DNA from: Mytilus trossulus
Lineage: Eukaryota
Direction: 5' to 3'
DNA: 64,000 bases
Assembly (NCBI RefSeq): GCF_036588685.1
Contig: NC_086376.1
Location: forward strand, 15,996,001 to 16,060,000
In this document: piece after piece, positions 1-64,000 of the stretch
How positions within the stretch are numbered: the stretch's first letter is position 1
Layout: each line of letters starts with the position of its first letter
Program-made: the position numbers and the translations under genes
The notes under the pieces: model-generated
The model's database searches: none
What the model saw: only the letters and a program-made list of their open reading frames with translations
What the model was told of the DNA's origin: nothing

Positions 1-344
1 AAAAGTAAACCATCATAGGTCAAGGTACAGTCTTCAACACAGAGCCTTGGCTCACACTGAACAGCAAGCTATAAAGGGCCCCAAAAAATGACTAGTTTAA
101 AACCATTTGAACTGGAAAAACCAACAGTATAATCTATAAAAAAAAACAGAAACGAGAAACACTTACGGGTTTAAATGTTTTTTACAAGTTCTATGTATGT
201 AATAGGAATAAAGTTATTGCTGCCTGTTCTATGTCAGAATATTTACCTGATGTAATATGTATTTGCTATAAGAATATAGGTACAAAATGTATAGCTGCAT
301 GTTGTATGTCAGCTGTTTAACTAGATATGTATTGTATTTTATAG

Positions 345-417
345 GAACATAGGTATAGCTGCATGCTCTATGTCTGCCCGGGTTGGAGGTGTGGTAGCTC
401 CACAATTTGAAAGTTTA
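345..417 (+). CDS. Penultimate coding exon of an SLC22-family (MFS) organic cation/anion transporter
   Basis: Acceptor ttttatag| at 344 and donor |gtaagt at 418. Encodes (R)NIGIAACSMSARVGGVVAPQFESL, the typical SLC22 TM11 'R..G.G..S...R.GG..AP' motif. Phase 0 joins in frame to the exon at 963. Confidence 0.9.
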
Positions 418-962
418 GTAAGTATAAGATTACAGTAGTAGCTCCACAGTTTGAGAGTTTAGTAAGTTTAGAGTTTATGAACCAGACATATGTAAATGGT
501 CTCACAACTATTGATAAATAAAAAGACAGAATATGTTTACATTTATAAAGAATAAAGCTAATGCTAGAAATTGTTGTCCTTCTCTACTCATGATTTATCT
601 CTTGATTTTTGTCCCCAACACATTACATGTTGAGGACATACTAATACTGGGCGTCTATCCGTCATTCTGGTTTTGTTAGTGCTCTCACATGTACAATTCT
701 TTAAAGGTTTTAGGAAACTTGTATCATAGGTTTATTTCAGAAATGTCTTTGCTGAATTCAAAAAATATGTGTCCATTACTTCTTTTTTAAAAGAGTTATG
801 CCCCTTGAAAACATTAATTATATTAAAATGAGTTGCTCAGTATATATATAGCTTTTAACGAAGAACTCTGTGTAAATACAAACAAAACAAAGAATACAAT
901 ATTATTATGAAAGCACAAGAGTATTTATTATTTGCTTACCTACACTTATTGTTTTTGTACAG

Positions 963-1190
963 AATTCTATTCAGCAATCATTACCATTCACAATATTTGG
1001 AGGATTAGCATTAGCCTGTGGTGTCTTAGTTTGTTTCCTACCAGAGACTGCTGGGAGACCATTACCAGACAAATTAGATATAATTGTGGAAACTCAACTT
1101 ACTGATAAAGGGGAAAAGGCAGTAGATGAAGAAGAATTTCTAGAAAATACCCTTTTACAGAATGATTGTGAACAAGAGAATGTTTTTTGA
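963..1190 (+). CDS. Terminal coding exon of the SLC22-family transporter
   Basis: Acceptor tttttgtacag| at 962. Encodes NSIQQSLPFTIFGGLALACGVLVCFLPETAGRPLPDKLD...QENVF* (TM12 plus the LPET..LP motif of SLC22/MFS). TGA at 1188-1190. Absent from the ORF track because it has no start codon. Confidence 0.92.
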   Translation, partial: NSIQQSLPFTIFGGLALACGVLVCFLPETAGRPLPDKLDIIVETQLTDKGEKAVDEEEFLENTLLQNDCEQENVF

Positions 1191-4048
1191 GTTGCTGTGT
1201 TCTAATATAGTTATAGTTTATGACATTAATATTGTTACCCAGAGTGCAATTTCATTTAGATTTTTCTTAGGATGCAAAAACTATTGTAACATGTAAACCC
1301 GGTTTTGTATAGAAAATCTAAACTTTATATCAATAATGGTTACTGTTTGTTAATGTGTAAAAACTGAGTTATCCTTATCAAGAGAAAATGTGAATGAAAA
1401 TGTCCTTTTGAGTCAAAATTATGACATAAAAAGTTTGCTCAAATAAATTAATTATATTTGTTAAAAAGATATCAAATTTTATCTTGCCATGTTTAATGGC
1501 TTAATGCCATACCAATGTGTTCAATTTTTTTTAGAATATTTATAAAACTAATCAATGAATGTCAATGATGACAATTTAGCATTATTGAGTGACAGATCTT
1601 GACTTTTATAAACCATAAGTTTTGTACATATCAATGTTATCTGTGTGTTTTTTTGTTCTTTATTTAGACTTTTTAGTCAAACCATTTATATTAAACTACA
1701 GCTATGTGACTATTGCCAAGTTCTGTGTCAATCCATTCTCTTTAGTATTATGTTGAAGTGAATGTCACCATCACAACAGGCAAATGTTTAAAAACATTGT
1801 ATAAAAAGAGATTCTTACAATGATATCAGAGGTTCATCAGATTTATCTAATCAAGATAGTAAAATTTATAATTTAACTTTAAAGATTGATTACATGTGAT
1901 AATTCATGAGTAACTATGTAAGAATCTGTTTTTCTAATGATGAAAAAAATAATTTTCATTTTTTTGTTTAACTAAAATCCCTTCAAATGCCTTCCACATT
2001 CCAAAATGTTGTCAATTTCATGAACACCTGTTAGCATATTTTAATTCATCCAGTGAGATGATAAAGGTTATGACCCTTTAATTCATCCAATCATTTTCTG
2101 AGATCACCTAGAACAACATGTTGATTAAATTTTAATATACAATGGGTTCACAAAGGTATACATTAACATAAAATTAGAGAAAATCATATTCCAAACTAAA
2201 CTCTTCCATGATTTAATTAGAATTTTATTTTAAACTTGTATTTACAGAAATTATGTATGTACTATTTATTCAACATTTATAGATATATTAACTCTTGTAC
2301 TATTGTATCAATCATTATTACACAAACTGAATTGTAGATTTTTATACAGATCGTCTCAATAAATAAACAGGCCTCAACAATATTTCTATAAACATAACTT
2401 TTAAAAAATATTTTCAGTATTTAAATTGTTTTAACATGTCTTCCTGAAAATAGAGCATTCAAAAAAATGAAAAGGAACAAATGAGTGTGATGCTCAAAAT
2501 TATAACTTTGGTGTGTCTGCAATCAAATTCAGATTTACATACTGATAGTCTCAGTATAAAATTATAAAATTAATAAGTATTTTATATTTATGTTATGGTA
2601 TGGTAATGTGATGTTTATCAAATTTTAATTGTCTCCTATTGGACACAAATCTGTATTTATTTCACACTATTTGTTATTTGATAAGGAATTACTGTCTCTC
2701 AGGAAATCTATGAATTTCCAGGCCGCCTTTAACTAAGATTTGTTTCTTGGAAAAAAAGGGGGGTTAATAGGTGCCACTACACTTTGTAAGTTCAATCTGA
2801 ATCTCGACTTGTAAAGTCCTATACAGTATTTTTTGGTGTTCTCTGAACACTCCTAGCTATGAGTGTGATTTCTTCATGAATTGTTTTTTTTTCACAACAA
2901 AAAGTCCTTTAAAGTGTTTGTGCCATTTTTTTTAATTAACAAAGTATTACTGTTTAATCATGTCCCCAGCAAACAAAGTTTTGGGGTATATAGGAATGAG
3001 CCTGTCCATCCATTATTCTCTCTATTCATCTGTTCATGTTCCTCCTTAACACAACCTCCTCCTGAAAGGATAGAGGGATATTGAGGAATGTTAGGTCTTT
3101 GGTCAGTTGACACATTCCATATTTACATTCTTAATTGTAACTTGTAAGCACAACTCCTTCCAAATGAATAGATAGTTATTGATGAAACACAATGTGGAAC
3201 ACTTCCTTAGGCTTTACATTCAGAAATATAGTACAGGTCTTTTTAATGATAGGGGAGATAATCTAATTGCTTATTTCAATGCTGCAATATCTGCTGATAG
3301 TCTCTCTTAAATCCAACTCCTTCAACAGTTTTTATCAACCAAGGATATGACATGAAGGAATAATATGTCAATAACTGCTAGAATTCCTTTGTTAATTTAT
3401 TTATCATTGTCATTTTTCTTAATTTCTTTTTCTGATATCAGACTCAGACTTCTTTTGAACTGAGTTTTACTTTAAAGATTGCTGTGTGTTTGTATATTAT
3501 ATATTCTCAAGAGATAATGGGGCATTTTTTGCGCCTGTTCAAAGACAAGAGGCCTTTGTTAGTCTTGTATGTTTTTTATTTTAGTTCATTTATATATTTT
3601 GTAGTTAAGTGTGACGTCCATTTTCACGGTTATTTTCGTTCTAGGTCATTTATATTTTTGTTATACATTGTACTAATAGTATTGTTGGGCAATCAACAAT
3701 TCTAGTTTGTTTTACCTATTGTTGTTCAAAACTATAATGTAAGAAAAATTTATTATGGACCTAAAATTAATGCATTCCATTTAGCATACAAATTTGCATT
3801 GTTATGACAGTATTGAACACTGTCAACAATCAAAAATGAAAGTTCTCGGGGAGCAATTGATAATCAGCAAACTATGTTTTATGTGTATAAAGGATATCAA
3901 TGAAAGCTACTTAAACAAATTATTTCTAAAACTCTTTAGAAAAAAGTATGATTTGAGACCAGATGGGTGTTAAAATGAAAATATAATAGAATATTTCTCC
4001 AAATCGAAAAAGCAACCTTGAGTTTATGTGTTTTGACAAAACATTGGT

Positions 4049-5150
4049 TTTTATAGACTGCAAAAGTTGAAAATATTTTGGTGGTGTATTGGTATGACTT
4101 TGGCGTTGTCGTCGTGGTGGTCCGAAGACATTTTGTTTTTGCACTATAACTTTAGTATAAGTAAATAGAAATCTATGAAATTTAAACACAAGGTTTATGA
4201 CCATGAAAGGTAGGTTGGGATTGATTTTGGGAGTTTTGGTCCCAACAGTTGAGGAATTAGGGGCCAAAAAGGGCCTAAAGAAGCATTTGTCTTGGTTTTC
4301 ACACAATAACTTAAGTTTAAGTAAACAGAAATCTATAAAATTTTAACACAAGGTTTATGACCACAAAAGGAAGGTTTGGATTGATTTTGGGAGTTTTGGT
4401 CCCAACTGTTTAGGAATAAGGGGCCAAAAGGGTCCAAAATTAAACTTGGTTTAACTTCATCAAAAAATAAATTATTGGGATTCTTTGATATGCCAAATCT
4501 AACCATGTACTTAGATTCTCAATTTTTGGTCCTGTTTTCAAATTGGTCTACATTAAGGTCCAAAGAGTCCAAAATTAAACTTAGTTTGATTTTAACAAAA
4601 ATTGAATTTTTGGGTTTCTTTGATATACTGAATTTAAACATGTACTAAGATTTTTGATTATGGGCTCAGTTTTCATGGTGGTCCAAATCGGGGACCCAGG
4701 GGTCTACAATTAAACTTTGTTTGATTTCAACGAAAATTGAATATATGGGGTTCTTCAATATGCTGAATCTAACCATGTATTTAGATTATTTGGACTGGTC
4801 ACTAAATTGGTCCACATTGAGGTCTAAAGGGTCTAAAATTGAACATTATTTGATTTCATCAAAAAATGAATTCTTGGGGTTCTATGATATGCTGAATCTA
4901 ACCATGTGTTTAGATTTTGGATATTGGACCATAATAGGTACATGTCCAATGTTAATTTTTTAATTTTTTAAGTTTAAGTTCTTAGACCACATTCATAATG
5001 TGTAAGAAACCTATGTTGTGTCAACTATTTAATCACAATCCAAATTCAGAGCTGTATCAAGCTTAAATGTTGTGTCCATACTTGCCCCAACTATTCAGGG
5101 TTTGACCTCTGGGGTCGTTGAAAGCTGAGCCCTGCCGAGCATCTGGTTTT
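4049..5150 (+). mobile_element. Helentron-associated (HINE/DINE-1-like) non-autonomous element with internal tandem repeats
   Basis: Starts in a T-run with ttatagactgca, then a GTC/GTG microsatellite-like stretch and internal tandem subrepeats (gatttt-gggagttttggtcccaac; gatatgctgaatctaaccatg). Ends with the inverted subterminal motif (ggggtcgttgaa) and a GC-rich short hairpin before a T-run. Confidence 0.6.
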
Positions 5151-7184
5151 ATTTCAAACACTTTCTTAATATACGTCATACAACCAATATAGAGAAGTTG
5201 CTAAATTTTCCTGAAATAATATTATTTTACTTTAATCTTGAATTGAAGAGGTGAATGTCAAATTATATTATCAAACTAAAGCCAATGTTTTTATCAAGTA
5301 ATGGTATGCCAGTTTTTTTGTTTTTTTTTTGTATATGATTGATAGGTTTTCAGGCCCAAATACGTTCCAAAGTTCACCTTAGCTATGGTAATATTCTGTA
5401 ACAATAAACACACGCTCAAGTGAAAGTAAACTGGGATAACTTTAGTCAGTTGGTTAAACTTGAAGTAATGATTCACAAGTTAGGTAATCAAATTTTCAGG
5501 GATGAATTCTTTTAGAGGTAACAAAAAGTAAAATATCAAAAATACTGAACTCAATGGAAAATTCTAAATAAAAAATCCCAATTAAATGGAATAATCAAAA
5601 CCTCAAACACATTAAAGATTGCTTGAAACAAATGAAAATCAAACTATCTTTGCAACATTGAGATTGTTCTCTACATATCTATTTAATCCTTGTGATATTT
5701 TTTATGCTGGCATTTAGCTTTATCACAATGTTTATAAATACAGTTTGTGTTTAGATGTAAATATGTGTTAAAAATCATTGAGATATTTTTTAGGCATTTA
5801 AAACATTTAAGGCATTTAATTGTAATTAAAGTTTGTGATGAGATAATCATATGCATTATTAATAGTACTATTTATTATTGTAAGTGTGAGTATTTATATT
5901 TGAATTGTTTCTATTTTGTAGCGAATTAAAGCATAATGAATGAATTGTTACTTTACATTATATGGCCTAAGATTGTACTCTGAAAAGAGAAAAACAACAG
6001 TAAAAAAAGTTTGAAAGAATGCATGGGGTTTAATGTTTATAATAAGTTTGAATGAACTTTTGCCTTGCCTGAAATGATAGTTAACAAAGAGGCAACAGTT
6101 CTATACCAATGTTCAAAACCAGTTTATCTATTTTGAATATATAAAAGAAGAGAAAATAATTGTGGAAATTGCAAGAACAAACCTAAATGCATGGTAAAGG
6201 CTTTATTCTTTTCCTGCTTGCCTTTAAATTTCAAAATGTCTTAGACTTTTTGTATTATTTTTCTTGTGTCTGATTTAGTCTGTAATTCATAGCTATTCAT
6301 TCATATTCTCTAAAGCTGACAGCAATACTTGTGGAGCTTCTCCAAGTAGTTGTAAATGTTTTCTTACATTGTCAAATTGCTGACATTGACAAAAAAAGTC
6401 AATGGTACCTATTGTCACAAGTATTATTAATTTAGCTGACATATAAAAATCAGATTAAAATTGTAACAATTGTGGGTAAGTGTGGTTATTGAAAGAATTT
6501 GTTCTCCATTGTTTTATTTTGGTTATTTTAGCTGTCAGAGGCAGAAGAGCCATGTAACCACCTGATTCACTTGATGTTTGTCTTTTTTTGTCATTGGTTT
6601 ATCAACCGTAGAGGCCTGCTCACATTTTAGCTGATCAAATGAAGGATCAAATTTGCCTCAATAGGCTAACAAAAAACGGAATCTAGAAAGAATGTATTTG
6701 GTTCTATTGGGAATTTTAGATAGTAGAAATTATTTTATGCAACTTAAAAAAAGACTTTAACTGAAAATTTTCGAACTGTTTTATATGCATAAAAATAAAA
6801 AATGAATAGTTGTACATCCATACAAAATACCTTTAGAATAAAGTTAGCTTATTTTCCCCAAAACAAATCCATAATTTTGTTCCTTAAAATTGATTTGTTA
6901 ATGCTTGATATTGATTTATGTTTAAAAGAAGGGAAGTAATCTCATGGCAATTAAAACGAAATCAGACATTTCAGAGTTGTTCCTCCTTTGAAGGCAATTC
7001 GTCAACATTACTAAAAATAGCCTTTTTTGTGTTTTCTGATTGTCTTAACTTGAGAAATCTTTTGCTCCAGAATTACTGAACCATTTTGAACATAACTTGA
7101 TGAATAGGTTCCAGTGACAAGGTTTGTTTCTTAAATATTAATCAAACAAAGCATTTGATATTGAAATCCTAAGGGAGATTGACC

Positions 7185-7333
7185 GTTTCAGAATCCAAAA
7201 GTCTATTTATTTCATTGTACCTCAAAATGAAAACATCATTGGTTGAATTTTATCATTTAGATCGTTCTAAGCCAATCAAAACGTTTTGATATAAACGTTT
7301 GAAAATATTGGCGAATACATTAGATTCTGAAAC
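7185..7333. mobile_element. Short palindromic MITE-like element
   Basis: Terminal inverted repeat gtttcagaatc ... gattctgaaac with internal inverted attggttg / agccaat. Confidence 0.45.
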
Positions 7334-7703
7334 ACGAATTTTAGTTTTCATTTTTTTTTCTCAAGAGAAAATTAAAAGAAATTAACCAAATCTTGCCGAA
7401 AACTTTCATTTGAAGGAACTTAATGAGTGTTGTAATTTGGTCTAGATGAAACATAAATATGATCACAAGTAGTCACAATTGTCCAATTGGTCTATAATTT
7501 AATATTTCTAGAAGCATTTGAAACTAAAACGGCCATACATGATCCCGTGAAGATACTTACCACGATTGTCTGTTTAAAGCCGCTGTGCATTTAATATACC
7601 TATCAAAAGGAGGATGACTACCTTTGCACTGAAACCCTGACTTTTTGGATTATAGGTCTTCGTCTTTTAAATTAGCTTTGGATTTCAAATATTCTGGCAA
7701 CGA

Positions 7704-7747
7704 GCATCACTGAGGAGACATGTATTGTCGAAATGCGCATCTGGTGC
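7704..7747 (+). ncRNA. Minimal type I hammerhead ribozyme (intact core)
   Basis: gcatca CTGAGGA GACA-tgtat-TGTC GAAA T-GCGC-ATC^ tggtgc. Helix I gcatca/tggtgc, helix II GACA/TGTC, palindromic GCGC helix III, AUC cleavage triplet ending at 7741. Confidence 0.85.
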
Positions 7748-8051
7748 AGGACAATTGGTACCGTTAATGTTATTACTACCACTGGGTCGATGTCTCTGCC
7801 GGTGGACTATAAGTCCCCCGGATATCACCAACCCAGTAGCCAGTACCTCGGTATTGTATGAAATTAAAGATTGTTTGTGTTATTAAAATTTGCTGTTACA
7901 AAATGTTAGAAATAATTATAAATTCAGGAATGTATCTCCCTCATGCAAAGCTCTGATTTCTTTCACGGATTTGGATATACTTTTTGGATTTTTTGAATTA
8001 TAGCTCTTCATCTTTTAAAAAAGCTTTGGATTTTAAATATTTTGTCAACGA

Positions 8052-8095
8052 GCATCACTGAAAAGACATGTATTGTCGAAATGCGCATCTGGTGC
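8052..8095 (+). ncRNA. Hammerhead ribozyme copy with mutated core (CUGAAAA), probably inactive
   Basis: Identical to 7704-7747 except CTGAGGA>CTGAAAA, which loses the conserved G8. Confidence 0.7.
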
Positions 8096-8990
8096 AGGAA
8101 AATTGGTACCGTTAATGTTATCAAATAACTTTGTGCTTTTCTTTTCAAGACCAAATTATAAGAAATGAAAGCAAAACAAGCAAATATGTTCTTTAAAGGA
8201 TCTTTCCAAAAGCTTACAAGTCCTTAGGAAAAGTACAGTAAGTTGGCGCTGACATTTTCAAGAAATATAAGGACTCAATTGAAACAACATTTGAATGATA
8301 TGATTCATACGTTGTTCTGAAGATTCCGATGAAAATCCTCTTTTTGAATTTATGGCAATTAAACCAACAATCGATTGTAGTTAGTTGGTACAAGTGTCTT
8401 CAAAGACTTATTAGAAATACCCAAAACTGTTGTAAAAAGGTATATTTGAGATGCTGTAAAGATAAAAAAACCAACATGATTTACATCCATCCCTACAAAC
8501 ATATCAAAAACATAAATTGGCGACCCTATTATTGTCTTAGTAAACAAGTAAAGGTGAAATATCAAACGATAAACTGTAAGTTCTCTTACATAACGTTCAT
8601 TCTGTCCCATTGTACACTAATCTATAAATACGCTTACAACAGTTGTTTTAAAATCTTGTTTTACTGTATACGCTCATAATTGTGAATATCTGTAACTATG
8701 ACGGTAATCGCTCATTTATTTGATCTTATTATTCAGGTTAAGATCGCGAAAACTAATCTGGACCCAAGGTCATTGTTCCCCCTTTTCGGAAATTGTATAA
8801 AAGTATAGGTTTGAACGAGTCAATGTCGCTTTACTAGGTCTATTTGAATCATATCGTCTAATGAAACCCACTAGAATTGTCGACTAGAATAGAATTCATG
8901 ACAGAATTCTCTCTCTATTGATGTTGTGATGATTATCATATTTTGTTTAGTTACTTTCTATTTTCTATGAATTTTGCCCTTCACAAAATA

Positions 8991-9113
8991 GGGAAAACAT
9001 TATCAATTAAGGGCAATAACTCCTATAAGACTGGAAAACATTACTAATTAAGGGCAATAACTCCTGTAAGACGAGAAAACATTATCAATTAAGGGAAATA
9101 ACTCCTATAAGAC
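8991..9113 (+). repeat. ~41-bp tandem repeat x3
   Basis: gaaaacattatcaattaagggcaataactcctataagac repeated three times with few substitutions. Confidence 0.85.
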
Positions 9114-9796
9114 GAAAAACTATTAAGTTCATTTTCTTTGAGATCTTGTCTTGCTGCTCACTTATGTTATAATTATATTCGAAGAATTAGGGAAGAACAC
9201 AAACAATTGTTAATAATGTCCATGACTAAGTAGGTTAATGTTTTATCATGATTTGTGAATGTTAACCCATTAGGTATGAAAATGTCAAAGTTTAATACCA
9301 AAATGAATGTTAAAATGTGTGTGAAGTCTTGGTTTTTACTTGTTATACGAGATCATTCACTCGATCACTGCTATTATTCTTATGTAATATTATCTTTTTT
9401 GGGGACCGATTATTCGATGAGTTTAAATAAGTTGTAACTCTTTATTACATAATAATGCAGCAAATTTAGATGAAATGTATTCTCGTTAATTATTTTTTTG
9501 GTAACGTCTTTATTGTTTTTGTTGACAAATATATGAACAAAAACGATGCAATGAAGTAAAAGCAAAATAAACTGTACATTTTTTTCTGTACCGGATGCGC
9601 ATTTCGTAGAAAAAAATATGTCTCCTTATTAACGACCGAGTCCAAAATATTAACTCCAAAGCTTATTCAAAAGATAAGCTACAAAGCAGACAAAAAAAAA
9701 TGAGAGAAAAAAGTTTAACCAAAATAGGGCTTCAACAGGTGAAGATCTGAAAACACAAAAACACAAAACGTAGGTGTTATATTTATGCCTTACTGA

Positions 9797-11482
9797 AAGA
9801 GGGACGAAAGATACCAAAGGGACAGTCAAACTCATATATCGAAAATTTAGCCATGGCTTAAAATGAAAAAAAGAGAAACATACAAACAATAGTACACATG
9901 ACACCACATAGAAAACTAAAGAGTAAACAACACGAACTCCACCAAAAACTAGGGGTGATCTCAGGTGCTCGGGGAGGTAAGCAGATCCTGCTCTTTATTT
10001 GGCAACCGTCGTGTTGCTTATGTGATAACAAATCAGGTAAATAGTATAATTCGGTAGGTCACATTCGTGAAAGGGAAGAGGACTGTAGTTGCGACGTTAC
10101 CAACATATCCGATACAATTTGTGAAACGGTTATTCCATAACGATCAACCAACTGGCGTCCGTAAAATATACGAAGGGATGATTTCAACTTCACCATTTTG
10201 AACTCTTGGTTTAATAGCTTCCTTGTGAGCAGCAACCCATTATCAACAAAATTATGATAGAAAAAACAAGCACGGGATTATCGTATCAATTGGGAGATAC
10301 ATAATCCGTATGCAGGTGCTGCTGGAATGTTGCTACTTAGAAATGGAAAATTTACAATTGGAAAGCTGAAATCATCTCTTTTGTCGTAAAGTCTTGTTTT
10401 AAACCTACCCTCATTGTCAATTTCTAGATGTAAGTCAAGATATTAGCCGACTTAACTGTATTTGTAGTATCTTTTATCTCTAGTTCGATGGGATGGATGC
10501 GTTCCACGTAGTCACCAAATTTTGAATTGTTTAGTGAAAGAACGTCATCTATATAGCGGAAAGTAGAGTTAAAGGATATTGATAACTTCTTATCTTTCTT
10601 CCTAAGAAGTTCCTGCATGAAGTCAGCCTCATAATAATAAAGAAACAAGTCGGCAAGTAGAGGGGCACAGTTTGTTTCCATTGGGATGCCGACAGTCTGT
10701 TAAAAAACACGTTCTCCGAACGTAACAAATATGTTGTAAATAAAGAAATCAAGCATCTTGATAATATTGGTTTCAGAGAATTTTTTGTTTGAATCAGAGT
10801 GATTCTTTACAATGTAGGATTTATCCCTCCCTAAAACAAGATACTTGTATCTACGTTGGCCATTCTTTTTTATGAAGCAAAGTAATACCAACTCTTTCAA
10901 TTTGTCTTTTAGTTTGGAATGTGGAATACTTGTGTAAAGAGTAGAAAAGTCAAATGTTTTAACATTGTTACAAGATGAAAGAGAGTTGGATTGTATGTAC
11001 TCTAAAAGATCTTTGGAATTTTTAAGTATCCACATCTGAATCACGCCACCTCTAGAATAGGCAGTTTCACAATAAATTTGAAGCCCGTCTTTGATTTTTG
11101 ATAAAATAGATGTTAATAATTTAGAAAGAGGTTTCGTGGAGCACTTGGAAGACCCAGCAATATACCGTTGTTTGTAAGGACACTTATGTAATTTAGGTAT
11201 CCAATACAGTGATGGAAGATCCAGTTCTTCATCTTTGGTTGAGATACCTAAGAAACAAAGAACAGACCTATGCTTATCCAGGATTTCCTTTTTGGTAAGT
11301 GTCGTGAGGGTATATGTTGAGTTTCCAAGTGAATTGTCTATACCTAATTCGTTTATCAAGCAATTAATGTAATGACTTTTACAGACAAAAACGATGTTAT
11401 TTGGGGCTTTGTCTTCGGGGACAACAACATATTTATCATGGAGGTCGGATAGGTGTTTAGCAACATTTGGGTCTTTAAAGAT
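9797..11482 (-). mobile_element. 5'-truncated, disrupted Penelope-like (Naiad-type) retroelement, family B (RT plus 3' UTR)
   Basis: Minus-strand ORFs 10700-11545 and 10424-10681 give PLE RT motifs (LYWIPKLHK, TFDFSTLYT, GIPM.TNCAP, FRYIDD) with a stop at 10700 and a later frameshift. The 3' UTR ends ...ctttcgtccctcttt. Confidence 0.92.
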
Positions 11483-13034
11483 AGAACATTCACAAACGCA
11501 CAAACAAACAAATAATATAATAGTCGACACAACACTTACGAACAACCTCGATATATTTCATAATACATTGGTGTAACATATACTTGAAAGATAAATCAAA
11601 ACTAATTTCTTTAACTTGCCAAGAAATATAAAATGGTCAGTTGTACAAAAATGTATTAAGAATTGACATTAAACGTTCTGAAAATAAGATTGAAAATCAT
11701 TTTTTTCCCAGAAAGTCCAATGATTATTTTTTTTAAAAGTCGATATTTTGATGTCATGAATATTAGATTGAATTCTATATCAATGATTTAGAATAATCAC
11801 TGGGTAATAAAAATGAACTAATACTTTTCAGAGTTGTCTCTCCTTTGTTGACAATTCTTAAACAAACATGACATCATTATCTTTTCTGATTTCTTATTCG
11901 CTGAGCTTAGGATATGGCTAAACCCTTATAAACCTAACCAAATGCTCTTAAAGCATTTATATGATAAGAAAAGTTTTTTTTGTTTAATTTACGAAAAGAA
12001 AAAAAATCCTTTTGTTTATTTTTTAAACAAAACAGTATATATCAAAAGCAAAGAAATAAAATGAAAAGTCTAAATTTCGACCCATTGATCCTTATAAAAA
12101 CACATATTTCTATATTATTACTACAGCTTTGAATGGAAGAGGTGAACAATAGCTTGTGCGAAAACAAATTGCATCATTTGTGACGTCTTATTTTTTCTTC
12201 ATTTAAACTTCATTATTAATTCACTGTTATCATTTTTGAGTCTATAATTCGGGTAACTCATGGTTAGACAATGAGCCTAAAAGACGATCCAGTTCCGAAG
12301 AAGAAGGTGTGATCAAATTTATCTTTTCAGATTCCTCAGTTTTAAAAACACCTTTCAACGTAATTTTAGATAACTATTCATTATTCTTATAGATATCATT
12401 GACAATACTAGGAACTTCTGCTTGCATTTTTGTCAGTTAATTTCAGAACAAAAAAAATTGGAAAACTGCATTTGCCTCTGTCCTTTAAATGTAAGATTTC
12501 TTCGGGAAATTATAAGACAGATACACGCATTATTCAATCAGTTAATTATTTGTAACTCTTTATTACATAATAATACAGCATATTTAGATGAATTCTATTC
12601 TCGTTAATCATACGAATTGTAGCTTCCTTTTGCTTCGATGACAAATATATGAACAAAGAAGATGTATTTAACGCATTGGGTAATGTGTTTTACTACAGGC
12701 GGATCCGGAAGTTAAAAGCAGTGATTTCAATATATCATTTAGGAAAAGGAACAAAAACAATGATTTGAATAATTAATTTCGTTTTTTGAGTGACTTGCAG
12801 ATGATTTATATCGAATATTAATGGTTTTTCGAATAGTGCAATCTCACAGAATGTCTTTCAAACATTTTGTACATCATTAGATGGAATAGGCTTTCAAATG
12901 TTTGGTTTTTGGCGTTCCTGATGAAGGTTTACCCGGGAAGATTATTCGGACGTTTGAAATTCTTTTAACTTTTGTTCAGATATTTAATACATCAAACAAT
13001 ATTTGTTAAGGAATCATTTTAATTAATACACATA

Positions 13035-13460
13035 AAGAGTTCCAAATGGTGAAGTTGAAATCATCCCTTCGTAAATTTTACGGACACCATCACGAGTTGG
13101 TTGACCGTTATGGAATAACCGTTTCACAAATGATATCGGATATGTTCCTTACGTCGTAACTACAATCCCCTTCCCTTTCATGAATTTGACCTACCGAATT
13201 AGACTATTTACCGGATTTGTAATCACATAAGCAACACGACGGGTGCCGCATGTGGAGCAGGATCTGCTTACCCTTCCGGAGCACCTGAGATCACCCCTAG
13301 TTTTTGGTGGGGTTCGTGTTGCTTATTCTTTAGTTTTCTATGTTGTGTCATGTGTACTATTGTTTTTCTGTTTGTCTTTTTCATTTTCAGCCATGGCGTT
13401 GTCAGTTTGTTTTAGATTTACGAGTTTGACTGTCCCTTTGGTATCTTTCGTCCCTCTTTT
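13035..13460 (+). mobile_element. 3' terminal fragment of PLE family B
   Basis: Near-identical to 43772-44196 and to the reverse complement of 9797-10210. Confidence 0.9.
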
Positions 13461-16224
13461 AGACGATCATTTAAAAAGAATGAATCTGAAATTTTATTTT
13501 TTAACACTAAACATGATGAAATTATTCTTGAATGGGAGGATTTGATGCTAATGCCATCACTAACAAACTAAAAATGTAGCATTACTGCAGAATTACAAGG
13601 CAACATATAACTTTACACGATATAACATTTACTATTGTATTAGAGTTTTAAATAGAAAAGATAGGAGTACGAATGATTGAAGACAAGAAAAATTAAATAA
13701 TAATTAGAACACGGAAATCTAAAAAACAAAGTAGTGATTATTTTTAAGTGTAAATGAAATAGGAGTGAAAGATACCAGATGTACATTCAAATTCATTAAT
13801 CGAAAATCAACACTGTCATGGGAAAAAAAGAAAACGACAGACACACAAACTATGGTATTCAAAACCCAACATTTGTTTCTGTTTTCATTTGTTAAATGAT
13901 ACAGAAGCTTCCACTTGATCGTGTGTACAAATTGGTGTCGAGATGGGGCCAGGAAATTATACAGTTGAAAACACGAAAAAGGATACGGTAACACTCCTGT
14001 TAACGGTCCAATGATGTTAGAATCAGCCCACATTATATAAATATATATATATTGTTTAAAATTCTATGGTTATGAGTTATAAAATTTGTTATGATTAGAG
14101 AAATTTGTGAAAGTGAATTTAGTCGGTTTGATAAGAAATCAAATCCGTTTCGGAATCACCCAAAAAAAAATTGATAAGAGAGAGACGAAAGATATCAAAA
14201 CATTGAAACTTGTAGTTCGGAAACAAACTGTCATTGTCATGGCAATACAAAAATAAAATGTACCATAATACTTTAACATATGGACGGATGTACCGAGCCA
14301 CGGCTTATTGATATATATATATATATAAAGAATGAATTGTATATGTAATGATTTACAAAGAAATAAAAAAAAACACAGTATAAGACGTTATAAAGATGAT
14401 AAACACTGTCTGTACCAGGATTCTTATTCAACAGCACACATAAAATTGGAAATGCTATCTCGTATGAAATTAGATTCAATAGAAAAAACAATATCCAAAA
14501 ACAAAACTTTATATCTCGGTAAAAAAGTTGTAAAATATTTTCGCAACAAAATCCCCAACTGTAATCATCCGTTACTTTTAAATGTTGGGGTTTGAGCGCT
14601 CCTGATGAATTTTGATCAAGAATAGAAGTGTAATCTGCTCACTAAAACCAATATCATAATGTTCCAGTGTTATTTACATGGTAACTGAATCATACATAAT
14701 TGTTTCATCACTCAAATTACTTTTAAAAGCTAAGGATTACTTGATACTTTCTTTGAACTGTTATACAATGGTTATTATCTTTATTAGCTTATTCAAATGA
14801 AAAAATAACAGAATCTCAAACAATGTTCCTTTTTATTTCTAATTATAAAATTTCATGGATTGAAACTATTAATTTCATTAAAGAAATCACTTTCTTAAGT
14901 TACATGATGTATTTACACACCGATTTTGTATGTCCATGTCGAACTTTGATATATAAACTTTTTTTCCAAGATCTCTACTTTGCTGAAATTATGAAATGCA
15001 AATAAAGTTTATTTTACGTTCAAGACTGTTCGATATAATGGGTGTCTAATTGTGAAGTGAACTGATGTAGTTTGACGTCTTCTTAATCCTCTATCTGAAC
15101 GTTATTTTTTTTTTAAATGGATTTTTTTAATGTTTTTTTTTAGGGTTCTTTTATTCCGTATCTTGATACTGTGCGCTGTGTATGTTCATAATTTGCCAAA
15201 CAGTTTGACTTTGACTTTTTATAGATATTATCTCCAACCAAAATGTGTATCTTTATTGTATCCAACTCATATTCTCTGAAATGTGAATTGAATGCAACTA
15301 TAGTACAAATAAGAGCGTTGAAAGTTTTCCTATATTGTATGTATTGTTTTAGTAGTTTTTACTGTAGACGGTCACACATTTAATATACATAAGAAACTGC
15401 TGGCTCCACTTTTCCTAGAAAGTCTTTTAGCTGAGTGATAACATTTGAGTTAATAGACTTTTATGATTTTCGTAACTCTTATAATAAATAATATCACAAA
15501 AACAATGATCCACAACGACTATAAAAAATAAGACAGTCTCTTATCAAATGGCAAAATTGAAAGCTCTAACACTTAAAAAAATGTAAAAGAACTTTCATAT
15601 TCCCGATTGGGAACAGGTATGTCCCTATGTATAAATTTCAAAAAAAGACAAAATAGTTAACAATGTCAAAAAAATTAGTAAATCAGTTTTCATTGTATTA
15701 ATGCATATTTATAAAGTTGATTTTTTCTTGATTTTATGGTTAACAAAATAATAAATTACTCTATATATAGCATACATTATGACAAATGAGTCAGTTAATT
15801 GTGTTATGACAACTTAGTAATGATAAAGACGTATAATGTATCAATTGTATTATTATCAAAAATAAGAAATTTCAAGGGATAAGTTCGTGATTGATAGCAT
15901 CTTACATTTCTGTTCAAATTAAGTATCTTTCAAGAATATCGACATTTAAACTGAAACTGATCATTTTAGTTGGTTTAAAATTTCATACCATGCTTAAAAA
16001 AAACAAATATGTTCTTGACCCGGGACTTTTAATGTATCTATGCCAGATGATATATGCTTCGAAAAGTCATACTGAAAATCACAAAATGTAAAGCGAATTG
16101 GAATTTCGGCCAGATAAAAGATTCCACTGATTTGATTCTATCCAAATGGAGCATTCAGTTTAGGGTGTGTCTGATGCTTATCATCTCATAACTATAGAAG
16201 AGTGATACTTAAAATCATTTATAT

Positions 16225-16610
16225 ATACCCCCTAGAGGCATTAAGTTTTTCGGTCTGTGCGTCCGTTCGTTCGTCACTCCTTCTTCAGGTTAAACATTTG
16301 GTCAAGGTAGTTTTTGATGAAGTTGAAGTACATCCAACTTGAAATTTACCTTACATAAGACGTTTCTGATTTTGATGCTAAGTTTTGACCCCCAATTTAC
16401 TCTCCACTGAAAATAGAAATGCCCGCTTTAGGTTTGAGTGTTTGGTCAAGGTAGTTTTTGATGACGTTGTAGTCTAATCAATTTAAAACTTAGTAAACAT
16501 GATATTTTAAATTTTGTTGCCAAATTAGAGTTTTTACCCCAATTTAACGGTTCATTGCACATAGATAAAAATAGTCTGAGTGTGGCATCCTTGTACTATG
16601 GACACCTTCA
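16225..16610 (+). mobile_element. HINE-like element (CGTC/CGTT microsatellite plus two ~143-bp internal repeats)
   Basis: ctgtgcgtccgttcgttcgtc followed by two copies of tttggtcaaggtagtttttgatga... and a short terminal hairpin-like end. Confidence 0.5.
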
Positions 16611-16876
16611 TATTGTATATAATTTTCTTAACTTAACGTTTTGAAATTTCAGGCGCTGAAATAGTGCTCATTGGAATCAGCATAATACATGTTATCACTG
16701 CAGCAACATTTTATGTGTGTGTTATCTTTAATTATTATTGTTTGTATAAGACAACCACATTAGTTATCCAACATCTTATTTTACACGTCACTATAAGGCC
16801 CTCACAAACGCATTTGCCATTATGCCTTTTAAAAGCTCTTAAGTAGTTATCAAGAGTACTAGGATTATCATTTAAT

Positions 16877-16920
16877 ACACTATACGCGCATTTCGTCTAT
16901 ATAAGACTCATCAGTGACGC
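16877..16920 (-). ncRNA. Minimal type I hammerhead ribozyme
   Basis: Reverse complement gcgtca CTGATGA GTCT-tatat-AGAC GAAA TGCGC GTA^ tagtgt. Core intact, helix I weakened. Confidence 0.75.
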
Positions 16921-17239
16921 TCAGATCAAAATAGTTATAAAGGCCAAACAAGTACAAAGTTGAAGAGCATTGATGACCTAAAATGTCGACAAGTCGTACC
17001 AAATACGGCTAAGGTAATCTATTCCTGGGAAAAGAAAATTCTTTGTTTGTTCGAAAAATGCAATGTTTTGTTAACAGGAAATTTATAAAAATGACTATAT
17101 AATTGATATTCATGTCAACACCGAAGTGCTGACTACTGGACGAGTGATACTTTCGGGGACAAAACGTCCACAAGCAGTGGCATCGACCCAGTGGTGTAAA
17201 TAGCTATAAAAATCAAAAGCACCAGGATTAGGATTTAAT

Positions 17240-17283
17240 ACGCTAGACGCGCGTTTCATCTACATAAGACCCATCAGTTCCCC
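17240..17283 (-). ncRNA. Degenerate hammerhead ribozyme copy
   Basis: Reverse complement CTGATGG GTCT-tatgt-AGAT GAAAC GCGC GTC^ tagcgt. A9>G and helix I disrupted. Confidence 0.6.
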
Positions 17284-17595
17284 TGAGATCAAAATAGTTA
17301 TAAAAGCTAAACAAGTATAAAGTTTAAGAGCATTAACAACCTCAAATTCCAAAAAGTTGTGCCAAATACAGCTAAGGTAATCTTTTCCTGGTATAAGAAA
17401 ATCCTTAGTTTTTCGAACAATTCAAAGTTTTGTAAACAGGAAATATATGAAAATGACAATTAAATTGATTTGCATGTCAACACCGCAGTGCTGACGACTG
17501 GGTTAGTGATACAATCAGGGACGAAACGTCCAACAGCAGTGGCATCGACCCAGAGGTGTAAATAGTTATCTAAAATAACACGATTATAATTTAAT

Positions 17596-17639
17596 ACGCC
17601 AGACGCGCGTTTCGTCTACATAGAAATCATCAGTGACGC
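17596..17639 (-). ncRNA. Minimal type I hammerhead ribozyme
   Basis: Reverse complement gcgtca CTGATGA tttc-tatgt-agac GAAAC GCGC GTC^ tggcgt. Core and helix I intact, helix II mutated. Confidence 0.75.
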
Positions 17640-18429
17640 TCAGATCAAAATAGTTGCAAAAGTACAAAGTACCAAACACCTTGACTAAAATTAATTTGCC
17701 CCTTTTAATTTTCATAAAATATTGAACATTGAGAAGCTTATTCAATACAACGTGCTAAATGAGTTATTTCCCTGCAGTGTTAAGTACCACCTTTACCGTC
17801 ACAAGGCTACATTTGGGTAGATGGGATGTCTAAATTATGATTCATAGAATTTTTTAATAATTTGCCGAAATGAAGTTTTTTATCATACTTTTTAAAATAA
17901 ATTATTAAAAGAATGGGTGACGCGGCTTTTTTTCATTCTACAGGTTGTTCAAAATTTACAGATTTTGTAAATTATGCATTGAAAACCCAATTTTCGGCAA
18001 GAAAACGAAAACTGCACTATATGATTTTGAGATAAAATAGGAGAAGATAGCTTTAATAGTATTTTGTTTAATTTCAGATAAGAAAAAGAAAAAAATGAGG
18101 TCATCGCACCCATTTTCTTGCTACATGATAAAATAGTGAAATTCCTAACACATTCTATCGTAAAAGTACCTTTATCTGAACTATCTGCCTCCCCTTATGT
18201 GGCAAAATTTCAAAATTTGAATCAAACAAAAGTCTTCTGGTTTTTGTTTTTAAATCCAACCATAAGTATGATTAAACATGTCATTTGCTATTTTGAAATG
18301 AAAATTCTTACACATGCATTTCCTACTACTTTCAACATTTGCACATTCTATCAAAAAAATAGACCGATGCTTTCTGGTATATCAAAATCCAAGATGGAGG
18401 AAGACCATTAAACTGTCACAAGAAAAGTG

Positions 18430-20050
18430 AATTGACAACGTTCCTGACTTTCTGGTGAATCCACTTTCAAGTACCTTTATAAAATTTAGCTCTCTTTTAT
18501 ATAAGGGTCATGGTCAATTTTGACCATTATACCTTTCATTGTAACATATAATATTATCTATTTACTTGTTGAACAAAACATTTTTTTAATGGTCAACTGT
18601 TCAGGCCATTTATCAAATGAAAAAAATATGATTTTATTTTACTACGTAGGCGTGGATTCGCTGTGGCCATCTGTGATATCATAAGCAGTCGTCCTGTATT
18701 CATTTCTCATAACATTTGATAGTAAATACTTTTGTGGACGAAACGTGCGTCTGGCAGAAATAAAATAAATTCTTGTAACGAAGTTAGTTAATTAAAAACT
18801 TAGGGTTGATGCTTCTACGGGTGGAGGTATCTCACTCAATGATTTCATCAGCCCAGTAATCAGCATTCTGTTTAACATGAATTATCATTTATATGGTCGT
18901 AATTATGAATTAACTTAACACTTACTTTTTCTAGATGCTTTATTATTTTAAATTTATGACAATGCACATTTTTTTCAAAGACAACACGGGAATTTAATTT
19001 TAATACATCTGTAGATTCAGCTATGCCCAAAAAACAAATTGAATACGTTATCTCTAAGTAGAGAAAGTTACGAAGTGTAAAATAAGTCTCTTCGTTTAAG
19101 AAATAATTCATGCCAAAAAATATTGCAAAGGGAAGCAGAATTCATCTTAATTTATTTGCTTAAAAACCACTCGATGAAGTTTCACAAATTTGCTGTAGAC
19201 AATGTAATGAACTGTTCCATGGCAGTTCTAATTTCTAATATCTATAAAGTAATATGTATAATCAACTCAAATGAGAGAATTAATCTCATTCTCTAATGGC
19301 ATAAAGTTTGCATGTAGACAAATAATTTGAATGTCTAGCATACAAAATTACATAATCAGGAAATTGTGATCGCATGGTACATACAAAGTAAAACGCTCTA
19401 ACTCGATGAACTGTTCTTAAATTATTCCTTTCGTGTCAAATGATTTACTTAGACTCTGACCATTACCATATTTGCATGCTCTTACATCCATTAATTGTAA
19501 ATATGTTCTACCAATTATGCACACTTTTGAAAAGGATATCAAGGGGACAATTAGGCAAAACCAGACAATACTGTGACCGAAAAAGAAAATGACTAAAATA
19601 CAAACAACTGTCTTTTAAGGTTCTACTTAGAAACCTACGACTTGGCAACAATCGCTATAGACCTTTTATGAAACTAGGATACACCATATTGATACAGTTA
19701 TGACATCACATTGTTCATAACTGCCTTTTATATGTTAGTAGTCATTAGTTAGACTGATTTTTCAAATCTATACAGAGCGAATTCTGGTTTACAAATGCAG
19801 TCTTCAATAACATTCTGGGTATATTTGTATTGATCCCCTCAGATCTGGTAAATCTCTTAAAGTCTTGAATCCATTATTGGATAATTGTAGTAACCAAGTT
19901 AACAAAAATTGCATATCCAGATGTAATCAACCATATGTTTGTAGTGTTTGACTCGCACACCCTTTTGGGTTCGTCTTCGGTTCTCTTAGAGTAATTGTTT
20001 GAATGTGTGAACTTAGATAATCACTTAATCATTATAAAAGTATTAATAAC
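18430..20050 (+). repeat. Segmental duplication block A (copies ~27490-29220, partial ~37050-37680 and ~31720-31840)
   Basis: Colinear shared strings, e.g. catggtacatacaaa, aaatgatttac.tagactctgaccattaccatat, gcatgctcttacatca, tttgactcgcacac. Confidence 0.8.
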
Positions 20051-21727
20051 TATAAAAAAAAACCCACATCAAAACAGCTGTCATATGTGGTAAATCTTTT
20101 TAGTCTAGAATCCTCTGTAATACAAACATGATTTGTAGGCGTTCGTTTCTATGTAAGTTGGCGTTTGTTTTTGTTGCACTTTAGTATCCCTGTCATTCCG
20201 TTTTTTCCTCTTAAAATGGATGTTATTCCCTCGATTTCGGTTTGTAAACCGGATTTGTTTTCTCTCAATTGATTTATGACTTTGAATACCGGTATACTAC
20301 TGTTGCCTTTATTTTGGAAAATCATTGCATAAATGTAATTAGCAATTGAACTGGAACTGGCATATTGAGAGGTAATTAATAAAGTTTCTGTAATTGACCT
20401 TCACTCTCATTTTCAGTTCTGTGGGATTTGGGTTCGGTTTTCAATGGAAAATGGTTGCAGTAATAATTAAAAAAAAGTTGACCGAGCCTTATTTCTTGAC
20501 TTTTATCTAGAAATTTCGCAATAAGGGTCGATTGAAAACAAAAGATTCCGACAAAATATGTGGTTTCGACTCGACATATTAAGAACTATTCTTTTTTATG
20601 TAGCAACATTCAAGCAGCACCAAGTGGTTTTTTCCTGAATTATTACAAATATTGTGACAAGTAAGAACATTGTTTTTTTTTATTGTCTACAGTTTCATCA
20701 ATACTTAATAGATTTAACTGATATAATTATTTCACAACGGAGTATTAGTATTCAGAATTGAGATGTACCTGTGCTTTTCATTTTATATCTATGAAAGAGT
20801 GAAAATGCATACACTTTTTTCAATTCTGTGCAAAATTGAGATAAAAAATTAAGGTTGCACATTCTGCGCTACATATTATAGTGTGGACAAAGTGCACTTC
20901 TGGCGTATTAAAATTTCAAACTTGTTGCCTTTTGTTGGCTGTTGTTCGTGTGATTCTTTGTCAATTGTGTTCTCCTATTATTTATATTGTAGTCCTGTGG
21001 TGTTGTGTTGTGATTTTGATGTTATGTTTCACATGGCCATAAAAGTGCGAGGTTTAGCATGCCACAAAACCAGCTTCAACCCACCATTTTTTCTTTAAAA
21101 AAAAATGCCCTGTACCAAGAATACGGCCATTGTTAAATTATAGTTCGTTTCTGTGTGTTTTACATTTTAACGTTGTGTCGTTTGTTTTCTCTTATTTTTT
21201 GTTTTTTGTCCATGGATTTATGAGTTTTGAACAGCGGTATACTACTGTTGCCTTTATTTAGCCATTTACTGGCTGTTATGTATGGCCTTTGAGGGTTTGA
21301 TATTTTTAATTTATCTTTTTATGTAACGTATACAAATGTCTGACGTCAGACACTCAAATAATCAATGTGTTCGTAGATAGGAGATGTTTATGTGTTCTGT
21401 TAAATTGTTCCTTTTAAAATTGTTATACGATGATGACTAATGTACTCACATTTTGACTATTTATTTATTTATTTATTTATTTATAGTGTCTGTATATTTA
21501 ACGCATTAATGTAAATATAACGGAATTTAATGAGACTGTCATGAAAGTGAGAGGGTTAGCGCTATAGAACCAGGTTTAATCATCCATTTTCTACATTTGA
21601 AAATGCCTGTACCAAGTCAGGAATATGACAGTTCTTGTCCATTCGTTTTTGATATGTTTTGTTATTTGATTTTGCCATGTGATTATGGACTTTCCGAATT
21701 GATTTTCCTCTAAGTTCAGTATTTTTT

Positions 21728-22790
21728 GAACTAGTTTGAATCTCGGTCTATTTCTGTAATTTATTCTTACATACTTTTGATTTTTTTAACTCTGTATGCG
21801 TACATTGCCTATGAAAAACAATTTTAAAATTGTTTGTATGCACATTGAACAACAAATTTATGTGACGTATATAATTTTTCTAACGTCAGACACTCAAATC
21901 AATCCATGTGTTCTTAGACAGTAGATGTTATTGTGTCCTGTTAAATTGTTCCCTTTAAAAAGTTTTGAATTCTCATATATTCTATGTATAATTTTTGGAC
22001 TAGTTTGAATCTCGGTCTATTTCTGTAATTTATTCTTACATACTTTTGATTTTTTAACCCTGTATGCGTACATTGCCTATGTACATTTTAAAATTGTTTG
22101 TATGCACATTGAACGACAAATTTATGTGACGTATATAACTTTTCTGACGTCGGACACTCAAGTAGATCCATGTGTTCGTGGATAGGTTTTTGTGTCCTGT
22201 TAAATTGTTCCTTTTAAAAGTTTTGGATTCTCATAAATTCTATGTATAACTTTTGGACTAGTTTGATTTCTGTAATTTATTCTTACATACCTTTGATTTT
22301 TTAACCCTGTCTGCGCTCATTGCCTATGTATAATTTAAAATTGTTTATAATCCAGGTACTTTTGATAACTATTGTATGCACATTGAACGACAAATTTATG
22401 TGACGTATATAATTTTTCTGACGTCAGACACTCAAATCAATCCATGTGTTCGTAGATAGTAGATGTTGTTGTGTCCTGTTAAATTGTTATACGATGATGA
22501 CTGATGTTCCCATATTTTGACTATTTTATTGATTGTGACTGTTTATTTAACGCATCATGTAAATGTAACGGAATTTGATGAGACTGTTATTAAAGTGAGA
22601 GGGTTAGCGCTATAGAACCAGGTTTAATCCACCATTTTCTACATTTGAAAATGCCTGTACCAAGTCAGGAATATGACAGTTCTTGTCCATTCGTTTTTGA
22701 TGCGTTTTGTTTTTTGATTTTGCCATGTGATTATGGACTTTCCAAATTGATTTTCCTCTGAGTTCAGTATTTTTGTGATTTTACTTTTTA
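21728..22790 (+). repeat. 5' pseudo-LTR (three ~260-270 bp internal units plus 3' terminal segment)
   Basis: Units begin gaactagtttga/ggactagtttga at ~21728, ~21997 and ~22255. The terminal segment is essentially identical to 26588-27120. Confidence 0.9.
22583..22680 (+). ncRNA. Candidate twister-like (P5-permuted) structured RNA in the pseudo-LTR; copies at ~21535-21632, ~26913-27010 and ~58157-58255(-)
   Basis: TAA-TCC-AC-[CATTTTC/GAAAATG]-CCTG-TACCAAGT-CAGG enclosed by ACTGTTAT/ATGACAGT. Resembles the twister UAA..GC..GCCGGUCCCAAGCCCGG core. The P1/P2 region is non-canonical. Confidence 0.45.
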
Positions 22791-22876
22791 CTACAACCAA
22801 GTCGATGTCAAGTTTCTTCCTAGAAGAAACTTTACTGCTGGTGGATTATTCCCCGAGGGCATCATTAACTTGGTAG
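22789..22876 (+). promoter_or_regulatory. Conserved structured 5' leader shared with retrozyme monomers
   Basis: accaagt/acttggt, gatgtc/ggcatc and gga/tcc nested stems plus an extra aagtttcttc/gaagaaactt hairpin. Homologous to 7774-7840 and to the reverse complements of 17134-17198 and 17497-17560. Confidence 0.65.
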
Positions 22877-22884
22877 CTTTATGC

Positions 22885-25800
22885 ATGATGATTACAAAAT
22901 ATACGAAGAACAAACCGGCTGGGACGTCGCCCGGGTTACCAAGGTCCTCTTTTGCTGCACGGAACACTGTAGCATTTGATTTGTGTGTTACACGGAATAT
23001 CCTCCGGGATACCCCTGATTTGACTTATGTTCAGCCAGAAGGTAATTATTATTTCAAAAATTCAGATACCTTTCATAAATTAAAGCCATGCTGCGTCAAT
23101 GTTTTCGACTGTTTAAATACACCTGCTACAAGTGAATCAACACCTATCATTTCTTCTTGTAAACATAAAAAAGGAAAAAGGAGTACGTGTAAGACTTGTG
23201 ATATGTTAATCACGACTCCTGATTTTACTAGTAATTTAACATCTAAAACATATTATACTAAATCTTTTGAGCCTCTGGACTGTTCCACGGACAATGTCGT
23301 GTACGGAATCGAATGTACTTTGTGTGGACTTCTTTATGTTGGTGAAACTCGTCAAACTTTGCGTAAAAGAATGAATCAACACCGGTCTGATAATAAAGAT
23401 CCTCAATTTAGGGTTCTTTATAACCATTTTAATCAACCGGACCATGATCCTTCTTTTTCTATGAAAGTACGCATCATTGAGAAAATTTATCACCACACAA
23501 ATAGCCCTGTACTAAGTACTCCCTTCCGCAAAGATAGAGAAAATTATTGGATAAGGGAGTTAGGGACTGCAATGCCATATGGTTGCAATGACAATATTAA
23601 AGGAGTAGGAAATTTGTCAAGTCCTGCCTGCAGTGATGTTAATGTAATGGGTTTATTTAATACTACCTTACGACAACAACGTAGTCATGGGCAAAAACAT
23701 TACCATCGGCCTAATGTAAAAAAGTCTTCCAAATCTAGATCACCATCTGGGAGCTTTGATGACCTTCTTTCACATCTTCATCATCCACTAAGGTTACATT
23801 ACATAAGAACTATTCTATTTTCACTGCCAGTTAATTTTCTTAAACGTTTGAGAGATTATGCACTTGACAAAGGAGGCACCAATACATTTTCTGCAATATA
23901 CAGACTAGTCAGTATTATTTGTGATGTAGCTCTTTTCCGTCTTTTCAAACCAGTAAGATCTGAACCTTTACATGAAGAAAAGAGGAGATTCCTTCCTGTT
24001 GATTTTGCCAATAGAGGAATCGATGCAATCAATATCTGCAACGTTCTACATCACAAGGAGGTAACATCTAAAATTCCTATTTATTTTCAAAATCAGTCTG
24101 TTCCTATTGTATCCTACAGTTACACCAAAACCATTGCACCTTAAATATTTAACTTTAAACAGGCATTGCAGGACCTTGACTTAGAACAATACCTTAAAAA
24201 CCCTCAGACATGTGACTGTTCCCACTCGCCTTATAATTACAGCCCCTCTGGTCATGTTATAACTGGGGATCTAAATATAATTCAACATGAAAATCTCCGA
24301 AAGGTGATTTCTCATGGTCCTAAGTTTAGAGAACCCCAACACATCAATTGGAACCATAACTTCAAAATAATTATGGATTCTATTGAGGACTACGCCAGAG
24401 CATGGGCTAAGCGAGAAGAAGTTGAACTGGACACTTTGTCAGAATGGGTTAAAACTATCAGGTCTCTGATAAAACGTCGCATTCACAAGTTGAAAAACTG
24501 TGTGAACGATCGACCAAAGTCCGTTTTCAGAGACAAAGAGGTCATGAAATGTCTATCAACTCTTCATGATAAGTATGTTGTTGTTCCTGCGGACAAAGCT
24601 TCAAATAATATTGTCTTTGTATGTAAATCGTATTACTACGAATGTCTTGTAAAAGAATTGGATATAACGGAGCACTCAGGTAATCCCACATACAAAGACA
24701 TATCATTTGACAAGGATGAGATTTTAGCAAATCATAAGTCCTTCATGGCATCAATAAACATTACATTGAACACCAAATCGGAGGACTTACCTTGTTTGTA
24801 TTGGATACCAAAGCTTCATAAAATTCCGTACAAACAACGGTATATTGCTGGCTTATCTTCGTGTTCCACTAAAGAATTGTCTATTAGATTGACTAAAATT
24901 CTGTCCGCAGTGAAAGAGGGTCTTCAGAAATACTGTGAAACTGTTTACTCGCGTAGTGGTATTAACCATATGTGGATTCTTAAAAATTCTAAAGAACTTC
25001 TAGACAATTTCAAATCTCGGTCTCTTTCTGAAATAAGTTCCATCAAAACTTTTGATTTTTCAACCCTGTATACCACCATTCCCCATGTAAAATTGAAAAA
25101 TCGCCTAAAAGAAATTATCCACAATGCCTTTCAACATAAAAATGGTAGCATACGCTATAAATTTATTACTTTGGGATTTCATAAAGCATATTTCGTTAAT
25201 AGTGACAAACAAAAAGGTAAATCATGCTACACAGAAGAACAAGTAGTCAGTATGCTGGAGTTTCTTATCGACAACATATTTGTTGAGTTTGGAGGTAGAC
25301 TTTTCCAACAAGTTGTCGGCATTCCTATGGGAACAAACTGTGCGCCTCTTCTTGCCGACCTCTTCTTATTTTCATATGAATCGGAGTTCCTCCAGACACT
25401 TGTCAAAAACAAGAGGATCAAAGAAGCCAGATTATTTAATTTCACTTTCAGATATATTGATGATGTTCTTTCCTTAAACAATCCGAACTTTTCTGATTGG
25501 GTTCCATTAATATATCCCCCAGAACTCGAGATTAAAGAAACAACAGACACGGCTTCCTCCGCCTCATTTTTAGACTTATATCTCGAATTTGACTTACACA
25601 GTCATCTCAGTACCAGAATCTATGACAAACGAGACGATTTTAATTTCGAAATTATAAATTTCCCCCACCTTAGTAGCAATATACCAACTTCACCTGCATA
25701 TGGGATATATATTTCCCAACTTATTCGATATTCAAGAGCTTGCAGCTCCTACTCAGACTTTGTAAAACGTCATCAGTGTCTGAGTAGAAAGTTGATGAAC

Positions 25801-25923
25801 CAGGGGTATGTCAAAGAACGTCTCGTCCTTTTTCTAAAAAAGTTCATCGGAAGGTACCAAGACCTTGTTGATAAATATTCCGTATCAACTTCTCAAATAA
25901 TACACGATGGTCTTGATGTATAG
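22885..25923 (+). CDS. Naiad-type PLE polyprotein (Zn-finger/GIY-YIG endonuclease plus reverse transcriptase), interrupted by one in-frame TAA at 24142-24144
   Basis: ORFs 22870-24144 and 24166-25923 are in the same frame (offset 1296 nt). Motifs: CKTC, NVVYGIECTLCGLLYVGET..LRKRMNQH, RE.YWI..L, CDC..GHVITGDL, DFSTLYT, GIPMGTNCAP, RYIDD. First ATG at 22885. Confidence 0.93.
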
Positions 25924-26324
25924 ATTCTGCGTACTGATGTTGTGTATCATCTTAACAACATGTTTTATTGTTCTTTTATTTGTTTTTGTTCTATAATTAA
26001 GATTACTTTTACTGTTGAATGGTTTTATGTGATATCCGTTTGACGTGGCTCGGTACTTATACATCTCGTCAATGTGTTTGTATTGGCTTTCATTTTTTTG
26101 GTGATTTGTTTTGTATATGTGACTCTTTGTATTTCTTTTGTGCTTATAACGTGACTCTGTACTTTAAAAGATCCCGTCAGTATGATATTTGTCTATAATA
26201 TGTCATTATGATATATTTCTATTATGAATTACTATATACGTTGAACCACAAACGTCAAAATCAATCAATGGCGTAGTGGAATTGACAATTTTTGGATTCT
26301 CACTAATTCTATGTATAACTTTTG

Positions 26325-27140
26325 AACTAGTTTGAATCTCGGTCTATTTCTGTAATTTATTCTTACATACTTTTGATTTTTTTAACTCTGTATGCGTACA
26401 TTGCCTATGAAAAACAATTTTAAAATTGTTTGTATGCACATTGAACAACAAATTTATGTGACGTATATAACTTTTCTGACGTCGGACACTCAAGTAGATC
26501 CATGTGTTCGTGGATAGGTTTTTGTGTCCTGTTAAATTGTTCCTTTTAAAAGTTTTGGATTCTCATAAATTCTATGTATAACTTTTGGACTAGTTTGATT
26601 TCTGTAATTTATTCTTACATACTTTTGATTTTTTAACCCTGTCTGCGCTCATTGCCTATGTATAATTTAAAATTGTTTATAATCCAGGTACTTTTGATAA
26701 CTATTGTATGCACATTGAACGACAAATTTATGTGACGTATATCATTTTTCTGACGTCAGACACTCAAATCAATTCATGTGTTCGTAGATAGTAGATGTTG
26801 TTGTGTCCTGTTAAATTGTTATACGATGATGACTGATGTTCCCATATTTTGACTATTTTATTGATTGTGACTGTTTATTTAACGCATCATGTAAATGTAA
26901 CGGAATTTGATGAGACTGTTATTAAAGTGAGAGGGTTAGCGCTATAGAACCAGGTTTAATCCACCATTTTCTACATTTGAAAATGCCTGTACCAAGTCAG
27001 GAATATGACAGTTCTTGTCCATTCGTTTTTGATGCGTTTTGTTTTTTGATTTTGCCATGTGATTATGGACTTTCCAAATTGATTTTCCTCTGAGTTCAGT
27101 ATTTTTGTGATTTTACTTTTTTTTTGTGATTTTACTTTTT
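26325..27140 (+). repeat. 3' pseudo-LTR (two internal units plus terminal segment)
   Basis: Direct repeat of 21728-22790 lacking one internal unit. Ends ...ttttgtgattttactttt, with the last ~20 nt duplicated. Confidence 0.9.
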
Positions 27141-29409
27141 ATCTTTTGTTGCTTAACTCTAAGTTTTGAGATTTCAAACACAGAAATCATGCTCAGTTTT
27201 AAATCAGTATAAAACATGGTAAAATATAAAAAAAGAAGTATGATTGCCAATGAGACAACTATCCACAAAAGACCAAAATGACACAGACATTAACAACTAT
27301 AGGTCACCGTACGGCCTTCAACAATTAACAAAGCTTAAATTAGTATTGTTGATATGAGACAGACACATAGTTTTACAACATTAAATTTACACCTCACTTT
27401 AGTTTAAGGTCGAGATTTGTAATTATGCTGTATAGATAGCTCTTAATAGACCAAAGTCTTTACTAAAAATAAATCAATACCAACAAACTGTCAATAGAAA
27501 AGTGAACGCGTGGAAAACGAGTGATAATGTTCCTGTCTTTTTGGTGGATATATATTCACGTCCCTTAATAAGATCATTCATTCTTTTACATATAAAGATG
27601 GTCAATGTCAAAATATTTTGACCATCAAACCGGTTAAAAAGAAGTGCTTTAAAAAAACAATTTTCCTTGTTTTATGATCAATTGTGTAGTCCTATAATAA
27701 TGTAAAGGAATGATTTTGATATAACGTAGGAATGGCTTGATATGGACATAATGTTGACCTTTGATAGCAAATACTTGTGTGGTTGAAACGCGCATCTGTC
27801 CTTATAAAAAACCTGCTATCGATGACGATTTTATTCAAAATCACTGGGTCGATGACACTGCTGGTGGGGGTTTGTCCCCGAGAGTATCACCAGCATAGTA
27901 ATCATAGATATAGTCGTAATTATGAATTAAACTAAATCTTACTTTAATAAGATGCTTTATCTTTTTCATATAATGACGATGTTCAACTTTTTCAAGGAAA
28001 ACGTGGGTCTGTTTTATATATTTATATCTATTAGTTCAGCCATGCCCCTAAACTTTTCCTGTTTAATAAGCTATTTGTACGCAGAGTAAATCGAAATAAT
28101 TAAAAAATTAATACGAATATTCCCATCTCAATTTTCTCGCTTAATAAACAACTAAACTAAATTTCACAAAATAGACTTGGACAATGTTATCAACTTGTCC
28201 ATGACAATATATATTTCTAATAATCTGTATTAATTAACTAAGATGAGAAAATTTATCTAATATTCATATGACCTAAATGTTTCATATAGACAAATAATTT
28301 GAATGTTTTTTTCAATTAATTTACTAGGAAGTTGTGATAGCATGGTACAAACAAAATCAATGCTCTAACTCAATTAACTGTACTTAAATTATTCCTTTCT
28401 TGTTAAATGATTTACATAGATTCTAACCATTACCATATATAGCATGCTCTTACATCATTTACTGTTTATATTTTCTACCAGCTATTCACACTATTTCAAT
28501 ATGTTGCTAAAGATGTCAAGGGGACAATTAAACAATAAGTGGGAAAAAACAGACAATACCATGATAATCAAAATGACTTTAAGAAAAACAAGTGTCTTGT
28601 AAGGTTTGACTTAGAAACTAACGACTGGGCAACACGAAACTCGCTATAAACTACTCATGAAACAATGACAAACCATATTAATACAGATATAAAATCATTT
28701 TGTGAATAACTCCTTTCTATGATAGTAATACGTAAAATATCAAAGTTACCGAAGTCCGATGTTGTTTTTAAACGACAAGGCGTTAAGCAAATTGCAAAAT
28801 TAAAAAAGAAGAAGCTAAAAACATCAAACGAATGGATAACGGCTGCCATAATCCTGATTTGGTACAGACTTGGTACATACTTTGTAGGCACAGATCTTAG
28901 TAAGACAGATTTTTGAAACCTATATAGAAAAAATTCTGGTTTATAGAATGATGCAGTCTTGAAAAACATTCTTGGTATTTTGTATTGTTCGCTTCAGTAC
29001 TGGTAAATCTTTGAAGTCTCGAATCCTTTGTGAAAATTCTTAAATAATTGTAATAATCAATTTAACTAAAGCTGCATATGAAGATGTTATTAACCATATG
29101 TTTTTGTAGTATTTGACTCGCACACTCATTTTAAAGGGTTTTTTTGGATTCGTCCTCGGTTCTCTTTAGGTAATTGTTTGAATACGTGTAATTAGATAAT
29201 CACTTGATTTATATTAAAATTTCAATAGATTTAAAAAGATGTGGTATGGGTACTAATTAGACAACTCTCCATACAAGCAACGTTTTATTAAAGTGAACGT
29301 CTGCCGGATATCTTGACTTACATCTATAAATTGACATTGTGGCTCAACTGAAAAGAACACTTTGTAATGAAATGTATGATTTAAGCCTCCCTTTTGTGAA
29401 ATTTTCATT

Positions 29410-29925
29410 TCTATGAAGCAGCATGCCAGCAGCACCATCTTCCAGTTGTTACTTTATTCCAGGGGTTGGATTTTTATTCATGACTTCCTTGATAAAGGGT
29501 TGCTGTCCATACGGAAAATTTTAATGTGATGAAGTTGAAATCATACCTTCGTTTATTATACCGACGTTATAGAATAATCGTTTCACAGATGACATTGCAT
29601 GTGTTCCAATTATCGTAATTATAGTCTCTTGTTCTTTAAATATGACCTCCTAAAATATCAGGTGTGTAGTAACATCAGGAAAACGGATGTTGCCACATGT
29701 GGAGCAGAATCTGCTCACCCCTTAGCAGGAACTATTATACCACTACATTTTTGGTGGGGTTCGGGTCGCTCAGTCTTTAGTTTTTCAATGTTGTATTTTG
29801 TGAAGTGTTGTTTGTAGATTTGTTTTATTGTCTGTGTGACTATTGTTATTTTTCTTTTTTTACCCATGGAGATGTCAGTTGATTTCCAACTTATGATCTC
29901 CATTGTGCCTTTGGTATCTTTATTT
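29410..29925 (+). mobile_element. Old degenerate 3' fragment of a PLE family B-like element (paralogous copy at ~31950-32425)
   Basis: Recognisable gaagttgaaatcat, cacagatgac, atgtggagcagaatctgct, ggtggggttcg and ctttggtatcttt blocks. Confidence 0.65.
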
Positions 29926-29929
29926 TACT

Positions 29930-30950
29930 TATTTCACTAGCGGAACATGCACTTTTGACTCTCTCGAATCATATTCATAAGCTCTTTGTGTATGTCTTGT
30001 TGAACGGCGTCGCCTTATCATAGTTTTTCTTTTTAGTACTGTGTTTTTTCCGCCAATTGTTTAAAAGCGTCCTTGGTATCAAATTAGTATTTCAATGAGT
30101 CAATTTTGTTGATGTAACTTAGATATATATCATTAAAGTACATCCAACTTATGATTTCAACATTCAGACAATTTTGTTTTGATATGCTATTTTAATCATA
30201 GCTTTGTAAGACAACAGCTTTGAAATTGAAGACATTGTTTCAAATAAAGCACATTTAAAGCCAGTATGTTATCATTAAAAATATCTAGGTAAAATTTGAT
30301 TATAAACAAAAATCGAAAGATAAAAGTACAGATGAATTATGTACTGATAACATGATCCAAAGTACGAGAAAGTACCTCCAGGAAACAGACTACGGTAAAA
30401 GTTATCTTAAGGAGTTGTAAAATTGATTATGTACAATAACAGACTTTATTGACTGTAAATTAACATACAGATTGTATCATTTAAATCAATCCGAAGTGTT
30501 TGTTGAGTGAATAATAGAAGGGAGGTATAGGTCAATTGGAAAACAGTGTAATTATAAATAAACATTTATAGTTCATTATACAGTTTCCACAATAGACATG
30601 TCTGTATCATATATATATATTGCTTTTATTCGTCCATAGTCTGAACAAACTGTGAATAATTCAAACAGAGGATATCAACGATTGACCATTTACACGCAAT
30701 TCTACCAACTTTAAAAACAGCAGTATATTTCTGAGTTAATATAGTTATGATTCAAAATAAAAAAAAAGTGCCAAATCTGGTCGATACAGTTCAAAATAAT
30801 TCAATTAATGAAGAAGACACAGAAAGGAAATGAGTTCAGAGATAACACCGGCTTTTCTATTTCATGATTTAAAAGATCGATAAACTGGCATTGCATTTAC
30901 TTTTCATCTTGATCATCTGAGTTAACACAGCAGAACACAATATTGTCTCA
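29930..30950 (+). repeat. Segmental duplication block B (copy at ~32420-32446 plus 34465-35880, split by the LINE)
   Basis: Shared tgtactgataacatgatccaaagtacgaga..cctccaggaaacagactacggtaaaagttatcttaaggagttgtaaaattg and colinear flanks. Confidence 0.85.
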
Positions 30951-32446
30951 GTATGACACGGTGTATATTATGAGGTGCCAAATAATAATAACAATTTAAT
31001 TGGGATGTTTGTATAAAAAAAGTCGTAAGATACCCCATGAATATTGGGACGCATCAATCAAAAACAAACAAAGACATTGCAAAAAATTGAAAACTACCAA
31101 AATGACTAACAATATGCAAAACACAATTTAGAAAACCAAATGCTAAGCAACACGAATCGCATGTAAATGTTATTTGCAATTATCTTATGCAAAACTTGAC
31201 ATGATGTCTTGCTGTGACGGTTAGGTTTAAGCCATATTGTTGGTTCTGTGTGTTGATTTGTGTTGGTGCTGCCAACTAGGTTTGACAACTGGGTGAAAGG
31301 TTAATCTAGCTTTAAAATCAGGTTTAATCTTCAATTTTCAGGAATAAATGTCTATACCAAGTCGGGAATATAGCAGTCGTTAACTGTAAGCATTTGCTGT
31401 TGTAAGTTTTTATGTTCTCCTCCAATTTAAATATGCCATGGAGTTCGTTATATGTTTACATACTCACTGTGTCTAACCTACCGCGGCAGAAAATTATTGG
31501 ACTCAATAGTATATAATATCTGTTACGGTGATGGATCGTCAGAGGTGTCGCTAGTTATCTAACAAACTGTAGGATCAAATAACGAAAGAGGGTCTTGGGG
31601 CGGCTCAAGGCCCCCAGCAGGTTCAGGAAAATGGTTTTCAGCGTTTTAATTGCAAAATTTTGTGTTGGTCAAGTCAAGTTTTCTAACTCTTAGTTAATGT
31701 TAATGTTATGAACTTGTTCATGGCAGTACCGATTTCTAATATGTCTAAAGTAATATACATATATAATCAATTTAAATGGGGTATATAATTAACCTATCTC
31801 TCTAATGGCGCAACCTTTCATGTAGACATGATTTGAATGTATGAGTTCTTTTATCATTCGTGTCGAGTTTCTATGGACAATAGTTTAAATACATGTGATT
31901 TGGTAATCACTTGATAAATCATAAAAATGTAAAGCTGCCTCATATCTCGACAGACATCTATGGCAGGGGTTTCCACATGATTTGCTTGATAAACGGTTGC
32001 TGCTCACAAGGTAAAGTTTTAAGTGATGAAGGTGAAATAATACCTTCGTTTATCTTACGGACTTTATTGAATATTCGATTTACAAATGACAACAGATATG
32101 TTCCAATTGTCGTAACTACAATCCCGTCTCTTGTTCTTTGAATTTGACCTCTTAAAATATCACCGAGTTTGAACTTACATGAGCAAAACAGTTGGTGAAA
32201 AATGTGGAGCAGAATCTGCTTAACCTTTAGAAGGAACTTTTTAATCACCCCTTCTTTTTGATGAGGTTCGTGCTGCAAAGTCTTTAGCTTTATATGTTGT
32301 GTTTTTGTGTAGTGTGGTTTGTCTATTAATTTGTTTGTGTGTCTGTTGGTATTTTAATTAGCCATTGTCTTTTCATGACAACTTGTTTATCATTGTCTCT
32401 TTGGTGTATTTCGCTTTTCGTTTACTTATTTCACTAGCGGAACATG

Positions 32447-34468
32447 TATGTTTGAAAGCTAAATCTATTCAGGGAGGAGGTATTGTTATTTTGATTAAAA
32501 AATGTTTTTCTGCTGTTATTGATATTGAAACTTGTATTTCAGACTCTATTGTATGGTTGAATATTAAGCAGGGTATATTAACCAAAGACAAATCTGTATA
32601 CATTGCTTGTATTTATATTCCTCCAGTTAAATCTAAATACTATAAGTTATATGATTGTGATTTATACAATGAGTTAGAAAATAGCATTGAGTTATACTCT
32701 GAACTTGGTCACGTTTTTATTCTTGGGGATTTGAATGGTCGAACTGGGACGTTAGTCGATTTTGTGGAAAAGGATGATATTCATTTTACCGTAAAGAACC
32801 AAATTTGTGGCGCTTTTGAATATTTAGCCGATAGCGTTCTCCCGAAAAGAGTCAATCCTGATTTAAATACAAACAGTTATGGATCTAAAATAATTAGTAT
32901 GTGTAAATCCTCAGGCTTAAGGATAGTGAATGGTAGGCACAAAAACGGATTTTCAAATGACTTTACATATTGTGGCCCTATTGGTATGAGCGTTCTGGAT
33001 TACTTCATTGTACCTTCGTTTTATTTCCCGAATATAAACCAGTAAATTGTATAAAACTTTACAACTTATTCGGACCATGCATTTTTACATTTAGAACTGA
33101 ATCTATTTAACACCATGCGAAACCCAGGCAAATGCTCAGATTCCATGGAAGATACAGAACGTCGAATTAAATACAAATGGAAAGATCAATTTAAAGAACA
33201 GTGTACTGAGTGTATTCGTATCAATATGGACAATATCATTCGTTTACAGAACCGTATAAACTTTGAAAATCAAACTTCTTTTGATAAATCGCTGAGCAAT
33301 TTTACATGTATGATAGAAGACATTATGTCGCCTTTCTTTAAAACGATGCCTTATGTTAACAATAAGCCGTATAAACCAGATAATTATTTCGACAAACCTT
33401 GGAAATTGTCAGAACAAGGTAGAAAAGCAATGTTTGCTTTAAGAAAAAATGTGAAAAGTATGTGTTTAAACTATGTAACTTTGTTATCCCTGTTTGATAC
33501 CTATATAAATTCTTTATTGAGTTATGCAAGCGAAATATGGGGTGCACATAAAGCCCCTGCAATAGAGAGAGTCCACATGAACTATTGTAAAAATATACTT
33601 GGTGTTAAGTTGTCTACTAACAATGTAATGATATATCAAGAACTAGGTAGATTGCCTCTTATTTTCGCAAAAAAATGTAAGATTTTCAAATATAGGTTTA
33701 AATTGCTAAATACTTCAAACTGTATATTGAAAAATTGTTATAACTACTTATATTGTGAATTAGAGAGATGTCCAAATAATAAGTGTAACTGGCTGTATTT
33801 TATAAAGAACGAACTTCTTCTTATTGGTTTAGGTGATGTATGGTATAACCAAAACTTTGTGACTTACCTGATGTATATTTTGCTGTCATAAATCAACGTT
33901 TGTACGATTGTCTAAAACAAGAACTTGATGCTCAGTTGTATATGTCTCCAAAATGTTCTAATTATAAATATATGTTAGATAATTTTTGTCTGCAATTTTA
34001 TTTATGCAAACCAATTTCAAATGTTTACAAAAAAATGTATTACAAAAATAAGATTAAGTAGCCACAACTTAGCTATAGAAAATGGAAGATTTAATGGTAT
34101 AGCAAGAAATAATAGAATATGTACTTTTTGTAAAAATGATATAGAAGATGAGTTTCATTTCATCCTCAAATGTCCACGTTTTCAAGGTTTTAGAACAATT
34201 TATATTAAGCCATTTTATTGGAAAAAACCGTCGATGTACACATTTATTAAACTGATGAGTACTAATAATGTAAAAGAATTGTGTAATTTAGGTAAATTTA
34301 TATTTAGATCTTTTAAGCTTAGATCCGAAATGTTAAAATAATGTTTGTTTATTCTACAACACCTTCTGCTGTCACATTGTCTGTGTTTATGTATGTATTA
34401 TATGTATTATTGATGTTGATATAATTGTATACCTATAGTTTATATAGACTTTGGTAATAAAGATAGAT
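32447..34468 (+). mobile_element. Non-LTR retrotransposon (LINE, RTE-X/CR1-like) relic: APE endonuclease plus C-terminal Zn-knuckle, RT deleted
   Basis: IYIPP, GDLNGRTG, NSYG, SVLDY and SDH endonuclease motifs. C-terminal RLSSHNLAIENGR..R.CTFC..IEDEFHFILKC. AATAAA near 34456. Absent from the paralogous block at ~29948. Confidence 0.85.
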
Positions 34469-37400
34469 TCTCCCGGATCATTTAACATAGATTTGTTGAA
34501 AATGTCACCTTTCTATCGTTTTTCTTTTTTTACTGTGTTTTTCTACCAACTCTGTTTGAAAGACTTATAGATTTTGGTTGATCATCTCAACGAGATTGAT
34601 ATTATCGCTTGAGCCGGTAAGGTGAAGATGAAGGTGAAAGCAATCGAGTTGCGATGACCAATGATAATCTGTTCATCGCTATTTCACCTATGACGACGTT
34701 GTTAGTTTCATTGACAACGGGCACGCGCGCCTTTGTTCTAGGGATAATTGTCCTTATCTTTATACTGCACATAGAAAGGAAATTATCAGTCAGTAAGATT
34801 AAAGGAAAATTTCATAAAATACCGATAATCCTTTGTATTCAATCAGTATTCCAATGAGACAAATTTGTTGGTATTTCTTTAAATATTTACGATATTTATT
34901 ACAAAAGTTCAACAAACCTATGATTTTACGATTCAGATACAATATGCTTTGCTATCATTTCATCACAGCTTTTGAAGACGATAGCTTGGAAATTTAAAAA
35001 CTTGGACAAAAAATTCAAACCAATCGAGAAAAAGCAGTTGTTTTGATACATCGTTTGATATTAAACACGTTAAAAGTCAGTTTGTTTCCATTATAAATAA
35101 CTCGGTAACATTTGATTACAAACAAAAATCAAAAGATAAAAGTACAGATGTACTGATAACATGATCCAAAGTACGAGACAGTTCCTCCAGGAAACAGACT
35201 ACGGTAAAAGTTATCTTAAGGAGTTGTAAAATTGGTTATGAACACTAACAGAATTTATTGACAATACATTCACATACATAATGTATCAATTAAATCAATC
35301 CGAAGTGTTTGTAAGAGTGAATAATAGAAGGGATATATAGGGCATTGAAAAAACAACATACTAATTAATAGATATTTAGAGTTCATTATACAATCTCGAC
35401 AATAGACATGTCTCTATTATATATATATATATTGCTCTTATTCGTCCGTAGTCAGAACACACTATGGATAATTCAGACAGAGGATTTAAACGATTGATCA
35501 TTTGCACGCAATTCTACCAACATTAAAAACAGCAGTATATTTCTGAATTAATATATTTATGAATAAAAACTGCAAAAGATGTGCCAAATTTTGTTGATAT
35601 CGTTAAAATATTCCATGGTAACTCAATGTTATAGTTTCAAATTATAATTTCACAAAATGTCTAATACCATGTTTGAGTTTAAATGAACTCTTATACTGTT
35701 TAAAACATAACATATTGTTTCAGCATAAAAAAAAATCAATAAATGAAGATGACATGGAAGGGAAATGAGTTCAGAGATGAAACAGGCTTTTCTGTTTCCT
35801 GTTTAAAAAGATCGATTAACTGACATTGTGTCTAATTTTTTCTTGATCAGACGTGTTAACAGAACAGACCTCATTTTCAGATGTTTTTAGAAATTTAAAA
35901 ACAATGGTTAACCTTAATATTTTGGTTGGAAAGTTTAATACTTTAATTTGTCTTATTTTTTGTTTCATTGTTTATTTAATTAAGACTTTTAGGATACGCC
36001 ATTCTTTGTTTAAATGTAATTATCTTGTTATTTGACAACTAAAAGTACGCACAGTGTCATACTGGACCAATAAGGTGCCCAGACAAATATACTTGTCATG
36101 TTTGATATAAACAAACAAACGATTTTGCAATTATTTTACTTGTCATGATTACAGCAAAGAGGTTTTGTCCTCTTAAAAGGTCACGCAAACTAAAGTTGTC
36201 TGCAACTATTAGAAATGCTTGTTGATAATACATATGCACAACAACTATACAACAAATGTGTTCGAAAGTACTCATAAGTTATGTATTTAAAAAACATACG
36301 TGGATAAGGCAGGTGAATAAATAAACACATCTATTAAATATTAAGATGTTCATCAAAATATTCCAAGATGAAAGATCATGGTTTAGAGTGGTAACAAACT
36401 TAACGGTTTGAATGCGTTCTGTACTTTATCCGGTTCGGCAACGAACTTATCGCGTTTTGATTCAAAACAGCATGACACACGACGAGCCACATGTACGATG
36501 ATAAGTTGTCCGTGGTTTACATGATTACGAAAGGCACCAATGATCTAAGTATGCAATATTGTTGATTTTGATTTGGTACCATAAATGGTTTTTTAAAACA
36601 CCTCCACACTAAACAGGACAACCAGGCAAACACAGTTACCAATAGTGTAGCTTCCGTTGAAAGCTTAAATATATGATAGTTTACGTTTTTGTATGCACAC
36701 ACATTGTGGAACTGTTTGAAAAAGCTCAAAGTGGTAATGTTTAAAGTGTTATTTTTATTTCCAATTATCTCATTCAAAAATTGACATGAGGTCTTACTTA
36801 AATGGTATTTTTTAAGCCTAATTATAATTGCTGTGTTTTGATTTGTTTTGGTCCTGCCAAGTTTTTAACAACTGCGTAAGCGGTTGAGCTCGCTTATAAA
36901 TCCGGCTTAACCCTCCATTTTCTTCAACGTTTTCGAAACTCTTTTTGGTGTAATATAATTCTCGTATTGATTAAAAACTCCATGACAAAGACATATTACA
37001 ATGAGTAGCAGAACTTTGTACACGAGAACCATAACGACTAGTTCCATTTGAATTATTTCGCTTAATAAATCACTAGACGAGATGTCATAAGATTGCCGTG
37101 GACAATGTTATAAAATTGTCCGTTACATTAATTATTTCTAATATCTTTAAAGTAATCTGTATAATCAACTTAAATGAGAGACCTCAACCAATTTACTAAT
37201 GGCGTAACTTTGTAGACAAATGGTTTGAATGTTAAGAATACCCAATTACTTTACCAGGAAGTTGTGATCACCTGGTACATACAAAATAACACGCTTCAAC
37301 TCTATCAACTATAGTTCAATAATTGCTTTTATGTGTTATGTGTTATACGATTTACATAGATTCTATTCATTTGAATTTATAGCATGCTCTTACATCATAA

Positions 37401-38339
37401 ACTGTGAATATTTTCTACCAGTTATGGACTAGTTTTCAATATATTGCAAAAGATACTAAGAAGACAATTAAATCAAAATCCAAAAAAAACTAAACCGGAC
37501 AATTCCGTGACACAAAAGTAATGACTAAAAGACAAAACGAGTGTCTTGCAAATTTCTACTTAGAATCTAACAAAAGGGAATTTCAAAACCTGCTATAAAC
37601 CAATCATGAATCTAGAACACATCATATTAAAACCGATATAAAATCATTATATGCATTACTGTTTATTTTCTATGATAGACGGGTATACAAAAATATTAAA
37701 TCTATTCTACCTCAGCAATAACTTTTTTTTGGAATTTTTTTATTAAACTTTTGGTCCTCAATGTTCTGCAAGGAATTGATTGGCCTTTTAAACTTTTTTT
37801 TTATTCAAGTCAATACAATTTTTCAATTCTGGTATCTATGCTCAGTTTATTCACAACCACTGAGTCGATGCAACTGGCGGAGTATTTAACCCCAAAGGGT
37901 CTCACCGCCTCTTTAATCAGCACTTCTGTGTTGACATGATCATCACTGATATGGTCATGAATAAAAAATCAACTGTCTACAAAGTCTTACATTTTTTGAA
38001 ATAATTAGACTTTTCTACCTCTGCAATAGATTACCGTAGCTGTTTTAGCAATACTTTTAGGAACATTTTGCCTATGCTGACATGAAATATCAATAATATG
38101 TTAATTTCTAAAAAAAATATGATTGATAAAATGTTAAGAAATTCATAACGTTTAAGGGTTTTTTCATAAGCTATAAAAGAAATATACAAAATTTCCAAAG
38201 ATCTTTTGGAGTACAAAAAATTATTTTGTAATAGTAGTAAAATACAATTATCTTGTCTTAGGAAGGGATGAATCCTACTTTGTAAAGGAAAATCAATCTG
38301 ATTCAAACAATTTTTCATTGATACTATTCTGGGACTGAT

Positions 38340-39290
38340 AAAAGCAAGTTGCTTGATTTTTTAAATTGACAACATATTTAATACGTTCTGATGACATGTT
38401 TTTCAACAGACTGTCGGCATTCCCATGGGAACCAGTTGTGTTCCGTTCCTTGTCGACTTATTTTTTTATTATTATGAGGCTTCATACATCAAATTCTTCG
38501 GAAAAAAAGATAAGAAGTAAGCATTATCCATTAACTTTACTTTCCACTATATAGATGATGAATTTAGTGACTATGTCGAACGCATCTATCCTTTCGAACT
38601 AGAGATAAAGGATACAACAAATACAGTTAAGTGTGCCTTATATCTTGATTTACATCTAGCAATTGACAATGAAGGTTGGTTTAAAACAAATCTTCACGAA
38701 AAAGGAGATGATTTCAGCTTCCCAATTGTGCACTTTCTATTTCTATGTAGAAACATGCCAACAACGCCTGCATACAAAATATATATCTTCTAACTGATAA
38801 ACGGCATTAACAGGATTGTATTTCCTATCATGATTTCCTGATAGAGGGTTGCTGCTAACAATGAAGCTATTAAACCAAGAGTTCGAAATGTTGAAGTTGA
38901 AATCATTCCTACGTAATCACGAGTTGGTTGACCTTTATGGAATAACCGTTTTACAGATGCTATCGGATATGTTCCTTACGTCGTAATTACAATCCCATTC
39001 ACTTTTAATGAGTGTGACCTAATAAATTAGACTTCTTAACGGGTTTGTAATAACGTGAGCAACACGGTTGGTGTCATATGTGAAGCAGGATCTGCTAACC
39101 TTTCAGGAGCACCTGATATCCCCCCAAGTTTATTGTTGGGGTTCGGGATGCTTAATCTGTAGTTTTCTATGTTGTGTCATGTGTATTATTATTTGTCTGT
39201 TTGCCTTTTTCATTTTTAGTCATGGCGTTATCAGTGTATTTTCAACTATGAGTTTGACTGTCTCTCTGGTATCTTTCGCCCCTCTTCTAT
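38340..39290 (+). mobile_element. Degenerate PLE family B-like fragment (RT C-half plus 3' UTR)
   Basis: Decayed QQTVGIPMGT, YIDD, ELEIKDTT and DDFSFPIV codons, then a 3' UTR ending gtatctttcgcccctctt. Confidence 0.85.
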
Positions 39291-42200
39291 AGAGGAGTGC
39301 CTTAATCACCCATATGCGGTACCGAGTATCGGAATGTTTTAGGTATTATTGCTCTACAACTTAGTAATATTTTATATAGTTTTACAATTCTTATTTAGTA
39401 TGCATCTGGTGAGCAGTTTGTAGACGAAACCCTAGTCTTACATACCAAATTATAAGCTTGGTATCCGTGATGATGTATGTATCCTATTTAAGTTTTACTA
39501 GCGTTCCATATGAACGTTATTGCAGACACACATGGTATCTTACTTTTAACGGTACCCGAAAAATGTTATTCAATGCATAATGTGCAATTACAGCTCATGT
39601 TTAAGGCGTTGTACATCAATTTATCAGTTAAGTTACCGATGAAATTTTATCTAAAAAATGCATCTTCTTTTCGTTATTGTTTTGTATATATTTGTCATAT
39701 TGATTATTTGTTTTATTAAACAAATTGTCTATAACAAAACACTTTCAAATGGTTAAAATAGGGATATGTGGTAGGATTGCGATGGGACAGTTATTCTCAA
39801 AGACCAATGTAAAATGATTATTTAAACAAACACTGTTCGGCCTTCACCAATTAGCAGAACCCAACCTACCTGTCATTCTATTCATTCAGTTCTTCTTTAC
39901 AGGCGACATTGATTTATTTTTTTTGTATATTTAAGCTACTGACATCTCCTAAAAAGCTCCCAATCCAGTCTATTTACTACAAATCTTGCTCGTTATATAT
40001 GATTTATGACCCACAAGGATTATTAGTGATGAAAGGTCAATAATAAACTGTTAAATTGTTTATCTTTCTCTGCCAAAGTGTAAACGTGGCAAATTGCGTA
40101 GATGTATAAGTTCTTTTCTGATAGATGCTTTCATAGTTTATTTCGAGTTTTGGATATCTGTTTTGTATTAATTAAGGTTATCTGCCATATTTTAGTTTGA
40201 ATGAAACTGGTTGTTTGTTTTGTTTTTGTTTATACTGATTGATAATCTGGCTGATTTGATACAAAGTCGAATAAGACATATTTTGTTTTGGTTAGTGAGG
40301 AAAACGCCGATTTTACGCTTTTTTCACATATTTTTACTTATCTTGTTAAGAACTAACATGAAAATGAAGTATGCTTCAAATTGAACACAATCTGTTAAGT
40401 AGGAGAGGCAGACATGTGATGAAGTTCATTGCCTTACACAGAAATCGTCTGCTGCCTGTAAATTACAAATAAATTGAATGCTCATTACATTTTTACGTAA
40501 TTACAACGGATGACATTTAGATTCAAGGAAACTGTTCAGACTATTACTGATTACAATTAAACACTTGCTTACGTGACTTATGTTTATTTGGTGTAAATCG
40601 TAATTTCCTCTTATTAACGACACTTTTCAACAGCTTTTTAAGTAATTTCAGGCATATCCGTATATTGAGAAAACAAATTATTTCTTTTCGAATAAAGAGT
40701 CTGTGGAAATTCATTAATAGTAATCACCTAGAATAGGATTTATTGGTTGACAAGCGACGGTCATTATGATCCCTTTTGTTCGGTTAAGAACTAAAAAAAG
40801 TGAACTTTAGTCGTGGTGAAGAGTGAATCTAAAGGACACTAAAAACTCGTAAGTCTACAATTGAGAGGTAAAATACTTTGAGGTTTAGTGGTTTAATAGA
40901 TTTAGTAGACTGTAGAAGTTTTATATATTGGGTGCTGATAAAATTCTAATTTGGAATATATATGTTTTTTCATTGATACAGATAGACGACTTCAAACGCA
41001 ATTATTTCACCGTATAGTCTGAACAGTTACATACAATTTGCACAATTGCATTGAACTTACAAATCCCAACAACGAAGCTATGAACTTGAGTGTTTTCGAT
41101 TACAATACCACCGCATTATTACAGAGTACGCCCCTTACACAAAAAATGCTCCAGCAGAGTTATACTAAACAACGACTAAAATCGACACAACAAAAGATCA
41201 TAGTAAACTTCACTAATTTGTTGACCAATGCGGATGCGTCTCTATGTAAAAATCGTCAGGGATATGTTTTGGCTGTCTTAGTTCTTTATGTATCAAAATG
41301 GTCGTCTGATTTACCGATTGTGACATTTTGACTCACCGTAAATTGGAGATGCATATATATGTATATCAAGACTAAAAAATTACGCCGATGCCACCGGTCT
41401 TGCTAATTGTGTGTTTTAGCAATTTTCCCTTTTCGACTACTTGCATAATTTGTATATCTTCATTATAGATTTGTAGAATTTGAACATCGTTGATAATTTT
41501 TATTGTGTACTGTTGATTACAGTCGTACTTCTTGCGAGAGTTTGTATTTAAGAAACACAAGTGGAATTCTTATAACATGAACATGCAAATATGTAATGTA
41601 ACTATTAAGATATAAAAATACAACGTTGATCGTGATTGTACGTTACTGCTGAAAAAAGTGAAATTGTCAATGAGGCAAAGAATATATTACGTTACATTTG
41701 TCATAGACCATAGTCTAAAGTTGTTCATCTCTAACAATGGCAAGAAAGAAAATCAAAAATCAACCAAATGTGTTTCTTCAAACTATTTATCATTCAAGTG
41801 TTAAGAAATAATGTTCGTGTAAATAAAAAGAAATTATAGAGAGCTTTATGTGACAGTATCAGAAAAAGACCCAAATTAACAAATTTGTCATTTTTTTATG
41901 TGTTGCGTATTTGCTTTTCGTTCATTTTTTGGTACATAACTGAGGCCGTTTTTCTTTTGAATTGTTTTACATTTGACTATGCGGGACCTTTTATAGTTGA
42001 CTATGGGGTATGTGCTTTGCTAATTGTTGAAGACCGTACTATAATTGTTAATTTCCTGTCATTTGGTCTGTTGTGAAGAGTTATCTCATTGACAATCATA
42101 CCACCTCTTCTTTTTTTATAAACACACAAGAAAAAAGACATTCATTAAAGGATCAAAAGTTACTATTTTTTTCAAAATAATGAAATATGATTTTTTTGGC

Positions 42201-43544
42201 TTTCAACATTTATTAATACAAAAAAAAGAGTCAGTTTGTTATATTTTGATACAATAGCTCTAAACGTATCTAAGCTATTTCAAAGGAAAGAAAGATCAAA
42301 CAAGGGACCAGCCTTTTCTTTTAAAAGATTTCTATATTTATATTTAATTGATGACATGATATCAAACAGACCTAGAAGAAGTGTATCTATATATATGCTT
42401 ATATCGAGTCATATAACAACCGGCATTCTCTGGAGTTTATCTCAATAATTACGCACATAAAGTGCTGATACATTTAAACATGTAATGGTACTGTTAATTA
42501 GTTTTATTTGGCTTTTTGGTCCTTTGGATATAGGTTCAAGTATTGTATAATGAAATATGACAACTGGCTTACAATTGGTTTGGCAGCTAATTACCCTATA
42601 ACTGACTGCAAGGGTCAGGGACACACGTTAGCAGAGTAGAATGACATGCGATTTTGGTCAAAACAAGTTTGCTTGCTCAAGTGAAATCGCCAGAAACTAT
42701 CATACGTCCCACGGAAAAGTTGTATTGGAAATAACTGTTATAACGTTTACGTGTTCAGTTAAAGGCAATAATTAATTTACTGTTGTTTTTCTTTTGGTCT
42801 TTTGTTTTGCCTTAGCGTTGTCAGTTTATTTTTAATTTATGAGTTAGAATGTCCCTTTGGTATCGTTTGTCTCTCTTCTATAACAAGTGTATGGAAATAA
42901 CAACAAGGTAATCAGTAACCATTATTTGAACCAAGAAATATGATATTATGACCAGTAGAAAATAAATATTGAAAGAAATAGAAGCATCCTAACGAGGATT
43001 GATTCTTCTATGATGTATTGTTTAATATGCTTCTATAGATTGTAAGCAGTATTGTAAGAGATGTATCGGCTGATAGTATTTTCTTGATTTAATGATGAAT
43101 TAACATCGTTATTTTTCACTTGAAACACAAAGCTGTCACTTAACGAGATGTTTCCATCTCTCATAATGACACTGAACATTGTATTCAAATATAAATATTT
43201 ATCAAGTCCAGTGTGAGCATGGTACGATATTAAAATGGTTCTTGATACACATGTTCTTATACGATTCTCAACTTGAAAAAAATATCAGTGTCAATTTCAT
43301 TATCTAATATGCGCATTTCAATACGCTTTCGACTTGGGGTTCATATCTTTTAGAAAAAGACGGACGTTGTTTTGCTATTATTAAGGACCCAAAAATTATT
43401 AAGATAAAAATATCCTGATGATGCTTTGACATAGAGACATGTTTGTTTTACTGTTCTTTATTCTATAAATACCTAGATTGTTTCAGTCCATTTTAAAAGA
43501 TATGCTTGATATCTCGCCGTTCTAAATAGTACTTTAATAAGTAC

Positions 43545-44196
43545 TTACATCTAGAAATTGACAATGAGGGTCGGTTGAAGACAAAACTTTACGACAAAAG
43601 AGATGATTTCAGCTTTCCAATTGTGAACTTTCCATTTCTAAGTAGCAACATTCCAGCAGCACCTGCATACGGGGTATATATCTCCCAATTGATACGATAT
43701 TCCCGTGCTTGCATTTCCTATCATGATTTTCTTGATAGAGGGTTACTGCTCACAAGGAAGCTATTAAACCAAGAGTTCCAAATGGTGAAGTTGAAATCAT
43801 CCCTTCGTAAATTTTACGGACGCCATCACGAGTTGGTTGACCGTTATGGAATAACCGTTTCACAAATGATATCGGATATGTTCCTTACGTCGTAACTACA
43901 ATCCCCTTCCCTTTCATGAATTTGACATACCGAATTAGACTATTTACCGGATTTGCAATCACATAAGCAACACGACGGGTGCCGCATGTGGAGCAGGATC
44001 TGCTTACCCTTCCGGAGCACCTGAGATCACCCCTAGTTTTTGGTGGGGTTCGTGTTGTTTATTCTTTAGTTTTCTATGTTGTGTCATGTGTACTATTGTT
44101 TTTCTGTTTGTCTTTTTCATTTTTAGCCATGGCGTTGTCAGTTTGTTTTAGATTTACGAGTTTGACTGTCCCTTTGGTGTCTTTCGTCCCTCTTTT
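43545..44196 (+). mobile_element. Young 5'-truncated PLE family B copy (thumb domain plus 3' UTR)
   Basis: Open ORF 43575-43895 (KTKLYDKRDDFSFPIVNFP...YGVYISQLIRYSRAC). Flanked by tttaataa at 43533-43540 and 44194-44201. Confidence 0.92.
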
Positions 44197-45079
44197 AATA
44201 ACGAATCATTTGAATCACACATGTTTAAATTTCATTACCATTACATTTGATTACATTTAGATTTTTGTTTGGGATTAAACTTAGATATATATTTCAAGTT
44301 ATTTACAAATACTTATTTGACCACTGGTAAAATAAAAACTAAGTTCTTTATTCATACTAAATGAAAAAAGACAAATTAATTAGATACGACAACCAGCTCA
44401 TTTGAAAGACAGACATATTTAGGATATGATGGAGTAATACGTTCCATCCCCTTCTCTATGAGAGGGATAAATTGGCACATGTGGGAAAGGGCTTCAATTA
44501 ACAATCAGAACCCAGAAACATAAAAAAGAAACAAAAACATGTAGAAAACGTATTATAAGCTTATTCAAGTCAAAATCATCTATAAAATAAATGCGAAAAT
44601 CCTAAAAAAAAACCAAAGTGTTACGATAAACGTATTTATAATATGTAGGAAAATAAAACTATAACAATACATATTCAGTCAATTTTTACTTTATTCAAAG
44701 CAAAATAAATATATAAATACCGATATAGTCTGTATATACTCAATTATGTTATTTCTGTGTTCATAATTGTTATTATATCTATAAATGATAAAAGTATTAA
44801 CTTTGGTCATATATTGCGATTTTAATATGAAATATTTGGATTTGGAGAAGACTAATGCGTCGTCTTTAAATATTTTTATTCTACCAGTTATAAAGAAAAA
44901 TATTGGAAATATAATTTTGTCTGTCGAAAAGGTTCAACATTAAGATTAGTTTCCGAAAAAAAATCAAGGTATGAAAATACATTGTTTATAAAAATTAAAA
45001 TACATTAATTCCTGTTCTGATAAAGTTGTCAATCAGTACAACTGTTTAAAATGGTTTCGGAATGTGAAAAATTATCTGA

Positions 45080-45123
45080 GCGTCACTGATGAGTTTTGTG
45101 CAGACGAAACTCGCGTCTGGAGT
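45080..45123 (+). ncRNA. Hammerhead ribozyme in a solo family-2 retrozyme fragment (~45065-45159)
   Basis: gcgtca CTGATGA GTTT-tgtgc-AGAC GAAAC TCGC GTC^ tggagt, followed by attaaattataagcctgatacctatgataactatt. Confidence 0.75.
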
Positions 45124-47849
45124 ATTAAATTATAAGCCTGATACCTATGATAACTATTTTTACTTCTGGTCTTCTAGATGGCAAATACGCCCACTTCTAC
45201 AACAGTTGTTTGATGTTCTACAATATCGCCAAATTGGATTAGCAATCCAATCAGACACAATTGGTTAACGCACGTATATCTGGGTTCCAGTAGTAAAACT
45301 GTGGGAATATACTACACAAACACACAAACAACCGAATTAAACATCCAAACACACTTACAACTAATCCAATCAAAATCGCCAACAAAGAAGTTTTTATAAT
45401 TGATAACACAGTCACTTAAGTATAGCATAACAACGGAGCCCCTTAACTCTCATGTGAATATCAATAACGTCGTTTGTTAGAGATTAAATCTGGTGCGAAC
45501 CAGTTTAAAAATTGGCGCGGACGATTTTCAAATTTTAAAAAAGGAGCGCAGTACAATTAAATTGGTGACTTGAATTTGTAACTTGTTTGCGCCAATTTTT
45601 TTCTTCTTCATTACAACACTTTATTGTGATGAACTACGATGCAAAATAATACAAGAGAAACATCTTAATTTCACAACAGGACATTTTCCGTGATGCCTGT
45701 ATGTATATTACTTGCTAATTTTAGCTGTGAAGGGAAATATTTGTAATGAATTTTCTGACATAATAAACAATGTCGAAGACATGAAACAGGAAATGACAAT
45801 CTGGCAAAGAAATTGGAAAATTCGTCTATTGCTGACGACAAATGGTGCTTTTTTAATTGTTCCTGCGACTGTTTGTAAGAGTGTGATAAAGACATTTTCT
45901 GAACCAAAACTTGAGTGCACAGTGTACTATCTATAGGGATTTTTCTTAAAAAACATTTTAAATAAAAAAAAATATATCTTCGATCGTTAAACGCCAAAAA
46001 TGAATAAAAGCAAGGAATCAGAACGGTCATACGTATAAAACATAAAGAGGTATACATCTGAAATGGTCAGTTATGTTGAAGAATTAATTGTTCATGTGTT
46101 TGGAAAAAAATAATTATGTTCATTTATATTATATAAAAGTTGTTATTATAATACTGAAAACCGAAATAAATCGTTCTTTTTTCATAAATAGTTTAAATAA
46201 CTTATATAAAAATACAGCACTTTGTTTTCATGCTATCGTACAGAGACATATCAAATTCATTCTAGATTATTTGTTTCTTTGATGGTCGTAGGAAGAAATT
46301 TATTCATTCAAAGGGTACAGCTAATTGTTATTTACCTCCTTGTTTTACCAGTTTAACCTTAATTATAACACTGACACATGTGATATTAAAGAGTTTCATT
46401 CACATTAATTTTATCTACTAATTTATTACTTTAGTTGAATTTATCATTCATCATTTGTATGAGAATAGTTTTCGTAAAAATATTACATTACCCTTGTTAT
46501 TGTAATTGAGAATTTACTAAATCTATTTTCAAAATCGGTAAAATTTGGTTACAATGATCATTCAATGTATTACTTATAACTGATGGCAATATCATTATTG
46601 TTGGTTAATATGGATCCAAGTACCTGGCTTGAATCAAACTTGGAAGTAGAAATATTATTGTAAATTAGTACAATCTTGAAAAAATTTCCAGAATCCTTCG
46701 TAAGGGAAAATATTTTTGTGAACTAAAATCATGCAAGTTTTGCATTGTGATACTGACCATTTCAATAAGTTCTTTATGTTTATCTGAATTTTTGTATCAT
46801 AAAGATGTGAGATTTGTCGTCCGCAAATCTGTATGTTGTCAGGTATATCCAACGTTTTTCTCTTTAACCATCGTCCAGAATGTGCATGTACTGTTTGGCA
46901 TTTGACGTTAAGCAACCAACAATCAATCCAAAGTGAAATACAACATGTATGAATGCAATTTATATTTTGAAAAATTGACTTGCCAATGAGATATTAACAT
47001 TTTGTTATTGTTTAATTTTTTTTAATTGTTCAATTGTACAATTCACATAGGATTTTCGACCCCTGGAATATATTACCTAAGCTATATTTTGCCAAACAAT
47101 TATAATGATTTGGACCTTTATGTTATTCAAACTCTTTGCCTTGCCTTTTAACGTTTGAATTCTACAGTTAGATTGATTCGTTTGAAGACGAAGCGAAACG
47201 CACACCTAGGGAACAAAAAGCCATCTTTTATTTTTAAGTTTGTTTAGTAATATAGAATATAAAACATTTATCTTCATAAAATGATAACATCCCTTTACTA
47301 ACAATGCAATTCGTATAACAATGACGAAGTCAATTTGTAAATCCTGTACTTTAACTTGTCTTCTTAAATATTCGATAATTTGATTTAAAACTACAAATTT
47401 GATGGAACTGCACCAAGAGAACATAATGGAAAAATGTAGAAAAGTTAGTTTTATTTTTCAGTTTCACTGTCATCTTTTGAAATGATGTCCTTTAAACCTT
47501 TAATGAGAATATTGAACGCATCGACCCCGTCGAATTTGACATAACAAGATATGAAACATACAGTAAATATAAAAAAAAACGTGGTATGATTGACAATATG
47601 AACACTTTTCCCAAGAATCAAAATAAAGTCTGTCTAATATTTCTGCTTACATCTAGGTTTTAGCTATTGGGGATCGAATGAATATTTAAACTACACGACC
47701 TTTTTTTTTCAAGACTTGAAATACATCTATTGAAAATTACCTGAATATAAATACCTTGTATAACCCAGGTAAGTATACACAAGGGGACCTGTGTTAACAA
47801 TGATCCATCGTCCAGGTATAAACGGTGGACTATATTATAAAAAAATCTA

Positions 47850-49260
47850 TTTTATATTTTTTGCAAACATAAGTTATACATCTATATTAATTACATAGAC
47901 AGAGTTTGCGTATAAAATGTTAATAACATTCTACAGTAAATAAAAAGATACACTACAATCTACAGAATAATATACCTTGACTTATAATTTACATTTAATT
48001 TTTTGTACTTTTAACACCTGGATAACATTGTAATGTGTCGGTCAGTGATTTAATAGGTCACATGCTCGACATTGTAAATATTTGTATTTTATATTTCTAT
48101 TGTTGGATGTATTATGTTCTAAAAAGGAAAGAAGGTAAGTACAAATTAATAAACCACTTACTAAGATTTATTATTAGTTTGATTTCAGATGCAAACTTTT
48201 CTTTTTTTGAAGATAATGATTTATCCATAATTTCAATTAAACTGCCCAGTTCCCGTTTTGCATAATGATATCAATTGACAGGAAGTAAAACTTTTAGACT
48301 GAAACTTGATTACATTCCTACATTTCCCAAAAATCCATTTAACTGTATTCATAATCGTATCAGTTATGACATTGTACGTTTTGTTGTAATCGTACATTCC
48401 TAGTATGATAAGTGTTTCGCTCAATGGAATATATACTGTGTTATTAAGTACATTAAAGTTTTTAAGTCCATCAAAAATATATTCCCAAACAACCAGTTTA
48501 ATGTTACAGCTGTGAAAAAGGTGTGTGAGAGTTTCGTTTTCTGTTTTACAAAAATGACATTTGCCATTATTTGATCTGCTGATTCTAAATAGTTTTTGCT
48601 CCGTATAGATAATGTTATGAACAATTTTCCAGCTAATTTGATTTGCATTCCGAGAGAACATACTTTTATTTGAATTTATCCAGATCTTTTTCCACGGTTA
48701 TTCCGAATTATACTGAATATACCGTTTTATTTGACAGTTTGGAATTATATCTAAATTAATCGAATATTGGATTAATTTCAAAATTATTTACTTGTGATTA
48801 CTACTTTATTCTGTTTATCGTAGAATTCAAATGTATTTTTAATGTAATTACCATGTTGGTGGGGGGGGGGGGGGGATCAACGTGGACAATTTTTAGTCTG
48901 TCCTCGAACATTTTTGGAATAGCTAATTTCAGCCTTGTCCGCTCCGAAATCAAGTTTCTTTTTATCTTTTTGAATATTTTATATAAAGTTGTCGCTTTTG
49001 ATATTTTTCGTTTCTTCATCCCAAATATCTTTTATTGTATGAATTCCATTTTTTCCGAAGTTAGCGAAAAATAGGTTTTTTGTTGTATTGAATTTTTATG
49101 TTTCTAATTGTTGGTTTAGGATATCGGGTTTATTTATTGGACTTTGTATACTTAAAATATTTTACCACGTTTTAATTAAATCAAAGTAGTATTTTGGAAT
49201 ATTTTTCATTTGTAATCCTCGTAAATTCGAACACTTTGCTAAAGGATATAAAGAACTAAA
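47850..49260 (-). mobile_element. L1/Tx1-like LINE 3' relic (zf-RVT domain)
   Basis: ORF 48233-48661(-): WKIVHNIIYT..L....KCHFCKTENETLTHLFHSC...VW, the CCHC zf-RVT of L1/Tx1 ORF2. Boundaries approximate. Confidence 0.75.
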
Positions 49261-50699
49261 TGGTGGCCCCGTTGCCGGCAATGCTATTTTTAGCAATTAT
49301 CTCCTAATAAGGCGTTTTCATTAAACTAATTATGGAAAATCTGTTGTTGTCTAATTGAAGCTCTATATCTATTTGTGATTTTACCGCACTCAAATATATA
49401 TGGTCCCATGGCTTTTCTTGGTGAATTTTGGGGTTTTTCACGATACCTGACGATTTCGCAGAAAATTTTCCCTAATTTTGAGCAACATAAAAAAATTATT
49501 TTCGGCATTTCATACTATACATTTTAGGACAAATTTGTGCTTGCATGAAACTTCATTCATAATGCTTTCCAGAAGAAAAATTTATAAAAGATATAACAAC
49601 CAATCACAGAGAGCCATCTATTTTTATCTCTATGTCATGTTCCCTTCATAAAATGGCTGCGCCCATGTAATTTTATTTGGTACATTGTAACCTCAAGCAC
49701 TATCACAATAATATTTTATATCATATCATTTTTGGCTATTGTGTCCAAGTTATCGGTTTTCGACCTTAAAATCTTTTGCTTACTTTTGATTAGTTCAGAT
49801 TTAATGAACGAGTCAATATTTTTCATACCAATCCCCCTTTTTCTACTGGTAAGCAACACACGTCCCTTTTATTTAAATTTACTTTCCCTCCCACATAAAA
49901 TTCCACATGACATTGTGTACTTCTTTTTTTTTTCAGGTGTACCTAGCATTTCGATTTAGAATCCTATTGTGTATCGTCTACAAACATGTTAATCTTAACC
50001 TCTTTCTTTTCATTTTCTGTTTTAAGGTGGGGTTAATTTATTCCGTGAAATTTTGGATTAGCCCTAATTGTGGCTGCCACCGAGTCTGCTTGTAAAAGGT
50101 ATAGCATCGGCAATATTGGACAGCCCTGACGGGTTGATCTAGAAATTGGGGCGTATCTTGATTGAAAACGTTTAGTCATTAAACATGTTTTAGCATTTTT
50201 TAGTAACATTTTAACCCATTCCCGAAAAGTTTCCCGAAATTGAAATTTGTCTAAACATGCATCTAACCATTCCCAATCTGCATAGTCAAAAGCTTTTGTT
50301 TGGTCAAGAAAAGGATGGAACCTTCCTCGTCTTCCATTTCTATAAAATCGAAAAAAAATTATAGTCTACATTTAATCATGTTATATGTTGCCAAAAATTG
50401 ACGATTTTGGCTTTTAACTTACGAACTTTTCAGAGCTACAAGCGTGTAACAACATGCCCGCAGAGCACAAATTGTAAATTTTTCAAATACTCTGGTGCAA
50501 TTTTCGTAAAATGGGCTTTGAAGTACGTTAGTTTACTTGAACAAAAAATCGACTAAGAAAAAGTTCTAAAGGTCAACATTGTTGAATAACATCCGTGATA
50601 TGATTTCTGTTATTATTTACATTGTTGTTACACCTTATTCATGTTATTTTAAGTATTTCAAATAAAGTTTAGCAAAATTAATTCGTTCTTAAAAATTTT

Positions 50700-52659
50700 G
50701 GTAAAAGTTTAACACTACGGTATTTAATAGAGATTTTTCATACATTTGTACACAATATCAAATTTATTTGTCTCCGAAGCACTATTTCAGCAATGCAAGC
50801 CAGACAAAATTCATAAAGCTCATATGACGGAGTTATTCGAAGCTCATATACAGCCCTGTATAGATACATATACGCAATTCGGATGTGATGTATTACTTAC
50901 ATTTACATACTGGGGTTTGTTCCTTGAAGCAGTAGACATTTAGCTGTCAAATGTTAGAGCAGAACGAGAGGAAAATTGGTCTCTTCCTTGAGATCGCCAT
51001 CTCAAATGTTACATTATATTTTTGTGACCAACCGTACCACACGAAAGTGGATACTCGATATGCTTCAATTTTCTGTGAACATTCGATCACCTTTTATAGA
51101 TGGCTACTTTGCTTTTTAGAAAGATTCATTGACATTTTAACAGTACCATGACATGGCAACAAGAAAGACCGTTATAAGAGCCACAAAGGGATTAGGTGAC
51201 ACTGTAGGCATAACAAATCAAAAGTCTGCGCTTGTTAGATGGACCCTTACTAGACATTTTATAGAATCCATTAGACGTGTAATGCTGAAAAGGGATGGAA
51301 TTGCTGCAAATTATGCAAATTCACAAGAAGAAACAAAACCAACAGCAATGAAAGGAGATGAAGAACATGTTATTGCCATTGTGAACCATCTAAATGGTCC
51401 ATGTCTGATCCTTTTGGTGTGGAATCCCACCCTCACTGTCTTATCAATGTCTCTTCTTAAATGCATGCTTCAAGACATATTCGAGGTTCTTTGCTCACAG
51501 TTGTCGAAGAAGGCTTGATCATGTCTAAACATTGTATCTCTAGTGCTCTTTCTTAAGATCACAAGGAGTTTTTATAGTCCAATGTCGAAGTCAAATACAA
51601 ACCTTAAATATAAATCGGGGGAAATACTTTCAGGTCGCATAAATCCATAACTTGTGATTAGACGTGAACTGATTTGGGCAAAATGTAGAGATGATGTTAT
51701 CATAGAACATGTGTTGTCGCACCCATTCCATTATCCCCTTTTCAAAATGACGGCACCATGAGAAAATCAAGCAATTCGGATTTTGTGAAGCAATGTGAAT
51801 CTCAAGTCTCTTGTGCAATTTCTATACCTTCCTTTATAGAAGAGATGGTATGGCATTGGTTCAATTTATGAATGCTTAAAAAGGTAAAACATACGGTGAC
51901 CTTGCAGCTTACTATTAAAAAAATATGCCCCAATTAATTTCTATGGCACACATAGTAGCACATGTATTTGACCGCCTCGATACGAACAACTCTATAAAGT
52001 CTGCCGAAAGGGAACGCCGCACAGAGACTACATGCAGCTTCCTTCAAAGTGTATGAGATTATGTAATTGTTCTGTGTGTTCGCTACTATAAAAATAGGTC
52101 ACATACAAGCGAGTTGTGGTTGCAGATGTGGAACATTAGCAGTGTAAATGATGGGCGGAGATTTTCACCCATTTAATAACTATGTGTCTGTCTTTCCCCA
52201 ACAAATTGTAAACTATTGCCTGCTGCACATGTACTTACCGGATGCGACGCAACTTCGTCTCTGTTTGGAGTAGGTATACACACTGAATATGTGTTGATCT
52301 TGTGTAATAGAACAAGTATTTAAAAAACCTCAATTTCCAGAAAAAATCGATTTCTTATTCATTTTTTTTTTAAAACATTTTCGAGAAAATTCATTGATAA
52401 TTGACATAAGAAAATGTCTGTATCTAGAATTTAACCTAAATTGTTATATATTTCTTCAAATTTTAAAAGTATGGAAAAAATAAATAAAAACAGAATTTGA
52501 TCTTTGACCTCATTTTATGCAAAACTGTTACCACATTTCTTTTTGACGACATCGATATTTCAATAGTACTCATTTTTCCGAATCCAATGATATATAATAT
52601 TGCCATATAGTATGTTTGACGATTAAATCTAAAAAATATCGGGTCTGGTCATCAAACTA
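50700..52659 (+). mobile_element. Degenerate Academ-like (XPG-nuclease-bearing) DNA transposon
   Basis: Fragments TKG.G..VGIT....ALVRWTL (51153-51518), HVFDR....SIKSAER.RR (~51960) and HVLTGCDATSSLFGVG (~52228-52275, XPG/H2TH-like). Terminus ...ggtctggtcatcaaacta (reverse complement starts TAG). The 5' boundary is uncertain. Confidence 0.65.
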
Positions 52660-54799
52660 ATATTCTAGAACCTGGGTTTCTTGGTGCAGGATTGATACCT
52701 ACAATAGATCATCAAAAATTGTGTGACCGTTATTGAATAATTTGCCACAGCTGTAACTGAACATTCTATTACGAGTATGATATAAATATTGATAAAGTCC
52801 AGTTTGAGCATGGAACTAAATGAAACGGTTTTTAGTACAAATTATCTGATACGATTCTCAGTTTAAAAATAATAACTGTGACAATTTTACTATACTATAT
52901 GGGCATTTTTAATACGCTTTCGACTTATGGCTCAAATCCTTTTAAGACAATGACACTGACAGTATTGCTATCAGTAAGGACCCCCAATATAATATTATTA
53001 TTAAGAAAAATACATCTTGACGATGCTTTTACAGGGCAATATTTTCTATTTGCTGTATTGAAGACCTGTTGGTGACCTTCTGCTGTTGTTTTTTTTATTT
53101 GGTCGGGTTGTTGTCTCTTTGACACATTCCCCATTTCCATTCTCAATTTTATAACTAGATTGTTTCAGTAGATTTTGAAAGATATGCATGATGAGCATAT
53201 ATAGTTGTTCTAAATAGTGTTTTAATCGACGAATCTTCTACCGAAAATATCTTTCTTGGTTTCAATAGATTTAAAAGGACTCTAACTATGAGATGTATAC
53301 ACAATTTAGAATATGCTTTTTCAATCATTAATGAAAGTGAACAAGTGAAATATTAGTTCACTTTTATCCGCCTGTATGGTTCAAATTTGTCATAATAAGT
53401 TAAAAAATATTGGTATTAATTTAACCTCTTAGATAAAGATGGACGACGCATGAATTTTGCCTGTGTTGTAAGGAAAAGAATGTTAACATTGACAGTGAAA
53501 CAATGATAAATCACATGATTGACTGATCCGATCCTGTAAAAATCATTCTTATACAGATAAAAAGGATGATAAACATATATTTGTAACCTATAATACGAAA
53601 CTAAAGCACACACGAAGCGAACTACATCTTATCGAGCCCATGCACTGTAAATTATTTTTGTTACTACTTTTCATTATTTGGATAAATATTTTACATTGTT
53701 ATTAATCAAATATGAGCATAAGGGTCAAATCGGTGAACATTAATTTGACAACTAGTGCCCCATTTAAGAAAAAAATATATAAATGCGCTTATCACAAGAG
53801 AATAATTGATGAGAAAACATTGTATACGAAGTACTCAAAGACTATAATATTATAACATCATTGATAAAACATAAGTTTTCGTCATAACAATCATTTGAAA
53901 AACTCTTAATCAATATTTTTTATGTTTTTTTTCGTGGTATAATGTAAACCATATTCCTTCCTCTGGTTATTCATTCCTGGAACAAAACCTAATAATTGAT
54001 TTTCTGCTGCACTTGAATTGCAAAATGTCTGGACTAAGCGTCTTTTACTTCTTAAAAGTGCCGCCAATATAAAATACTTTACATACTTAGTTTCGTTATT
54101 GTATCTAGGAAATCTAATTACGTCATTATTTTGATATTTGTTACGTTATCTAAAAGATAATTATACAAGCAAAGACGCGCCAATCAACAATAAGGAAGTA
54201 GGTCTTATAAAATAAAATATGGTATTTAGAATTTTACACAAGTTGTAACGAGATGAACTGACACATCTATCTCGATAGCGTTCATTTTCATGAGAAATTT
54301 ATCTAGCATTCTTGTCTCTGTCTTTTCTTAATATACGTGATTAGAAAAACTTGAAACAACGAGTAAATGATTGAATTAACGTGTACTTTTAAAGCTTATT
54401 TTGCACAATTTACTTTTGACACACATTTTTTTTTCTAAAATTTAAATGCGGGCAATGACGATTGTTTTTTTTTTACACCTTTCATAGACGGAACTTTCAA
54501 AGATAAAATTCCATAATCGGCAACTAAAAACTATGAGACGAATATCAATTTAAAGTAAATTACAATTTTGCATTTTTATCAAGGAAAACCATGTTTCACA
54601 ATTTACTTTCGAAACACACATGTTTAAATGTTATTACCATTAAATTTGATTATATTCGTTTACATTTTTGTGTGGGATAAAATTGATGTTTTTTTTTTTG
54701 TTTTTTTTTTTAAAGTTTTACAAATATACTTATTTTGTCATTGGTATAACAAAATGTGAAACAATTCAAACGATAACTAAGTACGTCATTCACACTTAA

Positions 54800-56334
54800 C
54801 CCTTTAACGTTCCTATCGGTCAATCTGACCGATAAGCTAAATGTGTGGAGGAGTTGTTTGCATGAAGTTTGGTATCGTTGACAATTTTTGACGTACATAT
54901 GTGGTTGTGGGCTGAAATGAATGATCAGAATACCACCAACTTGATTTTTGCTGTCTGAAACCAACAAAATCCAATGCATTATGTCAATTTGCCATTTATT
55001 GACAAGAATATTTTTGAGGAAAACTGTTTTATTTTTTTTTAAATAGAATATTTTCACAAAATGTCACAAGACAAATTGTTGCTGGTTTTTTGTTTTAAAA
55101 TGACAATTTTGATAATTTACAAGAATAATATCAAAACTGTAAGTAAAACCCATACACATACAAAAAAAACTGATTCATAGAGTATCAACACTGAAACAAA
55201 ACTCAAATTACAAGGAATTTTCATGTCTTGTTTTGTCAGTTTTTATAGCAAAAGATATCAGAACATCTAAAATGTGTTAAAAATTGTTAGCCAAGTCGGA
55301 ATAGCAATAACAAATCTTTGTTTCTTTAGTGTCTGGTTATGAGGGTGTTGGATATCGTATTGCTAAGATATAGAAATAGTGACATATCGACAAAAAAACG
55401 AACATTTCTGAATAACTTTCTCACATATTTGCTTGAAAGAATAATAATTTTCAAAAACTAGCTTCTTAAAAAAAAAGAAATTGGATTATGTTCTCCCAAA
55501 ATTATTTTTTGGTCTTACAGAGAAAGGTGACTTATATGCTTAAATTTCATTTGTTTTCCAATGGTTTCTGTGGCTCAGTGGTAAGATGCACAGTCTGACA
55601 CCCGCATGATCGCGTGTTCAAATCTCACTGTCGGAGTGTGAAAAAATAAATTCCTATATCAAATGTAACTTAACTTAACTTCAATTTTAATTAAGACAAC
55701 TGAAATACATGATTACATCAAAAAGAGAAATTTACTCCCCTTCTTCTCCCCTCTCTCTGTTTTTGTCACATTATTAGCCTGGGCACTCAAAAATACCAGA
55801 TTTTCCATTCAATATTTTCTCAAAATTCTTTCCTAAAGGCTCATTCTGTTAGCAGTTATGAATAGTACATCTTTAACATAAACTTGGGCCATCTATTTGA
55901 CTTTGACAAAAATTCTGAAAAAATACACTATTTTTCGGTGTTTCAAGTATTGATATTTCTACCAATCAGACAGGTTTTGCATCTTTCTGTATAAATTTTT
56001 CACTGATAAAGTTTCCAAAAGTCTTCATGCATTAATTTAACACTAAAACTATGTTCTATTTTTGTCACTTAATGTCTGTACAACCGCTTTTCCGCTTGAA
56101 TTGTACATTTTTGTCACTTTAATTCAGCATGTCACGTGACTTTTGAGAGATATCACGTGACCAGCGTAAGAATTATTTCCCCTAAATCAAGTTTTCCTGA
56201 AACCTTTTGTCAATTATCTATCAGATGAGTCTAACTTGTTCTTTAGGTGAGCTTTTTATCGAAATGTGCAATTGATTGAAAACAGATATCCTTTATTCGG
56301 GTACAAAAGCTAAAAATCCTTGAACGTTAAAGGG
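54800..56334. mobile_element. piggyBac-type non-autonomous element (1535 bp)
   Basis: TTAA(54796-99)-CCCTTTAACGTTC ... GAACGTTAAAGGG-TTAA(56335-38): 13-bp perfect TIR and TTAA duplication. Empty site in the paralogous block at ~44355-44365. Confidence 0.9.
55565..55636 (+). pseudogene. tRNA-derived relic (A and B boxes) inside the piggyBac MITE
   Basis: TGGCTCAGTGGT A box and GTTCAAATC B box at tRNA spacing. Acceptor and T stems are mismatched, so it is not a functional tRNA. Confidence 0.55.
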
Positions 56335-56785
56335 TTAATGAGAAAAGACAAAATAATTTACATACGACAACCAATTCATTTGAAAGACAGACATGTTAAA
56401 TATATGATGGAGTAAAACGTTCAATTCCCTTCTTTGGTTAGAGAGATTAATTAGTACATCATTAAACAAACTGCAGATACCTGTGGAAAAGGACTTAAAT
56501 CGACAATCAGAACGTATGAACAAAAATAAAAAAAGTTACAAAAACAAAAACAAAACCAAGAAAGAGTACTTTTAACTTAACAGAATGAATATGAATTGTC
56601 TCAAATAAGCAGTGTTTAGATATAAGTAATGACACTACGTAGGTAAAAAACCAAATAACAATACATATTGAATTATTCTAAACCTTATTCACAGCAAAAT
56701 AATTATAATACCTTTACAGACTGTATGTACTCACAGATGTTCAAAGTTATTATTTGGTATTATATCTAGAAAAATGAAGGGTGGA

Positions 56786-56965
56786 AAAAAGTGAAATCAC
56801 AAAAATACTGAACTCTGATGAAAATTCAATAGGAAAGTCCATAATCACATGGCAAAATCAAATGACAAAACACTTAAAAAACGAAGGGACAACAACTGTC
56901 GTATTCCTGACTTGGTAAAAATGTAGAAAATGGTGAATTAAACCTGGTTTTATAGCGGCAAACTT
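56786..56965 (-). repeat. Solo 3'-end fragment of the Naiad family A pseudo-LTR
   Basis: Reverse complement of ...ggactttcc..ttttcctctgagttcagtatttttgtgattttactttt. Absent from the paralogous block near 44790. Confidence 0.8.
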
Positions 56966-57844
56966 CTACGACATTACAAATAATAAGATTTGAAAAGGAA
57001 AGATCTGTATTGGAGAAGACCCATGCGTCGTCGGTACATATTTTAGTTTTATCGTTTCTAATGAAAAATATTGGAAATAAAAAAACTGTCTGTCTAAAAG
57101 GTTATACAGTATGACCAATTACCAAGACAAATCATGGTTTGAAAGTACACCGTTTTATAATATACAAAAGGAAGATTATTTCTCGTAGCTTAAGAGAAAT
57201 GTAAATGTAACCAAACATGACTTGTTTACAATTATTGTCAAAAAATTGTCATCACATTTATTACTGTTCAAATAGTTCTTACAGTTTTTTTTTATTTGAA
57301 GAAGAATACATTAGTCACATTCCTGTATTAGAAGACGCATTATTCTAGATAGCAAATGGGAAGAATGAATAAAAGCAAGGAATCAGAACCGTCATACGTA
57401 TCATTTTAAAACATTAAGAGGTAAACACCTTAAATGGTCAGTGGGGTTGACGAATTAATTGCTCATGTGTTTGGAAAAAAGTAATTATGTTTCATTTATA
57501 TTAGTTAAACGTCGTTTTTTTTCATAATGAAAACCGGAATAATTCTTATATTTTTAAATATTTTCCATGATTTATATGAAAAATACAACACTTTGTCTTC
57601 ATGTTTTATTTGTTAAACCTTAATCATTACATTGACAGATGTGATATAAAAGAGTTTTATCATTCATCTTTACTAATTCTATCTAATAATTTATTACTTT
57701 AGTTGAATTTATTTTTTATTATTTGTATAAGAATAGTTTTCGTAAAAGTATTACATTACCCTTATTATTGTAATTAAGAATTTACTTAACCTAATTCAAA
57801 ATCGGTAAAATTTGGTTACAATGATCATTCAATGTATTACTTAT

Positions 57845-59000
57845 TGTACGGTGACCAGACCAAATATGTTTAAAATTTAATCGTCAAACATACTATATGG
57901 CTATATTATATACCATTGGATTCGAAACAAATAGTAATTTTGGAATATCGATGCCGTCAAAAAGAAATGTTTTAACAGTTTTGCATAATTTAAGGTCAAA
58001 GATCAACGTAATGTTGCTTTTTTTTCTTTCTGTGTTTTCAAAATTGAAAAAAAGTAAAATCACAAAAATACTGAACTCAGAGGAAAATCAATACGGAAAG
58101 TCCATAATCACATGGCAAAATCAAATAACAAAACGCATCAAAAACGAATAGACAAGAACTGTTATATTCCTGACTTGGTACAGGCATTTTCAAATGTAGA
58201 AAATGGTGGATTAAACCTGGTTCTATAGCGCTAACCCTCTCTCTTTAATAACAGTCTCATCAAATTCCGTTATATTTACATGATGCGTTAAATAAACAGT
58301 CACAATTAATATATTAAAAGATATAAGCAGCATTTTGTGCTTAATTTCAAATCAATTGACAATGAATTATCTCGAAAATGTAAAATAAGGAACTCATTAC
58401 TTAGTAATCGATTTATTCTGAAAATTGGTGTTTTCAAACACTTGTTCAGCTTCTATTATACAAGATCAATACACATTCCCTTAAAGTTACAGTAGTTACC
58501 TTGCTGGTGACATTCAACCTCAGCAATAAATGACAAATGTTGTTTTTAATCAAAGCCTTCTATCCCGAACGTTTATTTTGCAAAAGCTCATGCATGTTAC
58601 TCATTTCAACTAAAAAAACACTTATTACCTTGAAAAATCCAAGAAAACAGATTTCAACCAGGAGTATCTATTGATTCATCTGTCAAAGAATTTCTATATA
58701 ACTCTGACCCTTGACAGGAGCAAAGCTCTATACGTGTAAGGTTTTGTTATGAACAAACTCGTTTTACCCTTTTTTTTTCCCTTACATGAACACACAAAAT
58801 CCTGCGAGAATTCTACTGACATATGTCCTTCAAAATAAACGGGGTGTAATGAATTAATTCGCCCGTATTCTAATGGGGACGGAACAGGGCTTTTAGCAAT
58901 ATGTGATGCGGTCAAAATTGCCTCTTCACAGAGAGGTAACCTGACTAAACCTACATCTTCACTTGTAAAAAGCTTGACGCGCATTTTATTTAAATCATGA
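57845..59000 (-). mobile_element. Academ-like transposon 3' end, same family as 50700-52659, inverted
   Basis: 57850-58005 is the reverse complement of 52500-52655. ORF 58694-58984(-) RLPLCEEA...PSPLEYG...PVYF...CSCKGK resembles the C-terminal Cys-rich region of Academ proteins. Confidence 0.65.
58049..58305 (-). repeat. Solo 3'-end copy of the Naiad family A pseudo-LTR nested in the Academ relic
   Basis: Close reverse complement of 22535-22789. Confidence 0.88.
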
Positions 59001-60109
59001 TTTAAAGAGATTCTTCAGATCATACATCTTCGAAACTGAATTCTTGAACAAACAAGGGCTTCAAAAAAATAGTTTCATTCTAGTCATTACGAAAGACAAA
59101 CACATTAACACCATTTTGTAAATCGTATAATATAATAAAAGATGCGTTGAAGGAATCGATAATATTTTCTTACGCGTCATTTTATTATCGGATAGAAATC
59201 TTTACGCAAAGAACTATTATTCATTCAACATAAAATAGTCGTGATAAAAACGTTTTGAAAAGCCAGTTTTAAAATCTCCAGATGATTTAGAATTTTTAAG
59301 TTTTCCATTATTCACCCATTTTATAATTAAGTCAAAAATAATGCATATTTTTTATATTGAATTTTTTTTGACTTCTGATTTTCAAATGTTCTTTCAACGT
59401 CTTTTGATTTTTTATTGATGCTCGACACTCTGAATATAAAATATTTATCTTCACAAAATAAGAACGTCATTTTAATAAAAGTTCAATTCTCTAATCTTTA
59501 ACGGAGTCAATTTGCAAATTATATACATTAACTTGTCTTCTTAAATATTCGATAATTTGATTTAAAACTGCATGTTGATGGAAATGCACCAATAGAACAT
59601 AATAGAGATATTAAGAGAAGCTTATTTTATTCTTCAGTTTCAGTTTCATCTTTTTAATTGATGTTCTCTAAACACATTTCGTGAGTATGTTGAACCCCGT
59701 CAGACGTGACATATTAATATACGACAAATACAGTAAATATGAAAAGGGTATGTGGTATGACAATGTGAACACTTTTCACAAGACATTCAATAAAGTATTC
59801 TAATATTTCGGCTTACATCTAGGTATTAGCTATTGGGGATCGAATGAATATTTAAAATGCACGACATAAATTGGAAATTTCAGCTTTTAACTTATGAACT
59901 ATAAAATCTACTAGCATGCGTCAACATTCTATCAGAGCTTTTCAACTTTTCAAATCTATTTTCGTATTGCAACATTCCTGGTGCGCCTGTACTTAGTGTA
60001 TATTTCTCGGTTGGTACAATACTCTGGGTTCTTATCACGATTTCCAAAAAGCAAGATTGATTCTTAAAATAGAGTTACTTAACCAAGAGTTCCGTAGGAA
60101 AGGTTAAAA

Positions 60110-60345
60110 AAAAGAGGAACGAAAGATAACAAAGGTACAGTCAAACTCATAAATCGAAAATAAACTGACAACGCCATGGCTAAAAATGAAACGGACAAAC
60201 AGACAAACAACAGTACACATGACACAGCATAAAAACAAAGGAATAAACAACACGAACCCCACCAAAAACTAGGGGTGATATCAGGTGCTCCGGAAGGGTC
60301 AGAGCATTCCGTAAGGAACATATCCGATATCATTTGTGAAACGTT
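60110..60345 (-). mobile_element. PLE family B 3' UTR fragment with internal deletion
   Basis: Reverse complement of 13120-13150 joined to 13270-13460. Confidence 0.8.
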
Positions 60346-60958
60346 AAAGTTATCCCCCTTTATGTTTTATCGAGATCAGCAAGATGTTATTGCCCGTTTT
60401 TGAATATCTGTGCCACAGATGACACTGAAAATTGAATTACATTATAAATATTTATCAAGTCCAGTGTGAGCAAAGTACGGAATTGAAATGGTTTTTATAC
60501 AAATTATCTGATACGACTCACAGCATAATATAAGACAATAACTGTGACAATTTTATTAAACTATATGAGCATTCAAAATACACTTTCGACTAATGATTCA
60601 TATCCTTTAGAAAACAATCTGGTTTTACTATAATTAAGGACCCCCGGATTATTAAGAAATGTATCTTGATGATGCTTGTACATTGCGATATTTTCTATTT
60701 GCTTTACAGGACTAGATTGTTTTCAATTATTAACGAAATTGAAATATTAGTTCGCTTTTATCATCCAGCATGGTTCAATTTTGCCATAAAAAGTTTAGAA
60801 ACATTGATAATAAACTATTCACTTGCAAGTGAATAATCGATGATTAACATATATTTGTAACCTATAAAACGAAATTAAAACCGACTTAAAAGATTCCTAT
60901 TGCACGATCTCATTATCTCTATATATTTATCCATGTTTATACGTTTGATAACTATTAA

Positions 60959-63750
60959 TAGTGCGGTGACTGAAGGCAGATTTTTTAAAATTTAATCTCC
61001 CCACCGAACACACACCTATATAATATATCATTGGAAAGAGGAAATCCTGTACTATAATAATATGCCTGTCGTCAGGACTTGATATGGTCACATATTTTTC
61101 AAATTGAGGTCAAAGCTTTTATGTGAAAATCTGTGAAACTTTGACTTTCAATTTTGACATTTTTTTCTATTTCTAAACTCTACCTTAATACAAAAGATAC
61201 TGTTTTGGCTTTAGTAATGTTTGTTATTATACATTAATCTTAATCATTGAGTAAGACAATTGACTCTCCAAATGAGACCAAATGAGACATAAATTAACAA
61301 TTATAGGTCCCGTACAGGCTTCAACAATGACTTAAAGATATACTGCATAGTCTTCAATTCCCGAAATGAATAATGTTAAACAAACGAAAAATCTAACGGC
61401 CTGATTAATGTACAAAATAACTAAGAAAAAAACAAATATAGTATATAGAAACAAACGACAAACACTCCATTACCGTCTCGTGACTTGAAACAGACACATA
61501 CAAAATGTGGCGGGGTTTAACTTTTTTAAGGGCGCGCCTGCACTCTCCTAACCTGGGGGCTGGGACTGTGTGTACCAGTGCAAAAAGCTTTATACCAAAT
61601 CAACCGTTATCTCCATCATCTTCATTTTCACCAACTGTCCCAAAACATGCTTTGATATTTCTACACATTTCACTCATGGCCACAGGTCTGCACATGAAAG
61701 GTTCTGCTCAAAGCAAACACGTTATTTTGAGTTTTTCTTTACAAGTACAGACAAGGTATTGTAGGAAGTCCAAAGACATTTGTTCCTTAAAAAAATACCA
61801 GCTTCAAACCATCCCTATCAATTGATTAGAGATTTAACAGAGATATAAAAGGAGGTTTTGGAAGTTGCTGTGACATCCATATGCTTGTCTGCAAAGATGC
61901 TGGGGAAACATTATACGAGACGTACACACTATCTTGAATTCGCTCGATTTCATGGCTGGCAACACATTAGATAGCATAGCACTTAACTTAAAGAAGAAGC
62001 ATAAAATCCATTGGCATTCAAAGTTTAAACAAGGTGTTTTGAACCAAACTCATGGTACATTTGTGATGCCAATACTAAATGAAAAGGAGTAAAAAATAAA
62101 TGGCCACACAAACGATTGACTCAACAATTGATTAGCATTTACGCAATTTATCTGGTGCCATTTCCTGAGAATAGTCTTGGCTGTATGCAGTTTCATCGAG
62201 TAACCATAAAATGAATGGTTATAAATACGAAGGCATTGACTGAATATTGAAGAAGGAAGAGACAATTCATTCGAAGTTGGGTATTCTTCTGAAAAGTTTC
62301 AATGTCTTTTTTAAGTATACTTACAGCGGAATGAAATATCTGTCCGTTATTTGTATCTTTTACAGTTCACATTGAAATTTCGAGGTCAGTTTTCAATTGA
62401 CGAGCAGCTGATATGGCATCTCAAATAGTTATTTTGCTACTAAATATCATGTTATGTTTGCCTTGAACTTGTTGAAGTTGTTTAACAACTGAATTTCTAT
62501 AAAAATCAAATGATAAAATTGAGAAAGGAAATGGTGAATGTGTCAAAGCGACAACAACCCGACCAAAGTCCACTTTTTTTTTGTCTATCTGATGAGTTAA
62601 GCCTTTTCCAACTGATTTTTATAGTTCCTTCTTATGTTGTACTGTTATACCACTGTCCAAGGTTAGGGGAGGGTTGGGATCCCGCTAACATGTTTAACCA
62701 CGCTACATAAGTTATGTATGTGCCTGTCCCAAATCAGGAGCCTGTATTTCAGTAGTTGTCGTTTGTTTATGTGTTACATATTTGTTTTCGTTCATTTTTT
62801 TACATAAATAAGGCCGGTAGTTTTCTCATTTGAATTATTTTACATTGTCTTATCGGGGCCTTTTATAGCTGACTATATGCGATATGGGCTTTGCTCATTG
62901 TTGAAGGCCGTACGGTGACCTATAGTTGTAAATGTTTGTGTCATTTTGGTCTTTTGTGGATAGTTGTCTCATTGTCAATCATACCACATCTTCTTTTTTA
63001 CATAGAGCAGACAACTGCCGAAATGAGTTAAGACTACATTTTACAAGTAGAATATTTTTAAATTCGAATCAGCCGGAAGGAAAGATCTATATTTATCAAT
63101 TAACGGTGTCATGAGGAATTACCATTAAATTGTTGTCAATAGCCAAAATAAAATTATTAAAAGCAGTATCGTGATCTGAGATATCTGCCTCCACGTGTTT
63201 GGATTTTATTTTTTGTTCGTTTTTAGCAAAGAATGTGTAATGCAATCAAAATGACAGAGCGCTTGACGTTTAAAAGATGGACGGGAAACTATTTTAACTT
63301 TATCTGACAGGGATTAAACATTCTTACTATGCTCATCTGATTCAAACTTTTTGTATCTTTCTGAAATATTTTGTTGCAACAAAATACAAGCGCTACAGAT
63401 GAACGACTGAATTCTAGAACGCGTACAAATACCCGAAACTGACGTACACCAGTCCGATAATTGTTTATCGTCATTAAATATAAGAGATTAGCAGCTTCCT
63501 CGCTCTTGAAAGGGGGGAACCAATATGTTTACTTGTTTTACTTTTGTATCATGATTGAACGATGATAAACTGCCTGCACAGAGTTCTTCAAATTAGCAGC
63601 TATCGCATGGAATATCTTGATGTTCACCTCATCCAATCTTTTAGTCAATGCAGATACAAAAATCGACTTCCCTATACTGGTAAATTAACTTAAAATTTCA
63701 GTCGATTATTTTTAAGCACTGCCTAAAATATAACGACTTTTGTCTTTTCT
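60959..63750 (-). mobile_element. Third degenerate Academ-like element, interrupted by short repeats
   Basis: Terminus TAGTGCGGTGAC..., with a subterminal atatatcattgga and gaggtcaaag layout like 57845. Decayed minus-strand coding remnants such as FADKHMDVTATSKTSF near 61850-61900. The far boundary is uncertain. Confidence 0.45.
62572..63000 (+). repeat. Short interspersed repeat (related copies at ~1-165, 27230-27335, 41880-42120, 61250-61560) containing a twister-like core at 62660-62743
   Basis: Ends ...gaaggccgtacggtgacctatagttg...caatcataccacatcttcttttt, shared with the other copies in either orientation. Confidence 0.75.
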
Positions 63751-64000
63751 TTGGACTTAATGGAGCAAGTTTCAACGGACTTGATATATCACGGAATATT
63801 TACTGAAACTATCCGTTATTATTTTGATTTTACAATAATACTTTTCTAACAAAGTATATTTGATGTTTTATGTAAAAAAAAACATAGAATATAAACAAAT
63901 ACAAACAACGTATGTGGCATATATCAGTGACCTATTATGAAAATATGTGTATATAATAGCGAAAAAGGTAGTAATTTCATATATCAGTTGAGAGCAAATT

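Follow-up and report, generated by a model that had tools for sequence, protein, structure and literature searches.

A predicted stem-loop RNA domain of about 70 nt, supported by compensatory base changes, opens both a self-copying retrotransposon of the Naiad type and the very abundant hammerhead-ribozyme-carrying repeats (retrozymes) of the mussel Mytilus trossulus, and new insertions of both kinds of element end just 5' of it. This makes the Naiad enzyme the best candidate yet for what copies the retrozymes, although recruitment of the reverse transcriptase (RT) by the motif is inferred from position and analogy only. The motif was first noticed in a 64,000-nt stretch of contig NC_086376.1 (hereafter the window), and the observation behind the original prediction is confirmed and stronger than could be seen from the window alone. 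All sequences cited in it lie where they were said to lie. A covariance model built from the window copies (model R1) gives these copies E-values of 1e-19 to 4e-25 and finds seven copies in the window (E<=2e-18), while the best unrelated hit in the 64 kb has an E-value of 0.77. Three of the seven are decayed copies that had been missed, each located downstream of a hammerhead remnant. In the 1.3-Gb mussel genome the model finds more than 130,000 candidates. The features of the window are collected in Table 1.

Table 1. Naiad, retrozyme and stem-loop features in the window (window coordinates)
Feature	Position	Strand	Details
Naiad leader	22789-22880	+
AC-rich unpaired lead (TACTACA)	22789-22795	+	First 7 nt of the Naiad unit, directly after the pLTR end
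Stem-loop domain of the Naiad A leader	22796-22874	+	P1 22796-22802/22868-22874; bulged C 22803; P2 22804-22809/22858-22863; invariant core 22833-22857, including P3 GGA/UCC at 22843-22845/22850-22852; R1 65.7 bits, E 1e-19; MFE z-score -3.5
Lineage-specific perfect 10-bp hairpin	22810-22832	+	Inserted between the P2 5' strand and the core; present in all Naiad A copies read, absent from Naiads B and C and from retrozymes
Naiad ORF	22885-25923	+	In-frame ATG at 22885; N-terminal GIY-YIG, CxC linker, DKA-type RT; this copy broken by TAA at 24142-24144
End of the upstream pseudo-LTR (pLTR)	22557-22788	+	5'-truncated tandem copy, identical in register to the element's own 3' end; repeat spacing 4332
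3' terminal region of the full Naiad unit	26889-27140	+	Insertion ends at 27140, last ~20 nt duplicated
Retrozyme insertion, TACTACC family	7639-8121	+	135-nt partial unit plus one 348-nt unit; motif 7774-7843; hammerhead about 7702-7748, cut after 7741, 32 nt before the unit boundary
Retrozyme insertion, TTACACC family	16844-17662	-	One partial and two full units; motifs 17561-17491 and 17199-17129; hammerhead 17639-17596, cut after 17602, 40 nt before the boundary
Decayed retrozyme copy of the motif	27836-27905	+	Hammerhead remnant upstream; 72.8 bits
Decayed retrozyme copy of the motif	18793-18863	+	Hammerhead remnant at about 18735-18755; 64.9 bits
Decayed retrozyme copy of the motif	37852-37920	+	62.3 bits
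Solo 5'-truncated retrozyme (hammerhead plus 3' end)	45074-45157	+	Stops at the unit boundary, but ambiguous (see text)

From 5' to 3' the domain comprises a 7-nt AC-rich lead (TAYYACM in all families, unpaired in the folds), helix P1 (7 bp), one bulged base, helix P2 (6 bp), an internal loop (CUGCUGGUGGA...UCCCCGAGG) that never varies, and a short apical hairpin, P3. In two alignments (A2 and A3), 93% and 92% of cells are paired, respectively, against 26-51% in slid controls, and double-sided changes occur in 7 of 13 pairs (A2) and 10 of 23 pairs (A3), values that none of 500 shuffles reached. However, both alignments were fitted to the structure of the model and the sequences are related, hence the shuffle counts are not probabilities. 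P1 occurs as ACUGGGU/GCCCAGU, ACCAAGU/ACUUGGU and ACCGGAC/GUCCGGU, and P2 as GAUGCC/GGUAUC, GAUACC/GGUAUC, GAUGUC/GACAUC, GGAAUC/GAUUCU and GGUGAC/GUUACC. The three compensatory changes claimed for the outer stem (ACCAAGU/ACUUGGU against ACUGGGU/ACCCAGU) are real, but the claim that the inner stems also covary holds only for P2 and the two apical pairs of P3, given that the inner loop and the base of P3 are invariant. Single-sequence MFE folds of five lineages give the same dot-bracket, and the domain stays a local unit in circular folds of whole retrozyme units. The antisense strand folds about as well, and the sense orientation is inferred from the direction of the ORF and the hammerhead and from the conserved G-U pairs. 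An alternative helix (CUGGUG/CACCAG) is possible in retrozymes and Naiad C but absent in Naiads A and B, so it is not a conserved pair, and a helix across the boundary between the 3'-terminal GGUAYC and the P2 5' strand shows no covariation. A likeness to the 7SL Alu domain (GGUGG, UAGUCCC) disappears in the family with GGACG/CGUCC.

The motif itself matched no Rfam family, including hammerhead, twister, hatchet, pistol and HDV-like ribozymes, either at gathering scores or at E<=10. It could nevertheless be argued that it is a new self-cleaving or processing RNA that cuts at its own 5' edge, in the way HDV-like ribozymes act in the 5' UTRs of R2, RTE and L1Tc elements, thereby creating the unit ends and replacing the hammerhead that Naiads lack. 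The invariance of the internal loop over lineages whose helices have changed, and the coincidence of unit ends with the 5' edge of the motif, would fit such a role. Yet we consider this very unlikely, as the fold is a plain nested hairpin without the double pseudoknot of HDV-like ribozymes (by inspection, the lead pairs only weakly, and not consistently, with the GGUGG segment), the abundant circRNA consensus is continuous across the boundary, and the published run-off transcription of a clone that includes the motif is described, in its figure legend, only in terms of hammerhead products.

The autonomous element of the window has the hallmarks of the Naiad clade of Penelope-like elements (PLEs) as defined in PMC8557442. 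Pfam GIY-YIG is matched at aa 138-230 of the N-terminal piece (E 5e-8), whereas RVT_1 matches the C-terminal piece only weakly (E 0.008, below cutoff). The CxC linker (QTCDCS) and the change of DKG to DKA (PADKAS) are read in the translation. The unit period is 4332 nt, within the 3.4-4.4 kb expected for the body, with upstream partial copies, and no hammerhead hit was obtained in the element at E<=10. The motif belongs to this family itself: that other copies might lack it had been set beforehand as a condition for rejection, but at least 40 copies (Naiad A) carry the pLTR end, motif and ORF start together. It recurs in two further Naiad lineages of this genome (Naiads B and C, 7 of 9 loci) and in contigs from other mussel-type sources, where a Naiad ORF starts about 10 nt after it (contigs L246 and L120 at 70% protein identity, L096 at 48%). 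It fills the 5' leader of at least three Naiad lineages (48-70% protein identity), ending about 10 nt before the ATG. Most hits of pattern scans in bacterial and metagenome collections were chance matches in GC-rich DNA, and only those confirmed by R1 were used. A search for Naiad proteins also gave hits in other molluscs, such as Pinctada imbricata.

The retrozymes are those described from Mytilus galloprovincialis (PMC7229834), i.e., non-LTR elements with a type I hammerhead inside short tandem repeats (170-400 bp) without LTR, PBS or PPT. The units are 348-369 nt long, the Hammerhead_1 hit scores 21 bits (below gathering) with an intact CUGAUGA...GAAA core, and the sequence matches the published mussel consensus, for which Northern blots and circRNA clones exist. 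The motif starts every retrozyme unit in at least three families, is contained in the published circRNA consensus, and is the best-conserved part of the retrozymes (89% identity between families, against about 71% for the rest of the unit). Their homology runs on to the Naiad start-codon context, GCAUGAA.

We next asked where insertions end relative to the motif. In the window, the boundary 22788|22789 equals the Naiad 3' end at 27140, the array end at 8121 matches the internal junction 7773|7774, and that at 16844 matches the internal junctions, as the original prediction had it. The solo copy ending near 45157 is, however, ambiguous, as its next ~15 nt loosely resemble the start of the motif, and boundaries in general are uncertain by 0-4 nt because flanks often begin with T, TA, TAC or TTA. 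All 17 intact retrozyme insertions in the loci examined end at the unit end. Whole-genome counts of exact words (a DNA search with the Naiad 3' end returned nothing, its words being too common) gave 15,044 3' ends against 66 junctions for Naiad A, 7,895 against 137 for Naiad B, and 28,953 against 11,051 for one retrozyme family. Leaders and motif starts are almost always preceded by a 3' end (62 vs 66 and 11,166 vs 11,051), and templates therefore span the junction. Insertion ends lie 32-46 nt past the hammerhead cut. At most 66 of the 15,044 Naiad A ends and 137 of the 7,895 Naiad B ends continue 9-12 nt into the motif, mostly true tandem junctions, which gives no sign of a second start site or of a 30-40-nt tail. 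The 5' ends of insertions cluster upstream of the hammerhead, which leans towards linear multimeric transcripts as templates, although circular ones remain possible.

An alternative view is that the motif is the 5'-terminal element of a unit-length linear RNA whose transcription starts at +1, serving RNA stability, export, translation start or promoter function, with tandem junctions arising when the RT jumps from the 5' end of one RNA to the 3' end of another. Its position just past the 3' boundary would then be trivial. The motif does begin 7 nt from the unit start and end about 10 nt before the Naiad ATG, retrozymes keep the GCAUGAA context, and a few single units start at or within 10 nt of +1 (loci L007, minus strand, L027 and L030). 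Still, this appears unlikely, given that retrozymes encode nothing yet keep the motif better than any other part, with compensatory changes that argue for an RNA structure rather than a DNA promoter, and that leaders are almost never found without an upstream 3' end. Moreover, the RNA species known for these retrozymes are hammerhead-processed circles and linears whose ends are not at the boundary, and the cloned circRNA consensus reads straight across it. A Pol III reading of the B-box-like GGGTCGATGCC is also disfavored, as the likeness is lost in Naiads and the units contain T5 runs.

Taken together, Naiad-type PLEs carry the domain as their 5' leader and the mussel retrozymes share it by common descent. 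We postulate, with moderate confidence, the following mode of action. Units would be transcribed as multimeric RNA from tandem or pLTR-plus-body copies (circular RNA is also possible), the Naiad RT/EN protein would recognize the stem-loop, and target-primed reverse transcription would start on the U-rich residues immediately 5' of it. Every new copy would therefore end just before the motif and be variably 5'-truncated, and retrozymes, by keeping the same handle, would be copied in trans by Naiad protein. The structure, its conservation, its sharing between the two element types and the position of insertion ends are what our data establish, while protein binding, the choice of start site and trans-mobilization are inferences. 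The original interpretation, i.e., that the stem-loop recruits the RT and positions the template on a tandem or circular RNA, tying an autonomous Naiad to non-autonomous ribozyme RNAs, is thus only partly supported: the tie holds, as do its premises that PLEs are the suspected mobilizers of retrozymes (PMC7229834) and that PLE reverse transcription can start internally (PMC11167929). The last ~25 nt of the units also share a loose pattern (GGUAYC...UUUGAU...UAU), which could be the true recognition signal and is the part actually copied.

It is also conceivable that the motif is shared only by ancestry, that retrozymes are mobilized by another enzyme, such as canonical hammerhead-bearing PLEs of the Poseidon/Neptune type, and that in retrozymes it serves circRNA biology (ligation, stability, masking of the ribozyme, localization). 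Retrozymes and canonical PLEs share type I hammerheads, which Naiads lack (PMC8557442), and in Xenopus retrozymes are sisters of the pLTRs of Neptune/Poseidon elements (preprint 10.64898/2026.07.22.740005). We regard this as unlikely, since a function tied to circles does not explain strong conservation with covariation in hammerhead-less Naiads, retrozyme and Naiad insertions end at the same place relative to the motif, and retrozyme 3' ends sit nested in Naiad 3' regions. No canonical PLE carrying the motif was seen, albeit without a targeted search, and such elements of this genome could be the real partner.

A more far-reaching and tentative possibility is that the stem-loop is the specific RNA handle of N-terminal-EN (Naiad) PLE reverse transcriptases and alone tells the enzyme which RNA to copy and where to start. 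Hammerhead-less Naiads would then be the drivers of the hammerhead retrozyme circRNAs that reach up to 1% of mussel RNA. In this view, minimal units made of little more than the motif can already amplify, as in a 74-nt array in a Bathymodiolus-derived contig and a 131-nt array of Naiad junction plus leader in this genome.

Which enzyme mobilizes metazoan retrozymes has been open since 2020, and how PLE reverse transcriptases choose their template is known from a single in vitro study of one Poseidon element. A compact, covarying RNA element shared by an autonomous Naiad and its likely passengers makes the first question testable, provides a sharply defined object for binding and target-primed RT assays, and accounts for why retrozyme insertion ends are permuted relative to the ribozyme cut. 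It would revise the assumed partner by linking the most abundant PLE clade of bivalves to one of the most abundant small circular RNAs known in animals, and it suggests that the hammerhead and the mobilization signal are separable modules. As a covariance model, the motif can also be used to annotate Naiad 5' ends and retrozymes in mollusc genomes. We found no paper describing this motif or a Naiad-retrozyme link. As far as term searches of the main text and one supplement show, the description of the M. galloprovincialis retrozymes (350-390-bp tandem units; PMC7229834) does not single out the motif, does not note that insertion ends are offset from the hammerhead cut, and names no autonomous partner beyond 'PLEs or LINEs'. 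The Naiad clade (PMC8557442) shares with our element the N-terminal GIY-YIG, CxC, DKA, pLTRs, heavy 5' truncation, lack of a canonical hammerhead and very high copy number in bivalves, but in the passages found by term search neither a conserved leader RNA structure nor a specific link to retrozymes is described.

The closest precedent is the internal RT-initiation region of the Poseidon element PAc (Frangieh et al. 2024, PMC11167929), shown in vitro, where reverse transcription starts on unprocessed tandem RNA in or next to an AC-rich stem-loop beside the protein-binding region, just downstream of the pLTR end. There, genomic insertion ends coincide with the start sites and, as in the mussel elements, lie downstream of the hammerhead cut, cleavage by which is not needed. 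The lead plus the 5' strand of P1 is likewise AC-rich and opens a covarying stem-loop. However, PAc belongs to a different PLE clade (C-terminal EN), its site lies 111-118 nt inside the ORF rather than in a leader, its binding region also lies inside the ORF, there is no sequence likeness, its RNA element has not been defined by covariation, and it has two start sites with a 30-40-nt tail, which were not seen here. HDV-like ribozymes in the 5' UTRs of non-LTR retrotransposons are comparable as structured RNAs of about 70 nt at the exact 5' edge of the element, but differ in their double pseudoknot. SINE/LINE partnerships with shared recognition tails, and the binding of R2 protein to its own 5' and 3' UTR RNAs, offer a further parallel, in that a non-autonomous RNA carries the same structured handle as its autonomous partner. 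In the mussel elements the shared piece would lie 3' of the initiation site, and is therefore absent from most (5'-truncated) copies and regenerated only in copies longer than one unit.

The spacer between the pseudo-LTR end and the Naiad ATG reads as the original prediction gave it, i.e., from 5' to 3' the lead TACTACA, helix P1 (ACCAAGT paired with ACTTGGT), a bulged C, helix P2 (GATGTC paired with GGCATC), a perfect 10-bp hairpin, and a core holding CTGCTGGTGGA, a short hairpin and TCCCCGAGG. The same layout is carried by the two retrozyme families. A simple word scan, followed by a search with a covariance model (R1, built from an alignment, A1), recovered three more decayed copies, each following a hammerhead remnant. 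The seven copies of the window score E 1e-25 to 2e-18, while the next best hit has E 0.77, so that chance is excluded. The observation is confirmed and extended. Coordinates of all features are collected below.

Coordinates of the shared motif, the elements that carry it and neighboring features (window positions unless a contig or locus is named; L068, L069, L002 and L029 are loci, L196 is a contig of a Bathymodiolus septemdierum symbiont bin and G000:C12 a contig of this genome)
Feature	Position	Strand
End of the pseudo-LTR preceding the Naiad leader	22788	
Extra 10-bp hairpin of the leader	22810-22832	
Naiad ATG	22885	
TAA stop in the Naiad ORF	24142-24144	
Motif, first retrozyme family	7774-7843	
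Motifs, second retrozyme family	17561-17491 and 17199-17129	-
Decayed motif copies (start)	27836, 18793 and 37852	
UUCG-capped second hairpin	about 7838-7860	+
UUCG-capped second hairpin	about 17128-17105	-
Sub-threshold twister match in the Naiad pLTR	22620-22683, repeated in the 3' copy near 26952-27015	+
Tandem duplication of the last ~20 nt of the Naiad	27101-27140	
26-nt retrozyme 3' end within the Naiad A 3' region	22347-22372 and 26679-26704	
Retrozyme piece within the Naiad C 3' region	L068/L069 about 427-915	
3' end of a Naiad C-type element	21200-21259	
5'-truncated Naiad RT fragments	about 10400-10560	-
5'-truncated Naiad RT fragments	about 38555	+
Array of a 74-nt unit	L196:4551-6307	
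Array of a 131-nt period	G000:C12:27544239-27545050	
Retrozyme insertions beginning within about 5 nt of the hammerhead cut	L002 about 1457; L029 about 2998	

The ORF shows an N-terminal GIY-YIG domain, a CxC linker (QTCDCS) and a DKA-type RT, the diagnostics of the Naiad clade (PMC8557442). Although this copy is broken by a stop codon, other genomic copies have uninterrupted frames. The unit period is 4332 nt, with two partial upstream copies, and further 5'-truncated RT fragments (the YIDDVLSLNN region) are scattered in the window. The stack of Naiad A partial copies (Naiad A being the lineage of this element) is directly abutted by the 3' end of a Naiad C-type element, with the same sequence as found upstream of the motif in L069, i.e., a nested or adjacent insertion of two Naiad lineages. 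At the 3' end of this insertion the last ~20 nt (…tttgtgattttacttttt) are present twice in tandem but only once at the internal junction, which could be a footprint of re-initiation or slippage. No hammerhead is detectable in the element at E<=10. However, a sub-threshold match to the type-P1 twister ribozyme model (20.1 bits against a gathering score of 67.2; E 0.05-0.37) lies inside the pLTR, about 105 nt upstream of the unit boundary; it keeps UAA and GCC.GU.CCAAG.C.GG but lacks the 3' GAGGG segment. If real, Naiads would carry a different ribozyme where retrozymes carry a hammerhead.

The 348-369-nt repeats are the non-LTR retrozymes of Mytilus. The published M. galloprovincialis genomic clone and circRNA consensus contain the same motif and begin at the same hammerhead cut, 46 nt upstream of it (PMC7229834). 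In the 1.3-Gb genome R1 finds 134,584 first-look candidates, and all 150 that were scored have E below 1e-20.

The motif belongs to Naiads and not to one copy. The block of pLTR end, motif and ORF start recurs in at least 40 copies at 92-100% identity, and all copies read carry the extra hairpin. A second lineage (Naiad B, about 57% protein identity, frames of about 1000 aa) and a third (Naiad C) both carry the motif directly upstream of the ORF, in 7 of 9 retrieved loci, without the extra hairpin. A pattern scan of public collections gave mostly chance hits, yet R1 confirmed true copies in a Bathymodiolus septemdierum symbiont bin, a SUP05 bin, a set of JYMV01 contigs and several marine metagenomes. 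In the contigs L246 and L120 (70% identity to Naiad A) and in L096 (48%) the Naiad ORF starts about 10 nt after the motif, and in L122 and L100 the motif is followed by an ATG. The Bathymodiolus-type retrozymes have a different hammerhead region but the same motif, 32 nt after the cut. Satellites made of the motif almost alone were also seen, i.e., 23.5 copies of a 74-nt unit in L196 and, in this genome, a 131-nt-period array of Naiad A pLTR end plus leader.

P1 occurs in three mutually complementary versions (ACUGGGU/GCCCAGU, ACCAAGU/ACUUGGU and ACCGGAC/GUCCGGU) and P2 in at least five (GAUGCC/GGUAUC, GAUACC/GGUAUC, GAUGUC/GACAUC, GGAAUC/GAUUCU and GGUGAC/GUUACC). Pairing was counted on two alignments, A2 and A3, both fitted to the model.

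Pair counts on the model-fitted alignments
Alignment	Distinct rows	Cells paired	Pairs with double-sided changes
A2	34	93.2%	7 of 13
A3	38	91.7%	10 of 23

In both alignments, no shuffle out of 500 reached the observed values, and controls with the partner slid by 1-3 columns gave 26-51% paired, although, given that the alignments were fitted to the model and the rows are related, the shuffle counts are not probabilities. In A3, double-sided changes occur in 4 of 7 pairs of P1 and 4 of 6 of P2, whereas the inner loop and the GGA/UCC base of the apical hairpin P3 never vary and only the two apical P3 pairs covary (U-A against G-C). Independent support comes from single-sequence MFE predictions for Naiad B, Naiad C, L100, a Bathymodiolus-type retrozyme and a Mytilus retrozyme, which return the identical dot-bracket, and the domain persists as a local unit in circular folds of four whole retrozyme units. 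Conserved G-U pairs (the P1 closing pair and the fourth pair of P2) fit the sense RNA, while folding energy alone does not tell the strands apart.

Between the two main retrozyme families the first ~91 nt are 89% identical, a stretch that covers the motif, a directly following hairpin capped by UUCG, and CATGAA, whereas the rest of the unit, including the hammerhead, is about 71% identical. This second hairpin, seen in all retrozyme families, itself covaries between them (CAGCAC/GUGUUG against CAGUAC/GUACUG), and the CATGAA (CAUGAA in the RNA) corresponds to the start-codon context of Naiads B and C. The 5' part of the retrozyme therefore looks like a Naiad leader plus its first codons.

In the loci examined, 17 of 17 intact retrozyme insertions end at the last base of the unit, give or take 0-4 nt that could be target-derived T, TA, TAC or TTA. 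Exact words (up to 1 mismatch) were also counted over the whole genome, where the reversed control pattern gave 0.

Whole-genome counts of words at and across the unit boundary
Element	3'-terminal word	Word spanning the boundary	First word of leader or motif
Naiad A	15,044	66	62
Naiad B	7,895	137	
Retrozyme TTACACC family	28,953	11,051	11,166

From these counts, 98-99.6% of Naiad 3' ends do not continue into the motif, and neither do about 18,000 retrozyme 3' ends, while nearly every motif is preceded by a unit 3' end. The cut of the hammerhead lies upstream of the boundary by 32 nt (TACTACC family and Bathymodiolus type), 40-43 nt (TTACACC family) or 46 nt (published family). We therefore infer that new copies were not primed at the 3' end of a hammerhead-cleaved monomer, and that the template must have run across the boundary, as a multimer or a circle, with cDNA synthesis beginning at a fixed internal site just 5' of the stem-loop. 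The 5' ends of insertions are not uniform: in the loci L001-L032 and the window, 11 of 19 lie at unit positions 214-294, just upstream of or inside the hammerhead, and two others lie within about 5 nt of the hammerhead cut. This hints at linear multimeric transcripts with defined 5' ends rather than rolling circles, albeit in a small sample that was chosen for containing motifs.

The original prediction saw in this stem-loop an RT-recruiting and template-positioning element tying an autonomous Naiad to non-autonomous ribozyme RNAs, an interpretation that our data support in part. The tie between Naiads and retrozymes and the position of the insertion ends follow directly from the sequences, whereas protein binding, initiation at this site and the use of the handle in trans are inferred. 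The best reading, in our view, is that the stem-loop would be the recognition and positioning handle of the Naiad RT and that retrozymes would use it in trans, a role that is well motivated but remains a hypothesis. The copied 3'-terminal ~25 nt also share a loose pattern and may contribute to recognition. Circumstantial support for a shared machinery comes from nested pieces: a 26-nt retrozyme 3' end (96% identical), stopping exactly at its canonical last base, sits in each ~270-nt repeat of the Naiad A 3' region, and a ~220-nt retrozyme piece with a hammerhead remnant and 3' end sits in the Naiad C 3' region.

The autonomous partner of metazoan retrozymes was left open by Cervera & de la Pena (2020), Craig et al. 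(2021) noted that Naiads lack hammerheads, and a 2026 preprint links Xenopus retrozymes to the pLTRs of Neptune/Poseidon elements. In the literature searched, we found nothing that links mussel retrozymes to Naiads or describes this motif. For the Poseidon element PAc, Frangieh et al. (PMC11167929) showed that the protein needs RNA from the first 172 nt after the pLTR-ORF junction, that reverse transcription starts internally in an AC-rich stem-loop, that genomic insertion ends coincide with those starts, and that hammerhead cleavage is dispensable, unprocessed tandem RNA being the substrate. The element studied here is the positional counterpart in a different PLE clade, as it has an AC-rich lead that opens a stem-loop, directly after the pLTR end, with insertion ends at its 5' edge. 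We thus place it, as a putative case, with the PLE internal-initiation RNA element known from PAc, from which it differs in lying in a leader rather than in the ORF, in having one sharp inferred start zone and no 30-40-nt tail, in being defined by covariation, and in being shared with retrozymes, a new and testable link between Naiads and retrozymes.

Follow-up and report, generated by a model that had tools for sequence, protein, structure and literature searches.

A twister-type module in the 3' end of a Naiad retroelement

The DNA analysed here, called the window, is a 64,000-nucleotide stretch of the Mytilus trossulus genome (contig NC_086376.1), which is AT-rich and measures 1.3 Gb. It holds Naiad Penelope-like elements, abbreviated below as PLEs, several of which carry a twister-type module in their 3' untranslated region or pseudo-LTR (pLTR). 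The features are as follows.

21960 to 27121, plus strand: near-full-length Naiad of family F4, with modules in both pLTRs (22577-22680 and 26909-27012)
61263 to 61557, minus strand: decayed Naiad tail, with its module part at 61471-61556; P4, T1 and the cut site are broken
about 62566 to 63000, plus strand: 5'-truncated 3' end (3' UTR/pLTR) of a Naiad of family F1
62659 to 62744, plus strand: twister-type module in type-P5 order, damaged in this copy
62660 to 62664, plus strand: 5' strand of P5 (partner 62739-62743); all six P5 pairs show two-sided changes between families
62665 to 62668, plus strand: 3' strand of P2 (partner 62698-62701); two of four pairs survive in this copy
62669 to 62673, plus strand: 3' strand of L1, GAGGG, with the predicted general-base G at 62669 and a conserved A at 62670
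62671 to 62673, plus strand: T1 strand (partner 62728-62730)
62676 to 62683, plus strand: palindrome 1, in the place of P1; a palindrome of 8-10 nt in all 11 family representatives
62687 to 62694, plus strand: palindrome 2, in the place of P1; found in all 11 representatives
62695 to 62697, plus strand: U^AA, where cleavage is predicted after position 62695; the predicted general-acid A is 62696
62698 to 62701, plus strand: 5' strand of P2
62702 to 62703, plus strand: 5' strand of T2, GC (partner 62733-62734); one pair broken in this copy
62704 to 62722, plus strand: P3 with its closing pair; five of five pairs show two-sided changes
62723 to 62738, plus strand: P4 (62723-62726 with 62735-62738) and loop L4 (62727-62734); P4 is invariant in the 11 representatives
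62739 to 62743, plus strand: 3' strand of P5

A sequence-only reading of the window had picked out a twister-like layout at 62660-62743 on the plus strand, and the letters that it named are present as described. It had placed them in an abundant short repeat, which turns out to be a Naiad 3' end cut short on its 5' side. The insertion measures 435 nt and is 93.7% identical to a long F1 copy, and the older repeat around it has an empty site in 16 of 24 related loci, with the two bases CA on both sides. From a genome search, which gave 2,658 candidates, 40 were scored and 30 loci taken; copies at 28 of these 30 share a 3' end about 305 nt past the motif, and their 5' ends vary (by eye). Upstream of the module, long copies encode a Penelope-type reverse transcriptase (RT) with DKA, GxKY and CxC motifs and an N-terminal GIY-YIG domain. 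This endonuclease lies N-terminal to the RT in families F1, F2, F3 and F4. Counts of upstream RTs are biased by the choice of loci and include duplicates. GIY-YIG, CxC, GxKF/Y and DKA are the diagnostic marks of Naiads (PMC8557442), and the last three, with DKA replacing DKG, are all present; CxC has TGA for its first Cys codon in F1 and F3. We also saw Naiad-style 5' truncation among the copies, and partial tandems that give pLTRs. Domain order, diagnostic motifs, truncation and partial tandems are thus shared with the Naiad clade of Craig et al. (2021; PMC8557442), and the host of the module is a Naiad Penelope-like retroelement. A tRNA-derived SINE was rejected as the host, since tRNA is absent from the window and an RT gene stands upstream in long copies. 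A hammerhead considered at CTGATGAG (62590) was likewise rejected, as its GAAA partner was not found by eye.

The minus-strand tail at 61263-61557 had been taken for a reverse copy of the same repeat. The letters named in it are kept, but with about 70% identity it belongs to a separate, decayed lineage. Upstream RTs were found in none of 26 copies of that lineage, a count affected by biased locus choice and by duplicates among the loci. The DNA flanking the tail is common to all 24 relatives, and the tail is a passenger of the older repeat that surrounds the F1 insertion, a larger unit running from about 60955 to beyond 63100. This repeat is interspersed, is 85-93% alike in the 24 relatives and carries two old Naiad fragments. 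Further retroelement ORF fragments lie at 10703-11557 (minus), 32362-33888 (plus) and 48236-48697 (minus); one is a Naiad RT and two are LINE-like.

Families, copy number and tandem elements

Clustering of 290 of 314 profile matches gave six groups with at least 21 members and many singles. Families F2 and F3 are young, all 40 of the best 40 scored matches being identical across about 300 nt, and one 32-nt word of F2 occurs 5,011 times in the genome (control, 0). We counted 59 core-spanning copies in 1,004,000 bases, a sample of 91 spaced stretches, the window and 30 kb beside it that was chosen without regard to the motif; this extrapolates to about 76,000 copies genome-wide. As had been suspected from the window, several repeat families share the module, which we found in 11 representatives of about eight lineages. 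Six pairs of families (F1/F2, F2/F3, F1/F4, F2/F4, F3/F4 and F4/F5) are alike at or around the module and unlike elsewhere in the tail. The association of F5 with an RT is putative because some RT matches of F4, F5 and F7 are neighbouring elements. A search among viral contigs found no relatives.

In tandem elements, two modules lie on the same strand at a distance of about 4.0-4.3 kb, and full F2 elements carry the module in both pLTRs at a spacing of 4,015-4,017 nt. The F4 element in the window has an 830-nt direct repeat (97.7% identity). Its ORF (22762-25923), with one premature TAA, encodes an N-terminal GIY-YIG domain (Pfam E 5.7e-8) and a C-terminal RT. The plus-strand stretch 21318-27121 holds three tandem twister modules (21530, 22577 and 26909), and an F5 tail lies at 20912-21260.

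Two F2 ORFs (L274, 3223-6231; L275, 3010-6018) contain four in-frame TGA codons each, at Cys-type positions that are equal in both, and an F3 ORF (L276, 4303-6489) contains at least two. SECIS_1 matches of 28-33 bits (cut-off 35) lie upstream of the twister in F2 and F3 copies. Judging from these sequences, F2 and F3 of this mussel are likely to be selenoprotein Naiads. In-frame TGA together with a SECIS-like hairpin is seen in F1-F3, a combination listed in the available text of PMC8557442 only for clam and spider Naiads.

Covariation across families supports a type-P5 twister fold

The alignment, made with MAFFT, comprised the 11 family representatives (about eight lineages) but neither the decayed family nor the window copy. 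Over these rows 91.3% of the type-P5 twister structure is paired, and 14 of its 24 pairs show two-sided changes. This level was reached by none of 500 shuffles, a control that ignores relatedness, and slid controls gave 29-44%. The P5-permuted order read from the window copy is therefore borne out, as is the pairing on which that reading had staked itself, which is present at 86% in P2, 97% in T1 and 100% in T2. In T1, 32 of 33 cells are paired and two of three pairs change on both sides (G-C to A-U and G-C to U-A), the outer pair in F4b being a G-A mismatch. The difference between CCC/GGG and ACC/GGT copies that had been noticed in the window is thus a real T1 change across families. T2 is paired in 22 of 22 cells, as G-U, A-U or G-C plus C-G, with one-sided changes only among the 11. 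One P2 pair changes from G-C to A-U, and P5 is 83% paired. The closing pair of P3 changes from C-G to U-A between families, and the family register of this helix is C-ACAT/ATGT-G, which replaces the TACATA/TATGTA first proposed. P4 is 100% paired, but is uninformative on covariation because it is invariant among the representatives.

Twister activity depends on the A that follows the cut and on the G of L1, and is sensitive to T2 mismatches (PMC5408937, PMC11662667). In all 11 representatives we found the catalytic A and the next A, the L1 G that is the predicted general base and the A that follows it, the closing G-C of P4 and the U and A of L4; both As of the T1 A-A are also invariant. The position of the cut was assigned by analogy to twister. 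In a motif-anchored parse [U/C]AA stands there in 11 of 11, and MAFFT displaces the AA by one column in three rows that have a 3-nt P2 strand.

Other tools were less favourable to the fold. RNAalifold, which ignores pseudoknots, favours pairing of the L1 strand with the 5' strand of P2; F3 breaks a pair of that helix and keeps T1. Single-sequence fold z-scores are weak (F1, +0.73; F3, -0.64). A loose descriptor gave nine matches per 200,000 shuffled strand-bases and is unspecific, so the case rests on covariation across families. Rfam gave no match of any kind in the window at its cut-off, and no twister at E values up to 10 in 61000-63200. The comparison with Rfam twister-P5 that had been suggested went against the module, in that both the window copy and intact copies stayed below the cut-off. 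Neither RF02684 nor RF03160 reached the gathering cut-off in the window, in intact copies or in the genome, where the best 79 of 26,711 candidates were scored for RF02684; three weak matches among those scored are other repeats with P1-type letters. The Rfam twister-P1 model gave 23.0 and 20.3 bits (E 0.69 and 4.1) on two relatives, against a cut-off of 67.2. Separately, other repeats of this genome (loci L171-L173, at about position 1500) contain type-P1-like twister cores with rice-type P4/L4 letters, below the Rfam cut-off; these are perhaps RTE 5' ends.

On this comparative evidence, the twister fold is almost certainly real. The module probably works like a type-P5 twister and is a candidate ribozyme. 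It is not a canonical twister because P1 is absent and the Rfam cut-off is not reached. The sequence-only reading, which had called it closer to canonical, was right on its main points but missed that P1 is lacking, that two palindromes stand in its place and that Rfam twister-P5 does not score the module.

The window copy differs from an intact copy by G>A at 62733, C>A at 62700 (in P2), C>T at 62704 and C>A at 62659. The first of these breaks one T2 pair and was seen in none of 24 gap-free copies, which were chosen on the RT gene; all 27 core positions are kept in 7 of 24 gap-free F1 copies. In a single-sequence fold the window copy forms neither P2 nor P5, whereas the minimum-energy structure of an intact F1 copy consists of P5, P2, P3 and P4, which agrees with the earlier expectation of a better fit in the family than in this copy. 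Because its T2 and P2 are broken, the window copy is likely inactive, and RNA made from it is unlikely to cut itself.

Two palindromes take the place of P1

The canonical P1 has zero to two of four pairs in all 11 representatives, and its first pair is never formed. In its place lies a segment of 21-24 nt which, in 11 of 11, contains two self-complementary words; compared with shuffles, each sequence gives p ≤ 0.0033 for their joint occurrence. In palindrome 1, pairing reaches 96% and four of five pairs show two-sided changes, the central letters included. Palindrome 2 is 83% paired in the MAFFT register, in which the aligner shifts odd-length forms. The letters at the palindrome centre are complementary in all ten rows that have letters there, with four pair types. 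Because these central letters are adjacent in sequence, they are unable to pair within one strand. That self-complementarity is held despite letter changes, even at the centre, points to pairing between two copies. Predicted homodimers have energies of -12.5 to -20.1 kcal/mol, as against 0 to -1.5 for the lone segment. From these patterns it is probable, with good confidence, that the palindromes pair between copies.

We also sampled folds of lone modules. In each of the 11 the core was free in at most 0.8% of the samples (run without a known-twister control), and blocking both palindromes moved the chance of a free core from at most 0.008 to 0.001-0.50, a weak test that likewise had no known-twister control. 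We lean slightly towards the view that palindrome pairing is needed for efficient cutting.

The module in other Naiads, and a second conserved fold

The supplement of PMC8557442 has 54 consensus records, and for 49 of them we inspected the final ~420 letters by eye. The twister fold is present in 8 of these 49 published Naiad tails, from a ctenophore, cnidarians and bivalves. Mnemiopsis, Morbakka-1, Mytilus galloprovincialis, Gigantidas, Modiolus, Sinonovacula and Mercenaria have the whole module and Clytia-4 its 3' half. F4 and the published Naiad_Mgal agree in their tails. On visual reading, the ctenophore, cubozoan, mussel and clam tails add two-sided changes in T1, T2, P2, P4 and P5. Among them are T1 forms UCG/CGA and GUG/CAC, a middle T1 pair changed in two tails, T2 as CC/GG in two clam tails, and several forms of P4. 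The outer T1 pair is U-U in three tails, and one tail has rice-type P4/L4 letters.

In 63 metagenome loci found by an RT-only search, the module lay downstream in 8, a different fold in 24, both in none and neither in 31. The eight module-bearing loci are among the 12 closest, the remaining four of which have less than 240 nt downstream. The different fold is a second conserved 3'-UTR fold of other Naiads, with a palindrome that varies between families and a likely pseudoknot (24 loci among L327-L372). It occurs in the window at 13266, 39094 and 44002 (plus) and 60303 (minus), has 29 matches in the 1.004-Mb sample and was seen by eye in ten published Naiad tails. Rfam gave no match in the five loci tested. 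We regard this second fold as a candidate for an undescribed ribozyme. At the 3' end of several nematode and coral Naiad tails we saw, by eye, hammerhead-like cores whose stems are unusually long; some of these cores had already been flagged by the authors (PMC8557442).

A model of self-cutting in palindrome-joined pairs

Our main reading, to which we give a probability of roughly 55%, is that the 3' pLTR of Naiads carries a twister-like module whose intact copies cut at N^A, favoured when two of them are joined by their palindromes. Self-cleavage of their own RNA by intact copies is, considered separately and from sequence, very probable. Transcription of a tandem unit would bring two modules together. 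Each palindrome would then pair with its counterpart in the other module (1 with 1, 2 with 2), and the L1 strands would thereby become free for T1 and the active site. If both modules cut, the product would be a unit-length RNA that ends in a 5'-OH and a cyclic phosphate and still has the SECIS-like hairpin downstream of its ORF; it could serve for translation or be closed into a circle by ligation. In host transcripts, lone fragments would stay mostly uncut, and uncut or re-ligated RNA would be the source of new insertions.

Ends at the predicted cut were sought in RNA and in genomic copies. For F2, four RNA runs, of each of which 6-18% was read, showed no pile of ends at the cut, and none of the eight piles listed on the F4 element of the window lay there. 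Of 30 young F2 copies, two pairs of which look like duplicates, none begins within 10 nt of the predicted cut, and 28 extend across it. The 1.004-Mb sample gave no clear pile of 5' ends at the cut, a comparison confounded by subfamily divergence. These blanks do not separate the explanations considered here because the Poseidon_Ac hammerhead, which is dispensable for insertion in vitro, likewise leaves no read ends in RNA-seq (PMC11167929).

The strongest competitor is a P1-less twister that cuts as a monomer. Its palindromes would join two element RNAs for another purpose, bringing the two pLTRs or two RNPs together so that ligation or reverse transcription can follow, and would have no part in gating the cut. 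P1 is conserved in the twister class, but twister lacking it cuts at a near wild-type rate, so that it is dispensable for activity (PMC5408937), and flaws in P1 are tolerated (PMC11662667); as twisters without P1 act on their own, gating by the palindromes would not be a necessity. A PLE protein is also predicted to be a dimer (PMC11167929), a point in favour of this account. However, the weak test above predicts that lone modules occlude either the T1 strand or the cut site, the roughly 76,000 module-spanning fragments are transcribed on both strands with no ends visible, and the palindromes adjoin the active site on both sides. We consider the monomer account unlikely, though far from negligible.

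Much less probable is a twister-derived fold that serves as a binding site for the Naiad protein, with silent or protein-dependent catalysis. The missing RNA and genomic ends would fit such a site, as would the Poseidon_Ac hammerhead, which cut only in the presence of protein (PMC11167929). Against it, almost all paired bases vary between ctenophore and clams, yet the catalytic A, the A that follows it and the general-base G stay the same, and the Poseidon_Ac hammerhead is a true ribozyme that is without read ends too. A chance likeness in the GC-rich part of an abundant repeat, or a different fold such as that of RNAalifold, could draw on the silence of Rfam, the weak z-scores and the naming of the structure from the same sequences, but is very improbable and largely refuted by covariation, given the two-sided changes in T1, P3, its closing pair and P5, the F3 copies that break the RNAalifold helix and keep T1, and the fit of published tails from outside the naming set, including the one with rice-type letters.

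Relation to known ribozymes and implications

The module shares with type-P5 twister (RF02684, clan CL00120) its strand order, P2-P5, T1, T2, the L1 and L4 letters and the N^A site (PMC5408937, PMC11662667). It differs in having two palindromes instead of P1 and G-U or A-U at one T2 pair, in scoring below every Rfam twister cut-off, and in sitting in the 3' end of an animal retroelement. Minimal hammerheads of PLEs are located in pLTRs, have a palindromic loop and act as dimers (PMC6765202). They and Poseidon_Ac (PMC11167929) occupy the same place in the pLTR, have a palindrome in the helix next to the cut and are likewise without read ends at the cut, whereas the Naiad module is of an unrelated ribozyme class and has two palindromes rather than one. 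The T-variants of Schistosoma Perere-3 RTE are also retrotransposon-borne twisters with a weak or absent P1, which occupy the 5' end of an RTE LINE, marking the boundary of its insertion (PMC8501958). Unlike these, the Naiad module is of type P5, lies in a PLE 3' UTR and has copies that continue through the cut site. In the open literature searched we found no twister in a PLE or Naiad, and a 2026 retrozyme preprint does not mention twister. The available text of PMC8557442 records the absence of canonical hammerheads from Naiads, names no other ribozyme and does not remark on the module. Some Naiad loci may be among the bivalve twister candidates in the supplement of PMC11662667.

Naiads dominate many invertebrate genomes, and their thriving without a hammerhead was taken to question the importance of the ribozyme (PMC8557442). 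A twister at the hammerhead's place, with palindromes that pair, would suggest that the element needs a paired self-cutting RNA of whatever class. We tentatively propose, at somewhat less than even odds, that the module is the first natural obligate symmetric twister dimer, with parallel palindromic duplexes for P1 and tandem-only cutting from ctenophores to clams, and that three or more RNA folds replace one another here among Naiads, namely twister, stretched hammerheads and a palindrome-bearing fold that is undescribed and would constitute a new ribozyme class. The module offers a new and testable candidate twister architecture at tens of thousands of loci missed by Rfam. It also directs attention to the second, undescribed fold that other Naiads have in this position.
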